Assembly (NCBI GenBank): GCA_045531955.1
Contig: JAZSFC010000011.1
Coordinates: forward strand, 15,772 to 79,771
Direction of reading: 5' to 3'
DNA: 64,000 nucleotides
Origin: Lachnospiraceae bacterium
GTDB taxonomy: Bacteria; Bacillota; Clostridia; Lachnospirales; Lachnospiraceae
The translations under genes were made by a program, and so were the position numbers. The stretch's first letter is position 1. Every line of letters starts with the position of its first letter. This document shows positions 1-64,000 of the stretch, one piece after another. The notes under the pieces are model-generated. The model saw nothing but the letters and a program-made list of their open reading frames with translations. It did no database searches and was not told the origin of the DNA.

Positions 1-1
1 C

Positions 2-202
2 GACATCTTAATCGGTGCTCTTGTTGGTTGGATTGCCGGCATTCTTATGAAGAGTAAAGGCGGTTTCGTAAGAAACGCTATCATGGGTATCATTGGTGGC
101 TTTGTAGCAGGTCTTCTGCTTCCTGGCTGGCTTGGCTATGTTGGTGCTGTTATCGGTGCATGCCTTGTTATCTGGGTATACGAAAAGTTCATCAAAAAGT
201 AA
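2..202 (+). CDS. GlsB/YeaQ/YmgE-family small membrane protein (5' partial)
   Basis: ORF runs off the 5' edge, so it is absent from the ORF track; stop TAA at 200-202. Translation DILIGALVGWIAGILMKSKGGFVRNAIMGIIGGFVAGLLLPGWLGYVGAVIGACLVIWVYEKFIKK has the Gly-rich transmembrane pattern typical of this family. Confidence 0.6.
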   Translation, partial: DILIGALVGWIAGILMKSKGGFVRNAIMGIIGGFVAGLLLPGWLGYVGAVIGACLVIWVYEKFIKK

Positions 203-228
203 GAATAACTTACATACGAACAAAAGAA

Positions 229-267
229 GGAGACCGTACGGATTTTACCACATGGTCTCCCTTTTTA
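229..267 (+). terminator. Rho-independent terminator
   Basis: GGAGACC (229-235) pairs with GGTCTCC (254-260), followed by CTTTTT. Confidence 0.55.
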
Positions 268-286
268 CTATTGGAGGAAATTTCAA

Positions 287-1561
287 ATGAAATTGAATTA
301 TAAACGTACCTTTTTTATCGGATTTGCTTTTCTTGCCATCAGTTCCTTTTGGCAGATGTATGATAATATTATTCCGCTGATTTTACAGAACACCTTTCAT
401 TTAAGTGAGTCTGTCATTGGTGTTATCATGGCGGCGGATAATGTTCTGGCGGTATTTTTACTACCGATTATCGGTACGTTTTCTGATAAAGTGGACACGC
501 CTCTCGGCAAACGTACACCATTTATTATCGGTGGTACCGCTGCGGCAGTTTTAATGATGATGATGCTTCCTACGGCAGATAAAATGGGTAATGTGATTTT
601 ATTTATTGTGGCGCTTGGGGCAACACTTCTTGCCATGGCAATGTACCGTTCTCCTGCAGTAGCTTTAATGCCTGACTTAACACCGAAGCCTCTCCGCAGT
701 AAGGCGAATGCAATTATTAACCTGATGGGAGCCATTGGTGGTGTGTATACACTTATTTTAATCAGTACTTTAGTTGGTGAGGGAAAAACCCCAAGCTATC
801 TTCCGGTATTTCTTGGCGTGGCATTCATCATGGTGCTTTCTGTTATCATGCTTCTTTTAACTACTAATGAAAAAAAGATTGCTAAGCAGGTGGCTTTGGA
901 ATATCCGGAGCAGACGGAAGAAGTAAAAACAACATCGGACGGCAAGCTGGATCCTAAGGTGAAAAAGAGCCTGATTTTAATTTTATTGTCTGTATTATTC
1001 TGGTTTGCTGCATATAATGCAGTAACTACAGCGTTTTCCCGCTATGCGGTCACCGTGTGGGGAATGGAAAACGGTGGTTATGCCAACTGCCTTATGACGG
1101 CAACGGTGGCAGCAATTATCAGCTATATCCCAATCGGTATGATTGCTTCTAAAATCGGCAGAAAAAAGACCATACTGATCGGTATTGCTTTAATGGGTGC
1201 CTGTTTTCTCATGGCAGCCTTTATGCCGGAATATCATCCGATTATTAACGTGGGATTTTGCATGATAGGCTTTGGCTGGGCGGCTATCGGCGTAAATTCT
1301 CTGCCAATGGTAGTAGAAATGAGTAAAAGCGGAGATATTGGTAAATATACGGGATTGTATTACACTTTTTCCATGTCAGCACAGATTGCGACACCGATTT
1401 TGTCCGGTATGCTGCTTGACTTTGTGTCCTATCGCACCTTGTTCCCGTATGCAGTAGTTTTTTCCGTTTTGGCATTCATTACTATGTCTATGGTAAAACA
1501 TGGTGATAACCGGCCGGAAAAGAAAAAAGATGTATTGGAAAATTTTGATGTAGACGACTAA
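287..1561 (+). CDS. MFS transporter
   Basis: 424 aa, about 12 predicted hydrophobic helices with a central charged loop. RBS GGAGG lies upstream of the ATG at 287. Confidence 0.8.
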   Translation: MKLNYKRTFFIGFAFLAISSFWQMYDNIIPLILQNTFHLSESVIGVIMAADNVLAVFLLPIIGTFSDKVDTPLGKRTPFIIGGTAAAVLMMMMLPTADKMGNVILFIVALGATLLAMAMYRSPAVALMPDLTPKPLRSKANAIINLMGAIGGVYTLILISTLVGEGKTPSYLPVFLGVAFIMVLSVIMLLLTTNEKKIAKQVALEYPEQTEEVKTTSDGKLDPKVKKSLILILLSVLFWFAAYNAVTTAFSRYAVTVWGMENGGYANCLMTATVAAIISYIPIGMIASKIGRKKTILIGIALMGACFLMAAFMPEYHPIINVGFCMIGFGWAAIGVNSLPMVVEMSKSGDIGKYTGLYYTFSMSAQIATPILSGMLLDFVSYRTLFPYAVVFSVLAFITMSMVKHGDNRPEKKKDVLENFDVDD

Positions 1562-1583
1562 TTTTTATTTGGAGTTTTGACTT

Positions 1584-2393
1584 ATGACAGTTAGTATTTG
1601 TATTATTGTAATTCTTGCGGTAGTGTACACCTTTTTGATTATGCCGCGGTTTACACCAAGGCCGATGTATGAATTTAAAGGCTGGATGTATGCCCACCGG
1701 GGATTCCATGATAATAAATCCGATGCTCCGGAAAATTCTGCAAAGGCTATGAAACTTGCGGTAGAAAAGGGATATGGCATTGAATTGGACGTACAGCTTA
1801 CAAAAGACGAGAAAGTAGTAGTCTTCCATGATGCAACCTTGAAACGTGTCTGCGGAGTGGATGCACCGGTAAATTCCATGACTTATGAGGAATTGCAGCA
1901 ATTGCGTCTGTTGGATTCTGATGAAACAATACCATTGTTCTCGGAGGTGTTAGAAATCATTGACGGGAAAGTTCCTTTAATTATGGAAGTAAAGATGGTA
2001 AATACAAAAACAAGAGTATGTGAGCTGGCAAATAAAGAATTGGAAAACTATAAAGGACTTTACTGCATGGAGTCATTTCATCCGTTTGCGGTACAGTGGT
2101 ATAAAAAGAACCGGCCGGATGTGGTCCGAGGTCAGCTTTCTGCCAACTTTAAAAAAGAGGGTCAGAAGGAAGGCTTTCAGGAGTGGCTGGTGCATATGCT
2201 TTTGACAAATGTTTTGGCACGTCCGGACTTTGTGGCCTATTCCCATAAATCCGCAAATAATATCAGCAGAAGGTTAACCCGTAGGTATGGGGCAACAGCG
2301 GTGGCATGGACCATCCGTTCCCAAGCGGAGTTAGATAAAAACCGTAAGAAATTTGACCTATTTATTTTTGAAGGCTTTGTTCCGAAAAAATAA
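1584..2393 (+). CDS. glycerophosphodiester phosphodiesterase family protein
   Basis: N-terminal TM helix, then YAHRGFHD...ENS...GIELDVQLTKDEKVVVFHD, the GDPD signature. Confidence 0.85.
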   Translation: MTVSICIIVILAVVYTFLIMPRFTPRPMYEFKGWMYAHRGFHDNKSDAPENSAKAMKLAVEKGYGIELDVQLTKDEKVVVFHDATLKRVCGVDAPVNSMTYEELQQLRLLDSDETIPLFSEVLEIIDGKVPLIMEVKMVNTKTRVCELANKELENYKGLYCMESFHPFAVQWYKKNRPDVVRGQLSANFKKEGQKEGFQEWLVHMLLTNVLARPDFVAYSHKSANNISRRLTRRYGATAVAWTIRSQAELDKNRKKFDLFIFEGFVPKK

Positions 2394-2420
2394 GCAGAGT
2401 AACAGAAAGAAGGACTTTAC

Positions 2421-3548
2421 GTGGAAGAATCTATTTTACATGGCGGTGAAAAGGAACTTTTAGAATTAAAAAAGACGCTTCAGGAGAAAAACCGGTATAA
2501 TGCGGTTTTAGATTCTATGGATGCCGCAGTGGATGAACAAAAATTGAATATTGAAAAACGTAAGGCAGAAATTGAAAAAGAGATGAATTTGGAGGTTATA
2601 CGCCGCAGGGAAGCGGTGGCTGCTCCGTTTTATACAGAAATTGCAGCCTGTGAGGCAGAATTGAAAGCAGCTTTGGAGGAACGCTCCAAAAAGCGTATCG
2701 AACTGATTGCCCAGATTATGCAGGAAGAAAATGAAATGTATGAAAAGCGAAAGGAAAACCTGGAAAATCAGAGAAAACTGGTAGGACAGACCGATGGTGT
2801 TCCGGGTATATGTACCACCAGACTGTTTCTTGCGTTTTTTTGCCCGCGGAACGGCAAAGATGCCTTGATTTTGGTGATTGGTTTACTTGTTTTGTTTTTA
2901 GTTCTTCCGTTGTCAGTATACTTTGGTGTTTACGGTGGTAATAACAGATCTATGCTTACTACGATTTATCTTGTATTTATTGTCATTTTCTATACATTGT
3001 ATCTGCTTATCAACAATTTGGTCAAAGACAAGTACTTGATAGGAATCAATAAATTATTAAAAATAATGGAAGATTTGGACAAACTGGATGCAAACAAAAA
3101 GAAGCGGGAGAAAGAGTTAGAAAATCTTCCTGATTCTGCGTTAGACTTAGGAGAGTTTGATGAAGAAGTGAACCGCTTACAGGCGGTTATTGAAGAACTG
3201 ACAAAGCAGAAAGATCTAGCGGTCATGAATTTTGATTCCGACGAACGGTTACATGTTGCAATCGGCCAGGAGGTGCAGGAGAAGTTTAAACCGGAACTGG
3301 ATCATATGCGGGCTGTCTTGCAGGACAATATAGATTCTTATGAACGGATGCAGGCAGAGTATAATAAATTCCTGGATGACCGAAGAATTGAAGAACGGTA
3401 CGGAATTTTACTTCAGGCAGAGCCGGATATTTTCAGCCAGACGGTCATTGATGAGTTAATTTTCTACATTACCCACAGTGATGCGGAAAATATCAGTAAA
3501 GCAATTATTAAGAGAAAGAAAAAACTTGGACAACCTATGAGTTTATAA
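2421..3548 (+). CDS. hypothetical coiled-coil membrane protein
   Basis: 375 aa with a GTG start. Glu/Lys-rich heptad-like N- and C-terminal regions flank 2-3 hydrophobic helices (LILVIGLLVLFLVLPLSVYFGVY, LTTIYLVFIVIFYTLYLLI). No recognisable catalytic motif. Confidence 0.55.
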   Translation: MEESILHGGEKELLELKKTLQEKNRYNAVLDSMDAAVDEQKLNIEKRKAEIEKEMNLEVIRRREAVAAPFYTEIAACEAELKAALEERSKKRIELIAQIMQEENEMYEKRKENLENQRKLVGQTDGVPGICTTRLFLAFFCPRNGKDALILVIGLLVLFLVLPLSVYFGVYGGNNRSMLTTIYLVFIVIFYTLYLLINNLVKDKYLIGINKLLKIMEDLDKLDANKKKREKELENLPDSALDLGEFDEEVNRLQAVIEELTKQKDLAVMNFDSDERLHVAIGQEVQEKFKPELDHMRAVLQDNIDSYERMQAEYNKFLDDRRIEERYGILLQAEPDIFSQTVIDELIFYITHSDAENISKAIIKRKKKLGQPMSL

Positions 3549-3587
3549 AAGAAAAGGCAGCTGCTTTTGGGCAACTGCCTTGCTTTT

Positions 3588-4265
3588 TTAATATCCGCGG
3601 TTTCCGATTACATAAGCCAACATACTGGCAATCAGGAAAGCCCCCTCTGCGTTTGGATGAAGCCCGTCTTCCTGATAAATAGCAGAAAGCTTTTCTTCAC
3701 CGAGCTTTAAAAACTCTTCATGTAAATCTACCAGCTGGGTGCCGTTAACCTCCGCCAGATGTTTAATATGCGGAATCAATTGCAACAGGTACTTTTCCTG
3801 GTGCTTCCGCCAGATGCAGTTACGCACCGGAACCGGAGTAACGAGGTAAATCAGAGCATTTGGATTGGCTGATTTTACAGCGTCTATTATGTACTGATAA
3901 AAGGTTTCAAACATTGGTTCAAAGGAAATCAGATTGTTGTAAGTGTCTTGCCAGTCTTCTGTGTCGTGCATACCGTCCTGGGCATCGTTTGTGCCCAACA
4001 TGATGATGTAGATATCGCCGGCGAGAGAAAGCGCTTCGTCGTATTCCGGCTGCAAAACGTATGGCAAGCCAAAGGTGCGTCCGGTATCGTCCTCCATCAT
4101 GGTGACGCAGCTACAGGTAACACCTTCGTTGAATACGGCGTAATCTTCACCGAGAAATTCCTGCAAAAGGGATGGATAATAGACGGATGGGTCGTCGCCT
4201 AAGCCAAAACCCTCCGTAATACTGTCACCTATGCAGACTACTCGTAATTTGGTTTCCAGTTCCAT
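3588..4265 (-). CDS. SGNH/GDSL-type hydrolase
   Basis: VVCIGDSITEG block I near the N-terminus, GTND block III, DGLHPN block V. Confidence 0.8.
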   Translation of the reverse strand: MELETKLRVVCIGDSITEGFGLGDDPSVYYPSLLQEFLGEDYAVFNEGVTCSCVTMMEDDTGRTFGLPYVLQPEYDEALSLAGDIYIIMLGTNDAQDGMHDTEDWQDTYNNLISFEPMFETFYQYIIDAVKSANPNALIYLVTPVPVRNCIWRKHQEKYLLQLIPHIKHLAEVNGTQLVDLHEEFLKLGEEKLSAIYQEDGLHPNAEGAFLIASMLAYVIGNRGY

Positions 4266-4281
4266 CGTTTACCTCTTTGGT

Positions 4282-5499
4282 TTATTTTTCGTTTTCAGCC
4301 ATCATCATTGCGCGAACCTTTAAGGAAAGGCCAAACAGATTGATGAAGCCTTCTGCGTCGTGGTGGTCGTAAAGATCACCGGTTGTGAAGGAAGCAATGC
4401 TTTCATTGTATAAGGAGTACTTGGAAGTAGTTCCCTGATTGATGATGTTGCCCTTATATAATTTAAGCTTAACGTCGCCGGTTACATACTGCTGCGTGGA
4501 TTCTACGAAAGCCTGGAGAGCTTCGCGGAGTGGTGTAAACCACTTGCCTTCATAAACGATATCTGCGTACTTGTCACCGATACCCTTCTTGTAAGCAAGA
4601 GTGTCACGGTCTAAAATAAGCTCTTCTAACTGCTCGTGAGCTGCCATTAAGATGCTTCCGCCAGGAGTTTCATAAACACCGCGGGACTTCATACCAACAA
4701 CACGGTTTTCTACAATGTCAACAATACCAACACCGTGCTTGCCGCCGAGAGCGTTTAATTCCTTTAAAATATCGGAAGCTTTCATAGCCTTGCCGTTTAA
4801 TGCAACAGGGGCACCCTTTTCAAAGGTAAGAGTGATGATTTCGCCTTCATCCGGAGCCTTTTCAGGGGAAACACCGAGAACCAGTAAGTGGTCGTAGTTT
4901 GGTGCGTTTGCAGGATCTTCCAGTTCAAGACCTTCATGGCTGATGTGCCATAAGTTACGGTCGCGGCTGTAACTGTGGCTTGCGTCGAATGGAAGGTCGA
5001 TACCGTGCTGCTTGCAGTATTCGATTTCGTCTTCACGGGACTGCATCTTCCAGGTGTCATTGCAACGCCATGGAGCGATAATCTTTAAGTCAGGAGCGAG
5101 AGCTTTAATACCAAGTTCGAAACGTACCTGGTCGTTACCCTTACCGGTAGCACCGTGGCAGATGGCAACTGCGCCTTCCTTACGGGCAATTTCAACTAAC
5201 TTCTTTGCAATGAGCGGACGGGCCATGGAAGTACCGAGTAAGTACTTGTTCTCGTAAACGGCACCGGCCTTTACGCAAGGAACTGCATATTCATCAACGA
5301 ATTCATCTACAACATCAAGGATGTAAAGCTTTTCTGCACCGGAGTACTTAGCACGTTCTTCAAGACCATCAAGCTCGTTGCCCTGACCAACGTCGATACA
5401 GCAGCAAACTACATCATAATCGTAATTTTCTTTTAACCATGGAATAATGGCGGTAGTATCAAGACCACCGGAGTACGCAAGAATAACTTTTTCTTTCAT
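4282..5499 (-). CDS. argG: argininosuccinate synthase
   Basis: [14 protein letters not shown]-terminal ATP pyrophosphatase motif, 405 aa, overall ArgG-like sequence. Confidence 0.95.
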
Positions 5500-5548
5500 A
5501 ATTGTTATGCCTCCCTAATTTCCCGTATGGGTTTTTGATTAAAAATTT

Positions 5549-5562
5549 ATAATTATACATTC
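5549..5562 (-). promoter_or_regulatory. ARG-box-like operator candidate upstream of argG
   Basis: On the minus strand this reads GAATGTATAATTAT, identical to 6362-6375. It lies about 50 nt upstream of the argG start, next to a candidate promoter TTGCAT-17-TATATT on the minus strand. Confidence 0.4.
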
Positions 5563-5718
5563 AATATACACCACGATGAAAAATTATGCAAGATAGAAGT
5601 GAAAAAATATGTAAAAAAATTTTGCGGCCGTTTTTGGGGTTTTACTTGCATGATAATTCTATTTGAGCTACAATAAAATTTAAGGGTTTATTTTCAGACA
5701 GAAAAGAGAGGTTACAGC

Positions 5719-6303
5719 ATGAAATATCAGGTGATTCTTGCATCCGGTTCTCCAAGAAGAAAGGAACTCTTAGAGTTAATCGGTGTGGAGTTTAAAATTA
5801 TTACCAGTAATAAGGAAGAAGTAATTACAAGTACTAATCCGGAGGAAGTAGTAAAAGAGCTTTCCGCGATGAAGGCAGAGGATGTGGCAGCAGGAGTGGA
5901 AGGCCCGGCTATTATTCTTGGTGCGGATACAGTGGTTGCCCATGGCGGACGGATTCTCGGTAAGCCAAAGGATAAGGCGGATGCGGTAAATATGATTCGT
6001 TCTTTTGCGGGAGATGACCACTTCGTCTATACCGGCGTGTGTATGATAAGGAAAGAAGCAGACGGTTCGGTTAAAAAGATTTCCTTTGCGGAAGGTACCA
6101 AAGTTACGGTATATCCTATGACAGAGGAGGAAATTGAGCAATACGTGGCTACAAATGAGCCTATGGACAAAGCAGGCGCGTACGCAATTCAGGGTTTATT
6201 TGCTCCTTATATTAAAGGAATTGAAGGCGATTACTATAATATTGTAGGTTTCCCGATTGCAGGGATTTACCAGCGTTTAAAAGCGGAGGGAATCGACTTA
6301 TAA
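5719..6303 (+). CDS. maf: Maf-like nucleoside triphosphate pyrophosphatase (septum formation protein)
   Basis: ILASGSPRRKELL N-terminus, KAGAYAIQG near the C-terminus, 194 aa. Confidence 0.9.
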   Translation: MKYQVILASGSPRRKELLELIGVEFKIITSNKEEVITSTNPEEVVKELSAMKAEDVAAGVEGPAIILGADTVVAHGGRILGKPKDKADAVNMIRSFAGDDHFVYTGVCMIRKEADGSVKKISFAEGTKVTVYPMTEEEIEQYVATNEPMDKAGAYAIQGLFAPYIKGIEGDYYNIVGFPIAGIYQRLKAEGIDL

Positions 6304-6343
6304 TTATTATTAGAAATAATTCTAAAAAAATTAAAAATAAGTA

Positions 6344-6378
6344 TTGCATAAAATTGCATAAGAATGTATAATTATGAA
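6344..6378 (+). promoter_or_regulatory. sigma-A-type promoter with overlapping ARG-box-like motif
   Basis: TTGCAT (6344-6349), 17-bp spacer, TATAAT (6367-6372). GAATGTATAATTAT (6362-6375) overlaps the -10. Confidence 0.5.
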
Positions 6379-6429
6379 AAAATAAAATGGAAGAGAGTTT
6401 TTATCGGATAGAAACTAAGGAGGATTCGC

Positions 6430-6879
6430 ATGATTACCTACAGAGTGATGACAATGGAAGACTATGATGGGGTCTATGCCCTGTGGATGACCATTCAGGG
6501 CTTCGGCATCCGAAGCATTGACGATTCCAGGGAGGGTGTGGAAAAGTTTTTAAAGCGCAACCCGACTACCAGCGTGGTAGCATTGGACGGCGAAAAAATC
6601 ATCGGCAGCATTTTATGCGGTCATGACGGACGAAGAGCCTGCTTCTATCATGTATGTGTAGCCGAAAGCTACCGGCAGCAGGGAATCGGTAAAAAGATGG
6701 CCGCTTTTGCCCAGGAGGCATTAAAGAAAGAAGGCATCAATAAGGTGGGGTTGCAGGCGTTTGTTACCAATGAAAAAGGTAACAAGTTTTGGCGAAGCCT
6801 TAAGTGGACAGAGCGTACCGATTTAAATTATTATGATTTATCTTTAAATGATGACAATATTACTACATTTAATAAGTAG
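6430..6879 (+). CDS. GNAT family N-acetyltransferase, first gene of the argJBD operon
   Basis: 149 aa. The acetyl-CoA binding motif QQGIGKKM follows a beta-strand (FYHVCVAESYR). Confidence 0.8.
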   Translation: MITYRVMTMEDYDGVYALWMTIQGFGIRSIDDSREGVEKFLKRNPTTSVVALDGEKIIGSILCGHDGRRACFYHVCVAESYRQQGIGKKMAAFAQEALKKEGINKVGLQAFVTNEKGNKFWRSLKWTERTDLNYYDLSLNDDNITTFNK

Positions 6880-6929
6880 TCAGGAAAATATTACATAGTA
6901 AAGTCAATAATATAAGGAGGAAATTTCTC

Positions 6930-8159
6930 ATGTTTAAGCAGATAGAAGGCGGTGTAACCGCAGCAAAGGGTTTTATGGCTGCATCTACAGCAGCAGGTAT
7001 TAAATATAAAGACAGAACCGACATGGCAATGGTATATTCCGAAGTGCCATGTACCGTGGCAGGCACTTTTACCACCAACGTGGTTAAGGCAGCACCGGTT
7101 TTATGGGATAAAATGATTGCCGATGAAAAGAAAACGGCCCAGGTAGTAGTAATCAATGCGGGTATTGCCAATGCCTGTACCGGTGAAATCGGTTACAGCT
7201 ACTGCGAACAAACCGCAAAGGCTGCAGAAGAAGCATTAAATATTCCTTATGATAATGTATTTGTGGCTTCCACCGGCGTTATCGGAAAGCAGCTTCCAAT
7301 CGAAAAGATTATGGCAGGTACTAAGGTGCTGGCAGGTAAGCTTGACGGTTCCATCGAGGCAGGTACCGATGCAGCAAAGGCAATTATGACTACCGATACC
7401 AAGAAGAAGGAAATTGCGGTTTCCATGACGTTGGGCGGAAAGGAAGTTACCCTTGGCGGTATGTGTAAAGGCTCCGGTATGATACATCCGAATATGTGCA
7501 CCATGCTTGGCTTTATCACGACCGATGCCAATATCTCTAAGGAACTACTGGATAAGGCGTTAAAGGAAGACGTTCAGGATACCTATAACATGGTTTCCGT
7601 AGATGGTGACACTTCCACCAATGATACCGTTCTTCTTATGGCAAATGGTTTGGCAGGTAACGAAAAGATTACATCTGCCGATAGTGAAGATTATAAAACT
7701 TTTGCGGCAGCGCTTCATTTTGTAAATGAGTATCTTTCCATGCGAATTGCAGAGGACGGCGAAGGTGCAACCAAGTTATTTACTGCAAAGGTTATCAATG
7801 CAAAGACAAAAGCGGCAGCTAAGGTTCTTGCAAAGTCCGTGATTACTTCCAGCCTTACCAAGGCAGCGGTTTATGGTAATGATGCCAACTGGGGCAGAAT
7901 TCTTTGTGCTCTTGGTTACTCCGGTGAGCAGTTCGACCCATACAAGGTAGATATTACCATTACCGACGGAACCGACACCTTAATGCTGGTGGAAAACGGC
8001 ATGGCAACTGATTATTCCGAAGAATTTGCAACCAAGATTCTTTCCGGCAAGGAAGTTACCGCAGTTGCAAATATGAAAGACGGCGAAGCAACCGCAACCG
8101 CATGGGGCTGTGACCTGACTTATGATTATGTAAAGATTAATGCGGATTACCGTTCTTAA
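6930..8159 (+). CDS. argJ: bifunctional ornithine acetyltransferase / N-acetylglutamate synthase
   Basis: GGVTAAKGF N-terminus and the autoprocessing site context ...CTMLGFITTDA; 409 aa. Confidence 0.93.
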   Translation: MFKQIEGGVTAAKGFMAASTAAGIKYKDRTDMAMVYSEVPCTVAGTFTTNVVKAAPVLWDKMIADEKKTAQVVVINAGIANACTGEIGYSYCEQTAKAAEEALNIPYDNVFVASTGVIGKQLPIEKIMAGTKVLAGKLDGSIEAGTDAAKAIMTTDTKKKEIAVSMTLGGKEVTLGGMCKGSGMIHPNMCTMLGFITTDANISKELLDKALKEDVQDTYNMVSVDGDTSTNDTVLLMANGLAGNEKITSADSEDYKTFAAALHFVNEYLSMRIAEDGEGATKLFTAKVINAKTKAAAKVLAKSVITSSLTKAAVYGNDANWGRILCALGYSGEQFDPYKVDITITDGTDTLMLVENGMATDYSEEFATKILSGKEVTAVANMKDGEATATAWGCDLTYDYVKINADYRS

Positions 8160-8216
8160 TTTGGAAGGATAACACGCATTCATAATAGGGAGTTAAAAAA
8201 GAATAGGAGAGTATAA

Positions 8217-9095
8217 GTGATGGAAAATAATGTACCGGATATGTTAAAAACCCAAGTGTTAATTGAGGCACTGCCATATATCCAGAAGTTCAATAATAAG
8301 AAGGTTGTGGTAAAGTACGGCGGAAGTGCCATGTTAGACCCAAATCTTCAGTTAAATGTTATCCGCGATGTAGCTTTACTTAAGCTGGTTGGCATGAAGC
8401 CAATCATTGTACACGGCGGAGGTAAGGAAATCAGCAAATGGGTTGGACTGCTTGGCAAGGAGCCTGTATTTGTGGAAGGGCTTCGTGTCACTGATGCTGA
8501 AACCATGGAAGTTGCAGAAATGGTGCTGAACAAAGTAAACAAGAATCTGGTACAGATGATGGAGCAGATTGGTGTAAAGGCAGTAGGTGTTTGCGGTAAG
8601 GACGGTTCTACACTGCATGTTACCAAGAAACTGGCAAACGGTCAGGACATCGGTTTTGTCGGAAATATCGATAAGGTGGATACTTCTTTGATTGATACCT
8701 TAATTGAACAGGGCTTTGTACCGGTAATTGCGCCAATCGGTATTGACGATGCTTATCAGTCCTACAACATCAATGCAGATGATGCGGCTTGTGCCATTGC
8801 AACTGCAGTAGGTGCGGAAAAGCTTGCTTTCTTAACTGACATTGAGGGCGTATGCATGGATCCGAAGGATAAGAGCACCTTGATTTCCGAGCTGACTCTT
8901 TCTAAGGCTGATGAACTGATTCAGGACGGTTTTATCGGCGGCGGCATGCTTCCGAAGATTAAGAACTGTATCGACGCCGTTAAGGAAGGCGTTGGCGGTG
9001 TACATATTTTAGACGGCAGAATGGAGCACAGTCTGTTACTCGAATTCTTTACCGATAAGGGTATCGGAACTGCTATTTACGACGAAAATAAGTAG
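8217..9095 (+). CDS. argB: acetylglutamate kinase
   Basis: VVKYGGSAM and IVHGGG amino-acid-kinase motifs. The start is GTG 8217 or the adjacent ATG 8220, with RBS AGGAGAG at 8204-8210. Confidence 0.93.
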
Positions 9096-9111
9096 GGAAT
9101 TTTAATATATT

Positions 9112-9248
9112 ATTTTGAGTTACAGTATCCCTGTCCGCCTGACTCATCCAACTGATGTCCGCCCAGTCCGGAACAAAATGCTTTGTCCGTTCTGTTCGGA
9201 CAACAGTCGGCTGAGATGTCGGACATTCGGATACTGTAATTTCAAAAT
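9112..9248. repeat. 137-nt self-complementary (rod-like) intergenic element, MITE/REP-like or structured RNA
   Basis: TTACAGTATCC (9120-9130) pairs perfectly with GGATACTGTAA (9229-9239), extended by ATTTTGA/TCAAAAT. Inside are four GTCCG copies (9133, 9157, 9166, 9185), then CGGAC/TCGG copies (9197, 9207, 9220, 9227). Apical hairpin is TTGTCCG-ttctgtt-CGGACAA. Confidence 0.6.
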
Positions 9249-9338
9249 AAGAATTATAAAATGCTTATATAAAACGAAAAGCTTCTGCCTAAACAGGCGA
9301 AAGCTGGTTTGTTCCTAAGAAATAAGGAGGGAAATGAT

Positions 9339-10520
9339 ATGAATTCGATAGAGTGTAGAAATAGAGCAGAAAACGTACTGATGCACACCTACGGACGTTA
9401 TCCGGTAGTGCTTGACCACGGCGATGGTGTTTATCTTTATGACACCGATGGCAAGCAGTATTTGGATTTTTCCGCAGGTATCGGCGTGTTTGCCCTTGGT
9501 TATAACAATACAGCATATAACGATGCGTTAAAGGCGCAGATTGATAAATTATTACATACTTCCAACTATTATTACAACGAGCCTGCCCTGCTGGCAGCAG
9601 AGGGCCTTGCCAAGGCTTCCGGCATGGATCGTGTATTCTTTACCAATAGTGGTACTGAGGCAGTGGAAGGCGCTATTAAGCTGGCAAGAAAGTATTACTA
9701 CAAAAAGACCGGCGTGGCAGATAGCGAAATTATTGCCATGGACCATTCCTTCCACGGAAGAAGTATGGGTGCCCTTTCGGTCACCGGTACAAAGAAGTAC
9801 CGCGAGCCGTTTGAACCTTTAATTGGAGGTGCGGTATTTGCGGAGTTCAATAACTTAGAAGATGTAAAATCAAAGATTAACGATAAAACAGCAGCCATTA
9901 TTATGGAAACTCTGCAGGGTGAGGGCGGTATCCACCCGGCAACCAAGGAGTTTATTGAGGGTGTTGCGGCAATCTGTAAGGAAAAGGATATCGTTCTTAT
10001 TTTAGATGAAATCCAGTGCGGTATGGGCCGTTCCGGCAACATGTTCTGCTATCAAAAGTATGGCGTGCAGCCTGACATTGTTACCTGTGCAAAAGCACTT
10101 GGCTGCGGTGTACCTGTCGGTGCATTTGCTGCAACCGAGAAAGTGGCAGCAGCTTTTGAACCGGGTGACCACGGCACCACTTATGGAGGTAATCCGTTTG
10201 TATGCGCGGCAGTAGCAAAGGTATTCGACCTGTTTGAAGAGCAGAAGGTGCTGGATAATGTAAAAGAAAACGGCGAGTATCTCTACGAAAAGTTAGAAGA
10301 GTTTGCCAAGGAAAATGCTTGTGTCAAAGAGCACAGGGGCTTTGGCTTTATGCAGGGTCTGGAATTTACCATGCCGGTAAAGGACATTGCATCCAAAGCA
10401 TTAGAGAATGGTCTGATTCTGATTTCTGCGGGAGCGAATACCATTCGTTTCTTGCCTCCATTGGTAATGCAGAAGGCTCAGATTGATGAGATGATTGAAA
10501 AATTGATGAAGTGCTTATAG
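9339..10520 (+). CDS. argD: acetylornithine aminotransferase
   Basis: Class-III aminotransferase features (FTNSGTEAVEGAIKLARKY, LILDEIQCGMGRSG, CAKALG with the PLP lysine). ATG 9339 is preferred over the track start 9309 because of RBS AAGGAGGG at 9325-9332. Confidence 0.92.
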   Translation: MNSIECRNRAENVLMHTYGRYPVVLDHGDGVYLYDTDGKQYLDFSAGIGVFALGYNNTAYNDALKAQIDKLLHTSNYYYNEPALLAAEGLAKASGMDRVFFTNSGTEAVEGAIKLARKYYYKKTGVADSEIIAMDHSFHGRSMGALSVTGTKKYREPFEPLIGGAVFAEFNNLEDVKSKINDKTAAIIMETLQGEGGIHPATKEFIEGVAAICKEKDIVLILDEIQCGMGRSGNMFCYQKYGVQPDIVTCAKALGCGVPVGAFAATEKVAAAFEPGDHGTTYGGNPFVCAAVAKVFDLFEEQKVLDNVKENGEYLYEKLEEFAKENACVKEHRGFGFMQGLEFTMPVKDIASKALENGLILISAGANTIRFLPPLVMQKAQIDEMIEKLMKCL

Positions 10521-10527
10521 TTGATTG

Positions 10528-10561
10528 AGGGGGGCAGGAGAAATCTTTCCCCCTTGTTTTT
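10528..10561 (+). terminator. Rho-independent terminator after argD
   Basis: GGGGG (10530-10534) pairs with CCCCC (10549-10553), followed by TTGTTTTT. Confidence 0.55.
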
Positions 10562-10575
10562 AACCGGGAGTCTAT

Positions 10576-11277
10576 ATGAAACTGAAAGTAGCCATCTGTG
10601 ATGATGAAGAAAAACAAAGAAAATATGTGCTGGAGCTATTGGGAGCATGGGCAAAGCTGGGACGTCATTTATTGGAAGTAAAGGAATTTCCGAACGCAGA
10701 GTCCTTTTTATTCCATTATGAAACCGAAAAAGATTTTGACATTCTTTTGCTGGACGTGGAAATGGAAAAACTTTCCGGAATTGATTTAGCAAAAGAAGTA
10801 CGCAAAGATAACAAGGCGGTGCAGATTGTGTTTATCACCGGATATTATGAGTATTTCAGTGACGGATTTGATGTATCGGCACTGCATTATCTGATAAAGC
10901 CGGTGGATGAAAGAAAACTGTATCCGGTGCTTGACCGTGCAGTAAGCAATTTAAGCTATCGTGAGCGTTCTGTACTGTTGTCAACGGCAGAGGCTGATAT
11001 CCGGGTGCCTCTGGCAGATATTTTGTATGTGGAATCTGAAAATGTATATGTGGTGGTACATACGGTAAGCGGAATCTATCGTAGCAGAATTCCGCTATCA
11101 AAATTTATATCACAACTGGATGACACCTTTTATCAGGTACACCGCTCCTTTGTAGTAGGTCTTAAATATGTGAAAAAGGTATCACGTAGTGAAGTGACAA
11201 TGCTGAACGGAGATGTGGTTCCGATACGCCGCGGTTCCTATGATGAGGTACATGCGGCATTGATACGACACTTGTAA
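10576..11277 (+). CDS. LytR/AlgR-family response regulator (receiver + LytTR DNA-binding domain)
   Basis: N-terminal receiver (VAICDDE...LLLDVEM with the phospho-acceptor Asp context), C-terminal LytTR-like region (ILYVESENVYVVVHT...FYQVHRSFVV). Confidence 0.88.
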   Translation: MKLKVAICDDEEKQRKYVLELLGAWAKLGRHLLEVKEFPNAESFLFHYETEKDFDILLLDVEMEKLSGIDLAKEVRKDNKAVQIVFITGYYEYFSDGFDVSALHYLIKPVDERKLYPVLDRAVSNLSYRERSVLLSTAEADIRVPLADILYVESENVYVVVHTVSGIYRSRIPLSKFISQLDDTFYQVHRSFVVGLKYVKKVSRSEVTMLNGDVVPIRRGSYDEVHAALIRHL

Positions 11278-11292
11278 TTACTGAGGTGACAT

Positions 11293-11937
11293 ATGATATT
11301 TGATAAACTGGTAGCCAAACGTGTGGCACAATTTGAAAATGAAATATTACAAAAGCATTATGAAGAAGTAGAAAACATGTACCAAAAAATGAGAGGATGG
11401 CGGCACGATTACCGTCATCATATCCAGGCCATGAAAGTACATGCAGCAAATAAAGAATATGACGAAATCGAGAAATATCTGGAAATGCTGGACGATGACC
11501 TGACCAATGTGGAAACGGTAATTAAGACCGGAAACCGTATGGCAGATGCCATCTTAAACAGCAAATTATCCCTTGCTGCTGCAAACCATATTGAGGTAAA
11601 AGCTGAGGCAAAGATACCGGTGTCCCTTACTGTGTCCGAACTGGACTTATGCATTATTATAGGTAACCTGATGGACAATGCCATTGATGCCTGCATGGAG
11701 CTTCCGCCGGAAAAACGGTTGATTCGTATCTACATGGAGATGAAGGGAAACTTTCTTTACTTTGCGTTGACCAATACGTCCGGTGGCAAGAAAAAGAAAA
11801 GTTTCCGCAGTACCAAAGGAGAGGGCCACGGATTTGGCATCGCCCGCATGGATGCGGTGGTAGCGAAATACGGCGGATACATTACCAGAGCCTCGGAAGA
11901 TGAAGCGTTTTCCACGGAAGTCTTGCTTCCACAATAA
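11293..11937 (+). CDS. GHKL histidine kinase lacking any membrane/sensor domain (AgrC/LytS-type catalytic core only)
   Basis: 214 aa. H-box WRHDYRHHIQ, N-box IIGNLMDNAIDA, G-box GHGFGI. No hydrophobic helices. Own RBS GAGGTGA 5 nt before ATG 11293. Only 15 nt separate it from the regulator gene, so no room for a missing N-terminal exon. Confidence 0.8.
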   Translation: MIFDKLVAKRVAQFENEILQKHYEEVENMYQKMRGWRHDYRHHIQAMKVHAANKEYDEIEKYLEMLDDDLTNVETVIKTGNRMADAILNSKLSLAAANHIEVKAEAKIPVSLTVSELDLCIIIGNLMDNAIDACMELPPEKRLIRIYMEMKGNFLYFALTNTSGGKKKKSFRSTKGEGHGFGIARMDAVVAKYGGYITRASEDEAFSTEVLLPQ

Positions 11938-11947
11938 GAATTGGAAT

Positions 11948-12010
11948 AAAAAGTGCATTTCGCATCAAATTTTCAACATTTGATATCAAAATGCACTTTT
12001 CTTTTTTTTC
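11948..12010 (+). terminator. Rho-independent terminator
   Basis: AAAAAGTGCATTT (11948-11960) pairs with AAAATGCACTTTT (11988-12000), inner ATCAAAT/ATTTGAT stem, then a T-run to 12010. Confidence 0.75.
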
Positions 12011-12065
12011 TTTGCTATAATGACATCATGAACAACGCAGATACAATAGGGAGGAGAAACAGGGT

Positions 12066-13884
12066 ATGAAAAAGGAGAAAAAGAAAAAGTATTCTAAGCT
12101 TGGCAGCCTCATATGGGCAATGAAAAAACTGGCGCGGCTGGATGCAAGCTTTGTGTTTTTTATTTTTGCGGTTGTTCCGGTTGCCGTAGCTATACCACTT
12201 TTTGCTTCGCTGTTTTCCAAAACAGTGATTGATGAAATCGGAGCAGGAAAATCCTTTGAAGAACTGGCGGTTACGGTTATGGTGTTTGTTGGAGGACTTT
12301 TTTTTGCTGACCGTGTTACAGCAGTTTATTGAAACCAGATGTCAGGGCAGAAGATATTATCCGACCACGGTGTACCAGGATGAGATGGACCGGTTTGAGT
12401 CATATGAGATGGATTTTGAAGGTTCGGAAAAGCAGACGTTTAAAGAAATCAGCGGGTATGCCTGGAGCGATGCCAGTCAGGGAAACTGTGCGATGGAATA
12501 TTTGTGGGAGGATGTATCCGGAGCACTCAAAAATCTGCTTGGTATTGTGACATTTGCGGCGTTTCTTGTGGCTTTGAATCCGGTTATTTTTCTTGTAACG
12601 GCAGTGACTTCTGCATTGACTTATCTGACCACAAGCTGGCAGCCAAAGTACTTTGAAAAGCATAAAAAAGAGTGGGAAAAAGAAGAACGGAAGAAAAGTT
12701 ATCTTCAAGGGCTTTCTGATGATTTTTCCAACGCTAAGGACATTAAGCTTTACGGCATGGAGGGCTGGATTAACAAGATGATGCGTGATTATCAGACGTA
12801 TCTTCTGATGTGGAATAAGCGATGCAGTCTCCGGGGATTTTGGGCATCCGCATTGGCAGGTGTTATGACCTTTGTGCAGAATGGCGTTGTATATTTTGTG
12901 TTAATCGGCATGCTGTTAGACGGAAAAATCAGTGTTGGTGATTTTGTATTTTTCTTTGGTCTGGCAGGCAGCATTGCCGGATATTTGCAGGGAATTATTA
13001 CTGATATTGCAAAGCTTGGCGTGCGTGCAGATAAAATTGCGTATTACCGGGATTTCTTCGGATATGAGAATCACTTTAATCATGGTGAGGGCAGTGCACT
13101 TCCAAAGGAAGCGATAAAAATTGAATTGAAGGATGTGTGGTACAAGTACGAAGGTGCAGAGGACTACACACTAAAGGGTGTAAATCTTACCATCGATGCG
13201 GGCGAAAGTCTGGCACTGGTTGGTATCAATGGTGCCGGTAAAACCACACTGGTAAAATTGATTTGCGGTATGTATGTGCCGACCAAGGGAGAAATTCTGG
13301 TAAACGGAAGACCGATTTCGGACTACAATATCGAAGAATATTATTTGATGATTTCTGCAGTATTCCAGGAAATCAGGGCAGTGGCATTTACCATATTTGA
13401 GTTTGTGGCGAGTGTGGATATGGAACGTAAAACGGCAAGGGAAGAAGCTGTGGCGGCAATGAAGGCTGCCGGTATCTGGGAGAAAATCGAGTCTCTTCCA
13501 AACGGCATGGACACCCACTTACAAAAGGGAGTGTATGAAGACGGCGTGGATTTGTCCGGTGGCGAGCTGCAGAAGTTGGTACTGGCACGGGCCATCTATA
13601 AGGACGGTTCTATTCTTATACTGGATGAACCAACGGCGGCCCTGGACCCGATTGCAGAGAATAATCTGTATCTTAGGTACCGGGAATTAACGAAAGGAAA
13701 AACTTCCGTTTACATTTCCCATCGTTTTGCTTCTACACGTTTTTGTGACCGCATTGTACTGCTGGGTGACGGCGTGGTGCAGGAGAGCGGAAGCCACGAC
13801 GAACTGATGGAGCAAAATGGTCAGTATGCGTACATGTTTGGTGTGCAGAGCAAATATTACAAGGAGGGCGAGGTAAATGCGTAA
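12066..13884 (+). pseudogene. ABC exporter, fused permease/ATPase, interrupted by a frameshift in a T8 tract
   Basis: ORF 12066-12332 encodes the first TM helices. ORF 12229-13884, one frame over, continues the TMD and carries Walker A GINGAGKTT, signature LSGGELQK and Walker B ILILDEPT. The frames meet at TTTTTTTT 12298-12305. Removing one T gives a single protein of about 605 aa, matching the 601-aa partner. Confidence 0.8.
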
Positions 13885-15682
13885 ATTCAGTACGACAAGA
13901 AAAGCACTGCGTGTTTACGCAGCATATAATCCGAACTATTTTCCGTTGCTTTTATTGCAGACGATATTCAAGAATTTGTCTCCATATTTCAATCTTTGGA
14001 TGTCGGCAGAAATTGTAACACTATTGTATGAAGCAAGTGACCGGCCGGCAATTTACAGGATGGTACTTGTTACAATCTTTGGAAACCTGTTTATCCATGT
14101 CATTGGTGCAGCACTGACCAAAAGTGTAAATACTCAGTTGGAGATTTTAAATAATAACGAAGCGGCTGCATTTAACCGCAAAACGCTGTCTCTGGATTAT
14201 GACAAACTGGAAAATCCGGACATCCGTCAGCACAGACGTAACATTAAGGAAAATGCGTATATCAATAACTATGGTGTTGTGAGCATGCGTTTGAATGTGG
14301 GGTGGCTGTTTGACTGTGCCATCAATCTGGTGTTCGCATTGGTACTTTTTGCGGAAATGGTGACACTGATTGGTGCTGCCGGATTTCAATGGTTGGGTGT
14401 GGTTTTACTGGTGTTGCTGGTTGCCATGGTGGCATTGAATATCTATTTTCAGTCGGTACATTCAGGGAAAACATCAGTTGCCTGGAATGAAGTCGGAAAA
14501 CTGATGTTAGAGGAAAACCGCTTGGGTCGGGGTTACAGCAGAAGCGGCATGGATAACCGCATTTACCGTCAACAGTTGCTGATGGATAAGCTGAACAAAA
14601 AGATGGAAAAACGCCATCGGGAGGTATTTACAAAGGTTCATTCCCTTAGTTTTAAGTATTCGTTGCCGGTAATTTTCTTTCAACGTATGTCAGAACTGGT
14701 GTCATATCTGATTATCTGCTTTTACTGTGTGCTTGGGACATTTCCGATTGGCGGTGTCATTAAGTATGTGGGGTATCTTTCGAAGGTTACAGCAAGTGTG
14801 GGAAATTTGTTCTACTGTTTCCATGAAATTGGTGCAAATGAAAAATTCCTTCAGGTATACCTGGATTATTTTGATATCAAAAATGATATGTATCAGGGAA
14901 GCCTTGCTGTAGAAAAACGGAGTGATAAGCAGTATGATGTGGAATTTAAGAACGTAAGCTTTCAGTATCCGGGAACCGAGCAGTTTGCCCTGAAAAATAT
15001 CAATCTGAAGCTGAAGGTAGGGGAACGCCTTGCGGTAGTCGGAATGAACGGCAGCGGAAAAACAACGTTTATCAAGCTGTTATGCCGTTTGTATGACCCG
15101 ACCGAAGGCGAGATTAAAATGAATGATTTCAACATCCGCAAGTACGATTACCGCCAGTATCTGGATATCTTTTCAGTTGTATTTCAGGATTATCATTTGC
15201 TTGCCATGCCGCTTGGTAACAATGTGGCATCTGCAGAAAACTGGGATGCTGAAAAAGCAGAACGATTATTGGAAGAAGTAGGATTCGGAGCTCGGTATGC
15301 CGAAATGCCAAAAAAACTGGAAACCCCGCTTTACAAAAACTTTGATGAAGACGGCGTGAATATTTCCGGTGGGGAAGCACAGAAGATTGCTTTGGCAAGA
15401 GCGCTTTACAAAGATGCTCCGTTTATCATTCTGGATGAGCCGACAGCGGCCCTGGATCCGATTGCGGAAGCAGAAATTTATGCAAAGTTTGATGAAATTG
15501 TAGGAGATAAAACCGCCATTTATATCAGCCACCGCTTATCTTCCTGCCGTTTCTGTGATAAGATTGCGGTATTTGACAAGGGCGAAATTGTACAGGTTGG
15601 AACCCACGAAGAACTGTTACAGAATGAAAAGGGTAAGTACTATGAGCTGTGGAATGCCCAGGCACAGTATTATACCACATAG
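13877..15682 (+). CDS. ABC exporter, fused permease/ATPase (heterodimer partner)
   Basis: 601 aa. TM region, then Walker A GMNGSGKTT, signature ISGGEAQK, Walker B FIILDEPT. The start overlaps the upstream stop by 8 nt. Confidence 0.9.
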   Translation: MRKFSTTRKALRVYAAYNPNYFPLLLLQTIFKNLSPYFNLWMSAEIVTLLYEASDRPAIYRMVLVTIFGNLFIHVIGAALTKSVNTQLEILNNNEAAAFNRKTLSLDYDKLENPDIRQHRRNIKENAYINNYGVVSMRLNVGWLFDCAINLVFALVLFAEMVTLIGAAGFQWLGVVLLVLLVAMVALNIYFQSVHSGKTSVAWNEVGKLMLEENRLGRGYSRSGMDNRIYRQQLLMDKLNKKMEKRHREVFTKVHSLSFKYSLPVIFFQRMSELVSYLIICFYCVLGTFPIGGVIKYVGYLSKVTASVGNLFYCFHEIGANEKFLQVYLDYFDIKNDMYQGSLAVEKRSDKQYDVEFKNVSFQYPGTEQFALKNINLKLKVGERLAVVGMNGSGKTTFIKLLCRLYDPTEGEIKMNDFNIRKYDYRQYLDIFSVVFQDYHLLAMPLGNNVASAENWDAEKAERLLEEVGFGARYAEMPKKLETPLYKNFDEDGVNISGGEAQKIALARALYKDAPFIILDEPTAALDPIAEAEIYAKFDEIVGDKTAIYISHRLSSCRFCDKIAVFDKGEIVQVGTHEELLQNEKGKYYELWNAQAQYYTT

Positions 15683-15742
15683 TTATGTGTTGTATGAACT
15701 ATATAATTTGCTGGAAGTTGATTGAAGTTTGTATAAAAACTA

Positions 15743-15771
15743 TTGATATTTTATTCTAAATCGCTTATACT
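15743..15771 (+). promoter_or_regulatory. near-consensus sigma-A promoter
   Basis: TTGATA (15743-15748), 17-bp spacer, TATACT (15766-15771). Confidence 0.65.
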
Positions 15772-15828
15772 ATTATTAGAAGAGCGTGCTCTTTCCGGTG
15801 GACTAACACCTTAATCTGAATTTTGAAT

Positions 15829-15916
15829 GGACGTAAGCGCCAGTGGTTGACAGGCAACCCAAAAACCTGTTTCGTAACGGACGTAAGCGCCGAAGGTTGA
15901 GCAGACAACCCAAAAA
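15829..15916 (+). repeat. two tandem about 50-nt direct repeats, each with a conserved hairpin
   Basis: Unit 1 from 15829: GGACGTAAGCGCC-AGT-GGTTG-ACAGG-CAACC-CAAAAA. Unit 2 from 15879: GGACGTAAGCGCC-GAA-GGTTG-AGCAGA-CAACC-CAAAAA. The 13-mer, the 5-bp stem arms and the CAAAAA tail are identical, while the linker and loop differ. Confidence 0.85.
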
Positions 15917-15929
15917 TTAGTCATTAAAA

Positions 15930-15967
15930 GGGAGTGAGCGTTACTACGGTAGCGTCTCTCCCTTTTT
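15930..15967 (+). terminator. Rho-independent terminator between the repeats and the downstream ORF
   Basis: GGGAG.GA.CGTTA pairs with TAGCG.TC.CTCCC (about 12 bp with one mismatch and one bulge), followed by TTTTT (15963-15967). Confidence 0.6.
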
Positions 15968-16036
15968 AAATTCAAGTAATCTAAAATTTCGAAAAAATCC
16001 CCCAACAAAACAAACTTATGAAATGAGGTACAAAGG

Positions 16037-16687
16037 ATGGAGTATACCCTAAAGCAGGCAGTAAGTGTAGCAATTAAGTGCGGAAGAGAGTACAAGAAAA
16101 AATTGGCTAATACAAAGATATTAGTTATATATCGTAACAGGGAAAATAATGAGATTGAATCAATAGAAATAGTGTTCCGCCCTTCTAATTACCAGCATTT
16201 GACTGGCTTGACGCTTTTTGATACGCAAGGAAAGCAGAAAAAGAATTGCTCTGTGGAGTTTTATCATAAATGTACCGGTAACAATTTGAAGGCATCAGAA
16301 ATACAATTTAAGGAAGATGGAACTACGCCACTGAAATTAGATGCGCTTCCAAGTCTTATGGATTTGACTAATATTACAAAAATTGTTGGGGACTATGATA
16401 ACTCAAAGAAATGGATGGAAGCAGATGTGATAGTGGGTGGAATAAATTTTTGCCTCGCCGTATCGGAGGACAAGGATGGAAGTTATTTTCCTCGCTCTGG
16501 GTTGTTAGAGGATATTAGAAACATTACGAGGAAATCATCACAGGTATTAGCGATTTTTCAGAAGAAATTAAGTGATAAGGGAGCTTATCAAAAGGTGCGA
16601 TATGTAGCAAAAGGGTTAGAGTTTTTGAAACTAAATTTACCATCAAAGATTTTGGAACAAATAGGTGTTCCGCGAGAAGAACTATAA
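16037..16687 (+). CDS. hypothetical protein, candidate RNase-type toxin (tentative resemblance to phage BECR-fold 'PBECR' nucleases)
   Basis: 216 aa, RBS GAGGT 7 nt upstream. N-terminal segment ...ILVIYRNRENNEIESIEIVFRPSNYQHLTGL resembles, from memory only, the F-x-x-x-N/H-F-x-HL-x-G motif of PBECR-type predicted RNases. It does not resemble the ToxN/AbiQ N-terminus (MKFY...). Confidence 0.45.
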   Translation: MEYTLKQAVSVAIKCGREYKKKLANTKILVIYRNRENNEIESIEIVFRPSNYQHLTGLTLFDTQGKQKKNCSVEFYHKCTGNNLKASEIQFKEDGTTPLKLDALPSLMDLTNITKIVGDYDNSKKWMEADVIVGGINFCLAVSEDKDGSYFPRSGLLEDIRNITRKSSQVLAIFQKKLSDKGAYQKVRYVAKGLEFLKLNLPSKILEQIGVPREEL

Positions 16688-16699
16688 GAGAATTGTTTT

Positions 16700-16740
16700 A
16701 ACCCATTACCTCTCAAAACAGGCAATGGGTTATTTATTTA
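16700..16740. terminator. bidirectional terminator between convergent genes
   Basis: AACCCATTACC (16700-16710) pairs with GGCAATGGGTT (16721-16731) with one mismatch. Both flanks are T/A-rich. Confidence 0.5.
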
Positions 16741-16966
16741 TAAAACATAACAAATTAGCAACGGGAATTTCTAATGTATCTGCGATATCAAGTAATGTGT
16801 CTAAAGAGATAGAAGTTGGCATGTTAGGAGCTTCAATATTGCTCATATGTGTGCGACTTATATTGATTTTTTCTGCTAATTGTAATTGGGTAAATCCTTT
16901 TAGTTTTCGATAATACGCGATATTTAGTCCTATTAATTTATATTCATGTTGATGTTTTTCGTTCAT
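16730..16966 (-). CDS. XRE-family helix-turn-helix protein, controller (C-protein)-like
   Basis: 78 aa. LKGFTQLQLAEKINISRTHMSNIE is a classic HTH_3 motif. ATG 16966 is preferred over the track GTG 16975 because RBS GAGGTG lies 6 nt upstream. Divergent from the methyltransferase gene. Confidence 0.8.
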   Translation of the reverse strand: MNEKHQHEYKLIGLNIAYYRKLKGFTQLQLAEKINISRTHMSNIEAPNMPTSISLDTLLDIADTLEIPVANLLCFINK

Positions 16967-17026
16967 GTTTATCACCTCAAATGTAGTTTATCCCGAATTA
17001 TCTCCTTAATAAACAATGTAAAAAGA

Positions 17027-17075
17027 TGCAAATGCAAACAGTTATATTGCAAATGCAATGTGAAAGTGATATTAT
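17027..17075 (+). promoter_or_regulatory. duplicated palindromic operator (C-box-like) overlapping the methyltransferase promoter
   Basis: TGCAAATGCAA occurs at 17027-17037 and 17048-17058, 21 bp apart, with half-sites TTGCA/TGCAA. Promoter is TTGCAA (17047-17052), 17-bp spacer, TATTAT (17070-17075). Confidence 0.55.
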
Positions 17076-17137
17076 GATAATAAGTGTTATTATGGGAAAT
17101 TGTTTTGGAGGATGTAACTGCACTAAGGAGGATAAGT

Positions 17138-19369
17138 ATGAGATCGTATGCATCGGAAATAGAGGGTCAGAGAGAATTTTATTCTAGGGTTGGAATTGAA
17201 CCCGATTTATCTCATAGTACAGATGGGGTTGATAAGGGAAATTTATACGAAAACAAACTTGATATTTCAAATATATATAAAGTGTTGCTTCAAGCAATAA
17301 AATATGCATCAAGAATTAGAATAAGAGGAGAAAAACTGCCGGCAAATATTATTTTAAATGATTTAAATAAAGAAATAGTATATATATTTAAATCTGAAAA
17401 ACTGCTCGCGGATATTGAAAAAGTATATTTTGGTGCTGCAAGCAAAAATAATGAGGAATACAATACAGATGTGAAATATCAAATGATTGATTATTCAAGT
17501 AGTAAAGGTTTACAGGAATTATTAGTAGTTGTGAATAGTGAAGAGTATGTGAGATATCATGTAGATTGTAATAATATTTTAGGCCTTTCTCAACAATTTT
17601 ATAAAATAGTTCAAGATAAAGATAAATTTATTAAAGGAGAAAATGCTGAAATAAGGAAGCCAAATATATTAGCTGACAGGATATATCCATATGAAAAGGA
17701 AGATAACATAGAATTTGAAGATATAATGGATTGTCTTAACCCCGGTCTTCTTCAAAGAGAGCAAGGGGCATATTATACACCTCCTGCTTATGTTGCAGAA
17801 ATGCATAAAATGTTATATAAGGCAATAGAAGAAGTTCCTGAGGGTATGGATTATATTATTATTGATAGATGTGCAGGAACGGGGAATCTTCAAGAAGGAT
17901 TACCTGACGAGGTGTTAAAACACTGTGTTTTGTCTACAATAGAATTTAATGAATATGCAATACTAAGTTATAAATATGGCGATAAGTGTCTTGTTGTTAT
18001 ACCAAATACAGATGCATTAGCATTTGATATTATTCCAGCAGAAAAGAACCAGCAAGGAATATGTAATGAATTTATTAGAGAAAAAGTTACTGATAAAAAC
18101 TGTGTTGTTATTCTAATGGAAAATCCACCATATAGTGAAGCTGGTAGTGGAGGTGCTCAAAACACAGGTAAAAAAGAAAATCTTTGGAAAAAAAGTTATG
18201 TTTTAAATGAAATGAAGAAAGAGGTATCCGGTGTCGCACTAAACGAGTTATCTAATTTGTTTATTTGGAGTGCATTTAAGTACTATCTTACCAAGGAAAC
18301 AGACAGCTATATTTTATTTTCACCCACAAAATATTGGCGCAATCAGGAACTGGTTAATAAGAAATTTGAGCAAGGCTTTTTATGTAACCGTAAATGGTTT
18401 CATGCAACGCAGGTTTCAGCTGTGGGATGTATATGGTGGAAAAATATTGATGACAGAAAAACAGAATCAATATTGTTACCAGCGTATGATATTATTTTAG
18501 AAAAAGCACAGAAAGCATGTAATGATATTGTGATGAAAAAGGCTCATCATAATTTTACGGAGGCTTATGATAACCGTAAGTTTTCCGATGATGAAGCAGG
18601 CATAATGTGTGATACAAACGGAACGGAATTTACCAATGATGGAAGAAAAATATCAATATTTCCTATCTATAATACAAATATAATTGCTTATATGATGGTA
18701 CATTCGTTTCTTATTGACAGGAAAAATGTATCTTTAACTAGAATGGGTTTATATAAAGGGCATGGATTCTATGTTAGAGAAGACAATTTTGTTGAGAAGT
18801 TACCATTATTTGTTGCAGCGACTTTCCCTTATGATAAATGGTATAAGACGGATATATATTCTAAGACGTATGATGGCAAAGGAAGTTATTTATCAGATGA
18901 TAAGTTTTTAATGCAGTGTCTGTTGTATACTGCGTTGACATCAAAAAATAAATGTAGATCTTTTGTGGGTTCAGACGGTAGAATATATCAGAACAGTTTA
19001 TGTTTTGATAAACAGGATACTATAGCTTGGAATGTATTTCAACAATATATGGATAAGGGGATGTCTCTTTCAGATGAAGAAAAAACGCTGCTGAAATATT
19101 GGGATGATGTAATATTTGAAGTGAGTAAAACAGCAGAATATAAAAACGCAATTATGCAATGTGAAAAAATGCGATATGGACTATTTCAAATAATGGAGGA
19201 AATAAATATAAAGATAGACAGTGAGCGATTAGACAAAAATGGGAAACCAGTAATGGTCTACAAATATTCTTCATTAAATACGGAGATAAATAAAATCAAT
19301 AGTGCTCTTAAACTGTATTATCAAGATATTCTTATTCCACAGTTGTTTAAGTATGAATTATTAAAGTAA
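17138..19369 (+). CDS. gamma-class N6-adenine DNA methyltransferase, large single-chain (possible type IIG/IIL R-M enzyme or orphan MTase)
   Basis: 743 aa from ATG 17138 (RBS AAGGAGG at 17125-17131). Motif X GAYYTPPAYV, motif I IIDRCAGTGNL, motif IV NPPY (residues 329-332, nt 18122-18133). An about 210-aa N-terminal extension carries D32-x5-E38-N-K40. An about 280-aa C-terminal region could be a target recognition domain. Confidence 0.8.
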   Translation: MRSYASEIEGQREFYSRVGIEPDLSHSTDGVDKGNLYENKLDISNIYKVLLQAIKYASRIRIRGEKLPANIILNDLNKEIVYIFKSEKLLADIEKVYFGAASKNNEEYNTDVKYQMIDYSSSKGLQELLVVVNSEEYVRYHVDCNNILGLSQQFYKIVQDKDKFIKGENAEIRKPNILADRIYPYEKEDNIEFEDIMDCLNPGLLQREQGAYYTPPAYVAEMHKMLYKAIEEVPEGMDYIIIDRCAGTGNLQEGLPDEVLKHCVLSTIEFNEYAILSYKYGDKCLVVIPNTDALAFDIIPAEKNQQGICNEFIREKVTDKNCVVILMENPPYSEAGSGGAQNTGKKENLWKKSYVLNEMKKEVSGVALNELSNLFIWSAFKYYLTKETDSYILFSPTKYWRNQELVNKKFEQGFLCNRKWFHATQVSAVGCIWWKNIDDRKTESILLPAYDIILEKAQKACNDIVMKKAHHNFTEAYDNRKFSDDEAGIMCDTNGTEFTNDGRKISIFPIYNTNIIAYMMVHSFLIDRKNVSLTRMGLYKGHGFYVREDNFVEKLPLFVAATFPYDKWYKTDIYSKTYDGKGSYLSDDKFLMQCLLYTALTSKNKCRSFVGSDGRIYQNSLCFDKQDTIAWNVFQQYMDKGMSLSDEEKTLLKYWDDVIFEVSKTAEYKNAIMQCEKMRYGLFQIMEEINIKIDSERLDKNGKPVMVYKYSSLNTEINKINSALKLYYQDILIPQLFKYELLK

Positions 19370-19394
19370 AACACCAAAGTTTTTGAAGCAAACT

Positions 19395-19431
19395 ACCCGC
19401 CGGAGGGGACGAACCGACCGGCGGGTGTTTT
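19395..19431 (+). terminator. Rho-independent terminator
   Basis: ACCCGCCGG (19395-19403) pairs with CCGGCGGGT (19418-19426), followed by GTTTT. Confidence 0.7.
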
Positions 19432-19485
19432 GTGTAACTAAAGCAGCTACACCCTTTATTGAGAAAAACAAAAAAGGAAGCAAAT

Positions 19486-20082
19486 TTATTCAAAATACTC
19501 TGGCATAACAGAGCCGATGAAATCCTTTACCTGTGCGGTTTTGTGAATTCGCAGCTTTGTAGTGGCAATTACCTTATCTACAAAACAGCCTCTGCCGATG
19601 ACAACATCCTTGCCGGTAATTTTCTGCACGGAATAATCCTCGATGACCAGCTTGTTTGCTTCAATTTCACGGATTCTTGCATTCTTTTCATCCCGGATGT
19701 CCCTGCCGGAAAAGATAGAACGTACCCGGGCAAAGGGACGCGGAGATTCCTTTTTACTGTTGTGAAGCAGGGTGGCATTGTCTGCTTGTAACATAGATGT
19801 ATTTACAACACCGTCGGAATACAGGCTTCCGGACACCATAATGGCACCGGCCTTTAATACACCTTCGGAATTACAGGTGCCTGCTTCTAACAGACCGTCT
19901 ACCTTAGTAACTCCTTCCAGGGTAAGTGTTTCTGCGGAAAGAGTTGTAAACTTCATGACTCCTTCACCGCTAATCTGGTTTGCCTTGACCGGACCTTTGG
20001 CACTAAAAACACCCTCTACATGTAATCTGTCATAGGTTCCTCCATTGATATTGCCGATTCCTTCACAACGATACTCTCCCAT
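19486..20082 (-). CDS. bactofilin-like polymer-forming cytoskeletal protein
   Basis: Repetitive beta-helix-like pattern (G.....V.G/A...G.V repeated). ATG 20082 (MGEYRCEG...) is preferred over the track start 20163. Confidence 0.6.
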   Translation of the reverse strand: MGEYRCEGIGNINGGTYDRLHVEGVFSAKGPVKANQISGEGVMKFTTLSAETLTLEGVTKVDGLLEAGTCNSEGVLKAGAIMVSGSLYSDGVVNTSMLQADNATLLHNSKKESPRPFARVRSIFSGRDIRDEKNARIREIEANKLVIEDYSVQKITGKDVVIGRGCFVDKVIATTKLRIHKTAQVKDFIGSVMPEYFE

Positions 20083-20273
20083 AATTTTATCCCTTTCTGA
20101 ATATGTAATTTCTTTCCATGTCTCAAGTATAGCATAAAGAAAAATAAGAATCATAAAAGGCAAATTAGAAATTGATTAGAAATGGGAAAACTGATATACT
20201 GATAGACAAGAAACCGGTAATTTCTGACCGGTGATACGAAATAATTGATGAAGAAATAAGGAGAATCAAGACG

Positions 20274-20711
20274 ATGAAATTTGTAGTGCAAAGAGTAAAT
20301 CATGCCAGCGTTACTGTGGACGGCAACGTCATTGGCACAATCAAAAAAGGATTTCTGGTGTTCATCGGCGTGTCCAATGAGGATACCAGGGAAATTGCGG
20401 ATAAATATATCAAAAAGCTTCTGGGATTACGGATTTTCCAGGATGAAAACGGTAAGACCAATCTGTCCTTAAAGGATGTAAACGGCGAGCTCTTACTTGT
20501 TTCCCAGTTCACCCTGTATGCGGACTGCAGCCACGGCAACCGCCCGTCTTTTATTAACGCAGGAAAACCGGAGCTGGCCAATGAACTGTATGAGTACATT
20601 ATTGCGGAATGCAAAAAGCAGGTGGATGTAGTGGAAACCGGAGAATTTGGCGCGGATATGAAGGTGGCGTTGGAGAACGACGGGCCGTTTACGATTATTC
20701 TTGAAATATAA
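20274..20711 (+). CDS. dtd: D-aminoacyl-tRNA deacylase
   Basis: [17 protein letters not shown]...GFLVFIGV...[11 protein letters not shown]...GNRPSF, a canonical Dtd of 145 aa. Confidence 0.93.
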
Positions 20712-20745
20712 TTAAGATACAAAATGTTTCTTACGTATAAAAAGA

Positions 20746-20814
20746 AAAAGTCCGAGAATTACCGGAATAGCACAGTGGTTTACCACGTGCATGGAGGTAA
20801 CTCTCGGACTTTTC
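20746..20814. terminator. long bidirectional terminator hairpin
   Basis: AAAAGTCCGAGAATTACC (20746-20763) pairs with GGTAACTCTCGGACTTTT (20797-20814) with one mismatch. T-runs follow on both strands. Serves dtd (+) and the small peptide gene (-). Confidence 0.7.
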
Positions 20815-20858
20815 TTTAGAGGTTAAAATCTTTTGTATATTAAGTTATTTTCTCTGAC

Positions 20859-20987
20859 TTACTGGCAGTTGCCGCCGAAAATGTTGCCGAAACCGCAGCT
20901 GTTACCTGTGCCGCAGAATCCGCTGAACAGAGAAGATAAGTTGCATCCGCCAAGGAACTGTAAAATGTAATTGCAAATATTGTTCAT
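20859..20987 (-). CDS. unannotated 42-aa Cys/Gly-rich peptide
   Basis: ATG at 20987, strong RBS AAAGGAGAG 7 nt upstream, stop TAA at 20859-20861. Translation MNNICNYILQFLGGCNLSSLFSGFCGTGNSCGFGNIFGGNCQ. Below the ORF-track length cutoff. Followed by the terminator at 20746-20814. Confidence 0.6.
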   Translation of the reverse strand: MNNICNYILQFLGGCNLSSLFSGFCGTGNSCGFGNIFGGNCQ

Positions 20988-21113
20988 CTGTATCTCTCCT
21001 TTCTTTTGTTTTATCACATCTTTTGTGACAAGGAGAGGATATCACACAAAACATGCAAAAATCAATGGAACCTGTTGGTAGTGACGCCAGACTGTGACAG
21101 TGGAGGCAGAGTA

Positions 21114-21150
21114 TACCAAAAACACGCCCTGTTATACAACAGAGCGTGTC
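21114..21150 (-). terminator. Rho-independent terminator of the cyclophilin gene
   Basis: On the minus strand, ACACGCTCTGTTG-TAT-AACAGGGCGTGT followed by TTTTTGG. Confidence 0.75.
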
Positions 21151-21168
21151 GGAACAAATCATATAAAA

Positions 21169-21693
21169 TTATCTGTCCAGTGTCTTTGGTTCCGGATACT
21201 CTTCGCCGAAAGTGTCAACGGTAACCTTAGCCATACGCTGGGTTTCTAACGGACGGTCGGACCAGTCTACGTTTACGGTAGCAATCTTGTTTACTACGTC
21301 CATACCCTCGGTAACCTTACCGAATGCAGCGTACTGCCCGTCAAGGTGAGGGGATGTCTGATGCATGATAAAGAACTGGGAGCCTGCGGAGTCAGGATGC
21401 TGTGCTCTTGCCATGGAGATTACGCCAGGGGTGTGCATTAAGTCATTTTTAAAGCCGTTCCAGGTGAATTCGCCAGGAATGGAGTAACCCGGATTGCCCA
21501 TGCCGCTTCCTTCCGGACAGCCACCCTGAATCATAAAGCCTTCAATAACTCTGTGGAAGATGAGTCCGTCATAGAAGCCTTTCTTTACTAAAAAAATAAA
21601 GTTGTTTACGGTATTTGGTGCGATTTCAGGATAAAGCTCCACCTTAATCACATCATTATTTTCCATCTGAATGGTAACAATAGGATTTGCCAT
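21169..21693 (-). CDS. ppiB: peptidylprolyl isomerase, cyclophilin type
   Basis: FHRVIEGFMIQGG...GSQFFI cyclophilin signatures. The start is taken at MANPIVTIQ (21693). Confidence 0.9.
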   Translation of the reverse strand: MANPIVTIQMENNDVIKVELYPEIAPNTVNNFIFLVKKGFYDGLIFHRVIEGFMIQGGCPEGSGMGNPGYSIPGEFTWNGFKNDLMHTPGVISMARAQHPDSAGSQFFIMHQTSPHLDGQYAAFGKVTEGMDVVNKIATVNVDWSDRPLETQRMAKVTVDTFGEEYPEPKTLDR

Positions 21694-21849
21694 AATTTGC
21701 TTCAACCTTTCTGAAATGATTTTTGTACATTCTACCACGTTTTTCTAAACTTGTCTATATACGGAATTTCCTTGCCCTTTCCGATAAAATCATTTACAAT
21801 AAAAGAGTAAGCTACTAAATGAACTACAAGACAGAGAAGGAGAAACTGC

Positions 21850-22695
21850 ATGAACTATAAAGTCAGCGATTTGTCCAAAATTTTAGATATATCCTCTAAC
21901 ACCGTCCGCCGTTATGAGGGCATGGGATATTTATCCCCGGACCGTATGGATGCCAACGGGTACCGGGTGTACGGGGCCGGAGATGTGACCAAAATGATTA
22001 TTATTAATAATTACCGGAAACTGGGCTTTAGCCATGCGGAAATTGCTAAGATTTTTAAAGGCAGCTATCATGAAAAAATAGAGCTGTACGAGGAACGTCT
22101 GGCGGCCATGGATAAAGAATTGGAGTTGCTTTCCGGACTCCGGCATATGCTAAAGGATGACCTTGCTTTGATGAAAAAAATTGAAGCGGTACAGGACGGG
22201 TTTTATCAAAGAGACTGCGTACCGATGAATTATGTTCTGTACAGTGAAAACGGAGAGCTGTTAAAGGAGGATGAGCGCCTGGATACTATCCAGGAATACT
22301 TCTATAATGCCACGGAGCTGCGTTACATCTATATTTTTAAGAAGGGCGAAATCGAACAGGGTATTTTTAACTGCAATGAAGGTATTGCGGTTAAAGACGT
22401 CCATATGGAACGGTTTGGCTTAAAGTTGAACGAATATACGGGAGTATACGAAAAAAAGCCAAGTATTATGAAGATTGTAAAGCTTCCTCTGAATTTTTCG
22501 GAAAGCGGGCAGGAAGAAAAGGACCGTTTATTCCACGAAATTTTCAATGATGTGCTGCAATATATAAAGGAAAACGGATATGTTATGGACGGAGATGTAA
22601 TCGGTATTAAGATTTCTATGTCTCTGGAGGAAGAAACGGAGGCACAGTATGTATTAATCAGCATACCATTCTCAAAGGAAGCATCTGCAGAATAA
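21850..22695 (+). CDS. MerR-family transcriptional regulator with C-terminal effector-binding-like domain
   Basis: N-terminal YKVSDLSKILDISSNTVRRYEGMGYLSPDR...GYRVY is a MerR HTH. A coiled-coil dimerisation helix follows. 281 aa. Confidence 0.85.
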   Translation: MNYKVSDLSKILDISSNTVRRYEGMGYLSPDRMDANGYRVYGAGDVTKMIIINNYRKLGFSHAEIAKIFKGSYHEKIELYEERLAAMDKELELLSGLRHMLKDDLALMKKIEAVQDGFYQRDCVPMNYVLYSENGELLKEDERLDTIQEYFYNATELRYIYIFKKGEIEQGIFNCNEGIAVKDVHMERFGLKLNEYTGVYEKKPSIMKIVKLPLNFSESGQEEKDRLFHEIFNDVLQYIKENGYVMDGDVIGIKISMSLEEETEAQYVLISIPFSKEASAE

Positions 22696-22731
22696 ACACT
22701 ACGAAAATTTAAGAAAGTTTCTTGGAACTTA

Positions 22732-22762
22732 TTGACCTTGACACTGTGTCATAGTGTATACT
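22732..22762 (+). promoter_or_regulatory. MerR-type promoter with 19-bp spacer and internal dyad
   Basis: TTGACC (22732-22737), 19-bp spacer containing the dyad TGACAC-T-GTGTCA (22739-22751), TATACT (22757-22762). About 110 nt upstream of the 1838-aa gene. Confidence 0.6.
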
Positions 22763-22870
22763 TTGAAACAGCTAGAGGTCAATTTTTTATGCATTTTGCA
22801 CAAAAATCAAAGGGGAATTTGGTTATGATGTATAATGCTAAAATAAGGGCTTCGATTATAAGGAGGGCAA

Positions 22871-25800
22871 ATGATGAAGAAATTAACCAAGAAGTTGGCA
22901 ATGCTTCTGGCTGTGACCATGGTAGCAGGCCTTATGGCAGGCTGCAACGGAAAAACAGATGCAGAAGCTACGCCAACTCCGACTCAAGGCTTAGAGCAGC
23001 CGGCGGATCCAACCGCAACAACAGCTCCGACAGAAACTCCTGTACCAACAGAGGAACCAAAAGCAACGGCAACTCCGTTCCCGACCCCGGCGCCAATCAC
23101 TGTGGAAAAGCGCAACATTGATGTTTGGGACTTTGGTGGCGTGCAGGAAACCGACGCTCTGTATAAGAACAACATTACAGCAGCGGATTGGGATGCTTAT
23201 GCTGATTTAGCAGAAGGCGGTACCTTTTCCAATGACGGCACGGTATCCTTTGGTGATTTAACCTTAAATTACAAGGCAAAGGACCGTTTATTCTCCGGCA
23301 CTTCCGTAAAGAACTATGGTTCTAATGGTCTTGCACAGACCGCCCATGAGGACGGTTATACCGCAGACGGTATGTACTATTGTAACGGTACCGGCGGTGA
23401 CAACAGAAGATACATGACTCTGGCTAATGTAAAGGCCGGTGACAAAATTTTAGTTTACATGGGTGCCCACAATGCGGCAGATGACGTGCTTTACTTCCAG
23501 TACATGGGTGAAGGTGGCACACAGTTAGAAGAACATGCATACGGACAGAAGATTTTCTCCCAGCATGTGTTTGTGGCACAGTACAGTGGTACTTATAAAA
23601 TATGGACCGGTACCGGTGCAAAGCCTGGTTATAACCGTGTCGTAAGAATTCCGGGTGTCACAGTAACCGGATACATTGATAACGCAGGATTTGATATAGC
23701 AGGTACAACACTTAAGTTTGTGAACAACACAACAAATGCTGTAACCGAAGTAGATGCAGCAAACGGAAGCTTCGCAGCAATTCTTGCTCCGGGCTTTGAA
23801 TATACCGCGGTATTATCCGGTATTAATGGTGTTGGTTTTACTAACGACAGCAAATTCGTTACCGTAGCAGATGCAGATGTGGCAAACGGTCAGATTAGCA
23901 CAACTCTTGTAGTAGAAGCGAAGTCTATTTATGCTTACACCGGTAAGATTACCGGTTTTGCGGCCGATTATGATACAAGCAAGCTGGCGGTTAAGCTGAT
24001 GGCTCCTGCGGATTCTACCTATAATGATGTAGACCTTACCATCAATGCGGACCTTACCTTTACCGCATCCTTAGAGCCTGACGTAGAATATACCCTGGTA
24101 CTTTCCGGCGTAAACGATTATGAAATCGTAAGTTCTGTAACCATTCAGGACAATCAGGCAAAGAATGAGGATATTCAGGTGGCAACAAAGGCAGTATATG
24201 ATGTAACCGGTGGTTTCCTCGGCTGCGAGGCAAAGGATGTAACTGCCATTAAGTTTGTAAATGAAGAAGATGCGTATGAATACGCAGGTACATTATCTGC
24301 AGACGGTTATTCTGTATCTTTAAGAGACGGTGCATACAGCGTAGTTATTACTTCCGGCGTTTATACCACTTCTACCCACGTTGTAGTAGAAGGAAAGGCA
24401 GTGGCTAAGGATGTTATGGCAGTTCCTGTGGATAAAACGGTAGCTGCATTAACAAGAGTGGATAAGCTTTATGTTGGCTATGCCGACAAGGATAACAACT
24501 ATGTAACCGTTGGTGAGGCAGTAGCAGCGGCAGCGGCTATGAATCCAACCAGCGAGGCTGAAAGAATTGTTATTTCCATTGCTCCTGGCACTTACAGAGA
24601 GCAGGTTACCATTGATACCCCATACATCACTTTAGTGAATGAGGGTGATGGAGAAGTACTTCTTACCTGGTACTACGGTATCGGTTATAAATACTACAGT
24701 GCTGATAAGAACGGTTATTATGATGCAGAGTGCGCATATGACAAGTATGCAAAGAACGGTCCAGCAAACTGGGGCTATGCAGTTAAGGTAAACAAGACAG
24801 CTACCGCATTCCGCGCAGAAAATATTGTATTTGAAAACTCCCTCAACCGTTACATCACCGATGAAGAAATCGAAGATGGCGTAGAGGCAGATACTATCAA
24901 CTTTGACCGTAAGTACGGTGCAGATGTAACTTCCAAGGCAGCCACCGAACGTGGTGTGGCTCTTTATGTGGCAGCAGATCAGGCAGAATTTAAAAACTGT
25001 TCCTTCTTAAGCAGCCAGGATACGTTGTATACTGCATGTGATGCTTACTTTAAGAATTGCTACATCGAAGGTAACACCGACTTTATCTTCGGTTCCGGCG
25101 ATGTGGTATTTGACGCTTGTGAAATCAGTCTGTACGGCTACAGCACCGGCGGAGTGGCAGGTTATATTACTGCAGCAAGAACCGATTCTTCCACCAGCGG
25201 AACAGAAAACGGTTACTTATTCCGTAACTGTGTAGTGACAGCAGATAATCTTCCTGCAACACCGGGTTACCATTTCGGCAGACCTTGGGGTGCAGATGCA
25301 AAGGTACGCTTTGAAAATACTAAGCTGGCAAGCCTTGATTTAATCAGTAAAGAAGGCTGGACCCAGATGAGCGGCAATGCTCCGGAAAATGCAAACTTTG
25401 CAGAATACGATACGATGGAATTATCCGGTATGTCCTCTGACCTTAGCGGCAGAGTGGCAGGTACTGTGGCAGAAGGACCACTTTCCTTCGATTATGCTGC
25501 ATGGTTAGGCTTTACTCCAAACTATGCGGTAGCGGCAGATAACAAGGTGAAGTTTACAACGGCTCCTTACATTGTGGACAACGGCGATATTAATGCACCA
25601 AAGCCGGGTCATACGTTAACCGTAGCTTACTCTTTAGGAGAAGCAAACGATGCTAACGACTGTTCCATCATCAAGTGGTACAGGGTAGCAGGCAGTGAAG
25701 AAACCTTAGTAAAGCTTTCCTCTGCAGTGGTGGATGATACTTATCAGATTACTGCTGAAGATATCGGCGCAAAGATCCGTGTTGTTGTTATTCCTATGAA

Positions 25801-28387
25801 CATTAACAATGTAGAAGGTGAAGCAGCTAACTACACAGTAGAAGAAAAGGTTCGGGAAGGTTATGACAATCCGGATGCTTCCAAAGCGGAAGCAGTTCTT
25901 GGCAACGGCATTAACGTATACTTAGCCGGGGACTCCACCGTAAAGGATTACTCCGGTAAAGGCATGAACCAGTCCAATAATTCTACGGAAGGTTCCTGGG
26001 GCGAATACTTCCAGACATTCTTTAACAAGGATTTAGTAACCGTTGTGAATTACGCAAACGGCGGCAGAAGTACAAGAAACTTCATCAACGAAGGCTCTTT
26101 AGACAAGATTGCGGAAACCATTAAGGAAGGTGACTATCTGTTCATCCAGTTTGGTCACAATGACTGCTCCAACGGTTCCGGTTACCTGGAAGACAGATAT
26201 GTTCCGCTTGGAACTCCGGACGCTAACGGCGTATATCCGGTAACTGCAGGTGTGGAAGTGACAACACCGGATTCCTTACAGTCTAAGTACGGCGACACAT
26301 TCTATTCCTATGATTGTGGCGGTACCTTCAAATGGTATTTATTGCAGTATATTAACGTAGCAAGAAATGCAGGCGCAATTCCTGTACTTGTTACTCCTGT
26401 ATCCAGACTGTCCTTTGACAGCGACGGTTTCATTCAGGATAAGCATGACTCCACCGACGCTACTACCGGTACTCAGGTAACCAGCGGTAATGCGTATGTG
26501 GTTGCAATGCAGCAGCTGGCAGCAGAAGAAGGCGTTCTTCTTATTGACGCGACAGCATTAACAAAAGACATGTATGAAGCAGCTTACAAGGCAGATGCAA
26601 ATGCTAACGGCAATGCTTCTCCTCTTGCTAAGCAGGCTCTTTGCACCGGTGACAACACACACAGCAGTAAGCTAGGCGGTTTTGTAAGTGCAGCTTACAT
26701 TGCGAAGGCACTTCAGGCGCTTGATTGCAATCTGGCATATGCAGTACAGGCCCCAAGTCAGGTAATCGGTGAAAATCCAAACGGAACCAATGAATTCTCC
26801 GTAAACGGCAGCAGCAAGTTTAATGCTTATTCTGCAAACGCAGAAGGTCTGTTCACAGAAGACAGTGCATACTGGACAGGTGTTGGTCAGACTGTAATTG
26901 ATGAAATTGCACTGGAGGCAGCAAAGATGAGTGGTGCGTATACCAAGTCCACTATGTGGGTAATCGGTGACTCCACCGTATGTGGCTTTAACGATGGTTA
27001 TTTCTATCCTCGTTATGGTTACGGCACACAGTTACTGGAATATTTCGATGAGGCTAAGTTCGAAGTTCAGAACCTGGCTCTGTCCGGCAGAAGCTCCTTA
27101 AGCTTCCTTGCTGAGGCAAATTATAAGACCTTAATTGATGGTATGCAGAAGGGTGATGTGCTCATCATCGGTTTCGGTCATAACGACGAAAAGGCAGAAG
27201 AAGCAAGATACACCAATCCAAACGGTGATTACAAGACAGCAGGAAGCTTTGCAAACAACCTGTATGAAAACTATGTAAAGATTGCAAAGGATAAGGGCGT
27301 AACCGTTATTCTTTGTACACCAATCGTAAGACGTTCCGCAACCGGCGAATGGAAGAATTCCGAACTGCACATTACAACAACCAGTGGTCAGTTCGAAGGT
27401 GGCGACTATGCCGCGGCAATCATTAAACTTGGCCAGGACACCAATACAGCAGTAGTAAATATGACTGCTCTTACCAAAGAAGTTTATGATTCCCTCGGTG
27501 CGGATGAAACCTTAAACTTACATGCATGGCTTTCTTCTAAGCCTGGCAGTGTAGACAACACCCACACCAACATCTGGGGCGCTAAGTACAATGCTTACCT
27601 TCTGGCAAAGGCAGTAAAAGCATTGAACCTTAGCGGTATCTCTGAGTATGTAAAGAATGTGGATGCAGCCCCTGCAAAGGCAGACCATCTGGTATCCAAT
27701 CCGGATTATGTAGAGCCTACCTATGACAGCAGTGCTCTCGCACAGAGTGAAATCTGGCCGGACTACGGTATCTTTAAGGGAACGGTATTCGGTGATGTGG
27801 GTGGTACACCAAGCACCAAGAATCAGATTCTGGAAACTGACGCAAACGGTAATATGCACATTGCTGTAATGAACAACAAGGGTAAGATTTCTTCTTCCAC
27901 GGATGGCATTGCAATGTACTATTATAAGCTCCCTGCAGACGCAAGCTTCACCTTAACTGCAGATATGACTATCAATGCATTTGATATGAATAATCAAGTG
28001 GCATTCGGTCTGATGGTAAGAGATGCGATGTATATTGACACAAATTCCAAGGACTCCAATGGCGATAGTGTTAATGCAGCATTCTTTAAGGTGGCAGACG
28101 GCGGTTGGAACGGTTACGCCCGTAAGGACGGTGTTCTTACCAGCGGCGGTAAGCTGTCCAGGGAATATACAGCGGGAGAAACCGTAACCTTAGTTCTGTC
28201 CGGCACAGCGGATGGCTATTCCACCAAGATTGGAAATGAGGAAACCGTTTCCGGCGGCTTCGACTTTAAGCTTACCAACTTTGATGCAGATTACGTTTAC
28301 GTAGGTATGTTTGCTGCAAGAAATGCGGATGTAACCTTCAGTAATATCAAGCTGATTGTAAACGGCAAGGAAGTAACAATTAAGTAA
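22871..28387 (+). CDS. giant surface lipoprotein with one pectin methylesterase (CE8) and two SGNH (CE12-like acetylesterase) modules
   Basis: Signal peptide with lipobox LMAG-C and a Pro/Thr-rich linker. Three about 85-aa beta-sandwich-like repeats. CE8 motifs QDTLY (res 716-720), DFIFG (res 737-741) and GRPW. SGNH module 1: YLAGDSTVKDY (res about 1020), GGRSTRNF, GHND, DNTHSS. SGNH module 2: VIGDSTVCG (res about 1367), LSGRSS, GHNDE, DNTHTN. C-terminal jelly-roll-like domain. Confidence 0.85.
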   Translation: MMKKLTKKLAMLLAVTMVAGLMAGCNGKTDAEATPTPTQGLEQPADPTATTAPTETPVPTEEPKATATPFPTPAPITVEKRNIDVWDFGGVQETDALYKNNITAADWDAYADLAEGGTFSNDGTVSFGDLTLNYKAKDRLFSGTSVKNYGSNGLAQTAHEDGYTADGMYYCNGTGGDNRRYMTLANVKAGDKILVYMGAHNAADDVLYFQYMGEGGTQLEEHAYGQKIFSQHVFVAQYSGTYKIWTGTGAKPGYNRVVRIPGVTVTGYIDNAGFDIAGTTLKFVNNTTNAVTEVDAANGSFAAILAPGFEYTAVLSGINGVGFTNDSKFVTVADADVANGQISTTLVVEAKSIYAYTGKITGFAADYDTSKLAVKLMAPADSTYNDVDLTINADLTFTASLEPDVEYTLVLSGVNDYEIVSSVTIQDNQAKNEDIQVATKAVYDVTGGFLGCEAKDVTAIKFVNEEDAYEYAGTLSADGYSVSLRDGAYSVVITSGVYTTSTHVVVEGKAVAKDVMAVPVDKTVAALTRVDKLYVGYADKDNNYVTVGEAVAAAAAMNPTSEAERIVISIAPGTYREQVTIDTPYITLVNEGDGEVLLTWYYGIGYKYYSADKNGYYDAECAYDKYAKNGPANWGYAVKVNKTATAFRAENIVFENSLNRYITDEEIEDGVEADTINFDRKYGADVTSKAATERGVALYVAADQAEFKNCSFLSSQDTLYTACDAYFKNCYIEGNTDFIFGSGDVVFDACEISLYGYSTGGVAGYITAARTDSSTSGTENGYLFRNCVVTADNLPATPGYHFGRPWGADAKVRFENTKLASLDLISKEGWTQMSGNAPENANFAEYDTMELSGMSSDLSGRVAGTVAEGPLSFDYAAWLGFTPNYAVAADNKVKFTTAPYIVDNGDINAPKPGHTLTVAYSLGEANDANDCSIIKWYRVAGSEETLVKLSSAVVDDTYQITAEDIGAKIRVVVIPMNINNVEGEAANYTVEEKVREGYDNPDASKAEAVLGNGINVYLAGDSTVKDYSGKGMNQSNNSTEGSWGEYFQTFFNKDLVTVVNYANGGRSTRNFINEGSLDKIAETIKEGDYLFIQFGHNDCSNGSGYLEDRYVPLGTPDANGVYPVTAGVEVTTPDSLQSKYGDTFYSYDCGGTFKWYLLQYINVARNAGAIPVLVTPVSRLSFDSDGFIQDKHDSTDATTGTQVTSGNAYVVAMQQLAAEEGVLLIDATALTKDMYEAAYKADANANGNASPLAKQALCTGDNTHSSKLGGFVSAAYIAKALQALDCNLAYAVQAPSQVIGENPNGTNEFSVNGSSKFNAYSANAEGLFTEDSAYWTGVGQTVIDEIALEAAKMSGAYTKSTMWVIGDSTVCGFNDGYFYPRYGYGTQLLEYFDEAKFEVQNLALSGRSSLSFLAEANYKTLIDGMQKGDVLIIGFGHNDEKAEEARYTNPNGDYKTAGSFANNLYENYVKIAKDKGVTVILCTPIVRRSATGEWKNSELHITTTSGQFEGGDYAAAIIKLGQDTNTAVVNMTALTKEVYDSLGADETLNLHAWLSSKPGSVDNTHTNIWGAKYNAYLLAKAVKALNLSGISEYVKNVDAAPAKADHLVSNPDYVEPTYDSSALAQSEIWPDYGIFKGTVFGDVGGTPSTKNQILETDANGNMHIAVMNNKGKISSSTDGIAMYYYKLPADASFTLTADMTINAFDMNNQVAFGLMVRDAMYIDTNSKDSNGDSVNAAFFKVADGGWNGYARKDGVLTSGGKLSREYTAGETVTLVLSGTADGYSTKIGNEETVSGGFDFKLTNFDADYVYVGMFAARNADVTFSNIKLIVNGKEVTIK

Positions 28388-28412
28388 GTACCCTCCAATT
28401 TGGATATCATAT

Positions 28413-28455
28413 AAAACTACGCAGTGGCTGGCACCGTTGCGTAGTTTTTCTTTTC
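28413..28455 (+). terminator. Rho-independent terminator
   Basis: AAAACTACGCA (28413-28423) pairs with TGCGTAGTTTT (28438-28448), then TCTTTT. Confidence 0.75.
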
Positions 28456-28553
28456 AGGACTATTATTTTTAAATTTAGGGCTTTCACAGACAGGGAGGAA
28501 GTGGTATACTTAAGAGTTGTACGTTAAAGTTTATCTGAGAGGATTTAAGAAAA

Positions 28554-29444
28554 ATGACGCAGAAGAAAAAGCAACCGGCAACTTTTTTTGCCATTCTGGC
28601 GGCAGCGTTATATGCCATAAATGTACCGTTATCAAAGCTTTTATTGGAACATGTTGGAACCACGATGATGGCATCCTTTTTGTATTTGGGAGCAGGGCTT
28701 GGCTTGCTTGGAGTCGGTCTTTTCCAGAAGGCTTCCGGTAAAGCACAAAAACAGGAACGCCTGACAAAGAAGGAATTACCATATACAATAGGCATGGTTG
28801 TGCTTGATATTTTGGCACCGATTTTTCTGATGATGGGTATTGCGAGAACGAATTCTGCCAATGTTTCATTGCTAAACAATTTTGAAATTGTGGCCACTTC
28901 CCTGATTGCGTTGTTCATTTTTAAAGAAAAAATTTCCAGATTGTTATGGGGCGCCATAGCTTTGGTGGTAGCGGCCAGTGTTATTTTAAGCTTTGAAGGT
29001 GCAGGGGCTTTTGTGTTCAATGAAGGCTCATTATTTGTACTTGCTGCCAGCATATGTTGGGGAATGGAAAACAACTGTACCAATAAAATCAGTCATAAAA
29101 GTGCTGTGGAAATTGTGGTAATTAAGGGGTGCTTTTCCGGTTTGGGCAGTCTGATTGTTGCATTTATCATAGGCGAAAAACTTCCGGCAGTAAAATGGAT
29201 GCTTCCGGTATTACTGTTGGGATTTGTAGCATATGGTCTAAGTATTAATTTATATATCCGCGCCCAAAGCAGTCTTGGTGCGGCAAAAACCAGTGCTTTT
29301 TATTCCGTGGCACCATTCCTTGGCGTAGCATTCAGTATGTTACTTTTGGGTGAGCGTCCGGGTGTGCAGTTTTATGTGGGCTTATTGATTATGGCAGTCA
29401 GCACGGTGCTGATGATAAAGGATACCTTGCGGGAAGCGGCATAG
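28554..29444 (+). CDS. DMT-superfamily (EamA-like) transporter
   Basis: 296 aa, about 10 hydrophobic helices arranged as two EamA-like halves. Confidence 0.75.
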   Translation: MTQKKKQPATFFAILAAALYAINVPLSKLLLEHVGTTMMASFLYLGAGLGLLGVGLFQKASGKAQKQERLTKKELPYTIGMVVLDILAPIFLMMGIARTNSANVSLLNNFEIVATSLIALFIFKEKISRLLWGAIALVVAASVILSFEGAGAFVFNEGSLFVLAASICWGMENNCTNKISHKSAVEIVVIKGCFSGLGSLIVAFIIGEKLPAVKWMLPVLLLGFVAYGLSINLYIRAQSSLGAAKTSAFYSVAPFLGVAFSMLLLGERPGVQFYVGLLIMAVSTVLMIKDTLREAA

Positions 29445-29494
29445 CAGAATAATTATAAAAAGACAGAAGTAAACAGACGAGAAAGGCGTTAGCT

Positions 29495-30862
29495 ATGAAA
29501 ACAAAAGAACAGGTCGGAACCTTATTTTCCGGAAAAGATTTAAAAAAGTTAATTGTACCATTGATTATAGAGCAAACCCTTGCCATGACAGTCGGGATGG
29601 CAGATACCATGATGATTGCAACCAGAGGTGAGGCGGCCATGTCCGGTGTCTCTATTGTAGACTCTATTGCGGTGCTGATGATTGGTTTGTTCAGTGCGCT
29701 GGCTACCGGCGGTGCCGTGGTGGCATCCCAGTTTATTGGACATAAGGATGTAAAAAAGGCCTGTCGTGCAGCGAATCAGCTGGTGGTAGCCATGGGAAGT
29801 ATGGCACTGTTTATTATGGCGATTGCCTTGATTTTTAACAAGCAGATTCTTCAGCTGATTTACGGTACGGTGGAAGCGGATGTTATGGGATATGCCCGTA
29901 CCTATTTTTACATATCGGCAGCATCTTTTCCGTTTCTGGCACTTTATAATGCCGGAGCGGCCCTGTTCCGAGCTATGGGAAATTCTAAGATTTCCATGAA
30001 GGTTTCCCTGGTGATGAATGGTATCAATGTGGCGGGAAATGCCTTTTTCTTGTTTGTCATGAACATGAGCGTGGAAGGCGTCGCCTTGGCGACCCTGATT
30101 TCCCGTATTGTGGCGGCAATTATAATTATGTTGTTAATCCGCAGACCAATCAATTTAATCCACATCGACCCGCATTTCCGCTTGGGCTTTGACTGGAAAA
30201 TCATTAAGAGAATTCTTGCCATCGGTGTACCAAACGGTTTGGAAAACAGTGTGTTCCAGATTGGCAAGCTGATGGTACAGGGAATTACGGCAAGCTTTGG
30301 TACCACGGCCATTGCAGCTAACGCTATGGCAAATACCATTGCCAGCGTAGCGGTTATTCCGGGCAGTGCCCTCGGCATGGCCATGATTACCATTGTAGGT
30401 CAGTGTGTGGGTGCGGATGATGAGCGGCAGATGCGCTACTACACAAAGAAATTATTGCTGATTGCCTATGCTGCGTTATTTGCCCTTAATGTGGTAGTAA
30501 TGCTTGGATTAGACGGTCTCATTTGGATTTACAATCTGGAGCCTGCCACCGGCGAAATTGCAAGACAGCTGATTACACTGCATACTATCTGTACTATTTT
30601 GGTTTGGCCGTTGTCTTTTGTGCTGCCAAATGCCCTGCGTGCAGCAAACGATGTAAAGTTTACCATGATAGCATCTATGGTTTCTATGTGGACCTTCCGC
30701 ATCCTGTTCAGTTATATTCTTGCTAAGGGCATGAACTTTGGCGTAGTGGGCGTATGGATGGCCATGTTTATTGACTGGGGATTCAGAAGCTTATGCTTTG
30801 GGGTAAGATTCCTTCGTGGAGGTTACCGGAAGTTCAGTTTTGCATTGGAACGGATGCATTGA
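29495..30862 (+). CDS. MATE-family efflux transporter
   Basis: 455 aa, 12 TM pattern. N-terminal ...LIVPLIIEQTLAMTVGMADTMM is typical of MATE/NorM-like proteins. Confidence 0.8.
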   Translation: MKTKEQVGTLFSGKDLKKLIVPLIIEQTLAMTVGMADTMMIATRGEAAMSGVSIVDSIAVLMIGLFSALATGGAVVASQFIGHKDVKKACRAANQLVVAMGSMALFIMAIALIFNKQILQLIYGTVEADVMGYARTYFYISAASFPFLALYNAGAALFRAMGNSKISMKVSLVMNGINVAGNAFFLFVMNMSVEGVALATLISRIVAAIIIMLLIRRPINLIHIDPHFRLGFDWKIIKRILAIGVPNGLENSVFQIGKLMVQGITASFGTTAIAANAMANTIASVAVIPGSALGMAMITIVGQCVGADDERQMRYYTKKLLLIAYAALFALNVVVMLGLDGLIWIYNLEPATGEIARQLITLHTICTILVWPLSFVLPNALRAANDVKFTMIASMVSMWTFRILFSYILAKGMNFGVVGVWMAMFIDWGFRSLCFGVRFLRGGYRKFSFALERMH

Positions 30863-30878
30863 GTTACAGGAGGTAGAG

Positions 30879-31400
30879 ATGATATATATAATCAGTGGTC
30901 CGTCCCATACGGGGAAAACAAATCTGGCACAGAAGTTGATGATAAAATATCAGATTCCGTATATTTCCATGGACCATGTAAAAATGGGAATCGTACGTGC
31001 CGGACTGGTACCAAATTATGTGGAGCAGGATGAAAAAATGCAGGAGGTTCTCTGGCCGGTTATTCGGGAAATGATAAAAACTGCTATTGAAAATGAGCAG
31101 AATATGATCATTGAAGGTTGCTATCTTCCGTACGACTGGAAAGAAGATTTTGAAGATGAGTACTTAGAGGATATCCGCGGGATTTATCTTGTAATGTCGC
31201 CGGAATATATTGAAAACCATTTTGAAGATATCCGAAAGTTCGCCCATGTGATAGAGAACCGTGGTGAGGACGAGGATTGTACCAAGGAATGGATTCTTGA
31301 AATCAACCGGGAGTGTTTGGAAGGTTGCAAAGAGTTTTGTTGTGAATATAAGCTGATTACGGATAAGTATGATGTGGATGAAACTCTTTTTGAAAAATAG
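30879..31400 (+). CDS. P-loop NTPase, putative small-molecule kinase
   Basis: Walker A GPSHTGKT immediately after the start. ATG 30879 has RBS GGAGG upstream. 173 aa. Confidence 0.6.
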   Translation: MIYIISGPSHTGKTNLAQKLMIKYQIPYISMDHVKMGIVRAGLVPNYVEQDEKMQEVLWPVIREMIKTAIENEQNMIIEGCYLPYDWKEDFEDEYLEDIRGIYLVMSPEYIENHFEDIRKFAHVIENRGEDEDCTKEWILEINRECLEGCKEFCCEYKLITDKYDVDETLFEK

Positions 31401-31493
31401 GTTAGAGGAACGGTTATTATTTTCAACAAAGCAACTGACAAATCGACAAATATATGATATAGTAATAGCAAAATTTTCTATTCGGGGGCTAAT

Positions 31494-32078
31494 ATGAATT
31501 TTCTTGAAGAACGTATTGTAAAAGACGGCGTAGTGAAGCCGGGAAATGTACTAAAGGTAGACAGTTTTTTAAATCATCAGATGGACATTCATTTGATGGA
31601 TGAAATGGGAAAAGAGTTCAAGCGCCGTTTTGCGGACAAGAACATTACAAAGATTCTTACCATCGAGGCATCAGGTATTGCCATTGCCATGGCGGCAGCC
31701 CGCTATTTTGATGTGCCGGTGGTATTTGCAAAGAAGTCCTAGAGCATCAATCTGGACGGTGAAATGTATGTGGCAACCGTAGAATCTTTTACACATAAGA
31801 ACGTAAATCAGGTGGTTGTTTCTAAAAAGTTCCTGAGCGCGGATGATCACGTACTCATTATTGACGATTTTCTTGCAAACGGATGTGCACTGCAGGGACT
31901 TATTTCCATTACGGAATCCTCCGGTGCAACGGTGGAAGGCATTGGTATTGCCATTGAAAAAGGCTTCCAGGTAGGCGGACGTGTTATCCGTAATCTGGGC
32001 TATCACTTGGAATCCCTTGCCATTGTAGAATCCATGGACGATGTTAACGGAACCGTGCAGTTTAGGGAACAGGAGTAG
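31494..32078 (+). pseudogene. xpt: xanthine phosphoribosyltransferase interrupted by an in-frame TAG
   Basis: ORFs 31494-31742 and 31764-32078 share one frame. Together they read ...[12 protein letters not shown]...[28 protein letters not shown]...[11 protein letters not shown]..., collinear with Xpt. The only defect is TAG at 31740-31742. Confidence 0.8.
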
Positions 32079-32082
32079 AGCC

Positions 32083-33408
32083 ATGGAAAAGAAAACAAAA
32101 GAGACTTCAATGGATAATATTTATTCCTTAAACGGAAAGGTGCCGGTAGGAAAGGCTGTTCCGTTTGGTTTACAGCACGTGTTGGCGATGTTTGTGGCCA
32201 ATATTGCCCCGATTATGATTGTGGCAGGTGTGTGCGGACTCAGTCCGCAGGATACGGCAAATCTGATTCAGACGGCTATGATGATTGCAGGTGTCGGTTC
32301 CCTGGTACAAATTTTCGGTATCTGGAAAATAGGTGCCAGACTGCCGATTGTTATGGGTATCAGTTTTACCTTTGTTTCTATTTTCTGTTATGTAGGACCG
32401 CAATATGGTTACTCCGCAGTGATTGGTGCAGTAATTGTCGGCGGTCTGGTAGAAGGACTGCTTGGATTTTTTGCAAAATACTGGCGTAAAATCATTGCCC
32501 CGATTGTGACGGCGTGCGTAGTTACTGCCATTGGTTTTTCCCTGCTTTCCGTAGGTGCAAATTCCTTCGCCGGCGGAAACGGCAGTGCAGATTTCGGTTC
32601 CTGGCAGAACTGGGTGTTAGGTACCTTTACTCTGGTGGCATGTATTGCCTTTAATTTACTGGCAAAGAATCATTGGAAGCAGTTATCCGTACTATTCGGT
32701 TTGGTTTGCGGATATCTTTTGGCCCTTTGCATGGGCATGGTGGATTTCTCTGCCTTGCAGGACGTCAGTGTTGTTGCCCTTCCAAAGATTTTACCGTATA
32801 AACCAACCTTTAATTTAAGTGCCATTATTTCTGTGGTTATGATTTTCCTGGTTTCCGCCACAGAAACGATTGGCGATACTTCGGCGCTTACTTCCACGGC
32901 CCTTGGCAGAGAGGCAACTGATGAAGAAATTTCCGGTTCCCTGGCCTGCGATGGCTTTGTAAGCAGTATTTCTGCCCTGTTTGGATGTATGCCGATTACT
33001 TCCTTCAGCCAGAACGTCGGTTTAATTGCCATGACAAAGGTAATCAACCGATTTACCATTGCCACAGGCGCCATCATCATGATTGTTGCCGGTTTATTCC
33101 CGGCGGTGGGTGCCGTGCTTGCAACCCTGCCGGAAGCAGTGCTTGGCGGATGTACCATAATGATGTTTGGTACCATCGTAGTCAGCGGTTTGCAGATGAT
33201 TGGAAACTGCGGCTATTCCCAAAGAAACATTACCATTGCCGCGCTGTCCTTAAGCATTGGTATCGGTTTCACCCAGGTGCCGGAGATGTTCGCTATTTTC
33301 CCTGAACTGATTCGTACCATTTTTGCTGAAAACTGCGTTGCCGTAGTATTTGTGGCAGCGATTATTTTAAATCTGGTAATGCCAAAAGAGAAAGAAGCAA
33401 CAGAATAA
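32083..33408 (+). CDS. pbuX: NCS2-family xanthine/uracil permease
   Basis: FGLQHVLAMF motif near the N-terminus, 12-14 TM segments, immediately downstream of xpt as in the Bacillus xpt-pbuX operon. Confidence 0.85.
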   Translation: MEKKTKETSMDNIYSLNGKVPVGKAVPFGLQHVLAMFVANIAPIMIVAGVCGLSPQDTANLIQTAMMIAGVGSLVQIFGIWKIGARLPIVMGISFTFVSIFCYVGPQYGYSAVIGAVIVGGLVEGLLGFFAKYWRKIIAPIVTACVVTAIGFSLLSVGANSFAGGNGSADFGSWQNWVLGTFTLVACIAFNLLAKNHWKQLSVLFGLVCGYLLALCMGMVDFSALQDVSVVALPKILPYKPTFNLSAIISVVMIFLVSATETIGDTSALTSTALGREATDEEISGSLACDGFVSSISALFGCMPITSFSQNVGLIAMTKVINRFTIATGAIIMIVAGLFPAVGAVLATLPEAVLGGCTIMMFGTIVVSGLQMIGNCGYSQRNITIAALSLSIGIGFTQVPEMFAIFPELIRTIFAENCVAVVFVAAIILNLVMPKEKEATE

Positions 33409-33420
33409 TTTTAACTGTGA

Positions 33421-33448
33421 GTCCTCCGGGTAACCGGGGGACTTTTTC
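33421..33448 (+). terminator. Rho-independent terminator
   Basis: GTCCTCCGG-gtaa-CCGGGGGAC followed by TTTTT. Confidence 0.75.
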
Positions 33449-33490
33449 TGTGGATTTATGGGGAAACTACTGTTATTGGGAGTGGGAATG

Positions 33491-33499
33491 TGGTAGAAT
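33491..33499 (+). promoter_or_regulatory. extended -10 promoter candidate at the head of the enzyme array
   Basis: TGGTAGAAT (TGn + TAGAAT) with a weak -35. The same 9-mer recurs at 39107-39115. Confidence 0.4.
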
Positions 33500-33532
33500 G
33501 GAGGAAGGAAAGAAACCAATGGGAGGGTAGAA

Positions 33533-34393
33533 ATGATTCGGATAATTGATACATACGCAGATATTTCTTGCTTGTTTGATAATGGTAATTTCAACATGGA
33601 AACGTGGAAAACATACATAAATCAGATATATAGTAACTCCGCAGAACTGTTTCTTTCTGACATGAAGGAGTGTTTAGGTAACGAGAAGTATACCTATGAG
33701 AATGATATTTTACCAATCATCAACGAGGTGTGTGATAATACTAAGTTAGATATTCTGTATGGTTCTTTTTGTGAGGTTGTGAATCAACTGAATCAAAAAG
33801 TGCTTGATACATTTGGCAAAGAATTGAATGTGGATATTGTATTGTACATGGGCTTGTGTAATGGAGCCGGCTGGGTGACAAACATAAATGGCGTTGATAC
33901 GGTTTTATTAGGTGTGGAAAAAATTATTGAACTGGACTGGTGTGACATAAATGCAATGTATGGTCTGATTTATCATGAATTAGGGCATGTGTATCAAAAG
34001 CAATATGGCACATTGGAGAGGACCTTCTCTGATAATAAAAGTGAGTTTCTATGGCAGTTGTTTACAGAAGGCATTGCTATGTACTTTGAGCAGGTGTTGG
34101 TGGGAGATTTGAATTTTTATCATCAGGATGTAAATGATTGGAAAGCCTGGTGTGACGAACATTTTCTTCAAATCAAAACCGATTTTCACAATGATTTAGA
34201 CACGATGACCAGGCAGAACCAGAGATATTTCGGGGACTGGTGCCGATATCATGGAAATGGTGACGTTGGTTATTATCTGGGTGCACGATTTATTCAGTAC
34301 TTGGTAAAGGAGCATTCCTTTGATGATTTGATTACCTACGATTTGCCTGTGGTAATGGAGTTATACAGTGAGTTTATGGATAAATGTCATTAG
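33533..34393 (+). CDS. putative Zn-dependent peptidase (HEXXH)
   Basis: 286 aa. YGLIYHELGHVYQ contains the HEXXH motif. No signal peptide. Confidence 0.5.
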   Translation: MIRIIDTYADISCLFDNGNFNMETWKTYINQIYSNSAELFLSDMKECLGNEKYTYENDILPIINEVCDNTKLDILYGSFCEVVNQLNQKVLDTFGKELNVDIVLYMGLCNGAGWVTNINGVDTVLLGVEKIIELDWCDINAMYGLIYHELGHVYQKQYGTLERTFSDNKSEFLWQLFTEGIAMYFEQVLVGDLNFYHQDVNDWKAWCDEHFLQIKTDFHNDLDTMTRQNQRYFGDWCRYHGNGDVGYYLGARFIQYLVKEHSFDDLITYDLPVVMELYSEFMDKCH

Positions 34394-34416
34394 GAACGAA
34401 AGAAAGGCGGTGCAGT

Positions 34417-35241
34417 ATGTTTTACGGTGCAAAAAACGGAAGTATCAAAATTGAAAATACAGAAATGGATTACATAGTATTTGGTAACGGAACAAAGCCT
34501 CTGATTATGATTCCCGGCCTTGGTGAGGGCTTGAAAACAGTAAAAGGAACGGCAATTCCGTTTGCTTTTATGTACCGCAAAGTGGCAAAGGAATATAAGG
34601 TTTATTGCTTCAGCCGAAGAAATATTCTTCCACAGGGCTTTACCACTAAGGATATGGCGGAGGATTTGTATTTCTGCATGCGGGAACTCGGTATTGAAAA
34701 GGCGATGGTGCTGGGCGTATCCCTTGGTGGCATGATTGTGGAACAACTTGCCATTCATCATCCGGAAGCAGTGGAAAAACTGATTCTTACTGTCACCATT
34801 GCCCGTCAGAATGATACAGTGCAGCAAATGATTAGTAAATGGATGGATTATGCCAAAGAGGGTAAGTACAAGGAGATAATGATTGATACAGCGGAAAATT
34901 CTTACACGGAAGAGTATTTGAAAAAGAGCCGTTGGATGTATGGCTTGCTTGGCAACGTGGGTAAGCCAAAAAGTTTTGAACGTTTCCTGATTATGGCGGA
35001 AGCAGGAAGAACCCACGACGTCTATGAGGAGTTAGAAAAGATTACCTGCCCGACCTTGGTGCTTGGCGGTAGACAGGACAAGATTGTATCCGGTGAAGCT
35101 TCTGTCGAACTGGCAGAAAAAATTCCGGGTAGTCAGCTTTATATGTACGAAAATTATGGTCATGGGCTTTATGAAGAAGCCAAGGATTTTGTGCCGAGAG
35201 TACTTGATTTTTTGGGGAGTAGAAAAGGAACAAGTTTATGA
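34417..35241 (+). CDS. alpha/beta hydrolase
   Basis: Nucleophile elbow GVSLGG, C-terminal ...YGHGLYEE with the catalytic His context. ATG 34417 preferred. Confidence 0.8.
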   Translation: MFYGAKNGSIKIENTEMDYIVFGNGTKPLIMIPGLGEGLKTVKGTAIPFAFMYRKVAKEYKVYCFSRRNILPQGFTTKDMAEDLYFCMRELGIEKAMVLGVSLGGMIVEQLAIHHPEAVEKLILTVTIARQNDTVQQMISKWMDYAKEGKYKEIMIDTAENSYTEEYLKKSRWMYGLLGNVGKPKSFERFLIMAEAGRTHDVYEELEKITCPTLVLGGRQDKIVSGEASVELAEKIPGSQLYMYENYGHGLYEEAKDFVPRVLDFLGSRKGTSL

Positions 35242-36725
35242 AATACATGCATTTTAATTCGTCCTGCTCTTATGCGGGGCTAGCCAATTTACTTGCAATG
35301 CAGGATGTAGATACGGAGGATTATCATATTGCGTTGGATATGGGGCTTCCGTATTTCCTGCGATATGATGAAGAAACGGGTGCATATCTTAATGGCCCTA
35401 TGTTACAGTCGGCAGAATGGTTTGACTTATACTTAAAACCAAGAGGGTTCCGGTATGTAGAGCGTTTTATGGGAAAGCAAGAGGCAGTGGAACAGTTATG
35501 TTCCGGCAGTATGCTTGGATTGCAGGTAACACCAAAGTCTAAGCATGCTGTGATCTTTCTGGGGAAGGAAAACGGTGCATATAAATTTCTGAATAATAAG
35601 CGGGAGGATTCCGAGGAACCGGATTATTTGCTGATTTCTGAAGTGGAATGTTTGGAACGACTTCCGGAACAGGTGGTAGTTGGGCATTTGGAATCCTGCG
35701 AGGCAGAAGCGGTAAATATCAAACCATACTTAGAAGAAGCATTGGCAAACTGGGAAAAGCTGCGGGGAGAATTGCAAGGTTTTATTTCTGAAGTGCAGAC
35801 CCCGCAAGCAATGAAAGAAGCCATGAACCGGTTGTTTCGTCCACTGTTGCTGGACGGTATTAGTATGGCAAAGCTGTTAAATAAAAAAGAGTTAGAGGAA
35901 TGGTTGAGTGCTTTGCAAAAACAGTTTCTGGGGATGTTACGGACAAACGAGACTGTGAAACTTTCAGAACAACTGGACGGTAAAGAAATTGACATGGCGA
36001 TTGATACATTTGTGAGTCTGATAAAACTGCAAAGCATTCGGGAAAGCGAGCGCCATTCCCATGTGGAATTATATTCCGGCAAGGAGTTGTACAAAGAGGG
36101 AAGCTGGCTGCAGAAACCTATTCAGACAGTTACTGATTTATTCCCACTGTTTGAAGAATGCGAGAAATTCAGTGCTTTGGATTTGGGCAGCGGAGTTGGA
36201 AGAAACAGCATTGCCATTGCAAAGCAATTTCAGGGGATTCCTTGCCGAGTAGACTGTGTGGATATTCTGGAGCTTGCTATAGAAAAGCTTATGGAAAACG
36301 CCAAGTGGTTTGGGGTGGAAGAATGCATTCACGGTATAGTTTCTCCTATTGAAGAATTTGAAATTGTTCCAGATACATACGACCTTATTTTAGCGGTTTC
36401 TGCCTTAGAACATATTGATTCTAAAGAATCCTTTGTAAAGAAACTTGAAGAAATGAGAGAAGGTATCAAGCTGCATGGCGTTGCGTGTCTTGTGGTGAAT
36501 TCCGAGGTACGGGAGAAAAACAAAGAAACGGAAGAAGAACTGTTTCCTCAGTTTGAAGTTAATCTGCTGACTGAGGATTTGCAAGTGATTCTGCAAAGAA
36601 TTTTCGAGGGCTGGGAGGTTTTGAAATCCACAGTCCGGGAGCAACAGTATGATATTCCGAGAGAGGGTTGCATTAGTAAACTTAGTACCAGTGTTGTGAC
36701 TTTTGTGGCAAGGAGGACAAGATGA
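35238..36725 (+). CDS. fusion protein: N-terminal papain/BtrH-like Cys-His domain + C-terminal class I SAM methyltransferase
   Basis: N-terminus has NSSCSYAGLANLL (candidate catalytic Cys) and KHAVIFLG (candidate His). The C-terminal half has SAM motif I ALDLGSGVGRNSIAIA and post-I CVDIL. Confidence 0.5.
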   Translation: MKYMHFNSSCSYAGLANLLAMQDVDTEDYHIALDMGLPYFLRYDEETGAYLNGPMLQSAEWFDLYLKPRGFRYVERFMGKQEAVEQLCSGSMLGLQVTPKSKHAVIFLGKENGAYKFLNNKREDSEEPDYLLISEVECLERLPEQVVVGHLESCEAEAVNIKPYLEEALANWEKLRGELQGFISEVQTPQAMKEAMNRLFRPLLLDGISMAKLLNKKELEEWLSALQKQFLGMLRTNETVKLSEQLDGKEIDMAIDTFVSLIKLQSIRESERHSHVELYSGKELYKEGSWLQKPIQTVTDLFPLFEECEKFSALDLGSGVGRNSIAIAKQFQGIPCRVDCVDILELAIEKLMENAKWFGVEECIHGIVSPIEEFEIVPDTYDLILAVSALEHIDSKESFVKKLEEMREGIKLHGVACLVVNSEVREKNKETEEELFPQFEVNLLTEDLQVILQRIFEGWEVLKSTVREQQYDIPREGCISKLSTSVVTFVARRTR

Positions 36726-37189
36726 AGTATAGTAAAGAAGAACTGATTTTCATATTTGAAAAGTATTGCAAAAAGCTTAGAATAACTCCACCGTGGGATA
36801 TCCGGTTGGAGTTTGTGGAAGACCCTAATTGGAGGAAAACCGGTGACTTCAAAATTGACTGTACCGACCAGAAAGCAATCTTGCTTTTAAACATTGCGAA
36901 TCCAAAGCAGGAAAATCTGGAGGAAGTAATTATACATGAATTGATGCATATCAAAATGTACCCATTGGACCAGGTGACGGAAAGTTTAATTACCAGTAAT
37001 TTCGAAGAAGGGACTCCGGGATATAATTTGGCCTATACACAGTTTTTCTCGACACTGGAGCAGACCGTAGAAGAACTGACAAAATGCTTTTTGTTTGAAT
37101 TTGGAGATAACAAAGAATTATCTTACGGAAGGTGTCGGAAAGAGAAATCTTTTAATGAGCTCTACGAGGGATTAAATAATATTGAGTAA
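36722..37189 (+). CDS. hypothetical small HEXXH protein
   Basis: 155 aa. VIIHELMHIKMYP contains HEXXH. The start overlaps the upstream stop (ATGA). Confidence 0.45.
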   Translation: MKYSKEELIFIFEKYCKKLRITPPWDIRLEFVEDPNWRKTGDFKIDCTDQKAILLLNIANPKQENLEEVIIHELMHIKMYPLDQVTESLITSNFEEGTPGYNLAYTQFFSTLEQTVEELTKCFLFEFGDNKELSYGRCRKEKSFNELYEGLNNIE

Positions 37190-37203
37190 TAGAGGGTGAA
37201 ATT

Positions 37204-37887
37204 ATGGTAAATTCCTTTAAAGAATTTTGTAATGAAATACATAAGTGTGGTTTTTCCATGGGTGGAGGTAATGCCAAGGGCATTTATGCCGTGATTCCTT
37301 ACGATTGGAAGAGTACGCCGCCCGGATGCAACATTGTATGGCACACCGGCGACCCGGAAACGGACCCATGGGAGTGGCGTATGCGGGTGCTGGAAGAAAA
37401 GAAAGAGATTGCCTATGCTAAGGTGTTTTTTAATGCCAGCGGATATATTGCAAAGGGCTGGTATCCGTATTTTCTGGCGGTGCGCCGTCAGGGTATGACT
37501 TTGGAAGACTGGTACGAAATCGGCAAAATCAGTTACTTTGAAAAACAGATTTATGATGTGATTGCGGCTAATAAAAGAATTGCTTTTCATGACATTAAGA
37601 ATGAGTGTGGCATCACCAAGGAGACCAACAGCCAGTTTGAGCGGACGTTGGTGAATCTGCAGAAGAACCTGTTTATTACCATGTGCGGACGAATGCCAAA
37701 GCTCAATAAGTATGGTGAACCTTACGGCTGGAACAGCACGGTATTTTGCACGGTGGAAGACTTCTGGGGTGAGGATTTGACGGCAGAGATGGATGCTGAG
37801 GAAGCCTATCAGGTCATCCGTGACCGGATTTTGGAACTGAATCCGGAGGCCCAGGAAAAGAATATAAAGAAATTTATTTTAGGCTAG
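37204..37887 (+). CDS. hypothetical protein (possibly AlkZ-related winged-helix family; uncertain)
   Basis: 227 aa, Trp-rich (WHTGDPETDPWEWRMRVLEE). The family assignment is from memory only. Confidence 0.3.
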   Translation: MVNSFKEFCNEIHKCGFSMGGGNAKGIYAVIPYDWKSTPPGCNIVWHTGDPETDPWEWRMRVLEEKKEIAYAKVFFNASGYIAKGWYPYFLAVRRQGMTLEDWYEIGKISYFEKQIYDVIAANKRIAFHDIKNECGITKETNSQFERTLVNLQKNLFITMCGRMPKLNKYGEPYGWNSTVFCTVEDFWGEDLTAEMDAEEAYQVIRDRILELNPEAQEKNIKKFILG

Positions 37888-37908
37888 AAATCAGAGAGGT
37901 TAGACATC

Positions 37909-38457
37909 ATGGAGGACATTCGGGATATGCGGCGCAGTGACTGGCACCGCATTTTAGAACGTGAATATACAGTAAGTCCATGCTCTTTTCAAAACATGGA
38001 AGGCGTTGTATCGTTGTTACAAATCAGGAAAGTAACAGAACCGCTTCTGGTACCCGGTGAGAACGGAGAAAAAGTGCTGATTGCAGATGCGGGCTATTCC
38101 TGGCTGCAGGTAGCATTTAAGGAGCAGTTCTTTTGGGCAACGGTAATGTATGATGACAAGGGCAGGTTCATGCAGGGGTATTTTGATATCACCGGCGGAA
38201 ACTTTTTTGAAGATATGGAAAATCCTACGTTTAGGGATATGTATTTAGATTTGGTGTTGCTGGATGGAGGTCGGATTTTAGTTCTTGACCGGGATGAACT
38301 GGATGAGGCGTTGGAGCAAAGGGAAATCAGTGAGGAACAGTATCAGCAGACGGTAAAAGAGGGAAAGAAGCTGTACCGGTTGTTACAGGAGAAAGGGAAA
38401 GAATTTTTACAATTCTGTAGTGAATGGCGAGAGAAACTGCTGGAGGAAGCACAATGA
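37909..38457 (+). CDS. DUF402-type nucleoside tri/diphosphatase-like protein
   Basis: GYFDITGG...FRDMYLDLVLL...LDRDELDEA matches the DUF402 (Ntdp/FomD-like) pattern. Confidence 0.6.
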   Translation: MEDIRDMRRSDWHRILEREYTVSPCSFQNMEGVVSLLQIRKVTEPLLVPGENGEKVLIADAGYSWLQVAFKEQFFWATVMYDDKGRFMQGYFDITGGNFFEDMENPTFRDMYLDLVLLDGGRILVLDRDELDEALEQREISEEQYQQTVKEGKKLYRLLQEKGKEFLQFCSEWREKLLEEAQ

Positions 38458-39002
38458 ATCTTTGGAAACATTTCAAAACAATTACAAAGCATAAACTACT
38501 GGTACTGGATGGTTGCTTTAAGGTAGGTCTGTATTGGCAAGGTCTTACTCATGACATGTCCAAATATTCCCCGACGGAATTTTTTAACGGCGTCCGTTAT
38601 TTCCAGGGATACCGTAGCCCGATTTCAGCGGAACGTGAGGACAAGGGCTATTCCGAGGCGTGGATGCACCATAAAGGACGTAACAAGCATCATTATGAGT
38701 ACTGGACGGATATGAATCTGGAAACCAGGCAGTACGAATCCCGTCCGATGCCGCGAAAATACCTGGTGGAGATGGTGATGGACCGCCGGGCTGCCAGTAT
38801 GAATTATCAGAAGGAAGCATATACACCGGCACATCCGCTGGAGTATCAGCTCACCAGCAAGGACCGGCCGCTCATGAACGAGCAGACGAGAAGGGAACTG
38901 GAATATATTTTAACTATGCTCCGGGACAAAGGTGAGAAGGAAACCTTCCGGTACTTGAAGAAAGAAGTGTTAAAGGGTAAGCCATTTCCTTGGGAACAGT
39001 AA
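38454..39002 (+). CDS. hypothetical His-rich protein (DUF5662-like; uncertain)
   Basis: 182 aa from ATG 38454 (ATGA overlap). LTHDMSKY and HHKGRNKHHYEYW motifs. Confidence 0.35.
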   Translation: MNLWKHFKTITKHKLLVLDGCFKVGLYWQGLTHDMSKYSPTEFFNGVRYFQGYRSPISAEREDKGYSEAWMHHKGRNKHHYEYWTDMNLETRQYESRPMPRKYLVEMVMDRRAASMNYQKEAYTPAHPLEYQLTSKDRPLMNEQTRRELEYILTMLRDKGEKETFRYLKKEVLKGKPFPWEQ

Positions 39003-39086
39003 AGTCTTTCAAAGGTGAAAAGATGGTTGTAAAAGATAGTGCAAAAAGAATTGTTTGACAATTTGAATAAAAATATTAAAAAGTTC

Positions 39087-39115
39087 TTGCAATGGCGAGG
39101 CGGAAGTGGTAGAAT
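39087..39115 (+). promoter_or_regulatory. internal promoter of the array
   Basis: TTGCAA (39087-39092), 17-bp spacer, TAGAAT (39110-39115) with extended TGG. It lies in the only long (155-nt) gap in the first third of the array. Confidence 0.55.
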
Positions 39116-39157
39116 AAGCCAATTATATTTTTTTAGGAAGAAAGTTGGGAGGATTCT

Positions 39158-39952
39158 ATGAAGCAAAAACTTATCAATATTTTAAGCAACATGAAGCGCT
39201 ACAACGCATCGAATTTGGCAGAACTTACTTTTGGATTAGATACAAATGTGGAATACGATGCTTTGGTTGTGGCACCGGCCTGGAAGCCAACAAAGATTAT
39301 AGAAGACCCCTCATTTACAACTATTGTGTTAACAGAACATTCTTACATTTCAAGTTATCTGGTAGAAAAGGATGGTCTGAAAATTGCCTGGGTTCAGACT
39401 GCTTCCGGTGGTGGAAATCTGCTTGACCATTTGCTCATTTGTGGAGAATTAAAGTTTAAGAAACTGATATTTATCGGTGCCGTAGGCGCTTTAAAGGAAG
39501 GGATTGATTTAGGAGATTTATGTACCCCATCCTATAGTGTTGCAGGTGTCTTCGCCAACGCCTATTTGTGCGAGAAATTGTCAGATTACAGACCATTTGG
39601 CAAGGTGTATCCTGACGAAAGTTACATAGACGAGGTAATTGCACTGGCAAAGAATACTGGTTATGAATTGAAGAAGGCTTCGGTGTTCTGCACCGATTCC
39701 ATTGCACTGGAGTACTCCCATTTAGAAGAAATCAGAGCCTTTGATACGGATTTAATCGAGATGGAAACCGGTACTTTTTATGAAGTGGCAAAGCTGTTTG
39801 AGGTTCCGGCGGTGGCATTGTTGGTTGTTTCCGATAACTCCGCAACCGGGCTTCCATTGATTGGAAGAAACGAAGAGCAGATGAAAAAGTATAAAGTAGG
39901 ACGGAACGTGATTATTCCGGATTTGATTTACAAAATTGCAAAATCAAAATGA
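39158..39952 (+). CDS. nucleoside phosphorylase family protein (PNP_UDP_1-like)
   Basis: LIFIGAVGAL and DLIEMETGTFYEVA...VALLVVSDN resemble the PNP/UDP phosphorylase core. Confidence 0.65.
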   Translation: MKQKLINILSNMKRYNASNLAELTFGLDTNVEYDALVVAPAWKPTKIIEDPSFTTIVLTEHSYISSYLVEKDGLKIAWVQTASGGGNLLDHLLICGELKFKKLIFIGAVGALKEGIDLGDLCTPSYSVAGVFANAYLCEKLSDYRPFGKVYPDESYIDEVIALAKNTGYELKKASVFCTDSIALEYSHLEEIRAFDTDLIEMETGTFYEVAKLFEVPAVALLVVSDNSATGLPLIGRNEEQMKKYKVGRNVIIPDLIYKIAKSK

Positions 39953-39969
39953 TTGGACTTTAGTAGAAC

Positions 39970-40737
39970 ATGATAGAAGAATATAGGGATTTGCTGGAGA
40001 AATTCATATCTTACAGCAAAGAAATTTTTGGAGCAAATTTAACAGGAATTTATCTCCATGGGTCTGTGGTCATGAACTGCTTTAACCCGGAGAAGAGCGA
40101 TTTGGATTTATTGGTTGTAGTGCGGGAGAGCATTCCTGATGAAATCAAACTACAGTTTATGAATCTCGTGATGGAGCTGAATAAACAGGCTCCAGCAAAA
40201 GGGCTGGAACTCAGTGTGGTAAAGGAAGAGGTGTGCAAGCCTTTTGTATATCCGACACCCTTTGAACTGCATTTTTCCAATGCTCACCTAAATTGGTATC
40301 AGAGTAATCCACAGGATTATGTGGAGAAGATGAATGGCACTGACAAGGATTTGGCAGCGCATTTTACTATTACCTATCATAGGGGACAGGTGCTGTACGG
40401 ACAAGGTATTCCGGAGGTGTTTGCACCGGTGCCAATGGCAGACTATTTGGATAGCATTTGGTGTGATATCGAAAATGCGGTGGAGGAAATTGCAGAAAAT
40501 CCGATGTATCTGACCTTAAATCTCTGCCGGGTGCTGGCTTATAAAAGGAACGGGCTTATTGTATCTAAACAGGAAGGCGGAGAATGGGGCTTAAAGAATG
40601 TTGATAAACCGAAGTTTCAAACTCTGATTATGGCAGCTTTACAGGAATATCAGAGCAATAAAGCGATGGTATTTAATGTGGCAGTAGCAAAGGAATTTGC
40701 AAATTATATGCTGGGAGAGATTAAGAAAAATGAGTGA
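39970..40737 (+). CDS. aminoglycoside nucleotidyltransferase-like protein (ANT(3'')/(9)-type, NTase + DUF4111-like)
   Basis: IYLHGSVVMNCFNPEKSDLDLLVVV is the GS...DxD nucleotidyltransferase motif. 255 aa, typical for AadA-like enzymes. Confidence 0.7.
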   Translation: MIEEYRDLLEKFISYSKEIFGANLTGIYLHGSVVMNCFNPEKSDLDLLVVVRESIPDEIKLQFMNLVMELNKQAPAKGLELSVVKEEVCKPFVYPTPFELHFSNAHLNWYQSNPQDYVEKMNGTDKDLAAHFTITYHRGQVLYGQGIPEVFAPVPMADYLDSIWCDIENAVEEIAENPMYLTLNLCRVLAYKRNGLIVSKQEGGEWGLKNVDKPKFQTLIMAALQEYQSNKAMVFNVAVAKEFANYMLGEIKKNE

Positions 40738-41233
40738 TAATTATTTGATTCGTAAGGTGATGCCCGGTGATGAGACGGTTCTTGCTTATATTCAGACCGA
40801 GAGCTGGAAGGCAGCGTTTAAAGATATTTTAGAGGAAGAAGAGCTGATTCGTTGTACGAACATCGAACGGGCTACTAATATGTATGCCGGTTTATTAGAA
40901 GCGAAAAAAGGCAACGGATATCTTATGGAAGTGAATGGCAAAGGTCACTGTATCGCCTGGTGGGATGCATCCCGTGAGGTAGATATGCCGGACTATGCAG
41001 AACTCATTTGTATCCACAGTCTGCAGGATAATTGGAGTAAGGGTTACGGTAGCAAAATGATGGATAGGGTACTTACGGATATTGCTGAAGCAGGATACAA
41101 AAAGGTGATGCTCTGGGTGTTTGAGGAAAATACCAGAGCAAGGAGATTTTATGAAGCCAAAGGTTTTGTAAAAGGTGAGAAATCCAAGGTGAGCCTGAAT
41201 GCCGTGGAAGTGATGTATGTGAAAGAACTGTAA
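40730..41233 (+). CDS. GNAT family N-acetyltransferase
   Basis: WSKGYGSKMM CoA-binding motif, ARRFYEAKGF C-terminal GNAT motif. Confidence 0.8.
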   Translation: MSDNYLIRKVMPGDETVLAYIQTESWKAAFKDILEEEELIRCTNIERATNMYAGLLEAKKGNGYLMEVNGKGHCIAWWDASREVDMPDYAELICIHSLQDNWSKGYGSKMMDRVLTDIAEAGYKKVMLWVFEENTRARRFYEAKGFVKGEKSKVSLNAVEVMYVKEL

Positions 41234-41255
41234 TAGGAAAGATGGAGAGGAAAGG

Positions 41256-41705
41256 ATGAATAATATCAGACAGGCAATCCCGGCAGATGTTGCCCGTGTT
41301 GCAGAAATTGAAATATTTAATTACCGCTTAAATTTCTATCCGATTTTTCAGAACGATTGGTTTTACTTTGATGAAAAGCAGGTTCCAAAGGAAATGAAGC
41401 GGTATGAAACAGAAGAAGGCTTGCTTCAAAATACCTATGTTTATGATGATGGAGTAGTAAAAGGCTTTATCCAGCTTGACGGAACAAAGGTTGCCAAGCT
41501 TTTTGTGGAGCCGGTACTACAGGGCAATGGAATTGGTGCGAAACTGCTGGAATATGCTGTGGCAGAAAAGCAAGCCAACCATTTGTGGGCATTGGAGAAG
41601 AATGTGAAGGCCATTCGGTTTTATGAGAGGCATGGTTTTCATGTAACAGAAGAGAAAAAGTTGGAAGAGGATACCACGGAGTATTTGGTACGGTTGGAAC
41701 GGTAG
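41256..41705 (+). CDS. GNAT family N-acetyltransferase
   Basis: LQGNGIGAKLL and AIRFYERHGF motifs. Confidence 0.8.
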   Translation: MNNIRQAIPADVARVAEIEIFNYRLNFYPIFQNDWFYFDEKQVPKEMKRYETEEGLLQNTYVYDDGVVKGFIQLDGTKVAKLFVEPVLQGNGIGAKLLEYAVAEKQANHLWALEKNVKAIRFYERHGFHVTEEKKLEEDTTEYLVRLER

Positions 41706-41748
41706 AAACAGTGTGAGAACGATATTGGGAGATTGGAGGCGCGACGAT

Positions 41749-42684
41749 ATGCAAAATATGTTCATTGAAGGTTTGAAAAACAATGATGTAGATAAGTTGC
41801 TGAAAGTTCCCAAGAGTGATATCCATAATCATTCCACAAAAGGATGCAGGAGAGTATGGCTGGAAGAACGTCTAAATCGCAATTTCCCGGAACCACCCGA
41901 CAGATTTGGTGGGCTTACAGGAATGCAGGAATGGTTTACTGCATCAATTAAACCATACTGTAAAGATATTGAAGGAATTATCTTAAGATGGGAAGGCGCA
42001 TTTGCAGAAGCAAAAAGGAATAATATCACGAGACTGGCGATGAACTTTGGAGCCGCGGAAGTTGATTTTGTTGGCGGAATGGATACATTCAAAAGTATTA
42101 TCGACGGTTTTTATCAGAAATATTGCCCCAATGCAGTATTTGAGCCGGAAATCACTTATATTTCGGCTTGTAATGTTTTGCAGGAAGCAGAAAAATTAGA
42201 CCGGTATATTTCTTCCGGATTTTTCAAGTCTATTGATGTATGCGGTGGAGAGAATGTGCAGCCCTTTGAGGCTTTTCTGCCCTTGTATCGTAAAGCGGAA
42301 TGTTACCATCTGACTAAGAAGATGCATGTAGGGGAAATCGGCTCTGCAGAAGATGTACGGCGGGCAGTTGAAGTATTGGGGCTTGAGGAAGTTCACCATG
42401 GAATAAATGCCGTTACCTCGGATGAAGTCATGAGATTTCTGGCGGATAACCGGATTCAGTTGAATGTTTGTCCAAGCAGTAACGTGATGCTTGGATATGC
42501 TGCGGATTACAAAGACCATCCGATTAAGACGTTGTACGAGAATGGCATTAAAGTAACGATAAATACGGATGACTTGCTGCTGTTTGACAGTTCTATTGAA
42601 AATGAATATCTGTTACTTTATCAGGCAGGTGCGTTAAGTGCAAATCAGCTGGATGAAATCCGAAGGAATGGACTAAACGGATAG
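41749..42684 (+). CDS. adenosine/adenine deaminase-family metallohydrolase
   Basis: DIHNH, HVGE, HHG and TINTDD metal/catalytic motifs in canonical order. Confidence 0.8.
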   Translation: MQNMFIEGLKNNDVDKLLKVPKSDIHNHSTKGCRRVWLEERLNRNFPEPPDRFGGLTGMQEWFTASIKPYCKDIEGIILRWEGAFAEAKRNNITRLAMNFGAAEVDFVGGMDTFKSIIDGFYQKYCPNAVFEPEITYISACNVLQEAEKLDRYISSGFFKSIDVCGGENVQPFEAFLPLYRKAECYHLTKKMHVGEIGSAEDVRRAVEVLGLEEVHHGINAVTSDEVMRFLADNRIQLNVCPSSNVMLGYAADYKDHPIKTLYENGIKVTINTDDLLLFDSSIENEYLLLYQAGALSANQLDEIRRNGLNG

Positions 42685-42708
42685 AGGAAGTCTGCGGGAG
42701 GAAAAAAG

Positions 42709-43548
42709 ATGAAATATCAGTTAAAGCATTATGAAAATCGAAGTGTGGCGCAGGACAGCAGCCTCTTACAAAATGATGATGCCATCACGTTTTCGGTGTT
42801 GGTGACAATTTTGCAGGGAACATGTACACATATATACACAAACCACGAAAGCATAATTATTTGTTACTCCATGCCTCCTTATCCGGTGTGGATTTGGTGT
42901 AAGGATGTAAGCAACCGGGAAGACGTGCAGAATGTTGCCGAATGCCTGAAAAATGAGTTTCCGCTGGAAGCAGGTTACAACTACAATATTGGGTATGAGT
43001 TGTTAGATGCGATTAAGGAAGCAGATTCTTACTTTGAAAAATCCGAGGTAAGAACGAATATGTTATCTTATCGTTTGGATACTATCCGGGAAATTGCGTA
43101 TCCATGTGAAGGAAAACGTAGCATGATTGGCGAACAGGATAAAGAACTTGCAATCAAGCTGTGGCATGACTTGAGTCTTGAAATGTTGGGACATGAACAC
43201 AGTGAAGAGTTTTGTCGTAAGAAAATTGAAACCCTTATTGAGAAACAGACTTTGCATTGCTGGAGAAATAATGTCGGAGAAATCGTGGCTTTGACAGACC
43301 GGGACGACATTGGATTGTACGGGAAAATCAGTGCGGTTTATACGTTGCCGAATCAGCGCCGAAAAGGTTATGCTATCAATCTGGTACATGCAGTATCCGA
43401 AGATATCTTAAAGGATGGTCTGGTACCGATTCTATACACGGATGCGGATTACGGCGCATCCAATTCCTGCTACAAAAAGATTGGATTTGAGCAGGTGGGA
43501 AGCCTTTGTACAGTGCAGGGAAAGGATAGGGAAAATCATGGAGCATAA
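42709..43548 (+). CDS. GNAT family N-acetyltransferase with N-terminal extension
   Basis: 279 aa. C-terminal NQRRKGYAINLV and CYKKIGF motifs. Confidence 0.7.
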   Translation: MKYQLKHYENRSVAQDSSLLQNDDAITFSVLVTILQGTCTHIYTNHESIIICYSMPPYPVWIWCKDVSNREDVQNVAECLKNEFPLEAGYNYNIGYELLDAIKEADSYFEKSEVRTNMLSYRLDTIREIAYPCEGKRSMIGEQDKELAIKLWHDLSLEMLGHEHSEEFCRKKIETLIEKQTLHCWRNNVGEIVALTDRDDIGLYGKISAVYTLPNQRRKGYAINLVHAVSEDILKDGLVPILYTDADYGASNSCYKKIGFEQVGSLCTVQGKDRENHGA

Positions 43549-44014
43549 CAACACCAACTGGTGCCAGTCGGTCACCGGTGTAGTAATTAAGGATAACAAG
43601 GTTTTACTGGCAAGACATACCTATGGTTCCGGCAAGGGACTCTATATCGTGCCGGGCGGCTATGTGGAGTTTGGCGAAATGCCACAGGATGCAGTAAAAC
43701 GGGAGATCTTTGAGGAAACAAAGATTGTGGCGGAGCCAAAGAATATCATCGGCATCCGATTTAATGATAAAGACTGGTATGTGGCGTTTTCGGCAGAATA
43801 TGTATCAGGAGAAGCATCTTCCGACGGTGATGAAAATGATGCCGTTGTCTGGATGGATATTTCGGAAGCACTGGAACGGGAGGATGTACCGGGGCTTACT
43901 AAGACACTGATTCAGTGTGCCCTAAAGGAAGCGGAAGGTTTTAGACCACTGCCGTATGTGAGCCGGAATAGGCCGGGATTTTTATACGGGATAGATATAT
44001 CGGAAGGTGAGTGA
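43538..44014 (+). CDS. NUDIX hydrolase
   Basis: Nudix box GGYVEFGEMPQDAVKREIFEETK. ATG 43538 overlaps the upstream gene by 11 nt. Confidence 0.88.
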   Translation: MEHNNTNWCQSVTGVVIKDNKVLLARHTYGSGKGLYIVPGGYVEFGEMPQDAVKREIFEETKIVAEPKNIIGIRFNDKDWYVAFSAEYVSGEASSDGDENDAVVWMDISEALEREDVPGLTKTLIQCALKEAEGFRPLPYVSRNRPGFLYGIDISEGE

Positions 44015-44018
44015 TAAC

Positions 44019-44522
44019 ATGAGTCTGGAAATCAGAAAATTAAGCCCGGATGACGGCAAAGAATTTTACGATATGTTGCAGGAAATGCCTGCGGATGAAA
44101 ATGGCTTTGTTAATTCTGTAGCAGGAAAATCTTATGATGAATACCAAGCATGGTTAAAGGCTTCCGCAGCAAGTTCCGAGAAGAAGGAAATCGTGGATGG
44201 TTGGAAAGTGCCGCAGACCATCTTTTGGCTTTTAGAAGATGGTAAACCGGTAGGATTTGGTAAGGTACGCCATTTTCTTACGGAAAAACTTCTGGAAGAG
44301 GGTGGCAATGTTGGGTATGGAATTCGTCCGAGTGCCAGAAACAAGGGATTCGGAAAACAATTTGTAGGTCTGCTAAAAGAAGAGTGTAAGAAACTCGGCG
44401 TAGAGAAAATGCTGCTTACCATCCGGAAAACGAATGTACCGTCCCGGCAGGTGGCACTGGCCAACGGCGGCAGAATAGAGCGTGAAACTGAAGAAAGATA
44501 CTATATCTGGATTAATGTGTAG
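44019..44522 (+). CDS. GNAT family N-acetyltransferase
   Basis: ARNKGFGKQFV motif. 167 aa. Confidence 0.75.
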   Translation: MSLEIRKLSPDDGKEFYDMLQEMPADENGFVNSVAGKSYDEYQAWLKASAASSEKKEIVDGWKVPQTIFWLLEDGKPVGFGKVRHFLTEKLLEEGGNVGYGIRPSARNKGFGKQFVGLLKEECKKLGVEKMLLTIRKTNVPSRQVALANGGRIERETEERYYIWINV

Positions 44523-44564
44523 TGTTTATAAAGTGTTATTAATTATGAAAAAAGGAGAAAAGGT

Positions 44565-45182
44565 ATGAAAGTATTATTAGTAAACGGCAGCCCGAGACAT
44601 AAGGGAAACACAGCGTTAGCATTAGAAGAAATGGTAAAGGTTTTTGAAGCAGAAGGAATCGAAACAGAAGTACTTCATGTTGGAAATAAAGATATCCGTG
44701 GCTGTATTGCCTGCGGACAATGCGGAAAACTCGGAAAATGTGTGTTTGACGACATAGTAAATGAAGGTGCGGCAAAGCTTGCAGAGTGCGACGGTATGGT
44801 GGTAGGAAGTCCTGTTTATTATGCTTCGGCCAATGCAACTTTGATTGCATTTTTAGATCGTTTATTTTACAGTTCCCACTTTGACAAGACGATGAAGGTC
44901 GGTGCAGCGATTACTATTGCAAGACGCGGCGGCTGTTCCGCAACCTTTGATGAACTGAATAAGTATTTTACCATCAGCGGTATGCCGGTGTCTTCCAGCC
45001 AGTACTGGAACAGCGTGCATGGTGGTGGACCGGGTGAAGCAGCTCTGGATGCAGAAGGTATGCAGACTATGCGGACATTAGCCAGAAATATGGGCTTCTT
45101 AATGAAGAGTATTGCTCTTGGTAAGGAGCAGTTTGGACTTCCTGAAAAAGAAAGACACGCATGGACAAACTTTATCAGATAA
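44565..45182 (+). CDS. flavodoxin-like NAD(P)H-dependent FMN reductase / iron-sulfur flavoprotein
   Basis: MKVLLVNGSPRHKGNT N-terminus, Cys cluster CIACGQCGKLGKC. Confidence 0.8.
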   Translation: MKVLLVNGSPRHKGNTALALEEMVKVFEAEGIETEVLHVGNKDIRGCIACGQCGKLGKCVFDDIVNEGAAKLAECDGMVVGSPVYYASANATLIAFLDRLFYSSHFDKTMKVGAAITIARRGGCSATFDELNKYFTISGMPVSSSQYWNSVHGGGPGEAALDAEGMQTMRTLARNMGFLMKSIALGKEQFGLPEKERHAWTNFIR

Positions 45183-45226
45183 AGATAACGCAATAGAGTG
45201 GTATGAAAGCAGGAAGGTGGACCGAT

Positions 45227-45859
45227 ATGAAATACAGTGAATTACAACACCCATGGAACAGAATATTCGAATTGTCCTGGCAGTCTGTTTGTGCCGGAAG
45301 TAAAGCCATTGCGGCGGTGATTTTGTCTGAGGATGGAGAAATCATCTCCGAAGCAAGAAACCAAATCAGCGAGTTTAATATTCCGAATCCGCGATTACTT
45401 CACGCCGAGGTGGAGGCACTGCGCAACCTGGATATCAAAAAATATCCAAACCTCAAGGAGTACACACTATACGCAGGTTTGGAACCATGCCCGATGTGTG
45501 TGGGAACTCTTGCTATGAGTGGTCTTCGCAAGGTGGTGATTGCCACAAGAGATGCTTATGGTGGCTCCATGAGTCTGGTGGAGTGTAGTCCTTATATGAA
45601 ACGTAAGAACTTTGAAATTACATTTCTGGATAATGAGCTTGGCGATATGCAACGGGCATTCCAGATTATCAGGGAACTTTTATATAATGCAGATGATATC
45701 AAGCTGGGACGTATTCTTGCAGACTTCTCTGTATATAACAAGCGTGGCGTGGATGCAGCCTGTGCACTGGTGAAGGAAGGATTCTTTGCAGGTAGAGATT
45801 TAAAGGAAATTCCTGCTAGTGAAGTGTTTGATGAGTTGGCAAAGCGGATGGAGGAGTAA
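45227..45859 (+). CDS. CDA-fold nucleoside/nucleotide deaminase (TadA/GuaD-like)
   Basis: Zinc motifs HAEVEAL and PCPMCVG. Confidence 0.8.
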   Translation: MKYSELQHPWNRIFELSWQSVCAGSKAIAAVILSEDGEIISEARNQISEFNIPNPRLLHAEVEALRNLDIKKYPNLKEYTLYAGLEPCPMCVGTLAMSGLRKVVIATRDAYGGSMSLVECSPYMKRKNFEITFLDNELGDMQRAFQIIRELLYNADDIKLGRILADFSVYNKRGVDAACALVKEGFFAGRDLKEIPASEVFDELAKRMEE

Positions 45860-45861
45860 TA

Positions 45862-46611
45862 ATGATTATAGATTGTTTTGATATAGAAACAGAACCGATT
45901 ATCAGCCTGAAAGATTTTTATGGTGAACAAAAACATATTGTGGATACCTGTCTGATTATTTTCTCAGATGAAATACATAAACACCTGATGGAAACGTATG
46001 AATGTGAGCAAATTTCTGCACTCACCTGTTGTAATGGTGACATACCAATTTATAAGATGAATTACAAAGGAAAAGATATTGCCTTTTATTTAACCGGAAT
46101 CGGTTCCTCACTGGCTGCCTGTATGTGCTATGAAACAAATTGGCTGGTGGGAGCAACTAAATTTATTATGTTTGGTTCTTGCGGAAGTTTGGACAGAGAC
46201 AAAACAGAAGGCAAATTTATTCTTCCCACAGAAAGTTACCGTGGGGAAGGATGCTCCTATTATTTTGCAGAGCCGGCAGACTACATCAAGATAAGAAACA
46301 GTGATAAGCTTGCTGCCATATTTGACAAATTGGGTGCGCCGTATGTGCTTGGGAAGGTGTGGACCACAGACTCCATGATTAGGGAAACTAAGGGCCTGGT
46401 CGCAAAGCGGAAAGCGGAAGGCTGTATTGCGGTAGAAATGGAAGTGGCAGGAGTGCAGGCGGTGTGTGATTTCTATGGATTGGAATTATACGATTTCCTG
46501 GAAGCAGGAGATGTTTTGGAAGCAAGCGGATATGAAGTAGAAGGACTTCACGGGGCAAATCACAATTTGGGAAAATTGTATATTGCATTAGAGATTGCAT
46601 TACATGTGTAG
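45862..46611 (+). CDS. nucleoside phosphorylase family protein (uridine/purine phosphorylase-like)
   Basis: GIGSSLAA, FGSCGSL and AVEMEVAG motifs of the PNP_UDP_1 fold. Confidence 0.7.
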   Translation: MIIDCFDIETEPIISLKDFYGEQKHIVDTCLIIFSDEIHKHLMETYECEQISALTCCNGDIPIYKMNYKGKDIAFYLTGIGSSLAACMCYETNWLVGATKFIMFGSCGSLDRDKTEGKFILPTESYRGEGCSYYFAEPADYIKIRNSDKLAAIFDKLGAPYVLGKVWTTDSMIRETKGLVAKRKAEGCIAVEMEVAGVQAVCDFYGLELYDFLEAGDVLEASGYEVEGLHGANHNLGKLYIALEIALHV

Positions 46612-46673
46612 GTTTGGATGGAACGAAGTCCGTTTGGACGGGATAGGAATCAGATAAATAGGTGGAATTTGTA

Positions 46674-47099
46674 ATGATAAGAATAGCAACTGTAAATGAT
46701 GCAGAGCAATTAAATATCTTAAATATCGAATTTAATGGTGAGGGCGAAGCAAGTATAGATAATATTAGAAATTCCCTTAGGAATAATAAGCAGGAAGTTG
46801 TTGTCGTTGCTGATGCGGGTGATATGTTGGTTGGATTTGTTTGTGTTCAACTAAAGAAATCATTCTGCTATGATGACTATATGCCTGAAATTACGGAAGT
46901 GTATGTTAAGCCAACATATAGAAAAAGAGGTATTGCCAGCGAAATGATTACTTTTGCAGAAGCATATTGTAGTAAGAATTATGCAGTTCATAAGTATGAG
47001 CTTCTGACAGGAAAAGAGAATTTTGTTGCACAATCGGTATACGGTAAACTTGGATATATAGACGATAAGGAACTTCATTTATCAAAGAGGGTGAAGTAG
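46674..47099 (+). CDS. GNAT family N-acetyltransferase
   Basis: YRKRGIASEMI motif. First gene of the AT-rich sub-block. Confidence 0.75.
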   Translation: MIRIATVNDAEQLNILNIEFNGEGEASIDNIRNSLRNNKQEVVVVADAGDMLVGFVCVQLKKSFCYDDYMPEITEVYVKPTYRKRGIASEMITFAEAYCSKNYAVHKYELLTGKENFVAQSVYGKLGYIDDKELHLSKRVK

Positions 47100-47147
47100 T
47101 GAACGAATCCAATATATCAAACGGCTAGAAAAATTGGGGAGAAGAAA

Positions 47148-47951
47148 ATGAGAATCGGTATTATAGGATACGGAAATTTAGGTAAGGCGTTAGTCAGAGG
47201 CTTGATAGTAACCGGTTTTAGCCAAAAGGATATTGATATTAACGCTAGAACGCAAAAGACAAGAGATTCTGTTCGAGAGGAGTTTAAAGAAATTTATGTC
47301 CCTGACAACAAAGAGGAGTTAGTGAACCGGACAGATGTGATTATAGTAATAACTGAGCCTAAAAATGCGAAAGAGGTATTGAATGAAATCAAGGACTATA
47401 AAATCGACGGAAAAATAATCGTAAGCTTTATGGCCGGAATTACAATTGCGGAAATAAGAAGTATGTTAGGTGAAAATCATAATACGGTTAAAGTGGTCAG
47501 AGCTATGCCTAATATTGCAATTCAGGACGGAACCGGTGTAATAGGTGTTACATACGAAGAACAGGACTATGAAATAATTCAGGATGTACTGAATGTGTTG
47601 AAGAAATTAGGGTATGTATTGAGACTTAATGAAGAGGAGTTAAATTATATTACGGTAACAGTGGCAAGTGGGTTGGCTTTTGCGGCTTGTGTGATGAACT
47701 CCTATCAGAAAGCAGGTAATACACTATTTAATGACGATGAAATTTGCAAAGAAATAACGATTCGTGTTTTTGAAAATGCTATTAATATGGTCAAGAAAGA
47801 AAATTGTTCTTTTGCTGATATTGTCCGTCGGATTACTACAGAAGGTGGAACGACTGAGGCTGGAATGAAGCATTTTAATCAGGAGTTGATTACAGAGAAT
47901 CTCGAACTATGTATGAAAAAAGCTAATGAAAAAGCAAATAACATTCTGTAA
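47148..47951 (+). CDS. pyrroline-5-carboxylate reductase-family oxidoreductase
   Basis: Rossmann motif IGIIGYGNLGKAL, RAMPNIA, TEGGTTEAG. P5CR-like order and length (267 aa). Confidence 0.75.
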   Translation: MRIGIIGYGNLGKALVRGLIVTGFSQKDIDINARTQKTRDSVREEFKEIYVPDNKEELVNRTDVIIVITEPKNAKEVLNEIKDYKIDGKIIVSFMAGITIAEIRSMLGENHNTVKVVRAMPNIAIQDGTGVIGVTYEEQDYEIIQDVLNVLKKLGYVLRLNEEELNYITVTVASGLAFAACVMNSYQKAGNTLFNDDEICKEITIRVFENAINMVKKENCSFADIVRRITTEGGTTEAGMKHFNQELITENLELCMKKANEKANNIL

Positions 47952-47982
47952 CAATGTTGAAGAGCATAAGGAGAACAAAACA

Positions 47983-48375
47983 GTGAATGAAGAATGGAAA
48001 AGGTTATATGAAGAAGCAATGAGCGTTTTGAATCCTCATGATGTTTCAAATAAAATGTGGGTAGGGAGTGTGGCCTCTGCCGTACTCACGAAAAAAGGTA
48101 ATATTTATAAGGGGATATGCATTGACACGGATGGCTCTATAGGGATGTGTGCGGAAAGAAATGCTTTATCAACAATGCTTACATATGGTGAAAGTGAGAT
48201 TACAAAAGTGGTTTCCGTATATAAAGATGGAAGTGTAATTCCATCTTGTGGTATTTGCAGAGAGTTTATGATGCATTTAGGGGGAGATGTGGAAAATATT
48301 GAAATTCTATTGGATAAAGAAGGGCGGACGACAAAATTGATTGATTTAATGCCGGAATATCCACGATATAAGTAA
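47983..48375 (+). CDS. cytidine-deaminase-fold protein, blasticidin-S-deaminase-like
   Basis: CAERNA and PSCGICRE zinc motifs, about 130 aa. Resembles BSD/Bsr layout from memory. GTG start 47983 has RBS AAGGAG 9 nt upstream. Confidence 0.65.
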   Translation: MNEEWKRLYEEAMSVLNPHDVSNKMWVGSVASAVLTKKGNIYKGICIDTDGSIGMCAERNALSTMLTYGESEITKVVSVYKDGSVIPSCGICREFMMHLGGDVENIEILLDKEGRTTKLIDLMPEYPRYK

Positions 48376-48474
48376 GTATCAATGTGTAAAACAGTTCGAC
48401 AAACTTGAATAGGTCGAACAGATGAATAAGGATTTAAACAGATAAGGCAATTCAGAAAGGATGTTAATGGATAT

Positions 48475-49227
48475 ATGATAAAAATAGCGATAGTAGGATG
48501 TACTGGTAAATTGGGTAGTGCTATTATGAAAAACACTTTAAAAAGCACGGATGTTCAGATTAGATATGCCATTGCGAGAAATGGCAACCAGTATGTTGGT
48601 AAAAGTGTATCTGAGCTTATTGGTGGCAATAGTGAATTGATGATTATAGATGATATTGAATTAGCAGATGATTGCGATATTTATATCGATTGTACTAATG
48701 CAGAAACTTTTATGAATAATAGCTATTCAAAATATGAGAAAATGCAGAAACCGCTTATTATAGCAACAACTGCGTTTTCGAGAGAAGATATAGAAAAAAT
48801 CAATCTATTGGCAGCGAATATTCCTGTTTTTATGTCTGGAAATTTCAGTGTAGCATTACATGATTTTATTGAAACAATTAAGTTTTATGCAAGTAAGATT
48901 AGCTTAGATACAGATATTCAAATAGTGGAGTATCATCATAACCAAAAGAAAGACGCTCCTAGTGGAACTGCATTGATGATAAAAGAGGCACTTTTAGATG
49001 CAAACAAAGCAATTGACAGAAATAAAGTTACTATTTGCAGTATTAGAGGTGGTAATATCTTTGGAGAACATGAAGTGATTTTTGCAAATTGTAAAGACGA
49101 GATTGTAACATTTAAACATCAAGTATCATCAAGGGAACCTTTTGCCGACGGAGCAATTGAAGTATCAAAGTGGATACTTAACCAGACAAATGGGTTATAT
49201 ACCATGGATGATTTCTGTCATGTATAA
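48475..49227 (+). CDS. DapB-family (4-hydroxy-tetrahydrodipicolinate reductase-like) oxidoreductase
   Basis: IAIVGCTGKLGS Rossmann motif and the DapB signature EYHHNQKKDAPSGTAL. Confidence 0.75.
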   Translation: MIKIAIVGCTGKLGSAIMKNTLKSTDVQIRYAIARNGNQYVGKSVSELIGGNSELMIIDDIELADDCDIYIDCTNAETFMNNSYSKYEKMQKPLIIATTAFSREDIEKINLLAANIPVFMSGNFSVALHDFIETIKFYASKISLDTDIQIVEYHHNQKKDAPSGTALMIKEALLDANKAIDRNKVTICSIRGGNIFGEHEVIFANCKDEIVTFKHQVSSREPFADGAIEVSKWILNQTNGLYTMDDFCHV

Positions 49228-49307
49228 TGCACAAATGACTGATTAAATTCAATTTGTAGTAGTTGATAAATTCCAATTTTCCTAACAGAAAGGAGTACTT
49301 ACAAAAT

Positions 49308-49835
49308 ATGACAGAACTAAATTTGATAAAAGCAACAGACCTTCTTCCTTCCGGCATCATGGAGTTCCGGCAGGCATTTTTATCCGCCGAAGAGTGCTCC
49401 ATCCCCGGCAGCAGAGGCTTACACCACTATGATAAATACGAGGACTGGCTTTGGCTGGTTAACGAATGTTCAAAACCTGATAATACAGCCCTTGGTGTGC
49501 GGGCCAGTACATACTTTGCAACAAGAAAAAGTGATGGTACAGTGGTTGGCTGCATTGAACTGCGCCACACGTTAAATGAGTCTTTGACGGTAATCGGCGG
49601 GCATATTGGTTTTAGCGTGATACCGGAAGAGCGCAGAAAAGGGTATGCCACAGAAATGCTGAAACAGATGCTTGCAGTGGCTAAGAAAACAGGCATTGAC
49701 AAAGTCCTGCTGACCTGTGATACCGACAATGTTGCATCCTGCAAAACCACAGAAAAGTGCGGCGGAAAGAAGGAACAGGAAGAACCGTTTGTATTGGATG
49801 GAGAGCAGTATTATAAGTATTGGATCACTCTGTAA
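49308..49835 (+). CDS. GNAT family N-acetyltransferase
   Basis: ERRKGYATEML motif. ATG 49308 preferred. Confidence 0.7.
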   Translation: MTELNLIKATDLLPSGIMEFRQAFLSAEECSIPGSRGLHHYDKYEDWLWLVNECSKPDNTALGVRASTYFATRKSDGTVVGCIELRHTLNESLTVIGGHIGFSVIPEERRKGYATEMLKQMLAVAKKTGIDKVLLTCDTDNVASCKTTEKCGGKKEQEEPFVLDGEQYYKYWITL

Positions 49836-49855
49836 AGAGAAATTGAGGAAAACAA

Positions 49856-50434
49856 ATGAGAGATTTTATATTTATTATCGGACCCAGCGGCGTTGGTAAA
49901 ACTACCTTGTCAAAGGGACTGTTTGAGCATTACAAAGGTGCTTTTGCGGAAATGAGCATGGTGCCGGAATTCGGTGTCCCGGAGGGGGTCGATGCCGGAA
50001 TTTTTGAAGAAAATGTCTGCTGGGAATGTTGTGTGGCACAGCTGAAAAAGTTCCATGAGCTGGGCATTAAAAATGTTATCAGCGGAGATTTTGATGACCT
50101 GCGCACCAGAGAGATTCCGGTGGTGTTTAAAGGTTATAACTATATTACGCTAAAACTGGTTTGCAGTGATTATGAGCAGAATTACAATCAAATGAAGCAT
50201 CGCGTAGAAGGGCTGACTGATTTTGAACTGTTAGAGAAAATGACAAAGAAAATAAGGTCCCGTCCGCTCTTGATAAATGAGTTTCAAATTGATGTGGCAG
50301 GGAAGTCATCGGCGGAAGTGCTGAACGAAGCAGTTGCGTTAATTGATACTGCAGAGACGAAGCAGGACTATGAGTACGAGAGGCCGCCGAAGGAACAATT
50401 CTATTCCTGGGTGTGGAGCAACGGATTAAGATAA
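49856..50434 (+). CDS. P-loop kinase-like protein
   Basis: Walker A GPSGVGKTT at the N-terminus. 192 aa. Confidence 0.6.
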   Translation: MRDFIFIIGPSGVGKTTLSKGLFEHYKGAFAEMSMVPEFGVPEGVDAGIFEENVCWECCVAQLKKFHELGIKNVISGDFDDLRTREIPVVFKGYNYITLKLVCSDYEQNYNQMKHRVEGLTDFELLEKMTKKIRSRPLLINEFQIDVAGKSSAEVLNEAVALIDTAETKQDYEYERPPKEQFYSWVWSNGLR

Positions 50435-50450
50435 AAAATGGAGAAAAGAC

Positions 50451-51095
50451 ATGAAATACCAACTGGCAATTTTTGATTTAGACGGAACATTACTGGACAC
50501 CTTGGAGGATTTGACGGACAGTACCAATTATATTATGCGGCAATTTGGATATCCGGAGCGGACGTTATCGGAGGTTAGAAGTTTTGTAGGTAACGGCATC
50601 CGGAAGCTTTTGGAGCGCAGTGCACCAAGCGGTACATCCTCAGAAGAAATTGATCGGATGTTTGAGCAGTTTAAGGAGCATTACGGAGTGCATTGCGCGG
50701 ATAAAACAAAGCCATATGATGGAATTATGGAACTGTTGGGTACCTTGAAGAAACAGAGCGTCAAGTTGGCAGTGGTGTCCAACAAGGCGGATTATGCGGT
50801 AAAGTCCCTTTGTGAGCAGTATTTTCCGGACTATTTTGATGAAGCGGTGGGCGAACGTTTCGGAATCGCCAGAAAGCCCGCACCGGATACGGTAAATGAG
50901 GTATTAAAGAATTTACAGCTGGAAAAGTCTCAGGCAGTATACATCGGGGATTCCGAGGTGGATGTGCAGACTGCCCGGAATGCGGAACTGGATTGCATTG
51001 CGGTGGACTGGGGCTTTCGGGATGCTTCGGTATTAAAAAAAGCTGGGGCTGAAACTATTGTATCAACCCCGGCAAAACTGTTACAGTACATGTAA
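50451..51095 (+). CDS. HAD-superfamily phosphatase (phosphoglycolate phosphatase-like)
   Basis: Motif I FDLDGTLLDT, motif II VVSNK, motif IV GDSEVD. Confidence 0.85.
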   Translation: MKYQLAIFDLDGTLLDTLEDLTDSTNYIMRQFGYPERTLSEVRSFVGNGIRKLLERSAPSGTSSEEIDRMFEQFKEHYGVHCADKTKPYDGIMELLGTLKKQSVKLAVVSNKADYAVKSLCEQYFPDYFDEAVGERFGIARKPAPDTVNEVLKNLQLEKSQAVYIGDSEVDVQTARNAELDCIAVDWGFRDASVLKKAGAETIVSTPAKLLQYM

Positions 51096-51096
51096 C

Positions 51097-51627
51097 TTAT
51101 TTTTGGTTTTTGCTTGCAAAATCCGATACGACCTTCTTCCAGTGCTCGGAAATAAAGCCTTTTTCAATGTCTTTGACATCGATGTAATAGCCGGATAGAA
51201 TGCATTGCATGGCTGCTTCGGCCACCATGGCCTCATAGGTATAAGGCTGGCTTAGGTAGTCCTCAATCTCCATGTTCATTTTTTCGTCGATGCCATCAAT
51301 GGCACAGCGGTATAATAGGTTTTCGCGACCTAAAAAGTTTCCCATGTCGATAAGACAGTTGATGCCTTTTTTGATGTCGTCCATGGTCTTGCGGCCCTTA
51401 TAATCTGTGACCTTTTTACCGCCGTGCAACAGGTTGTCGATGGTGGTGTCAAGGACTTCCGCAAGGGTAACAAAGGTGGAAATGTCCGGCAAAGTTTCGC
51501 CCCGTTCCCATTTGGAAACGGCTTGAAAGGAAACACCGACCATATCGCCGAGCTGGTTCTGGGTGTAGCCTTTGGATTTGCGCAGGGACTGTATCTGATA
51601 ACCGATAGTTGATAAATTTAATTCCAT
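51097..51627 (-). CDS. XRE-family transcriptional regulator with C-terminal domain
   Basis: GYTQNQLGDMVGVSFQAVSKWERGETLPD HTH. 176 aa. The only minus-strand gene in the array. Confidence 0.85.
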   Translation of the reverse strand: MELNLSTIGYQIQSLRKSKGYTQNQLGDMVGVSFQAVSKWERGETLPDISTFVTLAEVLDTTIDNLLHGGKKVTDYKGRKTMDDIKKGINCLIDMGNFLGRENLLYRCAIDGIDEKMNMEIEDYLSQPYTYEAMVAEAAMQCILSGYYIDVKDIEKGFISEHWKKVVSDFASKNQK

Positions 51628-51777
51628 AATCGTGTTCTCCTTTTGTGTTGATTTACGTTGTGAATCGATTCTGGATTTATCATAACGGAAAAATAAGAAA
51701 GTTACAATAACCGGGTATTTGAAATGGAGGAAAAGAAATTCTAGCGAGAGTAGAAATTTGATAGGAGGAAATCAAAC

Positions 51778-52179
51778 ATGGACTGCATATTTTGCAAAAT
51801 GGTTAAAGGGGAGAAGCCTTGCCTAAAGGTTTATGAAGATGACAACACCCTCGTTTTTATGGATACAATGAAGGATGCGGACGGACATATGGTTGCACTG
51901 CCGAAAAAGCATGTGGAAAACATTCTGGATTGTGATGCGGAAACGTTGAATCAACTGATGGGTACCGTAAAGAAAGTTGCAAATCATTGTGTGGATGATT
52001 GCGGCTATGAAGGTATTAATTTGATTGGTACAAACGGCAGAGCTGCTGACCAGTGTGTTCCGCATTTTCATTTGCACATTATTCCGAGACGGATGAATGA
52101 TAATGTGGAGGCCTGGCCTGCGTTTGGCGGTGCAAAATGTGATGTAGAAGAAATCTATGAAAAAATCAGAATGAAGTGA
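51778..52179 (+). CDS. HIT-family nucleotide hydrolase/transferase
   Basis: Histidine triad HFHLHIIP. CIFC N-terminal motif. Confidence 0.88.
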   Translation: MDCIFCKMVKGEKPCLKVYEDDNTLVFMDTMKDADGHMVALPKKHVENILDCDAETLNQLMGTVKKVANHCVDDCGYEGINLIGTNGRAADQCVPHFHLHIIPRRMNDNVEAWPAFGGAKCDVEEIYEKIRMK

Positions 52180-52196
52180 TTTTATAGGAGGAAACT

Positions 52197-52772
52197 ATGA
52201 CAACCGTATATTTTGTGCGCCATGCGCAGCCAAATTATGAAAATCATGATGATAAACTGCGGGAACTGACCGCCAAAGGCTTGGAGGACAGAAAACTGGT
52301 AACAAAGTTTCTTGAAGATAAAAATGTAGATGTGGTTTTATCCAGTCCTTTCCATCGTTCTATTGATACGGTCCGTCATTTTGCGGATTCCAAAGGTTTA
52401 GAAATCGCTATTATTGATGATTTTCGTGAACGTCGTATTGACAGCGTTTGGATTGAGGATTTCACCGGTTTTTGTAAAAAACAATGGGAGGATTTTTCTT
52501 ACAAATTGTCTGATGGTGAGTGTTTGGCTGAGGTGCAGGAAAGAAATATTTCTGCATTGAATCAGGTGCTTAAAGAATATGCAGGAAAAACTATCGTTGT
52601 AGGAAGTCATGGAACTGCATTGAGTACCATTGTAAATTACTATGATAACAGCTTTGGATATGCGGAGTTTGAAAAGATTCGTGCGCTGATGCCTTGGGTA
52701 GTGGAGTTTACCTTTGATGGCCGGAAGTGTGTTGGGATTAAACAGTATAACTTGTTTGAAATTTATGCATAG
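52197..52772 (+). CDS. histidine phosphatase family protein
   Basis: VYFVRHAQ (RH-type catalytic motif), VVGSHGTAL second His motif. Confidence 0.8.
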   Translation: MTTVYFVRHAQPNYENHDDKLRELTAKGLEDRKLVTKFLEDKNVDVVLSSPFHRSIDTVRHFADSKGLEIAIIDDFRERRIDSVWIEDFTGFCKKQWEDFSYKLSDGECLAEVQERNISALNQVLKEYAGKTIVVGSHGTALSTIVNYYDNSFGYAEFEKIRALMPWVVEFTFDGRKCVGIKQYNLFEIYA

Positions 52773-52802
52773 AACACGTTATTACAATAAGTGGAGAAAA
52801 GT

Positions 52803-53561
52803 ATGATTTTCAACTCAAAAAATCAAGAACAAATTTTGCGAAAAGTTTATAATTTACGCAAGGCTCATAAAGACGGTCTCCTCGGCGGGGAAAAAATGCC
52901 GGAGGATGAAAATCCCCATTTGGATAAGGGCTCCAAGGAAAACTATATGTATTTTACTTTTCCTATGGCGCTGAACTATCAGAGAAATTCCTATGTATTG
53001 TGGGAATGTGCAAACCGCATGTATGCGGATGAAGCGGCAAGAAGTGTGTTTGACAGTAAAGCAGTCTGCGCCATGTCAGAAGAAGTTTTGCGGGATATCT
53101 TGGTAAAGTACAAAGTTGCCCTGCAGCCGAACAAGCAGCCCGTTATTTGGAAAACCTTGTGCCAAACCATTGAAAATACGCTGGATGGCGATATCCGCAA
53201 CTTGTTTCTTTACAATGATTTTTCTGTAAAGAAAGTGAAGGAATACATACAGTCTCACAAAAAGGAGTTCCCGTATCTTGGCGGCAACAAAATCTGTAAC
53301 TACTGGTTGTATGTGCTGGAGCAGTATACAGATATTAGATTTGTGGACCGGGAAAACATCACGGTGGCACCGGATACCCATGTGGTACAGGCAAGTACAA
53401 GGCTTGGAGTGATTTCTGAGGAAGAAGCGGAAAGCTCCCATGTACAGGAACTTTTGGCAAATCGTTGGGCGGAACTTTTGCATGGTACAGAGTTGGTACC
53501 AATAGACGTGCATACACCGATGTGGCTGTGGAGCAGAGGAAAATTTGAGGTAGAGATATGA
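52803..53561 (+). CDS. hypothetical protein (possibly HhH-type glycosylase-like; uncertain)
   Basis: 252 aa with no motif I can assign confidently. Coding is supported by tight packing and an ATGA overlap with the next gene. Confidence 0.3.
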   Translation: MIFNSKNQEQILRKVYNLRKAHKDGLLGGEKMPEDENPHLDKGSKENYMYFTFPMALNYQRNSYVLWECANRMYADEAARSVFDSKAVCAMSEEVLRDILVKYKVALQPNKQPVIWKTLCQTIENTLDGDIRNLFLYNDFSVKKVKEYIQSHKKEFPYLGGNKICNYWLYVLEQYTDIRFVDRENITVAPDTHVVQASTRLGVISEEEAESSHVQELLANRWAELLHGTELVPIDVHTPMWLWSRGKFEVEI

Positions 53562-54049
53562 TTACAATCAGACTGATGGAAGACACCATGGAAGATTATA
53601 CTGCTATGCGGAGCTGGTTTTTGGAGCCGGAGTTGAAGCAGTGGGTTTGGTGTGATGAAAAGGATGAAACAGACGTGCCGCTGGAACGAATCATTGAAAA
53701 GTATGGTTCCAGGGTGAAGAGCCTGACAGATGTATTTCCTTACTTTATTTTGCGGGATGGAGAGTCTATCGGTTTTATTCAGTACTATATTCAGGACGAG
53801 GAAACCATTGGACTGGATATGTGGATTGGCACCGTGCAGGAGAGGAACCATGGCTATGGCAGTGAGGCCCTTCGGCAGATGGTGGAGCTGATTCACGAAA
53901 AGCATCCGCAGGTAAAGGAATTGTTCATTGACCCTGAGGTGGATAATATCCGGGCAATTAAGTGCTATCAGAAGGCGGGATTTCAACCGGTGGAGGAAAT
54001 CGTGGGTGAAGAGGGAGACAAGTGTCTGTTGATGAAGATTATATTTTAA
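53558..54049 (+). CDS. GNAT family N-acetyltransferase (AAC(6')-like size)
   Basis: ERNHGYGSEALRQM and AIKCYQKAGF motifs. Confidence 0.75.
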   Translation: MITIRLMEDTMEDYTAMRSWFLEPELKQWVWCDEKDETDVPLERIIEKYGSRVKSLTDVFPYFILRDGESIGFIQYYIQDEETIGLDMWIGTVQERNHGYGSEALRQMVELIHEKHPQVKELFIDPEVDNIRAIKCYQKAGFQPVEEIVGEEGDKCLLMKIIF

Positions 54050-54076
54050 GAAAAGACCAATGGAGAGTACAAAAAT

Positions 54077-54757
54077 ATGTATGAATATTTGCAAAAACTT
54101 GCTGAAGGCAATACTGCTGAAATCTTTCAATTAGATAACAACAGAATATTGAAATTGTTCAAACCGTGCTATTCCAAAGATGCTATGCTACATGAATATC
54201 ACAATCATCAAGTGGTAAGCGGGCTGCTGGATAGTGTGCCAAAACTCTATGAAATAGTAGAGGAAAATGGGCGCTTTGGATATATCATGGAGCAGATAAA
54301 AGGTACAAATCTGGCGGAACTATTGCTGAATGAGCATACCTTTACAAAAGCTATGGAGCAGTTTGTTTTCCTTCACAAAGAGTGGAACAAAGAGGCTTCA
54401 TCAGAAGTCATTTCTTATAAAGACTGGATGAAAGCTATGATGGCTGATAAAGAAGGTAATGCTGAATTGTTAGAGAAAATCAACCAATTACCGGAGGGTA
54501 ACACTCTCTGCCACGGTGATTTTCACCCATATAATATTCTTGTGACAACAGAAAATAAGCCTATCGTAATTGATTTTGCCAATGTCTGCAAGGCACCAAA
54601 AGAATATGATATCGCAAGAACCTATTTCCTCATGGAAGAAGCGGGTGCAAAGCAGTTGGCGGAGGTTTATCTGGAAAAGATGAATATTAGTTTTGAGGAA
54701 ATTAAAGAATATTATGAGATAACAGCGCAACTTAGAAGCTTTGAATTGGAACCATAG
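54077..54757 (+). CDS. aminoglycoside/choline kinase-type phosphotransferase (APH-like)
   Basis: Brenner motif HGDFHPYNILV followed by IDFAN (DFG-equivalent). Confidence 0.8.
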   Translation: MYEYLQKLAEGNTAEIFQLDNNRILKLFKPCYSKDAMLHEYHNHQVVSGLLDSVPKLYEIVEENGRFGYIMEQIKGTNLAELLLNEHTFTKAMEQFVFLHKEWNKEASSEVISYKDWMKAMMADKEGNAELLEKINQLPEGNTLCHGDFHPYNILVTTENKPIVIDFANVCKAPKEYDIARTYFLMEEAGAKQLAEVYLEKMNISFEEIKEYYEITAQLRSFELEP

Positions 54758-54767
54758 GAGAAGAATT

Positions 54768-55304
54768 ATGTTATATTTAAGACCATATAAATCCTGCGAC
54801 GCAGAAATCATCGTTTCTTGGTGCAAGGACGAGGCAAGCTTTCGCCGCTGGACCTCTGACCGCTACGATAAATTTCCGATTACCGCAGAGGATATGAATG
54901 AAAAATATATCGACAACAATGGCGATTGTCCGGACCTTGATAATTTCTACCCAATGACTGCTTTTGATGAAAACGGCATTGTGGGAAGTATTATTTTACG
55001 TTACAACAATGCAGAAAGAACTATTGTCCGCCTCGGTTTTATCATCGTGGATGATACAAAACGTGGCAAGGGCTACGGAAAGAAAATGGTGCAGCTTGCT
55101 ACCAAATACGCTTTTGAATTTCTGGGAGCACAGAAGGTAACCCTGGGCGTGTTTGATAATAATCCGTCGGCGTACCATTGTTACAGGGCGGCTGGCTTTA
55201 GGGAAACAGGAGAAACTTTCAACATTCCATTGCTTGGAGAAACATGGATGGACATTGAATTGGAGATGAAGAAAAATGATTATGAAGCGCTTATTTACCA
55301 TTGA
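54768..55304 (+). CDS. GNAT family N-acetyltransferase
   Basis: KRGKGYGKKMV and AYHCYRAAGF motifs. Confidence 0.8.
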   Translation: MLYLRPYKSCDAEIIVSWCKDEASFRRWTSDRYDKFPITAEDMNEKYIDNNGDCPDLDNFYPMTAFDENGIVGSIILRYNNAERTIVRLGFIIVDDTKRGKGYGKKMVQLATKYAFEFLGAQKVTLGVFDNNPSAYHCYRAAGFRETGETFNIPLLGETWMDIELEMKKNDYEALIYH

Positions 55305-55800
55305 TTTACAAGATTACAACCCGGAATGGCCACATTCCACCCGCCCTTCTGTACGGGGAATTATTTTTCGGGATGGAAAGCTGGCTCTGATACATAACGG
55401 TAAGTTCGATTACTATATGTTTCCGGGTGGCGGAATTGAAGAGGGAGAAAGTCATAAGGAAGCCCTGATTCGTGAGGTAAAGGAAGAATCCGGACTGGTG
55501 GTAATTCCGGAAAGCATCAAAGAATATGGTTCTGCCCTGCGCTTAAGCAAAAGTAGCCATTTTGAGAATACCATATTTGAGCAGGAAAACTATTACTATC
55601 TGTGCGAGGTACAGGATAAAATGGATGCACCGGAATTTGACGTACATGAAATAGAAGAGCAGTATTCCTTAGTGTTTCTTACCCCGGAAGAGGCTGTCAG
55701 AAGGAACCGTACCAACGACCACGGCGAGGAAAACGGCGGCGTCTGGATTGAGCGGGAAACACGGATTATGGAACTGCTATTAGCGGAAAGTAAGAAATAG
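55276..55800 (+). CDS. NUDIX hydrolase
   Basis: Nudix box GGGIEEGESHKEALIREVKEESG. Confidence 0.88.
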   Translation: MIMKRLFTIDLQDYNPEWPHSTRPSVRGIIFRDGKLALIHNGKFDYYMFPGGGIEEGESHKEALIREVKEESGLVVIPESIKEYGSALRLSKSSHFENTIFEQENYYYLCEVQDKMDAPEFDVHEIEEQYSLVFLTPEEAVRRNRTNDHGEENGGVWIERETRIMELLLAESKK

Positions 55801-55828
55801 CACGGAGATATTTGGGAGGAGAATAACT

Positions 55829-56617
55829 ATGAGTAAACGCTTAGAAATAGTAAGTTCGTTTTATAATGAAATTGATGAAGATGCGCGCCTTGGCAGAAAC
55901 AGGCACGGTCAGATGGAATATATTACTACCATGCATTACATCAAAAAATATGCAAAGAAAGGTGACAAGATTTTAGAAATCGGTGCAGGAACCGGACGGT
56001 ATTCCATTGCGCTGGCAAAAGCAGGCTATGATGTAACTGCTGTGGAACTGGTGGAGAATAATCTGCAGGTATTAAAGAAAAACAGCGAAGGAATTGCAAA
56101 CATTCAGTCTTATCAAGGGGATGCGCTGGATTTAAGCAGATTTGCTGATAATTCCTTTGATGTGACGCTGTTGTTTGGTCCTTTATATCACCTGTACGAG
56201 AAGGAAGACGTACAGAAATCCATTGACGAGGCAATCCGAGTGACAAAGCCGGGCGGTGTGATTCTGGCAGCATTTCTTTCTGTCTATGCCATTTTGTTTG
56301 ATAACTATTTCCAAGGCAATTTGCTGGCAGGAATTGAGGAAAACTTTACAGAAGACTATAAAATCAGACACTTTGAGGAGCAGTTGTTTACCGGCTATGA
56401 TGTTGCGGAATTCGAAGAATTGTTTGCGGACAAGCCGGTACAGCATCTGAACACTGTTGCAGTAAACGGTATATTGGAACTGGCCGAAGGTCGCAGCGAT
56501 TTTGCCATGTCCGATGAGGAGATGGAGGCATTTGCAAAGCTCTGGCTGGCACTTTGCGAAAAGCGGGAGATGCTGGGATGTTCCGGGCATTTGGTGTACA
56601 TCTGTAGTAAGAAGTAA
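55829..56617 (+). CDS. class I SAM-dependent methyltransferase
   Basis: Motif I ILEIGAGTGRYSIALA, post-I VTAVELV. Confidence 0.85.
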   Translation: MSKRLEIVSSFYNEIDEDARLGRNRHGQMEYITTMHYIKKYAKKGDKILEIGAGTGRYSIALAKAGYDVTAVELVENNLQVLKKNSEGIANIQSYQGDALDLSRFADNSFDVTLLFGPLYHLYEKEDVQKSIDEAIRVTKPGGVILAAFLSVYAILFDNYFQGNLLAGIEENFTEDYKIRHFEEQLFTGYDVAEFEELFADKPVQHLNTVAVNGILELAEGRSDFAMSDEEMEAFAKLWLALCEKREMLGCSGHLVYICSKK

Positions 56618-56677
56618 ATGTATTTGAGAAAAATTACTGCTTAGCAAGTAAATTCATGGGAGAAATGGGAGAGAATT

Positions 56678-57514
56678 ATGAATAAGATTTTATGCTCCAC
56701 AGGAGCTTTTACCGGCCGTTCCAACGGCTATAATTACCGGTTGCTGGAACCATTATCCAAGACACTGACCTGCGATGGTTTCGAGCTGATGGTGGATGAT
56801 GAGTGGTATCCGGAAATTGAGGAAGTAAAACGTTACATCAAGAATCTGAATCTTTATATTCCGGTGGTACACTGTGCCAAGGATATCGGAGAACTGTTAA
56901 GCAAGGGTGGCGAAGAAGAACTGGCAGCAGCATATCAAATGTTTGAAACGGATTGCGGTGTGGCAACGTATGTGGGTGCTACGAAGCTAGTGCTTCACTT
57001 ATGGGGCGGACGTACCTCGGATTCCAACTTTCAAAGCAACATCCGGGCGTATCAGCACTTGAACAAAGTGGCAAAAAGCCACGGTCTTACCCTGATGGTG
57101 GAAAACATTGTTTGCAATGTAGAAAATCCGATGAAGCATCTGTGTGAACTTCGGGAGATTTATCCGGATATTAAGTATGTGTTTGATACCAAGATGGCGG
57201 CCTTTCATGAGCAAATGGACCTGTTGTATGAGGACGAATATGACTGGCTCTGGAAGGAAGACCACATCCTCCACTACCATGTGAATGATTATGGCGGCGG
57301 TTACATGGACTGGGCGAATCTTCGTACGCTTCCGATTAGCAAGGGTCACATGGATTTTGATAAGTTTTTTGCATTTATCAAGAAGACCGGATATCAGGGC
57401 GATTTTACCGTGGAAGCAACGGCCTTTGATAGCACGGGTGCAGTGGATGAGGACATGCTGAATGAGCAATTTATGAAGATTAGGCAGTTTATGATGGAGG
57501 ATGCAGAATGCTAA
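56678..57514 (+). CDS. xylose-isomerase-like TIM-barrel protein (sugar phosphate isomerase/epimerase family)
   Basis: 278 aa. LVLHLWGG, MVENI and YHVND resemble the metal-binding pattern of this fold. Moderate confidence. Confidence 0.55.
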   Translation: MNKILCSTGAFTGRSNGYNYRLLEPLSKTLTCDGFELMVDDEWYPEIEEVKRYIKNLNLYIPVVHCAKDIGELLSKGGEEELAAAYQMFETDCGVATYVGATKLVLHLWGGRTSDSNFQSNIRAYQHLNKVAKSHGLTLMVENIVCNVENPMKHLCELREIYPDIKYVFDTKMAAFHEQMDLLYEDEYDWLWKEDHILHYHVNDYGGGYMDWANLRTLPISKGHMDFDKFFAFIKKTGYQGDFTVEATAFDSTGAVDEDMLNEQFMKIRQFMMEDAEC

Positions 57515-58182
57515 AAGCGGTATTTGTAGACTTTTACGGTACAGTGGTATTCGAAGACGGAGAAGTGATAAAAAAAGTAGAACAAGAAATCTTTGATACC
57601 GGAAAAGTGGAGAATCAGTCAGAAATAGGCTCTTATTGGTGGAAGGAATTTCAAACAGCATTTCATAATGCACATGATGATAGCTTCGAAACGCAAAGGA
57701 AATTAGAGCACGGTTCCTTAGAAAAAACAATACAGCATTTCAGTTCCGCTGCCGATGCAGAAGCTTTAAGTAATTTGATGTTTGCATATTGGGTAAAGCC
57801 ACCTATTTTTGAGGAATCCAAGCAATTTTTTGAGCTTTGTCCGGTTCCTATTTATGTTGTATCCAACATTGACAGGGCAGATGTATTACAGGCAATAGAC
57901 TACCATGGTTTGAAGCCTGCGGGAGTATTTACGAGCGAGGATGCAAAGTCGTATAAGCCAAGAAAAGAATTATTTGAATATGCACTAAAGTGCACTGGCT
58001 TATCTGCAGATGAAGTAGTACATATCGGGGACTCTTTAAGCAGCGATATTAGTGGTGCAGATTCTGTCGGAATCAAAGCAATATGGGTAAACAGAAGCAA
58101 TAGAGAAGTTCCGGAGAATGTTGTTGCTGTCAACAATTTGTTGGAAGTATTTGATACAGAGTATTTTAAGGGTACGAAGTAA
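57508..58182 (+). CDS. HAD-superfamily hydrolase
   Basis: Motif I VFVDFYGTVV, motif II VVSNID, motif IV GDSLSSD. Confidence 0.8.
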   Translation: MLKAVFVDFYGTVVFEDGEVIKKVEQEIFDTGKVENQSEIGSYWWKEFQTAFHNAHDDSFETQRKLEHGSLEKTIQHFSSAADAEALSNLMFAYWVKPPIFEESKQFFELCPVPIYVVSNIDRADVLQAIDYHGLKPAGVFTSEDAKSYKPRKELFEYALKCTGLSADEVVHIGDSLSSDISGADSVGIKAIWVNRSNREVPENVVAVNNLLEVFDTEYFKGTK

Positions 58183-58205
58183 AATGGGATAAGGGGTATA
58201 AGTTC

Positions 58206-59024
58206 ATGACCGATTTCGAAAGAATAAAAGGATATTACAGTATATTTGACGAACAGAACAGATTAACACGTGATAATAGCGGGAAAATGGAATTTGACAT
58301 GACAATGTATATTTTGGATAAGTATTTACCAAAGCAAGGAACTGTTTTGGACCTTGGTGGTGGCGCCGGTGTGTATACATTCCCGCTTGCAAAGAAAGGG
58401 TATAGGGTTACTCTTGCTGACTTATCGGAACGGTTGATTAAACAGGCCAAGGAGAAAGTGCGTGCCGAATCAATAGAGAATGTGGCAGCTGATGTGGTAA
58501 ATGCAATTGATTTAAGCCAGTATCCGGACAATATGTTTGATATAGTGCTTGCCCTGGGACCATTTTATCATTTGACCGAGGAAAGTGAACGTCAAAAATG
58601 TGTATCTGAAATCAGAAGAGTTTTAAAAGCAGGTGGAGTTGTGATTGCAGGATTTATCCCGTATTTATCCGGAAGCATTGCTATTGTGGACCGGTATTTC
58701 TTTGCTCCGAGCCATGTGGATGCATCGAATCTTGCGCATGTGTTCAACACAGGCATATTTCATAATCTGGCTTTCAACGGTTTTCAGGAAGGATATTATG
58801 CGACCGCTGCAGAAATGAAAGCGTTGTTTGAAGAAAATCAGTTTGAAACAACCGGTGTCCGTTCTATCCGTGGGTTTGGGTATGAAAAAGAAGATATGAT
58901 TTATCAAGTCAAAGACGAGGCAGTCTTTGCGGAGATTATGAAAGCAATCGATAAAACTGCAGAAGATCCGGCTATTGTTGAAATGTGCGGACATGCGGTT
59001 TACATTGGAAGAAAAATAGTGTAA
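58206..59024 (+). CDS. class I SAM-dependent methyltransferase
   Basis: Motif I VLDLGGGAGVYTFPLA, post-I VTLADLS. Confidence 0.85.
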   Translation: MTDFERIKGYYSIFDEQNRLTRDNSGKMEFDMTMYILDKYLPKQGTVLDLGGGAGVYTFPLAKKGYRVTLADLSERLIKQAKEKVRAESIENVAADVVNAIDLSQYPDNMFDIVLALGPFYHLTEESERQKCVSEIRRVLKAGGVVIAGFIPYLSGSIAIVDRYFFAPSHVDASNLAHVFNTGIFHNLAFNGFQEGYYATAAEMKALFEENQFETTGVRSIRGFGYEKEDMIYQVKDEAVFAEIMKAIDKTAEDPAIVEMCGHAVYIGRKIV

Positions 59025-59064
59025 AAATAGTGAAAGAATAATGGAATTTTTGAGTGGAGGCAAC

Positions 59065-59451
59065 ATGAAAAATTATACCCAGGTTTATGTAAAAAACAGT
59101 TACGAGGCAGCGGAAGTTTACTGTAAAGCGTTCGGTGCTGAGATAACCCGCGAGTTTAAGAATGCAGAAGATACCGCATATGAACACTGTGAATTGTCCG
59201 TAAACGGAGAAGGATTTTTAGCCTTGGCAGAAGCGAAGAATCCTTGTGATATTGAAGTAGTACATAAGTATAAATGGGAAACCATGACCTTTAATGTATT
59301 TGAGATGGGAACGGAAGCTGCGGTTCATCAGGCGTTTCAGGTACTAAGCGAAGGAGGAGTGGTGCTTGAACCAATTGGTCAGCTGCCATGGAGCAGTTGT
59401 TGCGCTACATTGATTGATAAATTCGGTGTATGCTGGTGGATTTCAATTTAA
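59065..59451 (+). CDS. VOC/glyoxalase-fold protein (PhnB-like)
   Basis: C-terminal LIDKFGVCWWIS is typical of PhnB-like VOC proteins. 128 aa. Confidence 0.65.
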   Translation: MKNYTQVYVKNSYEAAEVYCKAFGAEITREFKNAEDTAYEHCELSVNGEGFLALAEAKNPCDIEVVHKYKWETMTFNVFEMGTEAAVHQAFQVLSEGGVVLEPIGQLPWSSCCATLIDKFGVCWWISI

Positions 59452-59507
59452 TATTTTGAAATCATGTTTCAAAAATCAATCTGTAGATGCGGTAGGAGGT
59501 AGAGAGA

Positions 59508-60428
59508 ATGTCAGAAATGCGAAAAGACATAGCAAAATTGATAGGAATAGACTTATCTGAAATGACACAGGCGCGTAATACCTCTGTGGAGTATACTGTC
59601 CTTTCCTCTACCCAAGAGGACGGTTACACATGCCTGTACATAAACTATGTGTCTGGTTCTGAAACAGTCCCAGCTTACCTTTTAATCCCGGATAAACAGG
59701 GAAATAATCCTGCAGTTTTGATTAATCATCAGCACAACAGGGAGCACCACCTTGGAAAGAGCGAAGTTTGTGGTCTGGCAGGTAACCCATTGCAGGCTTT
59801 TGGTCCGGCTCTGGCAAAGAAGGGCTTTGTGGTGCTGGCTCCGGATGCACTTTGCTTTGAGGAACGGCGGGAAGACCAGACTGTGGAAGGTTTTGATTTC
59901 TGGCAGCATTTTCATGAGGCAAGCTATCGTATTGTCAAAGGTGATTATCTTATGAAGCAGGTACTTATGGATGCTATCAATGGAATTTCTTTGCTGGCAG
60001 GATTACCATATGTAGATAAAAGACATATTGGCACCCTTGGGCATTCCATGGGCGGAAACACGGTGTTGTTTCTTGCGGCACTGGATGAGCGCGTTTCTTT
60101 TGCCTGTGCCAGTGGCAGCGCTTGTACCTATGAACATCGTATGGCAAATGGTGTAGGCATCGAAATGGCTAGTGTCATTCCGGGCTTTCATGGACCGTAT
60201 GATATTGACGATTTAGTTTCTTTAACGGCACCAAGAAAGTTATTGCTAGTGTCTGCAGAAGAGGATAAGTATTCCATGGATGCGCCTGTCATTGTGGAAA
60301 AGGCGGAAAAAGCATATGCAGAGCAGGAAGCAACGCAAAACCTGCATCATAAGCGGTATCCGGGGGGACATGCATTGACGCAGGAACGGTTTGATTTTAT
60401 TATGGAGTGGTTGGAAAAGAACGCATAG
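59508..60428 (+). CDS. alpha/beta hydrolase (dienelactone-hydrolase-like)
   Basis: Nucleophile elbow LGHSMGG, C-terminal GGHALT His context. Confidence 0.75.
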   Translation: MSEMRKDIAKLIGIDLSEMTQARNTSVEYTVLSSTQEDGYTCLYINYVSGSETVPAYLLIPDKQGNNPAVLINHQHNREHHLGKSEVCGLAGNPLQAFGPALAKKGFVVLAPDALCFEERREDQTVEGFDFWQHFHEASYRIVKGDYLMKQVLMDAINGISLLAGLPYVDKRHIGTLGHSMGGNTVLFLAALDERVSFACASGSACTYEHRMANGVGIEMASVIPGFHGPYDIDDLVSLTAPRKLLLVSAEEDKYSMDAPVIVEKAEKAYAEQEATQNLHHKRYPGGHALTQERFDFIMEWLEKNA

Positions 60429-60452
60429 GTAAAAAGAGAGGGGTTATAATCT

Positions 60453-61061
60453 ATGAAAAACATCATTACCATACAACACACCCAGTCCATTCATCACACC
60501 AACGGCATGGTGGGTTCCTGGACGGATTGGGATTTATCGGAGCTAGGCATTGAGCAGGCAAACAGAATCGGTGAAAAACTGGCGAAACAGTTGGAAGGCA
60601 AGCAGTATGTGATGTATGCTTCCGACTTACTTCGGGCAAAGCATACGGGTGAAATTGTGGCAGGGTACCTTGGTATTACGCCAATTATCCGCACGGAACT
60701 TAGAGAACGTAATCTTGGCAGATGTTGCGGCAAGTCCGTGCAGTGGCTTCGTGAAAATTTGGAAATGCAGGAGAAAACTATAGATGACCGCCTGTTTTCC
60801 GACGCAGAAAGCCGCAGGGATGAATGGAATCGTTTAAAACTGCTGTTTAACGAGATTATGGCAAGCGAGGATGAGAATATTATCATCGTTTCCCATGGGG
60901 ATTTGCTCAGCGTATTTAATGCCATGTTTTTGGGGCTCCCGGTAGAATCCCTGAATGAGTTTGAACTGTTTGGCATGGCAGGCGGTGTTTCCTTTATGTT
61001 TGAAAATAATGAGGGAAAACGGTTTGTGAAGCGGATGGGAGATTTGTCGTATATCAGCTAA
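60453..61061 (+). CDS. histidine phosphatase family protein with atypical QHT in place of RHG
   Basis: IITIQHTQS at the N-terminus and IIVSHGDLL as the second His motif. 202 aa. Confidence 0.65.
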   Translation: MKNIITIQHTQSIHHTNGMVGSWTDWDLSELGIEQANRIGEKLAKQLEGKQYVMYASDLLRAKHTGEIVAGYLGITPIIRTELRERNLGRCCGKSVQWLRENLEMQEKTIDDRLFSDAESRRDEWNRLKLLFNEIMASEDENIIIVSHGDLLSVFNAMFLGLPVESLNEFELFGMAGGVSFMFENNEGKRFVKRMGDLSYIS

Positions 61062-61078
61062 AAACTATGTGTCCTTTA

Positions 61079-61107
61079 TTGAATTAATTCATAAAATAGT
61101 GTATAAT
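61079..61107 (+). promoter_or_regulatory. consensus sigma-A promoter of the hyd maturation operon leader
   Basis: TTGAAT (61079-61084), 17-bp spacer, TATAAT (61102-61107). Confidence 0.7.
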
Positions 61108-61174
61108 ACTATCAGAACTCCTGACACAAAGACAATTATCTGATGGAACATCAGATGATTTATTCTGCGTGAAA

Positions 61175-61268
61175 GGTGACGACAAATAAGAAAAATATTA
61201 GTTACATACCATAAGTATGTCTTCTTCGTCGTACCTTTTTCGCAAGAAAATGGGTACGACGTTTTTTT
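61175..61268 (+). promoter_or_regulatory. terminator/antiterminator (attenuator) in the leader
   Basis: Terminator: CGTCGTACC (61227-61235) pairs with GGTACGACG (61253-61261), followed by T7 (61262-61268). Alternative pairing: GGTGACGAC...AAGAA (61175-61192) with TTCTTCGTCGTACC (61222-61235). Confidence 0.6.
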
Positions 61269-61297
61269 GTCAGGAAATCCCCAAAGAAGAGGAGACA

Positions 61298-61409
61298 GTG
61301 TGAAAAATCACATCGATATGCTGATTTTTCACACGGCTATTTGTGATGAGACATCACAAATTAGCCATGATGCGACAACAGAAATCGCCTACGCGACTTT
61401 CTGTTGCGC
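61298..61409 (+). other. three consecutive near-perfect hairpins in the distal leader
   Basis: A: GTGTGAAAAATCA (61298-61310) with TGATTTTTCACAC (61322-61334), 13 bp. B: ATTTGTGATG (61339-61348) with CATCACAAAT (61352-61361), 10 bp. C: GCGACAACAGAAA (61372-61384) with TTTCTGTTGCGC (61398-61409), 12 bp and one bulge. Confidence 0.7.
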
Positions 61410-61447
61410 GATTCCTCGAACAAAAGATGTTCTCGGAAAGGAGTAGT

Positions 61448-61711
61448 ATGGAAACACGGGTAGCAGTTATGAGTATCATTGTGGAGCAGGCAAATTCGGT
61501 GGAAACACTGAACAGCATTCTTCACGAGTACAGCATGTACATCATCGGGCGGATGGGCATTCCGTACCGCCAGAAAAACATCAGCATCATCAGCATTGCC
61601 ATTGATGCGCCGCAGGATAAGATTTCGACTTTGGCGGGAAGAATCGGCAAGTTGCCGGGCATCAGTGTGAAAACGGCATTTTCCAGTGTAATCAGCCATG
61701 AGGATGTATAA
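61448..61711 (+). CDS. TM1266-family (ACT-like) iron-only hydrogenase system regulator
   Basis: 87 aa, METRVAVMSIIVE... RBS GGAAAGGAG upstream of ATG 61448. Immediately upstream of hydE, as is usual for this family. The track N-terminal extension from 61343 is rejected. Confidence 0.7.
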   Translation: METRVAVMSIIVEQANSVETLNSILHEYSMYIIGRMGIPYRQKNISIISIAIDAPQDKISTLAGRIGKLPGISVKTAFSSVISHEDV

Positions 61712-61714
61712 GCT

Positions 61715-62764
61715 ATGAAAATGGAATTGGTAACACTAATCGATAAACTGGCAGCAGAGCATACACTGTCAAAAGAAGAATATATTACATTACTTACCGG
61801 TTGCGGTGCTGAAGAAGCCGCCTATTTGGCAGAAAAAGCCCGGGCAGAAAAGGAGAAGCACTACGGTAACAACGTATTTATCCGGGGACTGATTGAAATC
61901 AGCAACATTTGTAAAAATGATTGTTATTACTGTGGTATCAGACGGAGTAACCAAAACTGTGAGCGGTATCGTCTGACAGAGGAAGACATTTTGGAATGCT
62001 GTAAGGAAGGTTATGAGCTTGGGTTCCGTACCTTTGTACTGCAGGGTGGAGAGGACGGTTACTTCACGGATGAGCGTTTGGTGGCATTATTACATAATAT
62101 CAAGGCAAATCATCCGGATTGTGCGGTGACATTATCCCTCGGAGAACGCAGTAAATTGAGCTATAAGGCTCTGAAAGAGGCAGGGGCGGACCGATACCTG
62201 CTTCGACATGAAACAGCCAACGAGGGGCATTATACGAAACTACATCCGGCAGATCTTTCCTGGAAACATCGTATGGAATGCTTACAGTGGCTCCGTGAGT
62301 GCGGTTATCAGGTGGGCGCCGGCTTTATGGTGGGTTCGCCTTACCAGACCGTGGAAATGTTAGCGGAGGAACTAAAATTCATCGAAGAATTTAAGCCGGA
62401 AATGTGCGGCATCGGACCGTTTATCCCGCATAAGGATACCTGCTTTAAAGAGGAACCGGCGGGCTCTGTGGAGCAGACATTGCTGCTTCTTAGCATGATT
62501 CGTTTGATTCATCCAAAGGCGCTACTTCCTGCAACCACAGCCCTTGGCACCATGGCAGAGAACGGCAGGGAACGGGGCATTCTTGCCGGGGCAAACGTAG
62601 TGATGCCGAATTTGTCACCGGCATCGGTGCGGAAAAAGTATATGCTGTACGACAACAAGCTTTCCGACGGAGCAGAGTCGGCACAGGCAAAAAATGAATT
62701 AGAAAAACGTATGGAGTCCATCGGTTGCACCGTAGTGGTGGACCGGGGCGACGCAGCAAAATAG
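61715..62764 (+). CDS. hydE: [FeFe]-hydrogenase H-cluster radical SAM maturase HydE
   Basis: Radical SAM motif CKNDCYYCGIR. 349 aa. BioB-like C-terminal half. Followed by hydG. Confidence 0.88.
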   Translation: MKMELVTLIDKLAAEHTLSKEEYITLLTGCGAEEAAYLAEKARAEKEKHYGNNVFIRGLIEISNICKNDCYYCGIRRSNQNCERYRLTEEDILECCKEGYELGFRTFVLQGGEDGYFTDERLVALLHNIKANHPDCAVTLSLGERSKLSYKALKEAGADRYLLRHETANEGHYTKLHPADLSWKHRMECLQWLRECGYQVGAGFMVGSPYQTVEMLAEELKFIEEFKPEMCGIGPFIPHKDTCFKEEPAGSVEQTLLLLSMIRLIHPKALLPATTALGTMAENGRERGILAGANVVMPNLSPASVRKKYMLYDNKLSDGAESAQAKNELEKRMESIGCTVVVDRGDAAK

Positions 62765-62779
62765 AAAGGAGAAAAGAAC

Positions 62780-64000
62780 ATGATACCATATAATCCAAAA
62801 TCCATGAAGGCGGAGGAATTTATTAACGACGCCGAAATCAGAGCAACCTTAGAGTATGCGGAGGCAAACAAAAGAAATGTAGCGCTGATTGACGAAATTT
62901 TAGAGAAGGCACGTCCTAGAAAGACCGAGGACGGCTGGAACTGTGCCGGACTTTCCCACAGAGAAGCTTCTGTGCTTTTAGCTTGTGACCTTCCGGACAA
63001 AATCGAGAAGATTTATGAAATTGCCGCAGAAATCAAGAAGGCATTTTACGGCAACCGTATTGTAATTTTCGCACCGCTGTATCTTTCCAACTATTGTGTG
63101 AACGGTTGTGTTTACTGCCCATACCACATGAAGAATAAGACGATTCCACGTAAGAAGCTGACTCAGGAAGAAGTGCGCAACGAGGTGATTGCCCTGCAGG
63201 ATATGGGCCACAAGCGTCTTGCCATTGAAGCAGGCGAGGATCCGGTAAATAACCCGATTGAGTACATTTTAGAGTGTATCGATACCATTTACAGCGTACA
63301 TCACAAGAATGGCGACATCCGCCGTGTTAACGTAAACATTGCGGCTACTACCGTGGAGAATTACCGCAAGTTAAAGGATGCGGGCATCGGTACATATATC
63401 TTGTTCCAGGAAACCTATCATAAAGAGAGCTATGAAAAACTGCATCCGACCGGACCAAAGAGCAACTATGCGTACCATACCGAAGCCCACGACCGTGCTA
63501 TGGAGGGCGGTATCGATGATGTTGGTCTTGGTGTACTGTTCGGCTTGGAACTTTATAAGTATGAATTTGCAGGCCTTATGATGCATGCGGAGCACTTAGA
63601 GGCTGTATTTGGCGTGGGTCCGCACACCATCAGCGTGCCTCGTTTAAAGAAAGCAGACGACATCAATCCGGACGATTTCGACAACGGTATTGATGATGAA
63701 ACCTTTGCAAAGATTACTGCCTGCATCCGTCTGGCAGTGCCATATACCGGAATCATCATTTCTACCCGTGAAACCGAAGAAGTGCGCGGCAAGCTGTTAA
63801 AGCTTGGCGTTTCCCAGGTGAGCGGCGGCTCCAGAACCTCCGTTGGCGGTTATGCAGGTTACTCTGCAGAAGAACGCCCGCACGACACCGAGCAGTTTGA
63901 CGTTTCCGACCAGCGCTCCTTGGATGAAGTAGTACGCTGGCTCATGGAGAACGGTCATATTCCGTCCTTCTGTACCGCATGTTACCGTCTGGGACGTACC
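62780..64000 (+). CDS. hydG: [FeFe]-hydrogenase H-cluster radical SAM maturase HydG (3' partial)
   Basis: Open frame from ATG 62780 (RBS AAAGGAG) to the window edge, so it is absent from the ORF track. Translation MIPYNPKSMKAEEFINDAEI...LYLSNYCVNGCVYCPYH carries the radical SAM CxxxCxxC motif. ThiH/HydG-like. Confidence 0.85.
   Translation, partial: MIPYNPKSMKAEEFINDAEIRATLEYAEANKRNVALIDEILEKARPRKTEDGWNCAGLSHREASVLLACDLPDKIEKIYEIAAEIKKAFYGNRIVIFAPLYLSNYCVNGCVYCPYHMKNKTIPRKKLTQEEVRNEVIALQDMGHKRLAIEAGEDPVNNPIEYILECIDTIYSVHHKNGDIRRVNVNIAATTVENYRKLKDAGIGTYILFQETYHKESYEKLHPTGPKSNYAYHTEAHDRAMEGGIDDVGLGVLFGLELYKYEFAGLMMHAEHLEAVFGVGPHTISVPRLKKADDINPDDFDNGIDDETFAKITACIRLAVPYTGIIISTRETEEVRGKLLKLGVSQVSGGSRTSVGGYAGYSAEERPHDTEQFDVSDQRSLDEVVRWLMENGHIPSFCTACYRLGRT

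Follow-up and report, generated by a model that had tools for sequence, protein, structure and literature searches.

The locus described here lies within the window, by which is meant the whole 64,000-nucleotide stretch of Lachnospiraceae bacterium DNA that was analysed, in an AT-rich islet at about 15.8-19.4 kb of it (GC 0.29-0.38 versus 0.40-0.47 in the flanks). A sigma-70-type promoter is followed by a structured RNA with two repeated units, an intrinsic terminator and an open reading frame (ORF) for a protein of 216 amino acids (Table 1). The sequence-only reading that drew attention to the region had listed the near-consensus promoter, two 50-nt repeats with a shared 13-mer, GGTTG/CAACC hairpins of differing loops and CAAAAA tails, the terminator and the ORF with its own ribosome binding site, and all of these are present as it said. 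The 13-mer GGACGTAAGCGCC occurs at 15829-15841 and 15879-15891, and the repeats (15826-15865 and 15876-15915 in the window) have a spacing of 50 and an identity of 73%. The whole leader folds with z = -2.95 and the terminator hairpin forms in the prediction, while a TTGACA-17-TATAAT promoter stands at equal distance from the RNA in homologues. No promoter-like site was found between the terminator and the ORF in the window. One element had been misread: GGACTAACACC (15800-15810), taken for a degenerate repeat copy, corresponds to the loop plus the 3' half of the hairpin H0 and not to a decayed 13-mer.

Table 1. Features of the PBECR4 locus, in positions of the window.
Feature	Position	Strand	Detail
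Promoter, sigma-70-type	15743..15771	+	-35 TTGATA 15743-15748, 17-nt spacer, -10 TATACT 15766-15771; 10/12 to consensus
P0 hairpin	15779..15794	+	AGAG-CGTG-CTCT core, predicted transcript 5' end; fold prediction
H0 hairpin	15797..15810	+	Stem GGTG/CACC, loop GACTAA 15801-15806
s0 (TCTG), single-stranded	15815..15818	+	Pairs with H2 loop CAGA 15902-15905
V1, variable hairpin of unit 1	15828..15842	+	Includes first 13-mer GGACGTAAGCGCC
H1 stem GGTTG/CAACC, loop ACAGG	15845-15849 / 15855-15859	+	Unit-1 H-type pseudoknot 15845..15869
Unit-1 A-rich linker CAAAAA	15860-15865	+	Within unit-1 pseudoknot
s1 CCTG	15866-15869	+	Pairs with H1 loop CAGG 15851-15854
V2, variable hairpin of unit 2	15878..15892	+	Includes second 13-mer
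H2 stem GGTTG/CAACC, loop AGCAGA	15895-15899 / 15906-15910	+	Unit 2 15895..15922; loop pairs with s0
Unit-2 A-rich linker CAAAAA	15911-15916	+	Within unit 2
s2 TTAGTC	15917-15922	+	Pairs with H0 loop
Intrinsic terminator	15930..15967	+	Stem 15930-15962, T-run 15963-15967; fold prediction
Shine-Dalgarno GAGG	16025..16028	+	8 nt before ATG; read from sequence
PBECR4-domain ORF, 216 aa, putative toxin	16037..16687	+	Predicted BECR-fold endoRNase
Hairpin AACCCATT...AATGGGTT then T-rich run	16700..16741	.	Read from sequence

Neighbouring genes in the window include a methyltransferase-like ORF (NPPY motif) and an HTH gene. Of the defence-island context proposed earlier, the AT-rich islet is present, but the "R-M-like" module consists only of these two genes, and that context is not kept among homologues. 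The hairpin at 16700-16741 probably serves as terminator for both PBECR4 and the HTH gene convergent to it; a CRISPR-DR66 match there (29 bits versus a cutoff of 45) was a false lead, this and a Termite-leu match being sub-threshold Rfam matches to mere terminator hairpins. A simple terminator scan of the window did not list the terminator at 15930-15967, and a 14-nt inverted repeat in the window (15817-15830 / 15961-15974) is not conserved in homologues.

The protein belongs to the Pfam family PBECR4 (PF18813; E 7e-29, 102 bits versus a cutoff of 27), with residues 14-189 aligned on profile positions 4-185 of 188, and 111 of 111 homologues carry the same domain. The earlier impression that the ORF resembles PBECR and not ToxN/AbiQ was therefore correct: at E <= 1, Pfam returned PBECR4 and a sub-threshold LolA match only, with no ToxN, AbiQ, CptN or TenpN family. 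Iyer et al. (2017, PMC5512222) described PBECR domains in phage polyvalent proteins as predicted metal-independent RNases whose conserved residues are a His, within a helix close to the N-terminus, and a Ser/Thr towards the C-terminus; solo versions occur in phages and on mobile elements. In the alignment, the invariant PBECR4 residues include Q53-H54-L55-T56-G57, E88, D159 and Q169; H54 of the QHLTG motif lies within a predicted helix (49-56) and S168 is nearly invariant. H54 and S168/Q169 fit the published description, with catalysis as the predicted role. As to the nuclease fold that had been suggested, the family assignment stands, but a structural counterpart did not emerge: when the AF2 model (pLDDT 93) was compared with the PDB by Foldseek, no solved structure reached E < 0.1, toxins of a TA and a CDI system being among the weak matches, and a profile search across every PDB chain yielded nothing relevant, only a spurious GFP match. 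Structure matches in BFVD comprised two viral proteins, and Pfam family membership alone points to a putative nuclease. Homology to ToxN, AbiQ, CptN or TenpN was found neither by Pfam nor by the PDB profile search nor by Foldseek. PADLOC, NCBIfam and PHROGs have no match to PBECR4, nor did a plasmid search find one, and the protein library holds 1471 PBECR4 clusters at 50% identity.

The partner RNA, of about 130-150 nt, is built from a 5' hairpin, H0 and two units, each unit comprising a variable hairpin, a 4-5 bp hairpin and an A-rich linker. Three loop-to-tail helices (s0:H2, H1:s1 and H0:s2) interlock it and each covaries, with 0 of 500 shuffles equalling the observed values. As judged by comparative sequence analysis, the whole region is a single interlocked fold closed by H0:s2 and not a set of equivalent monomers. 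Covariation was assessed by pattern scans and by MAFFT/RNAalifold alignments, and RNAalifold independently yields the same helices. Among 50 leaders, 97.2% of cells are paired and 31 of 48 pairs show double changes; no shuffle out of 500 equalled the observed pairing, and slid controls were 35-50% paired. In a diverse set of 54 sequences under 86% identical, 95.6% of cells are paired, with double changes in 17 of 26 pairs.

The H0 loop and s2 are 98-99% paired through GC, AU and GU exchanges, reading GCTTGA:TCAAGC in the Erysipelothrix phage phi1605. For s0:H2, column pair 50/145 is occupied by UA in 34 of 50 sequences and by CG in the other 16, with zero unpaired, and pairing of this helix reaches 100% in the diverse set, where all four pairs of the H1 loop with s1 covary. 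The choice of partners is specific, s0:H2 being entirely Watson-Crick in 48 of 50 sequences (s0:H1 in 4) and H1:s1 in 43 (s1:H2 in 4). The V1 stem found by RNAalifold covaries strongly (e.g., pair 61/82, UA:26, CG:16) and, of 113 distinct RNAs, 104 form it as a hairpin of at least 4 bp; V2 (pair 120/133, GC:24, AU:20 in RNAalifold) is a hairpin in 107 of the 113. All six pairs of P0, which RNAalifold also predicts independently, have double compensatory changes in 50 homologues, and the hairpin is likely a stabiliser of the 5' end; it is missing from phage copies in tRNA arrays. The terminator stem covaries as well, with double changes in 14 of 16 pairs in 50 homologues. Within the window, the H2-linker-s2 pattern has one match, at unit 2, where 0.01 was expected by chance.

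That the repeats might be a chance occurrence or a recent duplication without function, beside an ordinary hypothetical gene, could be argued from their not being called by Tandem Repeats Finder (15000-17500, score 30) and from copies that are only 73% identical. This explanation has next to no probability left, since the covariation data already refute it: one and the same architecture recurs, with compensatory changes, in more than 140 distinct sequences from Lachnospiraceae, an Erysipelothrix phage and metagenomes, and the pattern is therefore far beyond chance.

The number of full units per RNA never exceeds two, apparent arrays of three or four units having arisen from H0 being miscounted as a unit. 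The two are near-identical in L030 and L061 and are usually specialised, with distinct pairing partners. The A-rich linkers (CAAAAA / ACUAAAAU) are kept across RNAs; they may equally be structural A-minor strands and not processing sites. Rfam 15 covariance models gave no match to the RNA in the window at E <= 10, nor to the whole window at gathering score, and none matches the RNA in 23 other loci. No PADLOC model covers it, and the literature on PBECR4/PBECR and on type III toxin-antitoxin (TA) systems with BECR held no paper that connects the protein with an RNA. The PBECR4 family is thus known, and its partner RNA appears uncatalogued in Rfam, PADLOC and the literature searched.

The association of the RNA with PBECR4 is close. 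The sequence-only reading had proposed that homologues be checked for an upstream RNA and terminator, allowing that repeats might never be found there; decisively against that possibility, the RNA lies upstream in 60 of 61 genome loci found by protein search, and a terminator separates RNA and ORF in essentially all PBECR4-linked loci. In the one exception (L060), an IS630 transposase occupies the place of the RNA, and the PBECR4 protein is internally deleted (171 aa). Even relatives of 30% identity, in phage phi1605 and a distant subfamily, retain the RNA with loops and tails changed together. Intact PBECR4 without the RNA was not encountered, whereas intact RNA beside truncated PBECR4 was seen at 8-10 loci. 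This asymmetry, in which PBECR4 appears to need the RNA and the RNA persists without PBECR4, is as expected for a toxin and its antidote. BECR toxins usually require an immunity factor and are normally accompanied by protein immunity genes. A conserved protein neighbour that could serve as antitoxin or immunity protein was sought among the homologues and none was found; PBECR4 is the sole protein family recurrent beside the RNA.

In PBECR4-linked loci the RNA always lies within the 5' UTR, on the same strand, with the terminator and then the gene directly downstream. This arrangement would also suit a cis-acting leader, such as a riboswitch or protein-binding attenuator governing terminator read-through into PBECR4, and tandem pseudoknotted aptamers with terminators are typical of riboswitches. 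Moreover, in 31 of 50 leaders a loose complementarity links the 3' strand of P0, rich in pyrimidines, with the terminator's purine-rich 5' arm. However, the register of that complementarity is inconsistent, an antiterminator helix of conserved register was sought in the leaders and not found, and the fold stops before the terminator. The RNA is bound to one protein family and not to a metabolic regulon. Two loci (L014 and L022) retain the RNA despite a second promoter-like site, with the LexA-box-like GAACAAAAGTTC, between terminator and gene. Finally, there is no downstream target at orphan copies of the RNA, and phage copies sit between tRNAs without a terminator. A cis-acting leader is therefore a very unlikely explanation, and preQ1-I-like and other small H-type riboswitch aptamers were ruled out by the orphan and tRNA-array copies together with the single-family association. 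The orphans, the tRNA-flanked phage copies and the internal promoter-like sites of L014 and L022 instead suggest that the RNA works in trans, beyond any role as a leader.

These orphans came from a search that started from the RNA, in which 63 of 120 non-redundant loci had no downstream PBECR4 (17 among 22 viral loci, 46 among 98 metagenomic ones), proportions that are rough because the census used one exact pattern derived from PBECR4-linked RNAs. Gene relics are few among the 63, and no other gene recurs downstream of the RNA in them. Orphan copies come with a promoter and a terminator of their own and lack a gene downstream; phage copies are flanked directly by tRNAs, within tRNA arrays, where they adjoin ROOL and drum RNAs. 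Of the orphan loci, four contain drum RNA. An orphan share of about half is large for an antitoxin, and the RNA could have a function of its own.

Such a function is the core of another explanation, in which the RNA would be an autonomous structured non-coding RNA serving cell or phage, comparable in this to drum, ROOL or DUF3800-associated RNAs, and PBECR4 an optional accessory (an RNase for its processing, maturation or turnover, or a ribonucleoprotein subunit) rather than a restrained toxin. Consistent with this are the PBECR4-less half of the RNA-first loci, the company of ROOL and drum RNAs in phage tRNA arrays, and a fixed, highly conserved architecture with sequence-invariant hairpins, as in RNAs of sophisticated function. 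An accessory enzyme, on the other hand, would hardly be so dependent on the RNA or decay upon its loss, as in L060; the protein family has been grouped with RNases of conflict systems (PMC5512222), and the order of promoter, RNA, terminator and read-through gene is the type III TA layout that sets stoichiometry. We regard the autonomous RNA as rather unlikely on balance.

The layout of promoter, RNA repeats, Rho-independent terminator and ORF in toxin position was found in the window and in about 50 homologous loci, and the pseudoknots expected of a type III antitoxin are represented by the three loop-to-tail helices with their compensatory changes. The type III-like order recognised at the outset thus stands in its layout and its pseudoknotted RNA, but the repeats are not interchangeable monomers, since their loops have distinct covarying partners. 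To our knowledge, the known type III TA systems (ToxIN, CptIN, TenpIN) all have toxins of the ToxN/AbiQ fold.

Several known systems invite comparison. CptIN shares the order of promoter, two RNA repeats, terminator and toxin gene as well as Lachnospiraceae hosts, CptI being an H-type pseudoknot with a one-base L1, an A-minor loop and two repeats (Eubacterium rectale / Coprococcus; PMC4627078). The PBECR4-linked unit is likewise an H-type pseudoknot, its first loop being a single nucleotide and its long A-rich loop lying along a short stem, and a two-fold logic (2 RNA : 2 protein) is plausible for this locus. It differs in the predicted BECR fold of PBECR4, as against the Kid-like fold of ToxN/CptN, in an additional variable hairpin per unit, in units that are non-identical and interlocked both covalently and by base pairs, with H0 as a third, partial unit closing the fold, and in its many orphan RNAs. 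ToxIN also has a pseudoknot RNA upstream of an RNase toxin (here a predicted one), a terminator that sets the ratio and toxin-less phage copies of the RNA, but ToxI consists of 5.5 identical 36-nt repeats cut to monomers by ToxN, whereas the PBECR4 RNA has at most two specialised units. That phages can carry antitoxin-like RNA is known from the pseudo-ToxI mimicry of Pectobacterium ToxIN (PMC3475682); pseudo-ToxI occurs in rare escape mutants, in contrast to the full-length and common phage copies in tRNA arrays seen here.

A non-ToxN toxin neutralised by RNA is exemplified by AbiF/RCd22 of Clostridioides difficile, a prophage-borne Firmicute system in which a neighbouring structured RNA bearing two conserved motifs neutralises the toxin in cis and in trans (bioRxiv 10.1101/2025.04.15.648962). 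Its protein is Abi_2/HEPN-like and its RNA is a different one, the Rfam abiF motif having no match here; that system is backed by experiment, whereas the PBECR4 locus is known from sequence comparison. The account of PBECR domains in PMC5512222 described no partner RNA or immunity factor and proposed an offensive role for injected effectors, unlike the solo gene with an obligate upstream RNA found here. [quoted passage not shown] 2017, PMC5737381). They are unrelated in sequence and structure, no Rfam model matching the PBECR4-linked RNA, and they lie in either orientation to the protein gene, whereas the RNA described here is always upstream on the same strand.

The interpretation towards which we lean, by a small measure, is that the locus is a type III-like TA or toxin-immunity module with a non-ToxN putative toxin, whose orphan RNAs serve as portable immunity or phage decoys. 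The strong promoter would give rise to an RNA of about 190 nt that mostly ends at the intrinsic terminator; since transcription would mostly stop there, the RNA would be made in excess, and PBECR4 would be expressed by read-through only. The RNA body is compact and pseudo-two-fold, with the inner H1:s1 pseudoknot enclosed by tail-swapped hairpins (H0 loop:s2 and s0:H2 loop), A-rich linkers running along the short stems and the 5' and terminator hairpins capping the ends. We infer that PBECR4, predicted to be a metal-independent endoRNase, is bound and kept inactive by this RNA, which may act as a pseudo-substrate; were the RNA lost, through shut-off of its transcription or together with the element, the RNase would be freed, with presumed toxicity. 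Indirect evidence for toxicity and neutralisation comes from the strict dependence of the protein on the RNA, the decay of the gene where the RNA is missing and the absence of a protein partner. Stand-alone copies in bacteria would confer orphan immunity, and those within phage tRNA arrays would be decoys, comparable to pseudo-ToxI against ToxIN. The RNA fold, the genetic linkage of RNA and protein with its asymmetry, and the want of a protein partner are shown by the comparisons, whereas RNase activity, toxicity, binding, any processing and the biological role are inferred. Several observations count against this type III-like module: the nuclease assignment comes from the Pfam family, with no significant relative in the PDB searches and no PADLOC or NCBIfam match; the share of orphans is large; the units are specialised, interlocked and at most two, unlike the identical, toxin-processed arrays of known type III loci; and the 5' and terminator hairpins predict a stable RNA, whereas classical antitoxins are labile. 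A broader proposal, possible though short of probable, is that the RNA represents a widespread uncatalogued class conferring portable, protein-free immunity against PBECR4 RNases, paired with the toxin in bacteria and prophages, orphaned in others and used as a decoy in the tRNA operons of virulent phages.

If the type III-like module is confirmed, it would constitute a fourth such family, with a BECR-fold RNase under RNA control, and a BECR-fold RNase held by RNA would mean that RNA antitoxins arose on more than one occasion, against toxins of unrelated folds. It would also bear on the missing immunity factor of PBECR4, a family of some 1,500 clusters at 50% identity whose sole conserved partner here is the RNA. 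The RNA itself is small and strongly covarying, with an unusual tail-swapped triple-pseudoknot topology, and is suited to structural work and an Rfam entry. Its copies in phage tRNA arrays suggest that RNA decoys may be a common phage counter-measure in gut Firmicutes, and a function becomes possible for part of the "ncRNA islands" in which ROOL and drum RNAs are found. Should the proposal be true, an arms race would be played out through one interlocked triple-pseudoknot RNA, the first RNA antidote to a BECR-fold toxin.

The 330 nt upstream of each gene were compared across the 61 PBECR4 loci found by scanning one genome per species, and a single leader proved common to nearly all of them. 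From 5′ to 3′ it comprises a consensus promoter; the hairpin P0, with which the transcript begins; hairpin H0 (GGTG-GGCTAA-CACC); the short segment s0 (TCTG or TCCG); the variable hairpin V1; H1 (GTTG-GCGGA-CAAC); s1, after an A-rich linker; a second variable hairpin, V2; H2 (GTTG-GCAGA-CAAC); s2 (TTAGCC), again after an A-rich linker; and a terminator, with the gene starting about 30 nt further on. In most loci s2 and the start codon are about 75–85 nt apart. Fifty leaders (alignment A2) were scored against a hand-written structure with three long-range helices, and 97.2% of cells were paired, with double-sided changes in 31 of 48 pairs. None of 500 shuffles reached any of the five measures, and sliding the partners by 1–3 columns as a control lowered pairing to 35–50%. 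Each of the three tertiary helices covaries, and covariation excludes a chance origin of the repeats. RNAalifold, run without a supplied structure, recovered P0, H0 loop:s2, V1, H1 loop:s1, V2, H2 and the terminator, with compensatory change in 34 of 45 pairs. All-Watson–Crick pairing joins s0 to the H2 loop in 48 of the 50 leaders and to the H1 loop in 4; for s1 the figures are 43 with the H1 loop and 4 with the H2 loop.

Similar values were obtained from 54 more diverse RNAs (A3; less than 86% identical, from genomes, viral contigs and metagenomes), with 95.6% pairing and double changes at 17 of 26 pairs; the invariance of the H2 stem in this set is partly ascertainment, because the one exact pattern of the RNA-first search fixes that stem. 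Among 113 RNAs, V1 and V2 each occur in about 95 distinct sequences and keep the hairpin fold in more than 92%, and the “invariant” stems change in a compensatory manner in distant members (GGAG/CTCC in the homologous locus L002, GTC/GAC in an Erysipelothrix phage RNA). Locally, unit 1 forms an H-type pseudoknot whose first loop is one nucleotide long and whose third loop is A-rich. A tail-swapped pair encloses it, the H0 tail reaching the H2 loop and the H2 tail the H0 loop, so that the 5′ and 3′ ends of the RNA are brought together. Single-unit RNAs were found at three loci (L081, L144 and L054). More than two units per RNA were considered and rejected, the apparent higher counts being H0 tallied as a unit.

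A sequence-only reading of this DNA had described a promoter, two repeats, a terminator and a 216-aa ORF in an AT-rich islet, and all were confirmed on reading 15500–16900 and from composition. Its “degenerate partial copy” of the repeat is in fact the H0 hairpin, since the H0 loop:s2 and other pairings covary and are intact in the window. Both repeats are present as claimed; they are not equivalent, and the differences between their loops are partner specificity, not noise. Shuffled versions of the leader fold less well than the leader itself (z = −2.95), whose minimum-energy fold is dominated by the terminator hairpin. Tandem Repeats Finder did not call the window repeats and a simple terminator scan did not list the hairpin, omissions that are unimportant given the comparison of homologues.

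Features of the window, with A2 base-pair counts, and positions in homologous or RNA-carrying loci
Feature	Position	Strand	Details
LytTR response regulator, GHKL-type sensor kinase-like ORF, two ABC transporter ATPase/permease fusion genes	10576-15682		upstream of module
Promoter	15743-15771		TTGATA-17-TATACT; consensus match 10/12
AT-rich segment	~15.8-19.4 kb		GC 0.29-0.38; flanks 0.40-0.47
P0 3′ strand / terminator 5′ arm	15788-15796 / 15930-15939		8/9 pairs; A2 columns 16-27 / 168-182
H0 loop:s2	15801-15806 / 15917-15922		GACTAA with TTAGTC; columns 34/163 GC 37, AU 8, GU 5; columns 37/160 AU 45, GC 5
s0:H2 loop	15815-15818 / 15902-15905		TCTG with CAGA; columns 50/145 UA 34, CG 16, none unpaired
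H1 loop:s1	15851-15854 / 15866-15869		CAGG with CCTG; columns 91/107 GC 33, AU 15; columns 93/105 AU 24, GC 20
Repeat copies 1 and 2	15826-15865; 15876-15915		head-to-tail, spacing 50 nt, 73% identity; each with 13-mer GGACGTAAGCGCC, GGTTG/CAACC hairpin (loop differs), CAAAAA tail
Terminator	15930-15962; 15963-15967		hairpin; T-run
PBECR4 ORF	16037-16687		216 aa; GAGG 8 nt 5′ of ATG
Hairpin, then T-rich run	16695-16746		AACCCATT...AATGGGTT
XRE/C-protein-like HTH gene	16730-16975	-	81 aa; convergent, precedes 761-aa ORF
761-aa ORF	17084-19369	+	N6-adenine methyltransferase-like motifs DRCAGTGN, NPPY
Insert in L014; L022	1890-2010; 2880-3000		~130 extra nt between RNA terminator and PBECR4
RNA-less PBECR4 locus L060	1723-3450		Acetivibrio ethanolgignens
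phi1605 PBECR4 (L209, MF172979.1)	13010-13555		tblastn match; annotated CDS 13085-13435
Drum RNA (RF02958, 91-95 bits)	L086 1336-1446; L170 692-804; L185 1243-1357; L187 3301-3412		within a few kb of orphan RNA

The sequence-only reading had proposed checking homologues for upstream repeats, and the RNA was present upstream at 60 of the 61 PBECR4 loci (counting the 3′ part alone where a contig ends). At the one RNA-less locus an IS630-family transposase gene occupies the RNA's position, and the PBECR4 gene has lost its central third through an in-frame internal deletion of about 50–60 residues, leaving 171 aa. At 8–10 loci an intact RNA lies beside a truncated PBECR4 gene. The RNA was again upstream when the search was seeded with a distant PBECR4 subfamily, and the Erysipelothrix phage phi1605 carries it before a homologue of only 30% identity, with all three loop-tail pairs changed together (GCTTGA:TCAAGC, CTTG:CAAG, TTGG:CCAA). 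The phi1605 gene appears to be under-annotated in GenBank, and the RNA upstream of it has no annotation there; a type III restriction res subunit lies upstream and two site-specific recombinases downstream. No other recurrent protein emerged when all ORFs lying up to 3 kb from the 61 genes were clustered.

The RNA-first scan, a census that depends on the one exact pattern GTTG(N)GCRGACAACNNNAAAATYAG, returned 27 viral and at least 120 metagenomic stretches; MAG contigs in general may be misbinned. The counts that follow take each non-redundant locus that has 700 nt or more on its downstream side. In viral contigs 5 RNAs came with PBECR4 and 17 were orphans, of which 8 lay no more than 1.5 kb from tRNAs; in metagenome contigs at least 52 came with PBECR4 (full-length in at least 40) and at least 46 were orphans. 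PBECR4 was the sole recurrent protein family downstream among the matches listed, and three HMMs with filters off found gene relics in only about 3–6 of the 63 orphans listed. As nearly all protein-first loci carry the RNA and orphan RNAs are many, the dependence is one-sided: intact PBECR4 is not found without the RNA, and the RNA is often found without PBECR4. In bacterial orphans the promoter, P0 and the terminator are retained and the sequence 3′ of them is unrelated; phage orphans often have neither P0 nor terminator and directly adjoin tRNA genes, and some have ROOL or drum RNAs close by. In IMG/VR, stand-alone RNAs were seen in or beside phage arrays of 2–11 tRNAs (L066, L063, L069, L072, L079/L085, L088, L067 and L082), with tRNAs directly flanking the RNA on both sides in L066, and ROOL and DUF3800-XI RNAs nearby in L079. 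The co-location of drum and orphan RNAs in four loci may represent a recurrent island of non-coding RNAs. The orphan fraction and this phage setting would suit an RNA with a function of its own, with PBECR4 as its accessory, either an enzyme that processes it or a subunit of an RNP; such an arrangement is possible but rather unlikely, because PBECR4 depends so strictly on the RNA and the layout is one of read-through.

A role as cis-regulatory leader or riboswitch is still less likely. For orphan RNAs there is nothing to regulate, copies are found between tRNAs, a single protein family goes with the RNA, its fold ends 5′ of the terminator, and no antiterminator in a conserved register occurs in the 50 leaders. 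The 3′ strand of P0 is rich in pyrimidines and loosely complements the 5′ arm of the terminator, which is rich in purines; it is the best upstream match to that arm in 31 of 50 leaders, but in no conserved register, and the complementarity may reflect either coincidence in low-complexity sequence or a weak alternative helix. The related loci L014 and L022 also retain the RNA despite a second promoter-like site between terminator and gene, flanked by LexA-box-like GAACAAAAGTTC and AAACATATGTTC. Their insert, in which this site sits amid the LexA (Cheo)-box-like AGAACAAAAGTTCG and CAAACATATGTTCT, was seen in only two of 58 loci and suggests that the toxin might there be expressed SOS-inducibly without need of the RNA promoter.

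The protein itself matched Pfam PBECR4 (PF18813) over nearly the whole profile, scoring 102 bits where the cutoff is 27, and no ToxN/AbiQ-type family, in line with the sequence-only reading, which had suggested a PBECR-type protein unlike ToxN/AbiQ. All 111 relatives in a large protein collection carry PF18813; they are single-domain proteins of about 215 aa, mostly from Lachnospiraceae. The family is large, since a profile search of 1.84 billion representatives found 1471 clusters at E ≤ 1e-3 (899 at E ≤ 1e-10). Invariant residues in the homologue alignment include Q53-H54-L55-T56-G57, E88, D159 and Q169, and the AlphaFold model (pLDDT 93) places H54 within a predicted helix, 49–56, which fits the helical His and C-terminal Ser/Thr pattern published for PBECR domains (PMC5512222). 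The nuclease fold proposed earlier was not confirmed by structure comparison: Foldseek gave no PDB chain at E < 0.1, its sole BFVD matches being two unnamed viral proteins. Nothing was found by a sequence-profile search against the PDB, and PADLOC, NCBIfam and PHROGs had no match. As these searches lent no independent support to a nuclease fold, “RNase” is a family-level prediction.

The 761-aa ORF and the HTH gene share the AT-rich islet with PBECR4 (GC ~0.30). The R-M-like neighbour of the sequence-only reading stands as far as the methyltransferase-like motifs and a weak type IIG R-M match (E 0.048), with no Pfam, NCBIfam or significant PADLOC match; this context is not conserved among PBECR4 homologues. 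Between the convergent PBECR4 and HTH genes Rfam gave a weak match to CRISPR-DR66, below threshold at 29 bits against 45; the sequence there is a hairpin and T-rich run, probably a terminator common to both genes and not a CRISPR repeat. In L001, the homologous locus nearest to this one, the module also follows the same ABC transporter gene, so that the cassette borders a conserved operon on its 3′ side, and the islet starts directly after that operon.

On balance, and with modest confidence, the module is best read as a type III-like pairing of a toxin with an RNA antitoxin, or RNA immunity, because of the one-sided dependence, the decay of the gene on loss of the RNA, the absence of a protein immunity partner and the stand-alone RNA genes. 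A strong promoter would drive the RNA up to a leaky terminator, and PBECR4, a predicted BECR toxin, would be reached solely by read-through; no promoter-like site was found on the window's + strand from 15772 to 16217. The RNA would neutralise the harmful protein, bacterial orphans would be immunity-only genes, and phage orphans would be decoys, for which the pseudo-ToxI of phage PhiTE is a documented precedent (PMC3475682). Type III loci have the same layout of strong promoter, RNA, leaky terminator and read-through gene, and in structure one unit comes closest to CptI of Eubacterium rectale. CptI, which stems from two genomic repeats, folds as an H-type pseudoknot whose L1 is one base long and whose A-minor loop is extended, and with CptN it makes a 2:2 ring (PMC4627078). 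AbiF/RCd22 shows that RNA antidotes are possible for non-ToxN toxins (bioRxiv 10.1101/2025.04.15.648962). The present module differs from these systems in its toxin family, and its RNA in having extra variable hairpins, specialised and interlocked units, stable hairpins capping both ends, and abundant orphans. If PBECR4 cut the A-rich linkers, the products would stay a base-paired dimer, as the 5′ segment of each unit pairs with the loop of the other.

Rfam 15 had no model match to the RNA in the window and 23 other loci; the PBECR papers covered, by term search of the text or by title and abstract, gave no link to an RNA, and a search combining type III TA with BECR found nothing related. Within these databases and this literature, neither this class of RNA nor its pairing with PBECR4 has been described, and in the module a new toxin fold, predicted to be that of a nuclease, and a new RNA architecture would follow a type III-like logic.
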